NCBI GenBank assembly: GCA_046563655.1
Contig: CM102285.1
Coordinates: 10,106,001-10,170,000, forward strand
Length of the DNA: 64,000 nt
Direction of reading: 5' to 3'
Source: Yuukianura sp. NJ FZ-2021
Taxonomy: Eukaryota
Part shown: one piece after another, positions 1-64,000 of the stretch
Position numbering within the stretch: the first letter of the stretch is position 1
Layout: every line of letters begins with the position of its first letter
Translations under genes and position numbers: made by a program
Notes under the pieces: model-generated
Told to the model about the DNA's origin: nothing
Seen by the model: the letters and a program-made list of their open reading frames with translations, nothing else
Database searches by the model: none

Positions 1-806
1 AAAGTCTAAACGTAAAAACAAAGGAGAGAAAGCGAGTTTTTCTGTAAGAAAATACGAAGAAAGTGGTTTTGGTCTTAAGAAATTGAAGACAGAATGGATT
101 TTGTTTTCGACTAAGGAAAGAATAGCGTAGTGAAAGTAAGCTAGAGAGAGTCCTAATTATTATACGAAGGGAAGGGAGTGTTCCGTGGGTGGAGTTGCGA
201 GATGAAGCTCCTCTTCCCGGGCTCTTTTCTCCCGTCGACTACCGTGGCCACTGCCCTAGTCTCTGTTGGCGTCGTTGCAAAGGCTCCCACGTTCAGGTTC
301 TGCTGTGTTGTGTGTATTTTTTAAACTAAAGGTTTCAACTGTGACTTTCTACGACTAACACTACTGGCTTCCCAGAAGAAATTGGAACCATATTCAGGAA
401 GAACGGAACAGGAAGGACGTACTTGTCCTCGACGGACGTTTGCAGGAAGTTGAAAGAGTTTCCTTCTGTCGGTGCATTATCAACACTCTACCAAATTACT
501 ACACCACCAAAGACGAAATCATTTCCCTAATCGAAACATCGTCACACAACTTCAAAGTTCCTTGTGCTTTCTCCACTCACTTCTCACAGTAAGGTAAAAA
601 CCATATTCTAATTCTTGTTTCTACAAAAACTTTCACTAGACGAGGTCAAATTGGCAAGTAGGGAAACCTGTAACTTAGGCTAGAGAAAGCTTTGGTGCGT
701 TGAGTCAAAGAAAATGTGTGCGTTTGCATGAATAGATTTAAAGTAAGATTGGAGTGATGCGTGTTTGTTAAAGCCGACGGCTATTTCCGCAGGATGCGGG
801 CACACT

Positions 807-833
807 ACTTTCACTTGTAGCCGGAAGTGAAAG
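807..833. promoter_or_regulatory. Composite ETS + GAAA-type site upstream of the ETS coding exons
   Basis: ACTTTCACT at 807-815, then CCGGAAGTGAAAG at 821-833 (optimal ETS core CCGGAAGT overlapping AGTGAAAG). Confidence 0.4.
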
Positions 834-2224
834 GGCTCCCCGTCCAGGAAAACCTGGATCCTTATGATAGGAACTCTGATGGTTATCGTGATGAAATAAT
901 TTTACATTCCAAGGTCTTATTTTGTCTACCTATAAAGAGGATTATAATGGTTAAGGAATAAGGAAAGAACGCTTTTCAATTCAAACTTCCTTCCTCACCA
1001 TCGATTTCTCTGGATATATCAATTAATCGTAGCTTACACATCCCAGATTCAGTACAGTCATGTTCAATTCAATTAGATTTACATCAGGTTATGTTTGTGT
1101 ATGAGTAAAAGTAAGTTGGGTTTGCCAGAAAGCTGGAATTTGAGGAGAAATTGCCAAAATTGTCTAACTTCTTTAGATATTGAAATCTAGAAGATCTCGT
1201 GAGCTTTAAAAGTAAAATTGACGTTCTGGTAAAATGCTAAAACTTAAACCAGGACTGAAGTACTGCAATTTTGAACCCGCCAATTGCCCCGTTGGTTGTT
1301 TTCCTAATTGGCACTGTTAAGTACTGCTTAGGATTTGAATAGAAGCTGACGTGAGTATGGTCTGTATTATTCCATAGTGAAAGTAGTGAAAGTGTGTGTG
1401 GGTGTTGCGCTTGAGGTTGGGTTAAGTTTTGGTTACGTGGGTATTAGGGTAATAATTTTGAGTGTAATAGGAATATAATAAGGGGAAAGTAGTCCAGTTA
1501 CCTCCAAGTCTAGCAATAGCCTTGGTTTTATGGAGGATAATCGACTGAATGGGCATGTCAAGGTGACATTTTTCATTTTGAGTGTTGAGACACCTTTCAC
1601 TTAAGGCTGACCTCAGGGAAAAGCTCACAAAGCACCTGAAACATTCACATAACCTAGCAAAACTGGTTCTAAAACTTAGAAATGATAACTTATAAAATGA
1701 TTGTTAGGCTAACTAGAAATATTGATTTAGAAATGGAACTTTCGTTTGAATTTGAATGCACTTGAAGGAAGTATTTCACTGTCAAAAAGAAGTCTAGCAG
1801 TCATTAATTTGTGTTTGTTCTCTTAGGTTTAAAAAACTGCCAAAGACTTTCATAAATTTGTATGGAGAAAGTTTGGTATATTGGATCGCATGTGCAATGC
1901 AGTGCCGTGACAGGTCGCAAGTTGCAACTCCCTACTTTGTCTTTTTTGACAGCAAATCTCACTGCATCACGCACCAAAACCCTTAATGAATTGTTTTACA
2001 TCATGTGCAAGCACTCTTCGCCAAAAATTTCACTGTTTCATGTTAACCAGCTTTTTAGCCAAAACTTTCTCATTCATTCTAAGTACCTCTTTACATAAGT
2101 TTATAATAAGGAGAATCGGGGATGATGTGCGACTTTCTTAGATTTTTGAATGTTACAGTCCAATTGTTTTCCTTTCTCCATGACAGGCGGAGTGATTCTT
2201 GGAAGTAAGTCAGAGGTCAATGGA

Positions 2225-23504
<21,280 letters not shown>

Positions 23505-23625
23505 CCATTAAAGTCAGAGTCCACTTCAGGTCAGTCCAGTTCTGCTGCTGGCGCTGGAGGAGGCGCTTGGTTTCGTTAAAAGCGCAGAGGCTGCGGAAGT
23601 TGGATCTGAAGAAAATCTGACCTTT
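23505..23625 (+). other. Candidate stop-codon readthrough element: 24-codon in-frame extension (23505-23579) overlapping a long RNA stem-loop (23510-23625)
   Basis: TGA-C stop context; in-frame PLKSESTSGQSSSAAGAGGGAWFR then TAA. Nested complementary arms: GTCAGA/TCTGAC, CTTCAGGTC/GATCTGAAG, CAGTTCTGC/GCAGAGGCTG. Confidence 0.6.
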
Positions 23626-24325
23626 GACTCCAAAGATTCGAAGCACTGCGAATCGCTTTAGAAAGTATTCCAAAGCTTCTCAATTCACAATCAGAGTCAA
23701 AGGACTTTCTCCTTAAGAAAAACGTTCTTAATTCCAGTACCTCACTTTGAAGGGTGATTGCTTTCCCCATATTCTTAGAAAATAACTATTATAATTAACA
23801 ACACTAGGTATCAGAAGTGTCCCTCAAAATTTCGGTTTTCAAATTGTTTAGAATTTTGAAACAAGCAGTATTATTATCAAAAAGTTGTAAAATGTGTTGT
23901 TTTTTTAATAGAACCTTTGTAGTTAACTCGTGTCGTGGCGCTTTGTAATACTCGAGTTTGCTAAGATGCGGGCATTAAAAATGTCCCTATTAGACTTAAA
24001 TTTTGTCGTTGTTGCATTTTAATGCTACGGCGGCTGCGCTGTGACTGCGACTAGGCTAAAAGCTGCAATTAACGTCTAGTCTTAACGTAAACCCAAAAGA
24101 TCTCCCTTCTCCCATGAGTAAAAATCAAAAGTCATTAAATTATACCGAATAATGTAAAAAGAATTATTAAAACCGTAAATTGTTAACATGAACTGCTTGT
24201 AAACTCGTTTTCATTTTATAGTTTGCTTGTGGTATTACGAAAACATTTGAAAATTGGAAAGTTTTTTAGAACAGTTGCGTTAGATTGAAAAGTGATGGTT
24301 GATCAATTTGGTCCATCGTTGGTGA

Positions 24326-27260
24326 TTATTCTTCGACATCGTATCGTGAAAAGTATACGACTGTATCTTCAACATGTCGGATTAGTTTAGCTTGGTCTTT
24401 GATGAGCATTCCATATGGATCATCCTTTGCCAAAGCAAGTGGATGTGAAAACTGGATCATGACTAAAAAAAACAAAGGTTTTGAAATGTGACTTTAAAAA
24501 AAGTACACAAAAGTGAATCCAAACCTATAAAGTAGCATAGCGCAGTTCCAACTATCTAAAGAAACACAACAGAGAGGAATTAAAGAAACTTGAAATAAAA
24601 ATGTGCAATTTTTCGATTTCTGTAGTTTTTTTTTGTAGCACTTACTCCTACAAGAAAACTGCGATCAATGTTGGAGTATCCTCCACCGGAAATGGCAATG
24701 TCGAAGTGTCCAGAATAGCTTACGTAGAGACTCATCAACTATTTTAAAACATTTTTTTTTGAAAATTTGAAAATGTAAGATCACTTTTTAAATATTTGAA
24801 ACTGTTTGACTAACAAAGTACAACTCCTCAGGGCTTTTACGACCAAACATTCCTTTGCGTCGAAGCACCTCCAAACCATCCATAGCCTGAAATAAGTAAT
24901 AAATCCGAATTTTCGAAACCTGGAGTACGAAATTCTCAAACACGCCTAAAAACTTACTTCTCCTGTAACGTTTGCACCAGCAAATGAAGCCAAAAGGAGG
25001 AAGATGACGCTGTGCAGAATGTAGAGGATGATGAAGACAATGTCCAATTTCCTAGCGTCTTGGAATTCATCTCCAGTCATACTTCTCCAGAACCAGTACA
25101 TCTCAAAGATCAAGCTGAAAACTTGAGCGGAAAAGTAAGTGTCAATGGTTTCAGCAAATAACATGTCAGCTCCATCAACCAAGTCCAGAAGAATTGAATG
25201 ATCTTCAAACAGTTCGCGAAAATTAGTTCTCTTTCCAAGACGATCTTCTAGTACCAACAAGTCGTCACCTTCGATTTCAAAATTTTGGAATTGGTTAACT
25301 CAATTTTGGACTCAACGACCTTTGACCTTGCTTGATAGAAATGCAATTCAGCAGTGTTTCCAAAACTTACCGCGGTTGAGTACGAGGTCCAGACGTTGAT
25401 TCCACAAGCGAAACGCACCTTCCAGAACTCTACACTGCCAGATGAACAGCATGACGTAGAGCTATAAAGTACAACTGATTTGAAATTTTGTTTTCCAGAA
25501 CATTTCAAGTTGTTCAAAATTTTGAATTTGATCATTGCAGAGGTGCAATATAAGGCAAACCAACCTTGGCTGCAAGAATAAGGTAAATCATGAATGCTTG
25601 GGCGTAAATTCGTAGTGTTATGTACAATGTGTGGTTCCTGTACACGCTAGGATATGCGATACGCACAAGCAGCATTCCGATGAAGCCTGGGCCTTTATGA
25701 ACAAGGTCAGAAGGTTATAGACGGACTCATCGCAAGGTTATTGACTCCTTGAAATTAAGAACTTACCTCCCGAAGTGATCGGAGAGACGCGGAATACCAT
25801 CATAGCGATTATAACGAGGACGAAAGACACAAATCCAAAGTTCATAAAAAAATTGAAACGTTGGAGACCTTGAGCAGCATGCACTTGCATTAGATCAAGT
25901 GAACTGAAAAAAACGTATCATTTTTTTTTCAATTCCGACGAATTTGTGAAATTTTGATACAAATTGACCTTACTTGGCGCAGTAGCCGAAGTATTGGTAA
26001 ATGTATGTTCTTTTTCTAAACGTTCTCCAATTTGCAGCGTTGACATGAAACAAAAGCATTCCAATGACGACGCCCAATGCAATGTTGCGGTAAAATATGT
26101 ACATTTCCTCCGCTAAAATTTCAAGTTTAATCATCCTAGTTTTCTTGTATTTAATTTAACTGAACTCTGACCTCTGGCATTCCACTTGTCCCCTCCTGCA
26201 ACTCCATCGTCAGCATCCATCATTGGAGAATTGAGTATGATAGAAACAAGATTCAAGACGTAGGCAATAGTAACAAAAAAAATTGTGCCGCTCGTGACGA
26301 AAAAACCGAGCCCCTGGAGATACTGCCAGTAGAATTCAAATCTGCCGTCGGCGATTCGATGATACTCAACAGGAAACCGAAACAGAACGCCTGCCAAGTA
26401 CTTGTATTGTCGGAATCCGTCGACATAAGCTTCGGAACATTTCTTGTCACGAATTTCTTCATCAATATGGAGTACTGTTTCGCCCTCTCCTACCCAAGCC
26501 TGGTTTAAATTTTCAAAAACGATTTCATTTTAACAAAATTTAATACAGGAACGCTATGAAACTTGAAATATACAAAGTTACGCAACCCGAGATTCTTCGA
26601 CGACTTTGTCAATGGCAGCCTTTGTAGTAGATTGAAGCTCAGCTAGGAAAAAATTAAATACACACTTGGGTTGATTTTTAGAAGAAAAAAAAACTTGTTT
26701 AGTTCAGTTTAAAAAGCGTTTTACGGGAAGAAGCTTTTGATTTTCCTGCGACAGCAAGCTTGAATCCAGGAGGAGCCACCGCAGGCTTTTTTTTCGGTTT
26801 TGCTCCTTCATGCGATGGGTGCTGAAAAAAGTTGAATTATTGATCATAAAAATAAAGTGACTGCTTAATAAAAGTTCTAGTTACTCTAAAAAGCTTTACG
26901 TGTGAATGTTTTCGTCCAACGCTTTTACGGGATTGATGAAAGTCAACCGAAGAAGATTGCTTTAAGATTGACGGTAGAGTGGATGCAGACGGAACCTCTG
27001 AGACCTGCTTAGGTGTCGTAGCTCCGGTTGTCATGGGTGTACGAGCCCATGGTGGCACTGGTGGGCCCGTTCTTGGTGGAATACGTGAAGGCGTTCCTGG
27101 TGTTCCGAGTCCGGGGCGCATCGTAGTCAGAGACGGAACTTTGTTTTCTTTATTATTGTAAACTAGTAAATTGCTAGCCTTTGACCTTTGAACAGGCCTA
27201 CAAAATTATGATTCTCTTAGAACCGAACAACTACTAAAAATTGGTACGCAATTGTTTCAT
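24326..27260 (-). CDS. Gustatory-receptor-like 7TM chemoreceptor with long N-terminal extension
   Basis: Multi-exon model with several hydrophobic helices. The C-terminal region reads ISGGGYSNIDRSFLVG|IVGTALCYFI|VMIQF, a variant of the Gr TM7 TYxxxhxQF motif. Three consecutive phase-0 introns near the C-terminus (TGE|AMD, LYF|LMS, LVG|IVG) match the Gr superfamily pattern. Stop TAA at 24326-24328. Start inferred from mini-exon 27260-27248 (MKQL); alternative start 27121. Confidence 0.78.
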
Positions 27261-27660
27261 TTTCGTGGTTCATAAAAAAAATCACATTGAACACAAAAAG
27301 AAAACGATTGATTCAGTGAAGTGTTAAGAGTTGTCATGGATACAAATCAGTGATCCAAAGAAGCAGTAAATTCCAGCGACATAGCAACCGAACTTGCGAA
27401 TGCGATTGGTTTCATGTGCGTTGAATTTTTTTATTACTATTCGAGTAGTAAACAAAAAATTCGAACAAAATCTTTCGAGTTACTCGAAGGCGAAGGTAAA
27501 TTCGTTCAAAGCTTTCTTTCTTTCCCAAGCTTTCTGGAGTCACGAAAACAATTCCATAGTGTTTTGAAACCTAAGTTTGAAGATTTCCCAGCTAAACCCT
27601 ACTTGGCTAATAATTTTATAGCCATTTACGTTCTCTTGTTTCGAATTTGATTGACGCAAA

Positions 27661-28701
27661 ATGTCAATGGCCAATGAGATTGGCGCATCCGTTAAAAGTT
27701 ACAAATCAGCGCTAAAGGCGTTTGGGATTGTAAACGTCTACTTCATACTGTCAGGACCTTTGACAATTTACATTATCCATATCCTAAACAATCCAAACGG
27801 TGCAGTGGAGAAAGTCCTTGCTAGCTACGCAGAAGATACACACGTTCCAGCGTATTTGTTGTACTTTTCAGCAGCTCTGACTACTGTCAACGGTGTTCTT
27901 GGCCTGTTCTCAGTCCATTTCGATATCCCAATCTTATTAGACTCGCATGAGGGATTCACTTTTGTGTCACTCGGACTTCCGCTGATTGCTGTCGTCGCAG
28001 GTTCATTGGTTCCCACTCGGCCGTCCAATAGCAAGTGAGTTGCTGCTGTTCGAATGCTTTGGTACGCATTCTCATGACTTATTATTGTGTTCCTGAATTT
28101 CAGTTATGCAAATGTATTCCAAGCCGAAACGTATCACCTTCTGCATCATCGAAAATTTAGCTCAATTTGCCACGGCGATCACACTTGGAACCATATCCAA
28201 CAAGTTGCTCGCTGTTGCGGAGTACTTGGACCACGCGATTGGTTATTTTCGTCAGTCCAAGCCATTCCACCGTCCTGCTGCAATTCAAAATTTTCTGGAT
28301 ACAAAACATGCGTTGAATTGGTCGCAGGAAGTCAGAACTGGACTTTTCAGAGAATTGCCGCCGAAATATTCCCGTTGCTTTGGCACAGAAACTGTGTCGA
28401 CACTTTTCAAGATCTCTTGGCAAAACGAAAATTCATTTGGACCATATTTCCACTATGTTTGATGTTGGTAAAGTCATTCATCATGGCGTATTCAGCACTT
28501 CTCGTAGATTTCATACGGAATTATACGGAGTACATGAGTAAGCGACAACCCAAGGAGCCGCTTCGAGAAATCACGGAGGCACTGAAGCGTCAGCAGGCAG
28601 AACTGAAAATCATTCCATCCACGGCAAGCCTGGAGGAGAACTTGGAGAAAACGAGGAAGATGCGGAGACAATTCAATCGCGATAGTGAAAGTGGTGCATG
28701 A
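27661..28701 (+). CDS. Tetraspanin-family protein (divergent)
   Basis: Two exons (27661-28034, 28104-28701). Three N-terminal TM segments, a large loop with RCCG, PPSCC and a later Cys (NCVD), a fourth TM and a charged cytoplasmic tail. Confidence 0.8.
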
Positions 28702-29951
28702 CTAGACTAGTGTTACATAATAAGAATTTAGCTTAACTTTAACCTTATAGATTCTTGTAGTTTTCCTCTCTTTTCCCAAAAACAAAAGTATAAAACCAAA
28801 AAACTCGTTAAAATTTGCCATTAAAATGGCAACTAGATAGTCCCAACTCGTCGACTTGTCTAATGTTATAACTTATAATTTAATATGGATTTGGCGACCC
28901 TGCTTTCGGTCCGTGTTTATTATGTTACGAATTAGTCAGAACAGAACAAAACCTAAAGGTGTGTATATACCTTGATAAACTGGGAATTTTGAACTCAAAA
29001 CGTGGGTCAAAAATAACATGTAGAAATCTAGAAAATCAGAGAACTGACAGTTTCAATGTCGCCAACAGCTTTCTTCCCGATCCGTGATGTTGAGCATCAT
29101 CTTGTGAGTGAAAGTGACAACTTTTGTGGTAGAATTATAAAAAAAAATTCTGCTTTCTCCAGCCTTGGGTTCACAATCGTTTCGTTGATGAATTGGCAGC
29201 AATTTTTACAATTTTGTAATATTAATAATTTTGTATTTGTATTCAAGTACTAATAACAACTTTAGTTTGGAAATGTCAACACTTTTTTTTTTTACTAACA
29301 ATAAGACATGAACGATTTGTAACTGTCATACTTCTTTGCTATTAGTTCCTGCTTCGTTCTAGTTCAGAGTGAACCTCAACTGAATTAGAAAATGCAATCC
29401 CAATAATTGTTTAGAGTTGGAAAACAAAAAACTTTAATTTTTCAAAACTTTTTACTTTGTTCTGGTTTTCATTAGTAGAAGGAGAAAGTTTACGAAATGA
29501 AAAAAAAAACACACTGCGGAAAAAGTTACACGAAGTAATCTCTTGTTCGCGTTCTGTCTATTATCATCATGCATACGTTTGCTGTCCAAAAAAAGAAAGC
29601 GCAAACTCTGGGTGACTTTTTGGTTTCAATTATGAATGGGATAAAGGGCCATGGTGGTGGTCGTATCATCTCCTTTTGCTTTTTTGCTTTCTCCTAAATT
29701 TGGCAGGCGGGAGTTGTAGGCTTAAGAACCTAAGAAATATTGATCCGGAAGAGAAAGTATCCAATGCGGGTATTCCCACACCATAGCCATTTGCTCGGTC
29801 ACTTTCCCTTTTGTTTGAGGAACAACTACATAGTAATAGTCTGATCGGCAGTGCAGTAATAGATGTAAAGTTGAATCTAAAACCTAAGAAATGGAGAAAG
29901 TTAATATAGGTTAATTGAGGCAATTTTGATGATGCAAGGGAAAGTGGCAGG

Positions 29952-32900
29952 ATGTTCATAACTTACGGCCAATGGTTCCTCAGCCTCTGCCTCACAATCA
30001 TACTCCTTGGGCCAAGTTATTCTGATCCCAGGAGTAATGACCTATTCAAACGGTAGGTCTTTTTAACGTTTTAAATTTATGTTTTAAAAAAAAATTATAA
30101 AATTTAACTGCAAATTTTGAAAATCTTATCAATTCTTTTATTTTCATTGTGTTTCAGAATGGAAGCTTTCACCAAACGCCAAGGACAATCGTTTTTTGAG
30201 TTTAGCAATGCCGTTACTAAGTTTGACGAGCTTCGAGATGTACGTTTTTCATCCAAACATTGCTCTAAACATCAAAATTTTTAAAAATCCTATTTTGGTT
30301 TCTGTTTTCAGAGTTTTTCGAGATCAGCAGATTCCATACAACAGATAAACATTCAGAACTTGTTTAGCCGATTGATGCGTAGAGTCAATGAAAGTCTCCA
30401 AGGAAGAGTAAAAGCCATTCAGGTTAATTCCAGAAAAGTAGCGATGTTGCGCTAACTTTAATTTTAAAACAGGTTTGTCTTACACAAAATTGTAGAACCT
30501 TGCTGAATATGCTGAGCCAAAAGCCTATGACTTCTACACTGCAAAACCCGTCATCATCCCAAAAGAACCCATTGACCCCAAAGAACCAGAAAAAATATGG
30601 CAACTGCCTAAGAGTTACTACAATTCAAAGCTCCTCAACAAACCAGAAACGAAAGACACGGACACAGAAGAAGTAGATATAGAAGACTTGACAAAGTTCA
30701 ACTGTACCTTTGACACTGGACTACCACTTTCCCCAAATGAACACTTCAAAGGTCAGGTCAACATGAATGTGAGCTCAGTCCATGTCCCTACGAGTATCTA
30801 TGCTTGTGGTAAGGCCAGTGACTTGTACTTGATGTCGGGAAATGATAGCTTGGATTTGAATGTTTTCAGATCCTCCTTTACTAGATGCTTTAGCTTGGTC
30901 ATCTGACTTAGAAGTTCCGTTTATAGACAACTACAAGCGGAATCCAACACTTGGTTGGCAGTACTTTGGAAGGTGACGACAACTTTTCAAAAATAGTACA
31001 TTTTCGGAGATTTTCAAAAAACAACATCAAGGTTTAGTGTGAAATGCGTGACTTTTCTTTTCTTTTCAGCTCAACTGGGTTTTTGAGGCAATACCCAGGT
31101 AAAAAAAACTGAATTTGAAATTTTAATTTGTGAAAGTTTGAACTTTATTTTAAAAAAAAATGTTGGTTAGCAATGAAATGGCCAAACGACAATTCGGACC
31201 CTGACGCTCCGGATTTGTACGACTGCCGATTCCGACCATGGTACACGGGTAAGACAGGCAATCGAACTTTGAATGTTTTAAAATATGACATTGGCAATTT
31301 ATTCTTTTACTTATATTCTTATAGCTTCAGCCTCCAGTCCAAAAAATCTGCTCATTCTGCTTGATACATCTGGGTCCATGACGGGATTACGTCGGAGAAT
31401 TGCCAAAGCAGTTGTCAATTCCATACTGGATACGCTCACAGACAACGACTACGTCAACGTCTTCAATTTCTCGGAAACTACGCAAGTCTCTGTGGAGTGC
31501 ACGAATGATACTGGAACTCCAGTACTCGTTCAGGTCAGCCAACGTCTGAAAATTTACATCTCAAAAACTGTGATTTCGATGTTTTTTTTTAAAGTTGATT
31601 TTTGATGAAATTATTTTTAGGCCACATTGGAAAACTTGCGAGACTTGAGGGTTGCAATGGAGCAGACGCTGACAGAGGAAGTAGCAAATTTCTCATTGGC
31701 CCTTATAAAAGCATTCGAGACTTTGCGTTACGTAAGTGAGATTGTACCATTCAAGTATAACTGGAATTTTTGGATGTTTTTTTTTCAAAATTCAATTTTT
31801 AAAATTAGAATCAAGATCAAATTGAAAGTTCACAGTGCAACCAGGCCGTAATGATTGTCACTGACGGAGCTCCAGATAAATTCGAAAAGTTCTTTGAAGA
31901 AAACAATAAGAACAAAAGAGTCAGAGTTTTTACATACCTCGTCGGTAGAGAAGTTACGGACAAAAATGAAGTAGAAGAGATGGCCTGCAATAATCAAGGT
32001 ACTAATTGCACTTGAACGACCAAAGATCAACTTCCAAAAAGTAAACTTTCATTTAACACTTTTTCATTTTTCAACTTCAAGGGTACTTTACGCATGTAGC
32101 TACGCTTGGTGAAGTACAAGAGCAGGTTGTAAAGTACATTCACGTCATGTCACGACCTTTAGTACTTAGTCAGAAGCGTGACATATCCTGGACAAACGTA
32201 TACGCCAACCACGCCGTAAGAACTTCAAAATTCAAATAAATTTTGGATACAAAATTTCTACTCAAGGCACAATTTTGAGATAAAAATCTTTTCTAAAATT
32301 TATTTTTAAACACTATTTGGTAGGAATTGGTTGAATCCGAGTGGCAGTGGGAAGAACAAATCAAGGAAAGACAAAAAGAGCGTGCATCAAGATACAAGTG
32401 GTTCTACCATAATGTAGCTGAAAACAACGATAAGAAGAAGAAAGATGCCAACAAAAGTGCAATTTTTGCTTTCACTGATGGAGGAAAGAAGAAAGACGAC
32501 AAAAATTTAGTATTTGTTCTAGCACTTCACAAATTGAAAAACTACCTTGACTATGAAACAACCAACATCAGTGCAAGAAATATTAGAAGAATGGAAGCCG
32601 AGAAGGAGCGAATGGTCAGAGTAAGAAATCTAAAAACCGATTTAATTTCAGTTTCTACAAAAGGAAACGTTTTTCAGAAAAGCACAATCTTGTCACATTT
32701 GCAAAAAGTTACAGTTGCATTTTGAGTTTCAAAACAAGCATAAAAGTCTTGGATTTTTAGAATTTAGCTGAAGTGTTTTAGTAAAGTTTAGTATTGTAAC
32801 TAGCAGCAGCACTTGAAAACTTTAGTACACAGTTTTTTAGAATTGTAGAAAATGCTTCGTAGATGACTTTCAAAATTTGTGTTCACTCACTGTTATTAGA

Positions 32901-35900
32901 TTTTGCAAGACAATCGGGAAGGCGGTCCAAATTCCTCCTTCATTACCAAACTTAAATCGAACTTGCACAATCGAATGCTTCTCGAGGTTAGTTTTTAGTA
33001 TTAGCATGATTCAGTTTACAATGTGTTCTGTTTTGCTTTGTTCGAGCATGTTCAACTTCTTAATTTTGAAAATGTCTTTGAAATGACATGATATTTTTGA
33101 AATTAATGCTTTTGCTTTTCAGTAAAAATCACACAAATTCTGGAAAAGTTTTGAAAAATGTTTGAATAGATTGATGGTTTTGTTTGATTTTTGACTTTCA
33201 GAGAAATCGTCAACTGTTCAAGGACTTCGAATTTCGAAAGTTCGACTTCATTGTATCCTGCAGCTTCCCGGTCTTCGACATCCGGAATCACACAAACTCT
33301 AGCTCCAGTTCAAAAGTAAGTCTCTACTAAAAAAAAAAGTTTAGAAAAAATTGATCCATTATTTTCAAATTTTGAAAAACAAGAAGAGGATTCCCAATTT
33401 TTTGGGCGTGGTCGGTACGGACATTTCGATTGAAGAAATAAAAAACTTGGCCTCTCCGTTTGAACTTGGTGTGAATGCATACGCCTTTGCAATAACCAAC
33501 AATGGCCATGTTATATTCCATCCTGACTTTCGACCTCTGGTAAAATTTTGAAACATCAAAATTTTGAAAATTGAAATTGAGCATGTAAAATATCTAAAAT
33601 TTGGTCCAGTATGAAAACATTTTGAAACCATCGTACAACACTGTGGACTTAACTGATGTGGAGCTAGTAGACAGCGACGCGACAAAACGGAATAACGACG
33701 AAGATTTGCTCCAGGTAAGGAAAAGTTCATATTCTAAACTTTCCTTTCTTTTTTTTCTAGAAGCTTGGAATAATTTGGTTTTCAAAAATAAATTGAAATT
33801 TGAAATTTGAATTTTAGATGAGGAAGGAGATGATTGACAAAAATGATCCGAATCCAAGTGAACCAAAACTTTTCAGCATCAGAGTTCACCATGACGGTTT
33901 CGTAAGTTCAAAACTTTCTCTGCTTTCTCCATTTTTTTAAAAGTCATCTTTTCAAATGTTTGAATTACTTTTCAGAAACGTGTTAGCATTAGGAATCATG
34001 TCTACGTCTTCGGGAAAATTCCTAGCACGGTATACACGCTGGCCATTCAAGTCCCACAGAACTCCACGACCTACCAAGGCGAAACAGAAGTATCGAGGCA
34101 CTGGAAAGACAAAGCAGTCAACATTGTTCGGTCCTACTTTGACTCCAACATTAGCTTTACCGATGAAGACGGAACTATTAAAATGCTTGACCGAAACTGG
34201 AGAATTCATCCTGACTGGTCATATTGTCACTACCTGTCTCCTGTCAAACCAACGTTTCCACAAACAAAGGAGGATACATTGGTACACTTCATTAAGCGAA
34301 TCCAAAGCGCATCGAGTACTAACAAAACTTGGCAATGGGGTACACCCACCATGGGCTACATTGAGAAAGAAGGAGACCAATATGTTTGTAAGTCCAACGT
34401 GCGCTGAATTTTTCAACTGAGACTCTGAATTTGATCTGAAATTGTAGGCAATAAGAAGCTGGTCCAATCAGTTGTTTTCGATGCCATGATTACAAAACCT
34501 TTCAGCGATACATCTGAAATTTTGCAAGAACCAAAGTTAAGATCGTAAGTACAAAAGTGATTCGCCAATGATAATCTGCAAGAAATCGGTAACCTGCGCG
34601 ATAAAACGAATATTTTTTCTTCCAGCGTCGTTGCTAGTTTTGGAGCTGAACTTCTTAGCGAAGGCGTCCTAACAACAATTATGGCTACGAGAAGCGGTTT
34701 GACGCGTTGGGTGAATCATCCAATGAACAGAGCGAAGCCAGACGACCTGTAAATTGTCAACAACGGAATTAGTCAAATAACTTAAAAAATGAAAGAATTT
34801 CGAATTTCAGAAATTTTTTGAAAATTTAGACCATTTACCGAGTATCATCCACGTACTGTTGAGGAGAGTTGGTATCAGCGCTCTGTAGACCGGACAGCGA
34901 TAGAAGAGGACTCTTATGTCGTTTCTGTACCGTTTGACGCTGGAACGCGAAATTATTCCAGAGTAACCGTTACACGAGCTATGTTGGCTTCCAGGGAAGG
35001 ACGGAAAGCCCCAGTAGCTGTCGCTGGAGTTCAGTACGACTTGGACAAATTCTTAAGCTTCTTTGGAGTTGGATCTGAGGTGAGTCGTAGACAGGTCAAA
35101 TTCTAATACAGCACAAGAAATGTCAAGGTCACTTGTAAACTTTTAGGCTCGTCTAGACGAAAGGAATATTTGCCAAAATGAGGATTTCCAGTGCTTCATT
35201 TTGGACGAAAATGCATTTGTGATTGGGTCAAGTCAAATTGGAGATGATGCTGGTTAGTTAATGTTTAAACTCAACTAATGGTAAAATTGCATTCAATAAC
35301 TCCCGAATTACTCTCCTAGGCCAATTCTTCGGAGAGATCGACCGACATGCAATGGAATCCCTGATTGAGTCCAATATTTACAAGGAAGTTAGGGTCGTTG
35401 ACTTCCAGGGAACTTGCTTTCAAGATATTATTAAAACCAGTCCTGCCAATGTCCTTCTAACGGTAAAAAAGAGTTGCAGCGATGAAAATTTTCAAGTAAT
35501 CCGAATTCATGTAATTCTTGCCAATTTTCTCCCAAATTTTTCCTAGCCGTTCCGTAAAATTTCGCTTGCTTTCAATTGGTTCTTGACTTGGTTAACCTCC
35601 TTCCTTCTTCGGCTCAACTTTCCTACAATCGTTAACTTTCCTTTGGTTCTAATGGATTCGTCAGACTGTAAGACAGTAACAACAAGAATACGTACATGAG
35701 GTACAAATTTTTAGCTAGTTGAATAACTTTGTGCTCAATTACCAGTAGATGACGACGATGATGATACTGCTGGTGATAGAAACATGCCTTTCGTCGCACA
35801 CGCTTCCGTCAACAAAACTAAACTGCGGCCATGTGACTTCGAGTACAAACTGTTTACGTATGGATCTGCGTATAACGCTGGAAGACGGACGCTGGACCGT

Positions 35901-36462
35901 CGCCCGCGGGTGCTTTGTGGAGAGAGCTGTCAGGAGTAAGGAACATTGCACTAAAAATCAAAATTAATCAAATTTTGTTAACTCATTTTCAAATTTTTCT
36001 AAAATTCTATTCCAGTTACCTCAATGTCCAGCGTATTCCTCATACAAATTTAGTCATTGTGATTGTGGAAGCCAAATGTCGTTGTGGTGCACGCGGAGGT
36101 TACAAAAATCGACGAACAATTAAGGGCGAAGAAGTTCAGTATCCATTGTACCGGAAATTTGAGAACCGAACCGAGTCGAATCCAGTGCTATTAGAACTTT
36201 GTAAAATACCACAGCGGCCATTATACCGAAAACGTATTAAGCCGTGCTACAGCTATGCTAAAGCTGTAATTATACAAAACATTTTAACATAACATTACAT
36301 TTTCTAACTTTCGTAACTAAAATGTATCTCTAATGTTGCTTTTTGCAGGAACTGGATTTGAAAGAGGACTGTGGCCGAGCAATGTCACTCCAACTGTCAT
36401 GGCTTCTCGTTTTGGCGACAACCGTCACAAGTTTCCGCGCTGCAACTTCAGCCTCAGCTTAA
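29952..36462 (+). CDS. Voltage-gated calcium channel auxiliary subunit alpha2delta (CACNA2D3/4-like)
   Basis: Signal peptide MFITYGQWFLSLCLTIILLG; SSVHVPTSIY; WQYFGSSTGFLRQYP; YDCRFRPWY; VWA MIDAS LLDTSGSM and VTDG; Cache segment LGVNAYAFAITNNGHVIFHPDFRP; VDFQGTC; C-terminal EDCG plus a short hydrophobic GPI-type tail. More than 20 GT-AG exons; stop TAA 36460-36462. Confidence 0.95.
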
Positions 36463-37523
36463 GATTCAGCACACGAAGCGAATAGAGTTACTTGCTAAAT
36501 CGTTCGCCATTTTGTGCTATTAGTCAAAATTTTTAAAAAGCCTTTGAGAACTTCTCTTCAAACGTCCGGTTATTGCACCTTAAAAGCACTTTTAACAGAA
36601 GGATTTAGACGCAAAAAAGCTAACTAACCTAATAAGAAATTTATGCCTTTTAAATTTAAATTTTAAATTAGCAGAGGAGCACTGCTGAGAGCAAAGCCGT
36701 AGTGCTAAATAGCTTACAATAATGCAAACTATTAATGCTATATAAGCAACAAATGCGGCGTCAGAAGCATTTGCACCTCTATTGCAGTGTTTTACACCAA
36801 TTTGGCATTAATGCACTTTTAAACTTACTTTGTTCCTGCACATGAACGTTGGGCGTTTAAGAATGAAGTCCCTAGTGGAGAGACTTTTTAGTTGATGTCC
36901 TTTAGCACACATTTTAACGAATTGCTCAGCTTTGGAACACAAATTGAATTTTTAGAAAAACGTTTATTTTAGAAAATAAGCGTGTTGGACACAAAAGTGA
37001 GGGAAATGACGATAGCTCACTCCCTTTTTGACCAATTTTTTGAAGTTCTAGACATTTTTTCGTGTTTTAACCAAAAAACAAATACGAAACCCTGCTCCAA
37101 TAAATTTGCCTTCCTACTTTAATAAAACCTAGGCTTCTAAATTCTTAGTTTAGCTTCAGTCCCAGCCCAGTTGTGCTCCAATTTTCTAACATGAGTGATT
37201 CATGTATGAGAAAAACAATTGTTTAAAAAAACTTTCTAAATTGTTAATTCGTTACACGACTCTTAAGAAGCGTGTCGAATATTAAACTTAAATCACACTA
37301 AACACTTTCTGTAACTATACAAATTAACAAAATAATACAAGTGTGAATTTCATGGTCAATAAAGTCCTGTCAAGGAATTTGCCTGTCAAGAAATCAAATC
37401 CAGGAAGGCGACAGGCACAATTTGCCTTGTTATGAACTAATTATGAACTAACATCGTAATAAAAATGCTAACACCTATACTATTAATCGTCATGATATGA
37501 ACTTAAAATACACTTACCAGGAA

Positions 37524-38865
37524 CTATGAATCTGCTGACGTTATAAAACATATCGGCATTTCAATTGTACAATCAACCAGTTCCTCTTCTTCTCCCACAG
37601 GAATATCCTCGGACAGAATTTCGTGTTCCATGTTTAAATTGTGTCTATCATCGTCATCTTCATGTCCCAGACACTTTGATTCCTGATGTTCATCAAGCAG
37701 TAAATTGGTCGTCATTGCTTCACTGGCTTCCATTTCCTCCACATCGTGTCCCAACATTTCTTGTTCGGTTTGAATGACAACTTCTTCTGCTTCTATGATG
37801 TCACCGTTAATTGTGGCGACATGGAGGCCAGAGTCTTCGGTAATTTCATTGTCATCAATTTCTTGTAGTTGCCCGTTGGCATCGATTGTAAGATGACGCA
37901 CTTCATCTCCATCGCTGAGTTCCTAAATTCAATGAAAAATCCATTTTATTTATTATTCGCCTTAACGTTGACATTGCATAGAATTATCGAAAGCGGAAGT
38001 CTTACAAAAGTATGGTTGTCACTGTTCGGGTTGGTAAGAACTGTAATAACTGTCGAATGAGATGTATGTTCCAGTGACAAGTGTTGGCCATTTTCATCTT
38101 CGATTCGAAGCACTTCGAATTTAGGTTTAGATACTTCGTTATCGATGGTTTGAGAGAAAATGAACGGACGTGATCCAATGTTGGGTTCATCTTGCTCATT
38201 TTTAACGTCTGGGAGAATGAAAACATTTCTGTTGGCCTTTCTCACTGAAACGGAAATAAAATCATTAAATAAATTAAATAATAAATTAAATCAATTAATC
38301 TCGCGTTAGTTTCAGTGTTACCACGAGAGAAAAGTACGAAAATTGCAATTTCCAATCACCTTTCAAGATTTTCTTCCCTTCCAAAATATCAATTTGATGT
38401 TGTAGCTGGTTAATTTTCTCCTTCAATTTTTTGTTCTCGTGCTTCAGGAAGCCCTGCTTGTCTGCGTCTGAAATAATTCACATGTATCAAACAATATCTT
38501 AACAGCTAAATTATCAGTCCGACTCCGAGCTTACCTTGTTTGATGCGATGAACCGCAGCTTTATTGACTCCCAGTTCACTCGACAAAATACGAATGGATT
38601 TCATTGGATCATTCTTGATGGCATTCTGCACAAGAGCTATCTTCTCTTCCGTTCTGGCAGTTTTTGGTCTTCCAGTTCTCGACAAATCTGCAACACTTCC
38701 GGTTTCGTCAAACTTCTTATTCAATGCTGCAATTGTTTTTCTCGTAGGAGGATCAGTTCCGAATTCTTTCGTCCAGGCTAATTGGATAGTAGAAGCTTTT
38801 TCATATTTAGAATATAGACGGACGACACGTATTCTTTCCTCCAATGTTAACCTTGTCAACGGCAT
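37524..38865 (-). CDS. ~358-aa protein with Tc1/mariner-transposase-like N-terminal bipartite HTH (DUF4817-like), coiled coil and acidic C-terminus; probable domesticated transposase fragment
   Basis: Exons 38865-38535, 38467-38360, 38244-38006 and 37922-37524 join in frame (1077 nt). N-terminus LTLEERIRVVRLY...PPTRKTIAALNKKFDETGSVADLSRTGRPKTARTEEKI...PMKSIRILSSELGVNKAAVHRI is typical of mariner-like DNA-binding regions (GRPR-like linker). No DDD/DDE domain follows. Confidence 0.75.
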
Positions 38866-41467
38866 TTTATAATGAAAGGAATTCGGGACGTGACGACGTA
38901 GTATACGACAGCGAATGTGCCTTCTTCCAATTTGAATTCAGATGCGTTGAATGTTGAAAATGTAGAAAGAATGTCAAAGGCCCACCTTTACTGCAGTAGT
39001 AGTTAGATTGTAAAGTACTAAGGTATTATAAAAATACAACTTGCTCAACCATCGTCGTTCTCGTTAGCGAAAAAAATCGATTTTACCTAGAAAATTCACA
39101 AAATTTGGAAATTACAACTTTACAAAAATAGCAATCCATTTCCGATGAATATTGAATTACCTTGTGCCTCTGTCAGTGTTTCATTAAATTCATAATTAAA
39201 ATCGTGATTAGCAATGAGATTTTAAGATCAGACTAAACTAAAGAATTTAAAAGAAAACTTAACAACCAAAGAAAACAGGTGCTACCTTGTTGAAGTAAGG
39301 ATTAACGGCATTATTGTAACCGCACAGTATTACTTCGACTTCGGTCATCATTCATTCCTTCATCAGTCATTTTTCATTTGTGACTACAATAGGTGCCTGC
39401 ATCTTGATAACAACCTATTTAGCCACTTTAATCAATTAACCAAATATATTTAGCTACGAAAGTGTTGTGGCATGCCTAAAGTGGTAACATAAATTGCCGC
39501 ATAGTGTAGCCAATCATTGTGGCCGCAATGCAATGTGACTATGCCGTGTGGCTACAGTGATGATGGTTATACCTTACCACCCAGAATATTTATTTTTATT
39601 TTTTTGATTGCCGCTCTTCAGAATTGATTTTTGACTAAACTGGAATTTCGACAGTATTGAGTGAGACAGTTTGTGACAGAATTGGCAGCAATAACAAGAC
39701 AGTTGCAACAATAAGCAGACAAGTTGGTCTCTAATTGCTTTAGCCATTTAACAAACTAAAAACTAATTTGCAATTTTCGTAAGTTAGTTTTAAAATAAAA
39801 TCATAAATTAGTTTTTCAGGTTTCTATTACGATAAGCTGGCTCAACTGAATGCTCATTATGAAATTAATCAGAACACAAGAGCATTTGTTCATTCAGCAT
39901 CTTTACTGTATTAAGGTTTTTCGCTGTAGTGTAAATCGATTTGGTAACTTTTAATTTTTTTTTCATAACTGCATTTACTTCCGCAGGATGCTTCCTTTTA
40001 GAAGAAAAAGTAACTTCATCGCGAACTGCCCCAGTTTTTTTTGCAATACAACTTTTTTTTTGTTAAGTTTAAGCGAAAGTGAATAATTATTTTTACAAAC
40101 TTGGCAACTTTACTCACTGCCTGCCCACAGCCGCCATTTCCTTCTTACTTGTTTTGTTCTATGCCGTAATTTCCCCGATAAGTTTCTGTCACACTTCCAA
40201 AGTGCAAAATGATTTACTTAATAGGTCGTGAGCAACGGAAAATTAAGAGGCACGTTTACTTAATCTACTTATCAAGGCAGGAAGGAAATAAACACTGTAA
40301 AGAGCACATTAAATTTAGAGTTTTTGAATTAATGATGGATACTACCTCTAGTCAACACGCTCTCGTGTAAATATTTTAGTTTCCAAGATTTCATCAAGTT
40401 AAGAAAATGTAGGTTGAATTGAGCATAAATTTTCAAAATCAGGATGCTAAAAAGCCTTCCTGTTTTTCTTGTTAGTTGTATCTTGAAGAATTTAAAAAAT
40501 AGCATCATTTTCATTGGTTTCGATTTTTTCTTTGAAATGTCAGAATCAGAATTTTGGCTAATTGTCAAATTGTCAAAAATTGGAACTACGGTAGACCGAC
40601 TTGTCCTTGCGGCAATACGCTTATTTTTCAATTGACTAAGCATCGAAAGCGCAGTTCAATGACAACCTTAATTAATCCTTTTCTTTACCTTGGCACTTAA
40701 AATTAAGATATTAAAGATAGATTTTTACTTAAATTAGCAGAAATTCTTTAATTAGCAATGCCAAGTAAAAGTCAATGTTAGATTATTGTCTCTTTTTGCT
40801 GGCGAGAGAGCGTGATTTTTAGTCATATTGCAAAAAGATGGAGATGCAGGATTAGATCTTGAAGATTACTTTCAAAGGCGCTAGAATCGCTGATTTGTGA
40901 AAAGTTAATTTTCAACTGACATAACCTAAGCACTTATCATTTATTATGGAAGCACGGTAGCTGACTGAAGCTCGTACTTATGAGATGTGACGGAAGTAGT
41001 TGAGCGTGATGCCTTTTGTGTCGCTTTTGGCACAGGTAAGAAGCATAACCAGATGACTTTGGGGTCACTGGCTGTGCATCCAACCAACTAATGGAAGAGA
41101 ATTATTATGTAATAGGCTAAAAAAATAAGAATACGTTTTATGCAGTTGTTGTTGTTGGTTCACTTTAAATTTAATTGAGTCCGTGGGCTAAGGACTCAAA
41201 AGAGTCAGGATATGTGGCAATAATATGGAGGGGAAATAATGATGATGTGGTGAATGTACAATCCGGAAGGAAAGGGAAGATTTGGACCAGATCCCACCAA
41301 AAGGCATAAGGCCCACCACCATACATACTACATGTCCCACCCAACTTCAACCCACCAACATATCATAATCAACACCAAAGTACCTTCCCAATCATGCCTT
41401 GAAACAAAAGGCTATGAGGGGGTCCTTAGTGCCAATTTCCTTGACATAATCCCTCTAAAGTTAATCC

Positions 41468-41506
41468 TATAAATTGGTCCATGACCAACAGAAATTGTAT
41501 CACAGT
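41468..41506 (+). promoter_or_regulatory. TATA box and putative initiator of the Gly/His-rich gene
   Basis: TATAAA at 41468-41473; Inr-like TCACAGT ~30 nt downstream; ATG at 41628. Confidence 0.5.
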
Positions 41507-41627
41507 CAATTCAGCAATCATTGTCTGAGGAGCTGCTTACAGCAAAAGCAGCATCTTTTGAAACAATTTTTCAAAAAGTATTGTTCTCATCACAAAGTTC
41601 CTAAACTTGGACTTGGAAATTTTCAAA

Positions 41628-42564
41628 ATGAAGATTACTTTCAGCGTCGCCCTTGTAAGTTAACATTAATTTTTTGACTCGTCTTGAAATTGTAGGAGGA
41701 GATGTTAAATCTCTTTACAAATTGAAAACTTGTAACACTTGTAAATTAGTCAATTCTGTCGTAAAACTAAACATTTTTCATCTTTTGCAAAACTTCAACA
41801 TAACATTTTGCATCTTTTTGAATCAACAGCTCCTAGGGTCCTTCATCGGCCTTGCCGTAAGTGGGGGAATTGGTGACGGCGGAGACATTGGACACGGTGG
41901 TGGCGGTGGCTACGGTGGTGGCGGTCACGGAGATGGTGGATTCGGGGGTGGCTACGGTGGCGGGGCAATCGGAGGTGGTGGCTACGGTGGCGGCGGAGAC
42001 GGTCACGTCGAAGTCATCTTTGGAGAAAATACACACTCGGAAGTTCCAACAGTCGTCAAGGAATATCACAGCCACTCCCACATTGAGAAACCAAGTCACT
42101 CTGTCCAGCATTTCCAGACCCACCAACATCGAGCCAAGAAAATCATCCATCAACACAACCAGAAACAACAAGTCGTCCACAAGCATCATCACCACAAACA
42201 CATTCTCAACCAACACCACCTCCACAAAGTCCATCTCCACAATCTCCACACGCAAGCTGAACATTTGCACAAACATATTCTGCACAAGGAGAATGTAAGT
42301 CTCACTCCATTAAATTTTGGCCATCAACTTCAAAAATTTCTAAATTATGCTTTCTAATTTTTTCCCCTCTTACCTCAACTTTTCATTAATTTATCTTAGG
42401 TCTTTCAACCAATTTACCACGTACATGAGCAACACAAGCACCGTGAAACCGAGGAACACAGACACAAGCAAACGCACGGCCAATCTCATGCGCATGTCCA
42501 CAAGCACACTGAGTCCACTCGACACTTGCCACCAGTCCATCAAGGAGGATGGCAAGGACGTTAA
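41628..42564 (+). CDS. Secreted glycine-rich/histidine-rich protein (putative cuticular or metal-binding structural protein)
   Basis: Exons 41628-41654, 41831-42294, 42401-42564. Signal peptide MKITFSVAL|LLGSFIGLAVSG, GGGYGG repeats, then ~40 His in ~150 residues; ends HQGGWQGR*. Confidence 0.85.
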
Positions 42565-43813
42565 GTGCCCTTTGACCTCCAAAACTCAAGGGCCATTATG
42601 GAGAGTCTTCTAAAAAGCAACTATTTTTGTATACACGAACAGCATCATCTTCATCACCATTTGACACAACATTATAATGCATCTCATAATACTTCTCCCT
42701 CTAAAAACACAAAAGCAATGAGCTTTTTTGTATTTTAGGAATCTCTTGATCTTTAACATCTTGAAAACTTTTTTTGAATCTCACATATCCCAAATCTAGT
42801 CTCTTAAGTTTGGTATATTCCCTTCTAAAATTGATTGTCTGATTTGTATTGTTGTTTAGTTTTCTTGTTTAGGATTGTGACCTTATTGTTGACCCTTGAC
42901 CTTACAGGGTCACCAGTAAGCAAAGCTTGGGGTGTGACATGGGAAAAACAATGGAGACATTTTCAGAACGGATCATCATCACTCACTTCATCTTCCTCCA
43001 TTTTATTTTTTATATTTCCCTTCATACTCACTGCTCTCATTGAAATTTATTTTTTAAGAACGAATTTTGTAAATTCTAAGTCAAGAAACGATTCCAGTAA
43101 AATTGACAATTTGTTTTCACTGATTTTTGGCTTTACGTTCATTTTTCACATCTTCAATCTGAAAGTGACATCGTGAATCATGATGATGCTGCAATTTTGT
43201 TTCTAAAATTTATTCAATTTACAAAAAAAATGTTGGAAATGCTTGACCAAACTAAGTTTTTCTACCATGATAGATCACTTGCGTAACTCACTTAACGCTA
43301 TGCTAAATCTCATCATTTCAAACTCATGACTAGAAGGATGACGTGATGCGTCCTTGAGACTGCTATTTTGTTTCACCATTTAAACTAATGATAAGTGCAA
43401 AGATGCTTGGAATAACTAAAACTGCCCGATTTAAGAATCGATTTCGCATATGGTTTACAGCAATGCTCTCCAGATGACCTGCAAAGGCGTACCGGTTGTG
43501 TCTGACTCGGGAAATCGATTTTTCTGCAGCAAAAGTAGGATTTTTACCTGATTTGAGACTAGTATCTGCATTCTCGAGTAGTCTTTTTCGTAACTCTAGA
43601 GATTGAAGTAGCATAACACTCCATGTCAAAAGTTTATACCTAGATACTGCATCAGTCTATTATTCACGAGTCCAGAAGCTAACAGAGAGCAAAAAAGCAA
43701 ATTAGTTTGGTCACAGGAGAAAAATTTTTCGCAAGCAGTCGACCTCTGGAAGTCCAACTATTCGCAACTACATAGTATTCGGAAATTTTAAATTTCTACA
43801 GAGAAGAGACAAA

Positions 43814-45163
43814 ATGAATTCGAAGCACTTGGCATCAGGTATTTAACCTTTCAATTTACTGTTTTAGACAAAATATTTTTCAAACTATACTAAAGTATTG
43901 CCGAAAATTCCAGATTCGGAATTTCCAGCACTTCAAGAGGGGAAGCTCAGATTTTATAGCATGAGATTTTGTCCCTATGCTCAGCGAGGAGTACTTGCAA
44001 TTGCAGCCAAGGGAATACCGTAAGGATAAAGTTTTGAAGCATTTCAAATTACCAAATTTGACGTAAAAGCTTCAAATTTTGGCCATTTTGTGTTGAAACA
44101 CACAACAGTTTACAACTTTTGACCATAAAGTGATGTCAATGGAAAAAAATCTGAAGGGTTTCGGTGATTAGTTGTTCCAAAGCGATTTGAAAGTGTTATG
44201 GCCTAACTCGAAGCGTTTGGAAATTTAAGATTAGAATTCATTTTGTGATTGCCAACAACCGCATGACACTGTACATGATGATGTCATCTGTTTATTTTCC
44301 AGAACTGACATTGTCAATATCAACTTGTCGGATAAACCAAAGTGGCTTTTTGAACGTAACCCTACTGGAAAAGTTCCGACAATCGAAACTGCTCAAGGGC
44401 CCCTCTATGAATCTCTCGTCATCCTAGAATACCTGGATGAAGTCTATCCTGGTAGGAAGCTGATCTCAACCGATCCATTCCGAAAAGCCTTGGACAAAAT
44501 CTGGGTCGAGAGAGCAACGGTACATGACTGCTATTTCATATAAATTAAAAAGTTATTGTGATTAATATGGATTTTGAATTAATTTTGAATGTTTTAAAAT
44601 GCAGGTCCTCATCACCCTATTTTACAAAATTCTGTCAGGAAGAGATGACGCTGAAGGAACTGCAAACCGATTCAAAGAATTTGAGCAGGGATTGGCTCCC
44701 TTAGAAGCAGAATTGAAGAGTCGCGGAACTCCGTACTTCGGAGGTAAGCCATTTGTTGCACATTTCGTTATGTTTAAAATTTTTGTTACATATTTATTTA
44801 TTTTAGTAAGTATTTCAGTTTTAATTTTTTTCTAATTTCAATTCTAAAGGAACTGAGCCCGGCTTCCTGGATTACTCTATTTGGCCTTGGTTTGAACGTC
44901 TCCCAGTTTTCAAAATTATGTTTCCAAATCAGGATTTTGACAACGCTAAGGCTCAACATCCACTTATAGTAAATTAACATCTCAAATACAGTAGGAAATA
45001 TATTTAAATATAAATGAATTTATGAATTTTGTTACAGGAGAAATGGCGACAGGCAATGAAAGAAGACAGCGCAGTGCAAGCATCCTACGTTTCACCTCAA
45101 ATCCACCATGATTTTATAATTAGCTATCTCACTGGCAAGGCAAATTATGAAATTCTCCATTAA
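43814..45163 (+). CDS. GstO: Glutathione S-transferase, omega class
   Basis: MNSKHLAS...KLRFYSMRFCPYAQR (omega active-site Cys), KPKWLFERNPTGKVP, LYESLVILEYLDEVYP, PGFLDYSIWPWFER. Six exons; stop TAA 45161-45163. Confidence 0.95.
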
Positions 45164-45916
45164 TACCGCAACTTATGAGATTAATCAAGTTACCTAAACA
45201 AAATGAAACTTAAGACAATATGAGAAAGACATCCTTGAGTAAACGATAAGTTATGAAAAAAATATTAGAGATTACATTTCATATCATGCGTTAAAAATTT
45301 TGAGTTCTGTAGAGCGCCTTCTTCAAGTAAACTTAATCAAGCTATTGCTCATTTAAGATTGATTAATCATCTCCAGTGTTAAATTAAAACGGGAGATTTG
45401 ATGTGTACAATTTCCTGTTTCAGTCTTTAAGTCTAATGCAATAATCGAAGTGTGCTTAATAAATCATGAATTCAAGAAATCTTCCATTCTTTGACTTTTC
45501 TTTGACTTCCAGTTTTTTGAATTGTTCAATGCAAATGTAATGCTAGAAATGAAAAAATGTATTCGGAAAATTGAACTTGACCCTCAAATTTTGAATGACA
45601 ACATGCTAAGGTCAGTTTGGTTCGTGGCATAATCAGAAAGTAGAAAATGTTTATGGTTCTTCTGATTAATCCGAGTAAGTCCTTAATCTTCTACCTAATT
45701 AGCCAACGTAATGCTGAACCGAATCGGCAAGATCCAAAGTGAATCTGCGACAGCATCATGAAAGATAGATTAAAAGATTCACCCTGATCTTGCGCGTCAA
45801 TGTCATAAAGTTTTATAGAAGCGGAATTATGCAAAAATCGTTTGATAAAATCAAAAATCACCAAAGTCCTTAACCATGAATTTCGTCAAGGGCTAAGTAC
45901 AGTTTAACCAGTTTGG

Positions 45917-45954
45917 TATATAAGACGCTGGAGAAATTTCAAAAGTCATCATTC
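45917..45954 (+). promoter_or_regulatory. TATA box + Inr of the Pro-rich repeat gene
   Basis: TATATAA at 45917-45923; TCATTC at 45949-45954; ATG at 46020. Confidence 0.55.
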
Positions 45955-46019
45955 AGCCTTTGCCTAACTCCCAAAGTCAGGTAGAGCTACAGTCCAGCAA
46001 CGAAACAAAGGGTTTTAAA

Positions 46020-47231
46020 ATGGAGTCATCCGCAGTTGTTTTCGTAGCCTTGTTGGCTATGGCCCATGGGTTCATCCTTCCACCTCCGGTTATCGTAACG
46101 CCAGGAATTAACCCAGGGTATGAGTCGCCAAGCTTCAACCCAGCACCGGCCAACCCCGGGTACGAATCGCCAACTTTCAATCCAGCACCGGCCAACCCAG
46201 GATACGAATCGCCAACTTTCAATCCAGCACCGGCCAATCCAGGGTACGAATCGCCAACCTTCAACCCAGGGTATGAGTCACCAACCTTCAACCCAGCACC
46301 AGCCAACCCAGGGTACGAATCGCCAACCTTCAACCCAGGGTATGAATCGCCAACCTTCAACCCAGCACCGGCCAACCCAGGGTACGAATCGCCAACGTTC
46401 AACCCAGGCGCTGGAACACCAATCACAACCCTGCCAGTAGGGAGCGGAAGCGGTAGCAACCACGGGGGATGCAGCGACGACTCACCAATCTCCACCATGC
46501 CAGTAGAATTACCAGCACCAATCTCCACCAAACCAGCTCCAGCTCCAGTACCAGTGGAATTGCCAGCACCCATCTCCACCAAACCAGCTCCAGCTCCAGT
46601 GCCAGTGGAATTGCCAGCACCCATCTCCACCAAACCAGCTCCAGCTCCAGTGCCAGTGGAATTGCCAGCACCAATCTCCACCAAACCAGCTCCAGCTCCA
46701 GTGCCAGTGGAATTGCCAGCACCAATCTCCACCAAACCAGCTCCAGCTCCAGTGCCAGTGGAATTGCCAGCACCAATCTCTACCAAACCAGCTCCAGTGC
46801 CAGTGGAATTACCAGCACCAATTTGCACCATGCCAGTTGAAGGTCCGACCAATAAGCTTCCAGTCGAGACGCCAGTTGCCCTTCCAGCTCCAGTCGAGAC
46901 GCCAGTTGCCACCCAGCCAATTGTCCTGCCAGCTCCAGTCGAGACGCCAGTTGCCCTTCCAGCTCCAGTCGAGACTCCAGTTGCCCTTCCAGCTCCAGTC
47001 GAGACGCCAGTTGCCACCCCGCCAATTGTTCTTCCAGCTCCAGTCGAGACTCCAGTTGCCCTTCCAGCTCCAGTCGACACGCCAGTTGCCACTCAGCCAA
47101 TTGCCCTTCCACCTCCAGTGCACGCTCCAATCTCCACTCGCCCAGCCCCAGAGAGTCCCACCAAGCTTCCAAGCCCAGTTCAAATTCCTGCTGGAGTTCA
47201 CATTGGACGACCACAATACATTCCATACTAA
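46020..47231 (+). CDS. Intronless secreted proline-rich tandem-repeat protein (mucin/extensin-like or cuticular)
   Basis: AAAATGG start context; signal peptide MESSAVVFVALLAMAHG; three Pro-rich repeat blocks; upstream TATA; AATAAA about 70 nt after the stop. Confidence 0.85.
   Translation: MESSAVVFVALLAMAHGFILPPPVIVTPGINPGYESPSFNPAPANPGYESPTFNPAPANPGYESPTFNPAPANPGYESPTFNPGYESPTFNPAPANPGYESPTFNPGYESPTFNPAPANPGYESPTFNPGAGTPITTLPVGSGSGSNHGGCSDDSPISTMPVELPAPISTKPAPAPVPVELPAPISTKPAPAPVPVELPAPISTKPAPAPVPVELPAPISTKPAPAPVPVELPAPISTKPAPAPVPVELPAPISTKPAPVPVELPAPICTMPVEGPTNKLPVETPVALPAPVETPVATQPIVLPAPVETPVALPAPVETPVALPAPVETPVATPPIVLPAPVETPVALPAPVDTPVATQPIALPPPVHAPISTRPAPESPTKLPSPVQIPAGVHIGRPQYIPY
46110..46409 (+). 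repeat. Coding tandem repeat block 1: 42-bp unit (NPGYESPTFNPAPA) with 27-bp truncated units
   Basis: Eight NPGYESP(T/S)F cores visible in the translation. Confidence 0.9.
46500..46832 (+). repeat. Coding tandem repeat block 2: 51-bp unit (PVELPAPISTKPAPAPV), about 6.5 copies
   Basis: Near-identical DNA units ccagtggaattgccagcaccaatctccaccaaaccagctccagctccagtg. Confidence 0.9.
46860..47120 (+). repeat. Coding tandem repeat block 3: 30/45-bp units (PVETPVALPA / PVETPVATQPIVLPA)
   Basis: Repeated ccagtcgagacgccagttgcccttccagct units. Confidence 0.9.
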
Positions 47232-47717
47232 ACCTGAAAACCTTTGACCTTGTCACAAATTTTGATTCTTAAAATTTCTTGACCTACAAATTGGAGCAAA
47301 TAAAAAGAGAGCATTCAAAAAACCAAAAAGCCTCGGAGTGGTGAATTATTTATTTAACTCAAATTAACTAATAGTACATCCAAATACGAATTTAAGAGCA
47401 TCGGTAAGTTATTGAAATTTATTGACAATGTTTGACACTTCATTTGTCAAAAAATATATTTGGGTCCATATTCCCCAATAGATTTTGACGAAAGCGTAAG
47501 CCCATGTCCTCCGCACCAGTGTGGTTGGTTTGAGAGTTCGGATGATTAGATAAATGAAATAATTAACGGTTTTCCTGTTAATTAATGGAACAATGGGGTT
47601 TTACCTCTCAGCGAATCTCAAACTTTCCTTATCACTTTTCTCCACTTATAAATTAGCCATTAACATCAGTTGGCCGTGATACAGTAGCTGCCTTTCACTT
47701 TTTTTACGTGTTGAAAA

Positions 47718-49670
47718 ATGTACAAATCGCTTGTGCTTCTACTTGCCCTAATCCTAGGGTCAGTAATTGCAGAAAAAGTTAAGTATAATGGTCATAAAGT
47801 GTTTAGAATAATCCCTGAAAATGAAAAACAAGTGGAGATAGTCAAGAACCTGGAAACGCTTGGAGTAAGTTTGCAGAATGGCTTCAAAAATTTTAATGAG
47901 AATCGCAAATTTCGAAATATTGATCTCAATCATATTTTTATTTTATTTATTTCAGCTTTCTTTCTGGAATGGACCAAATCCGCCAAACCAAAGCTCAGAC
48001 GTTATGGTCCCTCCGCAATTGCTCCACATCATGGATTCTTTAAGAGGTCGAGGACTGGAAGTATCTGAATTCATTTCAGACGTTCAACGGTAAGGCATTG
48101 AGGAATTAAGTTTTTCAAAAATTTTATTAGACTAACTTAACCTCATTTTTGAATTGTAGTGTAATCGATGAGACCAGCAAGGTCGTGGCTAAGCGAAGCA
48201 TGAATGAGGCTTTCGCCTTTGATCAGTATCACACTTTCGATGATGTAAGTAACGAAAGTTATGATTTCAAGAAAAAATTGTTTTTTTTTTTCGAATTTCT
48301 GCTAATAAAAGTTTTTATGCGTAGATCATTGCCTGGGTCAAAGAGCAAGCAGCAGCTCATCCGGACATCGCTTCTGCCTTTCCAATTGGTACTTCCTACG
48401 AAGGGCGTGAACTCCTCATGCTTAAAATTTCAACACCTTCTGATGAACCAAAACGAGCAATTTGGTTAGACGCCAACATTCATGCGAGGTAGAGGGATTT
48501 TGAACTTTCGAAATTTTGGAATTGAGATTATATCGAAATTTTTTCAACGTTTAGAGAGTGGATTACAAGTGCCGTTACTGTATACATTATCAACGAATTG
48601 CTCAATGGAAACAACCCAGTTTACAAATCATGGATCGAAGACTATGACTGGTAAGCCAAAATTTTGGGGTCTCAAGTATATTAAAAAAATTATCACATTA
48701 TTCTAACATTTTTTCATAAATAGGTACATTCTGACAGTACATAATCCTGATGGCTTCGTTTATTCACACGATGAGGTATGCCGAACTTAAGAGAAAACTG
48801 CAAATTCATGTGTTAAAATTGTAAACAATTGTTTTAAAAATTTTATGCTGGTAGGATCGTATGTGGCGAAAGACGCGTTCAATCAATCCAGACAACCAAG
48901 GCTGCCCAGGAGCTGATCCCAACCGAAACTGGGACTTTCACTGGATGGGTAAGTTCAACTTTCACTTGGAAAAGTAACTTCAAATTTTTTAAACATAAAT
49001 TCACAAATTATAATTCTTCAAAAGGCGGCGGTTCATCCCCATTTCCATGCTCAGACACATATGCCGGTACATCAGCATTTTCAGAACCAGAGACCCTGCT
49101 GACCTCACAATTTATCAACACAATTGCTGCTGACCTCGACGGCTTCATTTCTCTCCATTCCTACAGCCAGTTGATCCTCATTCCTTATGGAGTTGACGTT
49201 GAATTTGAAGGTCATAAAGTCCATGTAAGTCACTGATACCTTGAGGTCAAAAAGTCGCATGCGACAATTCTCCATATTTAACTGCAAATGGAATACTTTC
49301 AGATGGATATTGGTCTACGTGCTGCCGATGCAATTGCTGCTGTACATAACACAGAGTTCACTCCAGGAAACATTATAGATCTGCTCTGTAAGATTCTTAG
49401 AAAAACTCAAAAGTTTTAGAAATTCGAAACTGAAAAATTGAAAATCTTATGGCAATGTAATTTTTAGATGTTGCCAGTGGCGGAAGCATGGACTGGGCCA
49501 GGGGCGTACACAACATTCCGTTGACCTACACATTTGAACTCCGAGACAAAGGTCGATATGGCTTCCTTCTTCCAGCAGACCAAATCATTCCAAGTGCCGA
49601 AGAGCTTCTGGCGGGACTTAACGTTATGGTTGATGCTATTCGAGATGGAATTCCCCAATCCAGGAAATAA
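47718..49670 (+). CDS. Zinc carboxypeptidase, M14A family, with signal peptide and prodomain (copy 1)
   Basis: [18 protein letters not shown] signal; prodomain YNGHKVFRI; Zn ligands NIHAR|EW and [41 protein letters not shown]. Confidence 0.95.
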
Positions 49671-50398
49671 GTTATACTAAAAAATAAGTTTCTTAACTCG
49701 ACAATCCTGTTCTTAAAGTGTGAAACTCCTCGACTTCAACAATGATAATTACTTAATTGTGATAAAAATTACGTGTAAAACTGGTAATTTGACAAAAATA
49801 ATTTAAGTCATCACGAAATTCGCAAAATAAATTAAGTGGATTTATTTTCAGTTGCTAAATTGTTCAAGTACATACTACAAAACATGTTTGACAATAGCAT
49901 TTCCTAAACTGAATAAAACACGTGCCATGCTCTTACATACGCCACTAACCACTTGAATTAACCTCGTATTAGATTACTTACTTTCAAGTGCTCAAAAGGC
50001 TAATCGGAGTAACCTACGTAATTAGAATCGAGCGTCATTCCATGGAATTTTTGTTTTTACTTGAAAATACTTATTCAACTGAGTCCATCATATTTAATCT
50101 TGTCACTTTTTTGTCGTATCGTTCAAACTTCCAAAGTAACCCCGAAAAGTTTGGAAATTCAAAGTTGATTGTCGATGCTCAAGATAAAATTAGAAAACTG
50201 GGCGTTTTTTACTTCTTGCTCATAACATTATGACCTTTAGATGTTTATCTGACCTTTGAGCATGCCCTGGAGCAATGACTTGGCTTTTTTGTAAGAGTAG
50301 AAATAAAAAATATACGCCTAATTTAGATTTTTCGGTGAAGAAAAAGAAATTTGTCTCGACTTTGAAATAGTCTAGAACCAACATTCGAGAAAGTAAAA

Positions 50399-52362
50399 AT
50401 GAAATTGTTTCTTTTCTTGTCGTGCCTTTTGTCCTGCACCATAATTGTTGCTTTTGCAAGCAAAGTTCGGTATGACGGGTACAAAGTCCTACGGTTGACA
50501 CCTCGGACGGAAGAGCATGTCAAGCTTATCGAAAAATTCAAACGTGTGAAAGGGGTAATGTGAGATTCCAAAAATCCTCATATTTTAGTAACAATTGATC
50601 AATAACCAAAATCTGAATTTTCATGATCCTGTTTTAGATCATGTTTTGGAGAGGTCCGTCGTCACAAATCGGAGTTGAATCGGACATCATGGTTCCACCG
50701 CACTTGGGCGTGGATTTACTTCAGGCTGTCAAGGACTCAGGAATTGAAAATGAGCAATACACTGATGATGTGCAAAAGTAAATCTCAAAAAATGAAGTTG
50801 ACATCATTTCGGCAAAGATGTAACTTGACAGTATTTCATAATTACATCAACTGCTTTTAGGTTAATTGATTCCGAAAGCACTATGAACGAAACGAAAGGC
50901 TCTCGTCTCAATTGGCAACATTATGCGGAACTTGGCACCGTAAGCGTTCAACACAGACACAAAAAATAGGTTACAAGTTAATACAAGTTTGAAATTTCGA
51001 AATTACTTTTACCATTATGTCTTTAGATTTATCAATTTTTGGAGGAACAATCGACACTTCATCCAGAAGATGTGTCACTTTTTACAATTGGAAAAAGTTT
51101 TGAGGGAAGAGAATTGAAAGTACTGAAAATTTCGAAAGGGTCAAAGGTCAAACCAGGAATTTGGGTTGACTCTAATATCCATGCTAGAGAATGGATTTCC
51201 GGAGCCGTAGTTACGTTCATGATCAATGAATTACTTAACGGCCAAAATCCTGTAATTAAGTCCTGGGCGGATGACTTTGACTTTTATTTTTTGCCTGTTG
51301 TCAATCCCGATGGATTTGTCTACAGTCATACAGTAGTGAGTGCTTCAAATTTTTAACTTTTGAAAATTCAACGAAAATGAAATTTTTACAGTAATTTTTT
51401 CATTTTTACAAATTCTCAATTTTAGGATCGGATTTGGAGAAAGACACGCTCAAAGACATCAACTTCGCTTTGCTACGGTGTTGACGCAAACCGAAATTTT
51501 GGTTTTAGATGGCACAGTAATCAACGCAGACATAATTGAAAGCACTTCTTGTGCTAAGTTGCACTTTCACGATTTCACTCGTTACTTTTGAAATGTTATT
51601 TCAGGCGGAGGTTCCAGTTCTGATCCATGCGACGATACTTATTGCGGACCGGCAGCATTTTCCGAGCCAGAAACAGTTGCAATTTCTGAGTACTACACCA
51701 GCATTGCACCTAACCTTGTTGGATTCATTACTCTCCATAGTTACGGCCAACTGATTCTTCTGCCCTATGGAGTTACGGGTGTCTACTATCCAGAACAAAG
51801 GAATCATGTAAGGCTCTTGAAATTGTACATTCCCTAACGCTCAAGTTCTCACTTTCAAAATTTTCTAAAATTTCAGCTCCGAATTGCTCAGAAAGTTCAA
51901 CGAGCCTTGGCCAGACGGCAAGGAACACGATTTCGAGCTGGTTCAATTACAGATGTACTTTGTAAGACTGCTGAAATTGATGAATTCCAGATGAATCCAG
52001 TACACAATTAAAAGTTGACCTTGAATTCGACCTTTGATTTAGATACTGCTTCCGGGGGTTCCATTGACTGGGTCAAGGCATATCATAACACTAACCTAAC
52101 ATTTGTTTTTGAGCTTCGTGATACTGGAAGAAGCGGATTCATGCTTCCTGCTAACCAAATCATTCCAAGTGGCAATGAATTCCTAGATGGATTTCAAGTA
52201 ATTGTGGACGAATTGAGAGTTGGAGTTCAACCTTCGTCCAAATCAAACGCAATTCTCAGAATGGGGTCACCACTTGTACGACCACTTGACCTCGACAGCC
52301 AAACTTTCGGGGCAATTCCAGACAAGAATGCTCCAATTATTGCAGGGTTCCGGAGATTCTGA
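50399..52362 (+). CDS. Zinc carboxypeptidase, M14A family (copy 2, tandem paralog, C-terminally extended)
   Basis: MKLFLFLSCLLSCTIIVAFA signal; YDGYKVLRL; DSNIHAREWIS; NPDGF; RIWRKTR; DANRNF; LHSYGQ; YTASGGSIDW; FELRD; ~45-aa tail. Confidence 0.95.
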
Positions 52363-52542
52363 AAATCAAATTTGTTAATTGTTAGAACTTGAATCAATAA
52401 AACTAAGTTTTCTATTTCTTTTCTAACCTTTTTTTTATACTTTTCTATTAGTTCCGGACTCATATGGCTTGCAATCCGATTTATTGTCATTTTTCTTTAT
52501 TTTTGACGACTAGAAATTTGGACCAAAAAATTTCGAATTTCA

Positions 52543-54016
52543 TCAAGTGATGTTGATTTTAGATACAAAGTAGGTATTGTCAGGATTCTCCAGCGTTGCT
52601 TCTGAAAATGAGCCCTTCTGAATCCAAGTGTCTTTTCGCAATTGGCTCAAGGTCCTTCGATTTTCTGGATACGGTTCCAGCAAAGTGTAAAGAAACGATT
52701 TCACCTCCCGTGTCAAAATAGTCACCAACTGTTGTAGAAGGAACAAAACACAACTTCAATTTTCGAATTTGAATTAGTCTGTAAAATATTTTTAATTGAG
52801 ATCCAGTTTTGCTAATCATACCTTGCTCCGAATCTTCCAGGCTCTTGACATTTGAGCTTCATAAAGTTTTCGCAAACTTGAGTCATCAAACGGCATTGCC
52901 TTGTTTAACATTATATACAGTACAACGCCTACAACAACAAAAGAGTTACGTTCTGGCTTGAAAAAACAGTTATGAATGTAAGGTCAAAGGTCATAAAAGG
53001 TTTACCAAGAGACCACAGATCTAAAAAACCAAAACAGAAATCACTTTTTAAACAATTCTGCTTAAAAAATTCAATCCATTCTGGACTGAGATTAACATCT
53101 AACCTGCCAGTTTAGGATTGTATGGATTTCCATGGACAACTTCTGGTGGCGCGTACATTACTAAAGAATAGCAACTTTTTCAAATGGTAATTTTTTTTAG
53201 TAACGACGCAATGCTTACCGGAACCACAAAAAGTCTGCGATTTCTCGTCTCCGTCCTGGAAGATTCTCGCGAATCCAAAATCGGCTATTTTGACATTCCA
53301 AACGCCCGTGAGCAAAATGTTTTCACACTTCAAGCTGCAAGAGAATCGAATGTTAACAGATTACAAGATTGCGCTAGCCATATTTATTCTCACCTATTCA
53401 ATTTAAATAACAGAGTTGATAAAATCACTTACTCTCTGTGTGCAATATTCTTTTGGTTGTGCAAATAATCCAATCCTGAAAAATGGAAGGGCATAGTGAA
53501 AAACCATGTTTGAAACAAAAAAAAAAGACCAAAATAAAATTGCAGCAAATACAAACCGTCAACGATTTGTGAAAACCATCTTCGTGCTCTGTTTTCTCTG
53601 ATGGCTCCATATGCTTTCATAAAGGTCAATAAGTCTCCATTTGTGCAGTAGGTCATGAACAGATAGTATTTTCCAGTCAACTTCAGAATTGAGTGAATTC
53701 GAACCACGTAGTGATGATTGACTTTACAAATTACTGCGATCTCTCTGGGAAAGAACTTGCGGAGGAAATCTTTAGGGGCTTTGGCTCCATCGATGACCTT
53801 GCAAGCCAAAATTTGTTTGCGACCTTCATGGGCCCCCGTGGCTTTGGGGTCAATGAACTCTGAAATGTAGACTTTAGCATAGGCTCCTTCACCTAACAAT
53901 TTCCCCATGGTGTATCCAGATTTTCGCAGAGAAACGTCATCTCCATACAAAGTCGATGAAGGTAGCTTGATGATCTTACTGCTTTTGCCAAGGAGCTCAT
54001 CAAGTCCGTCAGACAT
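52543..54016 (-). CDS. Tssk: Testis-specific serine/threonine kinase (TSSK family)
   Basis: LGEGAYAKV, LACKVID..KAPKDFLRKFFPRE, HRD|LKCENILL (the LKCEN motif is characteristic of TSSKs), KIADFGFAR, SQTFCGS, DLWSLG; stop at 52543. Confidence 0.92.
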
Positions 54017-54595
54017 TTTTTGGACTTCAATTCAATTCAAACAAAAAGTTGTTTTGAATTTTGACATGGACATAACCCAGGGGAGTTGGCGTGGCTGTTT
54101 GCTCCTGGAACTGGAGCGCGGGAGTAGCTGGAGGATTGAATTGTTCCAGATGACAACACAGCCGTGCAAATTGACCTACTTCTGACTTTGGAATTTGTTT
54201 TGACTTTGAGTTTGTCAAGATTTTTTGAGAAGTAAACAGAAAGTGTTTTGTAAAGTTTCTTTTTCTTTTTTACAAGAATCTGAAACAGGATGAGCATAGT
54301 TTGTTGAGTAATTATTTCTTCATTGTCAAAACAATCATTGCCCTGGCACCATCGTAATGGTAAGTTATAGAAATTCTGTAACCCTAGCTTAGCATTAGCT
54401 GAAAACTTATTCGCTATAGTTATTTTGTGGTTAGAAAGTTCCATAGCTTGGTCTCTTTTGTGCTTTACACTCATGCTGAGTCACCCAGCGATCAATATTT
54501 TGCTGGGCTAGGCATGCTATAAATCGCTGCGTGTCACATCTTATTCAGGTCAGTCATGAATACTGTTAGTAAAGCGTATATTTTTGTTTAACTAG

Positions 54596-55973
54596 GCAAG
54601 CTGCGCCGATTGTTGCACCGACGGCGAAGTAACAGCACAGGAAACTCGGGGGCAAGAAACTACTCCAGGAAGTTCGTGCTCCAGCACTCCAAAGATTAAG
54701 AACTCAGTCAAAATAGAAAGTTCAGTCAAAACTGAATTAACTGAGAAGCAAATGGCGGACATCAAAGAGGCCTTTGATACATTGGACTACGACAAAACTG
54801 GATTCATCTGCACAAGAGATCTCAAGGTAAAATATATGCTGCTGAAATAACAATGAACTTTCGATGTGAGTTATTGCTGACATCAATTAAGAACCGATTT
54901 GATAAAATCTTTGAAATTAAGTAATAAGTAAATGGTAGGGAAAAACTTACGTTAAATAAGTGAAGTAAAAAATTAAGGATAATAGGGACGGTAGTCTCGA
55001 GTAAACTTAATGGACTTCTCTAGTTTCATTGAACAGTGAAAGGGGTAGTGGTGTCGAGTAAAATAGTGGACTCGTCCGATTTAATTCATAATTTTATTTC
55101 CTTCATAACTTTACAACTTTACACACGAAAGGAATTTCTTACTACAGCCAATCAGCGTTCAGGTTCAAAATCCTTTTCGTAATTGGGGCGTATAGATGGC
55201 GAGACCGTCTTTGTTGTTAAGTTAAGACAAGAAATTATAACTGGAATTTCTTAATTAAACTTGATCTAACTTAATCTTAACTTGAGCTTTAGTAATTAAA
55301 GTGTAACTAACCATTTGATTTGAATTACACTTAAGTACTGCTAATAGTGTTGTCTACATACCTCACACATGATTTTCTTGTTTGATTTTCAGATTGCTTT
55401 ACGAGCAATGGGATTTGAACCCCGAAAAAACGACATCAAGAAGATCACAGAGCAAATCGACAAGAAAAATACTGGTATGAAGTCAAACGATTCTATAAAT
55501 TGATTGGTTGTAACTTGAATATCTTTGTATTAATTGTGCTTTTTGTTGATAATACAAATAGGAAAAGTCAGTTTCAGTGATTTTCAATCCTTGATGACAA
55601 CAAAGCTTGCAGAGAAAGACAACAAAGAAGAAATCAGCAAAGCATTTAAATTGTTTGACCGTGATCAAATTGGAAAAATCACGTTTCAAAATCTGCAGCA
55701 AATTGCTAACGAATTGGGGGAAACGCTGAACGATGATGAAATAATGGTACTAACTTCTACCTTAAAAATAGCAGTTACTAAAAGTAATCGGAAGTGCATG
55801 TGTGCGAATGTGAATAGTCAAATTGAAATTACTGTAATTGCAAAATCTACAAAAGTAGGAATTAGTTTTTTTTTCTGATTCAGGAAATGATAACTGAGGC
55901 GGATCAAGATGGAGATGGGATGGTTTCCTGTGATGAGTTCTTCCGTATTATGAAAAAGACGAGCCTATACTAA
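54596..55973 (+). CDS. Cetn: Centrin (caltractin), four EF-hands; 5' start unresolved
   Basis: [66 protein letters not shown], and the centrin C-terminus RIMKKTSLY*. Exons approximately 54596-54826, 55393-55475, ~55562-55746, 55883-55973. Confidence 0.92.
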
Positions 55974-56488
55974 AAGCACACAAGTCATTAGCACTCTACG
56001 GGCCTATAGTAATTAATCACACAAGTTAAAGATCTCACTTTACGATATTTACATAAGTTTCCACATTTCCGTAAGACAATGAGTGATTCAGTTCTTTACA
56101 ACTCGAGAGACATTATGTTTCAATTGTTATGCTAGATACGACTAAGTATTGACAACTGATTAATTTATTTTCACGCTTCGTTACTTCTTCTGTTTAACAA
56201 ATCACAAAACAAATACAATTTATTCACATTGTTTCAAAATCGATGATGATGAGATCTCTGTCTCTTGTTCTCAAGAAGAAAGGAAAAGAAAGCAGAATTT
56301 AAGTAGAATTCAGTTTCAGTGTTTACTCAAATTCATTGTTATTACAAATGCAAATTCAAACTTTCATAATATGGCGAGATCTGCATACCCAAACATTCCT
56401 CCTCGTAAAATGATGCATAGACGCAATGGAGGTCGACAAAAAGTAGGTTGACGTAATGGTGAAAGTACAACTGTTTGTACTTGTTCAA

Positions 56489-57245
56489 TTATTTTGCAGG
56501 AGCGTCTTTTTTCTTCGACTTCCCAATTTTTCCACTTTTGGATTTTTTCACTTTAGGGCCAGTTTTTGAAACAGCGACTGGAACAGACTCTACTTTCGGT
56601 TTTTCTTCCTGCTGGGTTTCTTCATCTTCAAATTCTTCTTCTTCATTCCAATCTTCTCCAGGAAATTCGTCTTCATTTTCCAATTGACCTGAACGTACCA
56701 GGAATCCGTGGAGACGCTCATTCTCCGTTTGAGCGTACATTACCTGCAGGACATAAGGTACTTAAGTCAACTCAGAACCGTAAGGTACAAGAAGCATTAG
56801 CTACTTTTTTTTTACCAAAGTGCGTAGCTGACTTAATTCGTTACGCAGGGAAATGACCCCTTCGCTCCACTTGGTGACCTGACCTGCTTCACACATTTGT
56901 TCCACAATGAAGCGCATGGGGTCATCCGGTTTAGGCTTCTGAGCACATAAGTTTCCTAGGGCTTGATTCAAAGCCTTTGTGACTCCAGTCATGTTCAAAT
57001 AGCGTTCGAATTCAAACACCCGCGGGTTGGCCTAATAACAGATCAGAGAAATTTAGGCAGGAAAAGATGGCGAGGTTTTGCCCGAGGTGGCAAAATTTTG
57101 CACTAAATCGGAATGCTGTTTAAGTTACATGAGATGGACGCCGACAGGGAAAGGTTTTCAGCAGTTCAGCACCATTCTTCATCTTCTTCCCTTCGTCCTG
57201 GTGACCTGTGACCTCCTTTCCAGAGTCAACTGACCTCGCATCCAT
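56489..57245 (-). CDS. c-Myc-binding protein (MYCBP/AMY-1)-like protein with RIIa/Dpy-30-type docking domain, coiled coil, acidic and Lys-rich tail
   Basis: Exons 57245-57129, 57031-~56816, ~56743-56489. FERYLNMTGVTKALNQALGNLCAQKPKPDDPMRFIVEQM parallels the MYCBP pattern FRRYLEKSGVLDTLTKVLVALYEEPEKPNSALDFL; then SLRNELSQLRTL...ENERL. Confidence 0.65.
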
Positions 57246-57549
57246 ATCTACTCCCTACTGCAGATCTTTTAATTGAAAGACACTCAAAATCGTTCTTCAA
57301 GCACAAAATGCAGTAGCGCTGCGGCAGCAACGATTCAACTTAGAAAATTCTCGATCGAAAGCGAGCGGAGAAGCGAAACTTTTTGCTGTTTTTGTTTCTC
57401 AAAATAATTCTTTGTGTTTAATTGTTTGTTTTCCAGGTTCCTAATGAAACTGTACATTGGATTCCATGGAAACGGAGTAAAAAAACGAATTTTATAGAGA
57501 AACGGCAGAAATGTCGGTTTGTAAAGAATAACATTGGTAGTTTTTAAAT

Positions 57550-58878
57550 TCAAGTATTTGTAATGACTCGGCTCTCCAAAATACTGGAAATGGTTTCAAC
57601 TAGAACTTTCTTAACCGGTGGGACTTTGTAAAACGATCGCTCTGCAGTTTGAATTTTGAGTGCGTACTGAATAAAAGTGCTTGACTCGTTCACATCAAGA
57701 CTTGAGGTGTTGAAGTAGACTTGTGCAGCAACCCATTCATAGTTTGCGATCATGGCTGTCACGATTTCCAAGGAGTTGAATAACTGGACACAGAAGTTGA
57801 GCAGAAATTCCAACAGCACGATTGGAAGACGCAACTGTCGGAATGGAATACGTAATAAATTAGACCTCGTATTTTCGAAATCTTTCAGAATTGAGATTAT
57901 AAGGAGAATTTTACCGCAAGGAAGACGATGTAGTAAATACAAATTGTGGGGAATAGGAACAGAGCTATAGTAAATCCGAATGAACCGAGGAACAATTCCG
58001 ACACAGACATTGTAACAGAATCGATTCGTTCTCTCAACGGATTCCACTTTCTGCCCATGATCAATCGTCCAAGTGACTTCAGCGTGTTAAGCTCGATGTA
58101 AAACAACCTGGAATAAAGTTCATCCTCAACTTGTAATCTCGGAAACAGAGAATGTTTCAAACTACACAAACCTAAAACTACACAAGTTTAAATAGGAAAC
58201 TTACCGTGTGGCGTAAATGTACAGGCAGTAAATATGGAAGGTGGTCAAGCTGAGTAAGTCTTTGGCCAGCGCTAGTTGAACAGTGACACCTAGGAAGCCG
58301 AGATGTACAACGCCAAAACAAAGGAACTTCAGTAATGGCTTCACCAGATCTAGAAAACGAAAATCCGTTAAATCATATTATGTCAAATAGAATTCCAGCG
58401 CTACTACAAATATCAAGAAAAGTAGTAAGTCAAAAAATGACTAACCCATGTAGCCTTCCCACAAATGCAAGTGATACGAGTAAAAGCTGTGGAAAAGCGT
58501 ATTGAGTTCAGCGTTTAACTTCAGTCCAGCTGGAGCTCCACTGAGCCAGTCCAGCACTTTTAGGAGGAATTGGAGAACAAACTTGCAGAAATCTTCGTAC
58601 ACTTCGTAACTTGGGATTAATGTCTTCAGATGAAGTGTAAGCAGAGTTCCAAGAAAAACATCCAGCATAATCAGCGCAATGACGTTGAACGAGAATATCC
58701 ATGTTGTATTGTTCCTGACAAGCTGCAAATAAAACAACATCATTTTAGTTTCAGCCGAAAAATTGAATTCACTTTTTGAAAATGATAATCAAGAAATTAC
58801 CTTGGACAGAATTCGGAGTCTGTTCAGTTGCCCGTCCAAAACTAAACTCCGACGGAGAACACTAGTTTTACTAAACAT
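57550..58878 (-). CDS. PIG-Q: Phosphatidylinositol N-acetylglucosaminyltransferase subunit Q (GPI1)
   Basis: WLSGAPAGLKLNAELN...YHLHLW, DLLSLTTFHIYCLYIYATR, SLGRLIMGRKWNPLRERIDS, LFLFPTICIYYIVF are Gpi1-family motifs. Five exons; start ATG 58878 inferred. Confidence 0.92.
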
Positions 58879-60101
58879 TATTTACAAAACAACGGTTGAA
58901 AACGAATAATGTTAATTTAACACTGTTAAAAGACAGAGCAGAGCATAAAAGATTCGAATCCGTCAAAACCAAACTTTTGATTTGTTTACTTATGATTTTT
59001 GAAACGAAAGCGGTAGCGCGTCCTCTCTTCGCTATTGAATGTTGCAAAGAATTTTAAATACCACCATCTGAAATTTTTAAATCAATTTGAGAGTTTGTTT
59101 TTAAAGTAGCAAAAACTTAAAAAATATGCTTTCAAAAACTAAAATGAAGTGAAATTCTTATGAATTCAAAATTTTAAGAATATGCTGACCATAGTCAACT
59201 TGTTTTACTTGTTCCTTTGTAATAGTAATTAAAAAAAAACATAATTCACTGTTTTGGTTTTTTCACTACTAATTCGTGCTCGTGCTGAGTCTACAACACT
59301 GGAGTCAATAAAAATAAAACTTAAAATAGAAATACATCTACCAAGTGAACTTAGAGTTTTAGAAACTGACTTGATCCGTTGTTAACAACGTTTCACTAAA
59401 ATTAGAAATAATCGTAAGGTTGTTAGTGATTTGATTCAACTAATACATATAACAGGGTGTGATGTGAACTTCCAGGAGGGGTACTTTTAGACAAAAGAGG
59501 CTAAACTTAAGGAGTACATAGTTATAAAAACAAATGACAGCGTGAACAGTTAGTTATTGGTCAATACCAACCACACCATAGCATTTTCCATTATAAAAAG
59601 TATTCAGTTTGTCATTGGGATCCACTTGAACTTGTTAGTTTACCTATTATATTGCAGCTCTTGCATCTATTATGACAAGTTAAGGCAGAAACATGAACTC
59701 CGTGACCTCGTGTCACTCTTGACCTTTGAAAGGGGTAAGAAAAATGGAAATATTTTGAGTGTTAGAAATGTAGAACTGTCCAGATCACAGGAAATGTTGT
59801 AAAATGCCTCACAATCCGTTGAAAGGTTAACTTAATACACCAAAACTTTTTGTTAAGTCTCTTGGCCCAGTATGGAAAGGAAACAATAACTCCAGTGATT
59901 ACTCTTCGAACGACGGTTTTAACTGTGGGAATTCTGTAAAAAGTAATGTTCCTAGGATTTACTTCGGCAACTAACACAAATCTTTCAGAAAAAAAAAACT
60001 AAAAAAAAAGTTCGTCACTTGTACATGCAGAGAAGTCTGCTAACAAATACAACGAATGAATGTTTTTCCGTTTTTGTTGAATGTTGAAATGCTGTTGAAA
60101 T

Positions 60102-62928
60102 TCACTTCAAGAACTGCTTGTACAGATATTCGCTTCTACGCGTTTCTCCTTCGGATTCTAGTAAAAACAGGACGTCCCTCATGCTTACTCGTTTTAATCT
60201 CGGCCTCATGGGTATCTGTTCAAAATAAAATAAGATTTGAATTTAAAAAAGCTCTGTTTGCAAATATTTCAAAAACAGGAAACACAGTTTCTTACATGAG
60301 GTCTGCTAGCGTTACTTAAAGCACCAAGCCCCACAACTGGATTCTGAAAACGTAAAAACCATTTAAATCTTGTCCTAACGAATTAGCAAAAATCGTTTTC
60401 ATCTACTAGAATCTGAAACTTACATGGGCAGTTGTACTTTGAGATCCCGAAGGTGTGTCTAACTTTGGTTTCTTTCTAGGCCCTATGGCTTGTAAGGCTG
60501 TAAGGTTGGCTTCCCTCTGTCGCAGTTCTTCCTGTTGTACTCGCTGCATCTGCAAAACGGAATAGAAAGTTTAACTTTAGTTTTGATTTGCTACAAAAAC
60601 CATTGGAAAACAACGCTTACTTCTTTGGCCTTCGCTTTTAGCTTAGCTTGTTCCGGATCCTCTGACTTGGATCTACTCTTGGCTGCTTTGATGAGCATTT
60701 CCCGCTCCTGTTCATCATGCCGTTTTCGTTCTAGTTTCTCAAGCTCTTCCAGAAATCGAAGTTGCCCCTTCACATCTTGCGTCACTTCGTAGCGTTCGTC
60801 CAGCTGAAACAGAACAACAAACTTAATAACCTAACTAACTGATCGTAAGATTTCCAGAATAATCTAAAAGTCTTACCTTTATCACATCCAGCCTGTGTTC
60901 AGCAATGAGGGCTAACTTTTCTATCATTGTCTTGATATGCTCTTCCGCTGCATGGGAGATCATGACAGCTACCTCGGGAGAGGGTTCTTCAAAACCATGA
61001 TTAGCGGCTGAAACACAAGTATTTTGGAAAATTAATTAACTAATAAGTGTTTGCATCATAAATCATCTAATTTCCGAAGCAATCTAGTACCTAAAAGCTT
61101 GATTTTTCCTTGTAGTGAGCTCCCTTTGATAAATGGTTCATCTTGGCAGGAACGAATTTGTGTGCCGATCAATTCAGTTGACCCGAGGATTCGCTGCGAC
61201 TCTTCAGCCAAGTTAACGCCACCCATGGCAGCGACATCGTTAATATCATCGTCACCACTACATCGGAAATGCATCAAATTAGTTTGAATTTACCATGTTC
61301 CAGAGTCATAAATCAGTCTACATTTACCCAAACGTTCCTCCTGAACCAAACGATTTCTTGTCTGCTTTTTCTTTGCCTTTAGAGCCCGGCCTGGCTAACG
61401 GAGATCCTTCACCTTTCTCCTTATCTGCTTTCACAGCTTTGGATTTGGGTGACGATTTTGGTGGCTGTTTACACAAAGACACAAAGAAACCATTACACAA
61501 ATTATGATAACTTGAGTGCACAAACACAAAGGTGAACTGGTACATATTAAAATATGCATGGAGAAAACTAGGGCGGTTTATACTTGTCTGTGCACATACC
61601 GCGGCAAATCTTTGTTGTACGGCAGTCACCGTGGATCTTGGAATGGGCGTTGTACTTGGTATCACCGGTGAAGCGGAGGGAAACACATTTGTAGACGTAT
61701 TGATTGGTGCTATGATTCGGACAGGAGCGGCAACTGGAACTTGAGGGCGTATCTTCGAAAAGTACAACAATTAATAATTTAACACAAACTTAACTTATAG
61801 TGATTAAACTTACTTGCGGTGTGATGATTGGTTGGGTAGGAGGCACTATCGTGGTTAAGGATGAAATTGGCGGCGGTCGTATTCCTTCAATCGTTAGCTC
61901 TTTGCTTGCCAGTGACTGTCGTAATGGTGGTAAGCTTTTCTGTTTTTAAAATAAAACGGATTACAAAATTTTGAAATTAAATGTTCACAATTTTCTAAAA
62001 CAAAACTTGCCTTTAGAAAGCCAACAAGGCACGGCTGTGGCTGGGAATTGACTTCTTTTTGTAACCGATCCGAAAAATCTTCCGCATTTACTTTTCCGTC
62101 TACTAAACCTTGGATGAGGCCGCGTACATTTCTGGCCACTGTCTGATTTTGCTTCATTGACAGTTCCAGAAGAAATGACAGAAAGTTTTTACATTTCTGC
62201 TTTGCAGTATCCGGTGTCATCTACAAAAATGCGGGTAGCAAGGAATTCATTAATCAACTTCATAAAACTGCCCATACCTCCCAAATATAAATTCTCTCAG
62301 TCAAACCAAAAAAAGGAATCATACAGAAAAAAAAAAAACTCGAATTTTCAGGATTTTGTCGAGAAATTATAGAAGACCCAGGTCGAATTTTTTCAAATGC
62401 TCACTCTTCCTCTCTTCAGTTTTCTACCATCAGTATCTCTCAGCTCTTTACACAAAAAAAGAAAGTCATTGATGAAAAGCTCATCGTCCGAATTTAAATT
62501 CGTCCAAAAATCCGAAAAAAGTCCGAATAGAAAATATAAATTCAGGATAAAAAGACATGCTAGTAGCAGCGGCCAGAACAAAACGTTAAGAAAAAGCGAG
62601 AGATACGGATGCCAGCATGGGAATGTCGGGGATGCGGATTTTGTTAGTAGTCTGAGACCGTTTTTGCTCATTTATGACATTACTGCGGAGAAATTCCAGA
62701 AATGGGGGTTCGTTTTAGTTTTCGTTTAAAATTTACTTTAAAATACTGGACTACCTGGCTAACAGTAGTAGCGGTAGCAGCGATTGCGGATGAGGCAGTG
62801 ATGGACGTGAGCACTGAGGAGGGAAGATGGCTGGACAGGGCTTGTGGATGTGGTGGCAGTACAACTGGATGCGGATGCATCTGCTGATGCTGCATTGACA
62901 TTGAAGCAGTCATCCCCACACCACTCGG
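60102..62928 (-). CDS. Taf4: TFIID subunit TAF4 (5'-incomplete in this model)
   Basis: TAFH domain ([16 protein letters not shown]...LNS-type [14 protein letters not shown]), [23 protein letters not shown], histone fold, [28 protein letters not shown]-terminal [12 protein letters not shown]...LYKQFLK*. Upstream exons not identified. Confidence 0.95.
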
Positions 62929-64000
62929 CTGGATATTTTATAATTTCCCATCCAAAAAATATAACAAATCACAGAAAACAAAAAAAAAATTGGTTTCAAA
63001 AATTATGTCTTTGAAAAGAACATTAAAAATCACATTCAATGTAAATCAAAAATTTTGACTTTTAAAAAATTCAGCATGCAGCCAACTTCACACGGCTTGC
63101 TTTTCATAATTGCAAGCAGTTTTCTCTCTACGCTCAATGTGCTTGGACACTTACAACAATTACTCAATTTCTGTAAAGTTAACATTTGAGTTCTTATTCA
63201 TTTCATTCGCTTTTTCAAAACGCGTTTTTTTTAAACGTTGTGCGCATTGACGTTGTTACTGCTCAAGTTTCTCTCACGCCTACTGCACATAAATAACACG
63301 CGGGAATAGCTGAAAACACTCAAGAAACCAAGTTTCGCTAACGATGATGCGCAAAATAATAAAAGTTATGCCCAAGAAGTTTAAAAATAAAAGATGACCC
63401 AACGCATGCACACATCTCAAACGAATGAAAATGAAAGTTTCCCCAAAAGTTAAATTTCAGTTTCATGCAATCTTGAAAGCCAAGACATTTTACATGCTCA
63501 GCTCAAAGGAAATTCACGGGACAGAGAGACAGGAAGGAAGTGTAGAGAGGCAAACAAATCAACAAAGTGCATGCAACAATGAAAGCAATATTCTAAACAA
63601 AAATATAGGAGCAAGGGAATGTGAACAAGGCATTGGAATTTCAAGTAAATTGTTTTTGGGGTGCTTTAAGTAAAAAAAGTAAATGAGGAAGTAGTCGGTA
63701 GTCCAGCCAAAAGAAGTTTTAAAAAGTATTACAGTAAAAGTAAGTAAAAGTTTTGTAAATAGGGTAGTCGAGAGAAAGAGAAGAGCATAAGAAAATATGG
63801 ACCTGGGTGATTCTAGTAGAGACACAAATGGATTTCAACTGTGAATCCAATGTCAAAATTTACCGAATTTGTTATTTGGTAAGTAAAGATCCGGTAAAAA
63901 TTCAAAAATTCAAAACAAATCAATCGTTTAGTACAAGCAATTCCCGCAAATCCTTGAAAACTAATTTTTTTTTTAAAAAAGCCAGAAAATTTCAAAATCC

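Follow-up and report, generated by a model that had tools for sequence, protein, structure and literature searches.

Probable translational readthrough of a conserved UGA-C stop codon in an Ets65A-type gene of a springtail-like hexapod

The coding sequence of an ETS transcription factor in the window (the whole 64,000-nucleotide stretch of DNA analyzed here) ends in a UGA that is followed by a further open frame and a potential stem-loop. This arrangement raises the question of whether the UGA is a plain terminator or is passed by some ribosomes, as claimed in the initial annotation. Judged from its domain and protein matches, the gene is an ERG/FLI1-type ETS gene, orthologous to D-ETS-3/Ets65A, and its host is a springtail-like hexapod. 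Two exon frames match the Ets DNA-binding domain of Pfam (PF00178; E 3.7e-25 and 2.4e-6), and the named ones among 45 protein matches at E<=0.01 are arthropod D-ETS-3, ERG or FLI1 homologues, the best of them from the springtail Allacma fusca; these matches bear out the Ets65A orthology that had been guessed earlier. By alignment, the C-terminal exon pattern ...ANLYSNIAA...SYPHYA is common to the window and the D-ETS-3/ERG/FLI1 homologues. A search of representative proteins returned 16 matches, adding nothing to the 45-match set, and a homologue search restricted to near length gave 8 matches, none of them with an extension. The features of the locus are collected in Table 1.

Table 1 Features of the ETS gene and its 3' end in the window.
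Feature	Position	Strand	Evidence
Open frame, first part of Ets domain	22609..22815	+	PF00178, profile positions 1-60 of 81 (E 3.7e-25)
Open frame, end of Ets domain	22841..23005	+	PF00178 E 2.4e-6, profile positions 59-80; ORF list
Penultimate coding exon	23157..23243	+	Spliced run X7 contig; 80-87% identical to L001
Last intron, 118 nt, GT..AG	23244..23361	+	Run X7 joint 23241>23360 skipping 118 (cut +2); sequence
Last coding exon	23362..23501	+	Translation; protein identical in L001
First stop and context UGA-CCA-UUA	23502..23510	+	TGA-C(C/A)A in 15/20 orthologous loci
24-codon in-frame extension PLKSESTSGQSSSAAGAGGGAWFR	23505..23576	+	Translation; relatives' tails with matching start and end motifs
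Second stop, TAA then A	23577..23580	+	TAA-A or TGA-A there in L001, L002, L004 and runs X4, X7
Long imperfect hairpin	23508..23627	+	MFE -49.2, z -2.84; 5' arm within extension, 3' arm past second stop
Small apical hairpin GCGCU...AGCGC, second stop in loop	23563..23586	+	Sole window part matched by L001 covariance model

The sequence ...CAC TAT GCG TGA C and the 24-codon open frame on which the claim was built are present, at 23493-23505 and with the frame ending at TAA 23577-79. The extension was also said to be GC-rich and coding-like compared with an AT-rich UTR, and its GC content is indeed 0.556, against 0.55 for the last-exon coding sequence and 0.343 for 23628-24400. It holds no ATG in any frame, which rules out separate initiation. 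Past the TAA, the frame stays open for 9 codons and then meets a TGA. We also considered a minus-strand ORF at 23320-23679 (119 aa) and rejected it: no Pfam family matches it, it lies on the strand opposite the conserved exon, and the related locus L001 also has it open.

A conserved UGA, which had been proposed as something to look for in orthologous 3' ends, is present. In the 20 orthologous metagenome loci long enough to include the ...HYA end, the stop is TGA 18 times and TGA-C(C/A)A 15 times, counts in which L006-L012 are near-identical and amount to one lineage, and in which Logan ORFs reading HYA-W... are biased toward TGA, as they are visible only through a TGA=W gene call. The 15 TGA-C loci comprise all 14 hexapod-like ones (L001-L012, L018, L019) and the oribatid-mite-like L017; every one of them reads TGA-C(C/A)A, with the sequence of L012 ending after TGA-CC. 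Synonymous sites are near saturation: when representative sequences are compared, 35-76% of the codons for identical residues differ, so that unconstrained positions are close to saturated. Between the window and L001, the coding sequence has a dS of 1.48 and a dN of 0, and 20 of the 47 identical-residue codons of the last exon differ synonymously. The leaky stop context is therefore fixed in sequences of springtail, cockroach/termite, mayfly and louse type; the six termite/cockroach-like loci that were aligned are too alike throughout the 3' UTR to inform further. Within the clade of the window, the +4 base is C at the first stop and A at the second in 6/6 sequences, and termination is described as stronger with A at +4 in the accessible text of PMC13278127.

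The extension reads PLKSESTSGQSSSAAGAGGGAWFR in the window, PLKTESSSISTTSGSWFR in L001, PLKTETPSMNNSTTSWLR in L002, and PLQQRAEREPNSTSIGPSSPAWRY in L004. In these three distant relatives the tails are 18, 18 and 24 codons long, compared with 24 in the window, and a W-x-x-stop block stays in frame across the 18-nt length difference. All four tails end in (S/A)W(F/L/R)(R/Y), then TAA or TGA, then A, and the Arg codon near the tail end varies (CGT, CGC or CGA). The terminal WFR motif noted at the outset belongs to a W-x-(R/Y) end found in all five clade sequences with a readable end, that of run X7 being partial. The SUMO consensus is psi-K-x-E. The candidate SUMO-type LKSE that had also been pointed out is present near the start of the tail, within PLK(S/T)E, and 5/6 clade sequences have the LK(S/T)E form: run X4 shares LKSE with the window, LKTE is found in L001, L002 and run X7, and L004 has LQQR in its place.

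Substitutions in the extension carry a mixed signal. The dN/dS values are about 0.4 (0.30/0.67, 0.44/1.07 and 0.40/1.04), a weak coding signature drawn from few codons in 4 species, and the differences at codon positions 1/2/3 number 5/5/6 for window-L001, 10/2/9 for window-L002 and 6/5/9 for L001-L002. The synonymous bias foreseen for a translated tail thus appears in the ratio and not, for window-L001, as an excess at third positions. Extension dN is far above CDS dN, and the middle of the L004 tail is barely alignable, with a dN of 1.41. The extension dS of 0.67 is lower than the CDS dS of 1.48, indicating nucleotide-level constraint that could by itself explain part of the conservation. 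Extensions from different orders gave no usable alignment, and identity in the 3' UTR past the hairpin drops to ~50%.

Further sequences came from the assembled contigs of four runs, with parts of 23100-24700 uncovered in X1, X6 and X7. In run X4, which comes from a related organism, the second stop is TGA instead of TAA and the extension has one amino-acid change. A spliced contig of run X7 joins 23155-23241 to 23360 onward, contains an in-frame 3-nt deletion in the extension, and has CGC TGA at the second stop; its last exon and extension differ from the window at 19 places, and the frame is judged from the 12 of these 19 that are listed. A contig from the RNA library of run X6 covers 23697-23865, recording presence only. 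From 23360, the run X7 contig crosses the stop with no further splice and extends at least 45 nt beyond 23575, so that mRNA unspliced across the stop in a relative joins the sequence features and their conservation among the observations at this locus. It bears directly on the idea that an alternative splice or transcript variant joins downstream coding sequence, for example from a GT donor at 23501-02 overlapping the stop. A GT is present there, and the accessible text of PMC4528330 treats alternative splicing as a standard confounder of readthrough signatures. Nevertheless, the contig lacks the 118-nt intron yet has no junction at the stop, and splicing from a donor there would turn the extension into intron and leave its frame conservation unexplained, which makes this idea highly improbable.

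A precedent exists in the same family. FlyBase annotates Ets65A as a readthrough gene in which 22 aa follow a first UGA, 145 aa a UAA and 71 aa a second UGA (PMC4528330, supplement file 6). Fly Ets65A (Ets65A-PC/-PD/-PE) resembles the window gene in its orthologous family, its UGA first stop, and a short first tail to UAA (22 vs 24 aa), but FlyBase also supports readthrough of the next two stops (+145 and +71 aa), whereas the post-TAA frame of the window has 9 codons and is unconserved in L001 and run X7. The likeness is one of stop pattern and tail length, and the host is a springtail-like hexapod and not a fly. A second or third readthrough step like that of the fly gene was considered for the window and rejected, as the post-TAA frame has 9 codons there and 12 in L001, and run X7 does not keep it in frame. 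Readthrough of Ets65A outside flies was not found in the literature searched, and Ets65A is absent from Jungreis et al. 2016 and its searchable supplements. The fly annotation also speaks against reading the UGA as selenocysteine. An open frame after an in-frame UGA would suit a selenoprotein, but SECIS elements are absent from 23300-24000 at E<=10 and from the whole window at gathering score, and the probability that we give to this reading is close to nil.

The second element of the initial annotation was a hairpin of ~110 nt. In the window it is stable: comparison with shuffled sequences, a check suggested together with the claim, gave a fold of -49.2 kcal/mol for 23505-23630, against a shuffle mean of -38.05 (sd 3.92; z -2.84), and 2/200 shuffles equal it. 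The minus strand of the same stretch folds at -33.9 (z -0.98, 30/200 shuffles). In a scan of the plus strand in 3194 segments of 126 nt, the segment that starts at 23501 comes 4th in energy and represents the 3rd distinct locus. Among the arms originally described, GTCAGA/TCTGAC, CTTCAGGTC/GATCTGAAG (one G-U) and GCT/AGC are complementary, but CAGTTCTGC/GCAGAGGCTG are only partly so; the minimum-energy fold pairs 23534-45 with 23593-23605 rather than the fourth arm pair first described. The hairpin survives the changes of run X1 (-49.1) and run X4 (-46.1), although the latter has five changes in 23589-23603 on the 3' arm, three of which break pairs of the window fold.

These results help to weigh the notion of an ordinary terminator and 3' UTR, in which the open frame and the hairpin arose by chance and readthrough is negligible. 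A 24-codon open frame is not rare by chance, and the tests comparing hairpins are mostly weak. Chance does not account, however, for a stop and context conserved across saturated divergence together with the extension motifs, for a fold ranking 4th of 3194 segments, or for an extension GC equal to CDS GC, and we regard this explanation as very unlikely. The hairpin could instead be a pre-miRNA or an ADAR editing substrate in the 3' UTR, in keeping with its long, imperfect and strand-specific fold. No Rfam family was found at gathering score in the whole window, though, and the sole plus-strand match in the hairpin at E<=10 is SNORD41 (23600-23633, E 9.7). The nearest weak miRNA match is on the minus strand (23619-23705) with 21.2 bits vs the 83 needed. 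The stem has many internal loops and its 3' arm is less conserved than its 5' arm, and such a function appears very improbable.

Conservation of the hairpin is partial. Fold z-scores are -2.84 in the window, -2.01 in L001 and -1.64 in L002, and no significant fold was obtained in L003, L004, L005, L006, L018 and L019 (z +1.74 to -1.29). Only the core of the hairpin is thus seen again in the two nearest relatives, with weak statistics, and the other lineages have no comparable structure, which narrows the earlier claim of a ~110-nt hairpin to a stable stem in the window. The window, L001 and L002 all have base pairs at positions 20-24 counted from the stop. In that order, changes on both sides occur at position 20 (C-G/G-C/C-G) and at position 24 (A-U/A-U/C-G), and these two are what emerged from the proposed search for compensatory pairs, whereas RNAalifold, given L001 and L002 as aligned by MAFFT, returned 0 pairs. 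That alignment has a 2-nt gap which shifts the 3' arms out of register, so the outcome counts neither for the stem nor clearly against it. Ten of the 12 stem pairs of L001 are kept in L002, a value matched by 72/2000 shuffles. Mapped on the window, the same stem retains 8 or 9 of 12 pairs, which 1857 and 1155 of 2000 shuffles reach; this mapping is uninformative, since the window differs in length by 18 nt and carries the AGUCCAnUUC motif twice. In a duplex-energy test, L001 was significant (2/500), but the window (45/500) and L002 (77/500) were not.

A covariance model for which the L001 hairpin was the sole source, one stretch being entered twice, matched the window only at 23563-86, with 12.1 bits (E 0.0062 in 601 nt; E 1.1 in a 104,572-base search). 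The same model gave 5.5 bits (E 6.9) at the homologous site of L002 and nothing at the homologous place in L003, L004 and L005. Past the second stop, the 3' arm is 67% identical to L001 vs a ~50% background. Since the hairpin is partly conserved and absent in other lineages, its role as a readthrough stimulator is left as an inference, one to which we give slightly less than an even chance.

The pattern of conservation is also what makes a purely RNA-level function the strongest competitor. Here, the element would be a 3' UTR stem-loop acting in stability, localisation or protein binding, and any readthrough product would be unselected. Such a function would fit an extension dS of 0.67 below the CDS value of 1.48 while dN is much higher, window-L001 substitutions (5/5/6) that are not concentrated at third positions, and a 3' arm somewhat conserved above background (67% against ~50%) in a strand-specific fold. 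It would not explain why TGA-C(C/A)A is fixed even in lineages without a comparable fold, why length differences preserve the W-x-x-stop frame, or why the position of the second stop is constant despite TAA/TGA switching, nor does it agree with the annotation of the fly orthologue as a readthrough gene. We consider it unlikely, although less so than the other alternatives.

Known readthrough systems provide further comparisons. Extended 3' stem-loops stimulate readthrough in alphaviruses (UGA-C), tobra-, peclu- and furoviruses, and in Drosophila hdc and kelch, as presented in the accessible text of Firth et al. 2011 (PMC3159437). The window shares with these stimulators the UGA-C, a short spacer (7-8 nt there, 3-8 here), and a long stem spanning ~100-150 nt. 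The published stems, as far as that text covers them, rest on many compensatory substitutions and on mutagenesis, in contrast to a few compensatory pairs in three species for the window stem. Preference for TGA and for C at +4 is strongest in ancient readthrough genes, according to the portions consulted of Jungreis et al. 2016 (PMC5100048). The situation here is similar, with TGA-C in all hexapod-like loci and a lineage-specific hairpin; their catalogue, as presented there, is PhyloCSF-based, compared with the 4-species extension comparison made here. Drosophila vvl/Drifter is likewise a developmental transcription factor, and its activity is altered by a readthrough extension (PMC8417969, accessible text), but it belongs to the POU family, has a UAG stop, and gains a much longer tail of 286 aa (PMC4528330, supplement file 6).

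Taken together, programmed readthrough of the ETS UGA-C stop, giving a C-terminally extended isoform, is the likely explanation of the sequence data. The isoform first claimed is thereby favored through the conserved stop and context, the in-frame extension and the precedent of fly Ets65A, while the drive attributed to the hairpin is carried less far. We infer translation of the extension, its frequency, the effect of the hairpin and the role of the tail as follows. A near-cognate tRNA would decode the UGA at 23502-04 on a fraction of ribosomes, aided by the +4 C within CCA-UUA, and translation would continue for 24 codons to the tight TAA-A stop. The extended protein, a minor isoform, would carry a Ser/Gly/Ala-rich tail with PLK(S/T)E at its start and W-F-R at its end, and this tail may have a function of its own. 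The hairpin, starting 3-8 nt past the stop, would probably raise the readthrough rate in the lineage of the window, if it acts as a stimulator.

The mechanism is not new. What the locus adds is a basal hexapod clade that keeps a short tail in frame. We tentatively propose, as a possibility rather than an expectation, that a leaky UGA-C(C/A)A has been selected since before the split of the hexapod orders, and perhaps since an ancestor shared with mites, while lineages remodelled the tail around a recurring Trp end (AWFR, SWLR, AWRY, PGWSREYRRL, TAWGARDPYRRPL) and gained or lost a stem of their own. If this is true, the site would be among the oldest readthrough sites in animals; and if the mite site is truly leaky, readthrough of this gene would be older than the increase to abundant readthrough that Jungreis et al. 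place specifically in Pancrustacea. The extension, if it is translated, would be recognizable by peptides such as SESTSGQSSSAAGAGGGAWFR. With its stop, context, tail and stem within ~130 nt, the locus offers a test system for cooperation between stem and hexanucleotide context in insect-type readthrough, and the same stop-tail region could show whether a short C-terminal tail modulates a factor of the ERG/FLI1 class.

The last exon of the gene, translated through its stop, matched 45 proteins at E ≤ 0.01 in a protein search, and the named matches were arthropod "DNA-binding protein D-ETS-3", "transcriptional regulator ERG homolog" or FLI1 homologues, the best being from the springtail Allacma fusca (83% over the last exon). 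The source genome is accordingly treated as springtail-like. Upstream, a Pfam Ets domain is split over two open frames (E 3.7e-25 and 2.4e-6). The last intron was placed with the window sequence and a spliced contig of the public sequencing run X7, so the start of the last coding exon is corrected to 23362. The initial annotation had correctly read the 3' end as ...SYPHYA, TGA and then C, followed by an extension of 24 open codons (PLKSESTSGQSSSAAGAGGGAWFR). The extension was also said to be coding-like, and its GC content (0.556) is indeed that of the coding exon (0.55), versus 0.343 in the UTR beyond 23628. No ATG was found within the extension, which rules out separate initiation there.

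From the sequence evidence, we consider it probable that the UGA is read through by a fraction of ribosomes, which then stop at TAA-A, giving a minor ETS isoform. A near-cognate tRNA would decode the UGA, assisted by the C(C/A)A context, and termination would follow 24 codons on, at a tight TAA-A. The product would carry a disordered-looking Ser/Gly/Ala tail with conserved ends, PLK(S/T)E and W-F-R; psi-K-x-E is a SUMO consensus. The decoding step, how often it happens, what the stem does to it and what role the tail plays are our inferences. If the UGA instead encoded selenocysteine, a SECIS element would be expected, and the search around the gene and in the whole window returned no match, which makes this reading very unlikely. 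A minus-strand gene was also rejected: the open frame of 119 aa on that strand matches no family and is what one commonly sees opposite a conserved exon.

Metagenome contigs were scanned with the last-exon peptide alignment A1, and the 81 pattern matches yielded 21 confirmed loci (L001-L021), of which all except L021 reach ...HYA. The UGA is kept in most of these orthologues: 18 of the 20 loci have TGA and 15 have TGA-C, always as TGA-C(C/A)A where the next bases are present (L012 ends after TGA-CC). The loci comprise springtail-like L001-L005 (83-92% to Allacma, the nearest named last exon), L006-L012 with an exon identical to that of Periplaneta, L018 with an exon identical to that of a mayfly (Cloeon), louse-like L019 (79%), and oribatid-mite-like L017 (94.5%), which has TGA-C. 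Other stops occur in the unplaced L013 (TAG-G), L014 (TGA-G), L015 and L016 (both TGA-A), and in L020, another mite type (TAA-T). Because six aligned loci are near-identical, L006-L012 were counted as one lineage. TGA-C(C/A)A is present in 14/14 hexapod-like loci, about nine lineages with the window, and in one of the six remaining loci. Judged by codon divergence, shared recent ancestry does not account for this fixed context, because 35-76% of same-residue codons differ among representative sequences and the exon of the window differs from that of its nearest relative, L001, with dN 0 and dS 1.48.

Among 28 ORFs from Logan, ENA or JGI, 11 continue through W past HYA, or past HYASP in two aphid-like ones. 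P0001 is the same protein as translated L002, so its W is a TGA; this presumably also holds for the remaining read-on ORFs, a set biased toward TGA. In the aphid-like P0041, P0045 and P0052 the protein end is ...HYASP and the Logan ORFs go on W-P; the leaky-type stop thus seems, from these sequences, to have shifted two codons downstream. The JGI ORF P0029 reads W-Q-W at the place of the two L017 stops. The hexamer found in springtail-like L005 is of a type that increased readthrough when it followed the UGA of VEEV (PMC3159437).

Insect genes known to read through number in the hundreds, and the Drosophila counterpart of this gene already carries such an annotation. Among the FlyBase exceptional gene models (PMC4528330), Ets65A and one other fly gene apparently undergo triple readthrough; for Ets65A-PC, -PD and -PE the supplementary list gives extensions of 22 aa past UGA, 145 aa past UAA and 71 aa past UGA, respectively. 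The window (UGA, 24 aa, UAA) resembles the first fly unit (UGA, 22 aa, UAA) in its stop codons and, nearly, in length. TGA and a +4 C are commonest in ancient readthrough genes (Jungreis et al. 2016, PMC5100048), and a +4 A is described as a strong-termination signal in a 2026 preprint (PMC13278127). The +4 base is C after the first stop and A after the second in 6/6 sequences of the window's clade.

A tail of the window type occurs in three loci: L001 (PLKTESSSISTTSGSWFR, then TAA-A), L002 (PLKTETPSMNNSTTSWLR, then TGA-A) and L004 (PLQQRAEREPNSTSIGPSSPAWRY, then TAA-A; hardly alignable in the middle). The PLK-S/T-E start and the S/A-W-x-x-stop end share one frame despite 18-nt length differences, while tail codons vary (Leu TTA or CTA; Arg CGT, CGC or CGA). 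Over 18 aligned codons of the extension, NG86 gave dN/dS of 0.30/0.67, 0.44/1.07 and 0.40/1.04. Differences between the window and L001 fall 5/5/6 by codon position, with no third-position concentration, and identity drops to about 50% past the hairpin. The extension dS is below that of the exon (0.67 vs 1.48 for this pair), which points to overlapping nucleotide-level constraint; that the conserved stretch acts purely at the RNA level is nevertheless improbable in our judgment. Run X4 comes from a different organism that diverges by about 2%; its extension differs by a single amino acid (23524 C>T) and its second stop is TGA. Three bases occur at 23524: C in the window, G in both X1 and X7, and T in X4. 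This position closes the CUUCAG/CUGAAG stem and is also the middle base of a Thr codon, which thus reads Thr, Ser or Ile. The X7 contig is of spliced mRNA type, lacking the 118-nt intron. A GT overlapping the stop might serve as a splice donor and so bypass it, but this contig is colinear across that GT and unspliced through the stop. It has CGC TGA in place of the window's CGT TAA and an in-frame deletion, its frame being judged from the 12 listed differences of the 19 that it has over the last exon and extension.

Tails of other orders were not alignable with those of the window's clade. The cockroach/termite type is kept in six loci, with PDPGWTREYRRLAM in P0003. It shares P-x-P...W...YRR.L with the louse-like tail, which may, on sequence likeness, reflect remote homology of these short readthrough tails. 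In the springtail-like Logan orthologue P0002, HYA-W-PL... stays open for about 78 codons versus 18-24 in the window's clade.

Table. Coordinates of features in the window and in orthologous loci.
Feature	Location	Remarks
Stable fold locus	window 2861-3046	126-nt folds here are the window's most stable, reaching -54.7 kcal/mol; within a GC-rich coding exon (frame 2662-3132) for the N-terminal part of the ETS protein
Last intron	window 23244-23361	118 nt, GT..AG
First stop	window 23502-23504	TGA-C
Extension	window 23505-23576	24 codons
Long hairpin	window 23508-23627	Single, imperfect; minimum-energy fold of 23505-23630, -49.2 kcal/mol
AGUCCAnUUC copies	window 23518-23527, 23533-23542	Once in L001
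Deletion in run X7	window 23535	3 nt
Apical hairpin	window 23563-23586	GCGCU/AGCGC in place of L001 GGGUU/AGCCC; second stop in loop
Second stop	window 23577-23579	TAA-A
Island	window 23734-23747	ATTCCAGTACCTCA; identical in window and L001 within roughly 50%-identical 3' UTR; may be a regulatory site
Open frame, minus strand	window 38506-38937	143 aa
Stable fold locus	window 39441-39606	Second most stable, -49.5 kcal/mol at only 46% GC; about 500 nt from the 143-aa frame; possibly a mobile-element inverted repeat
Open frame	window 45924-47231	435 aa; Pro-rich tandem array of PANPGYESPTFNPA units followed by VELPAPISTKPAPAPVP units; within the sole 2-kb bin with GC 0.478
Double stop	L017:370-378	TGA CAA TGA, stops one codon apart
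Stop with hexamer	L005:1928-1936	TGA CAA TTA, tobamovirus-type CAA-UUA
Louse-like tail	L019:1664-1786	PTPTAWGARDPYRRPL...
Cockroach/termite-like tail	L006:2148-2189	PDPGWSREYRRLTM

Three of the four stem arms proposed in the initial annotation are complementary as written, the fourth only partly. The predicted fold is more stable than dinucleotide shuffles (mean -38.05, z -2.84, 2/200 as stable), and the reverse strand of 23505-23630 gave z -0.98; therefore, G-U pairs confine the hairpin to the mRNA strand. When the plus strand was tiled with 3194 segments of 126 nt, the one starting at 23501 ranks fourth by energy (third distinct locus). The 3' arm, GAAGUUGGAUCUGAAG, is able to pair with either AGUCCAnUUC copy. 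The fold persists with the changes of runs X1 and X4 (-49.1 and -46.1 kcal/mol); in X4, 23524 C>T, 23589 G>A and 23595 G>A retain pairs, and changes at 23600, 23602 and 23603 disrupt them. A known RNA family or miRNA might also explain such a hairpin, but no family reached its gathering score anywhere in the whole window.

When the 126 nt after the stop were folded for eight loci, a stable fold appeared only in the window's nearest relatives (z: L001 -2.01, L002 -1.64, L005 -1.29, L004 -0.82, L018 -0.56, L019 -0.38, L006 +1.13, L003 +1.74). In separate folds of the window, L001 and L002, positions 20-24 after the stop pair with a downstream arm, with C-G, G-C and C-G at position 20 and A-U, A-U and C-G at position 24, respectively; positions 16 and 19 also changed on both sides between L001 and L002. 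L002 retains 10 of 12 L001 stem pairs, equalled by 72/2000 shuffles. A duplex-energy test was significant only for L001 (2/500; window 45/500, L002 77/500), and the RNAalifold check suggested initially gave no pairs on a MAFFT alignment of L001 and L002. The L001-built covariance model matches only the apical hairpin in the window (12.1 bits, E 0.0062 in 601 nt) and scores the L002 site at 5.5 bits (E 6.9). The hairpin is thus real in the window and partly common to L001 and L002, but its conservation is not proven, given weak formal tests. Such partial conservation fits the gain and loss of readthrough-associated structures while readthrough persists (PMC5100048). The window hairpin resembles the extended stem-loops that, with a 7-8-nt spacer, raise UGA-C readthrough in alphaviruses, and comparable stems that hdc and kelch of Drosophila are predicted to form (PMC3159437). 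We propose only tentatively that it would raise the readthrough rate in this lineage.

What is new is how widely the leaky context is shared: every sampled hexapod-like orthologue has it, as does one mite-like orthologue, while tails and structures are lineage-specific.
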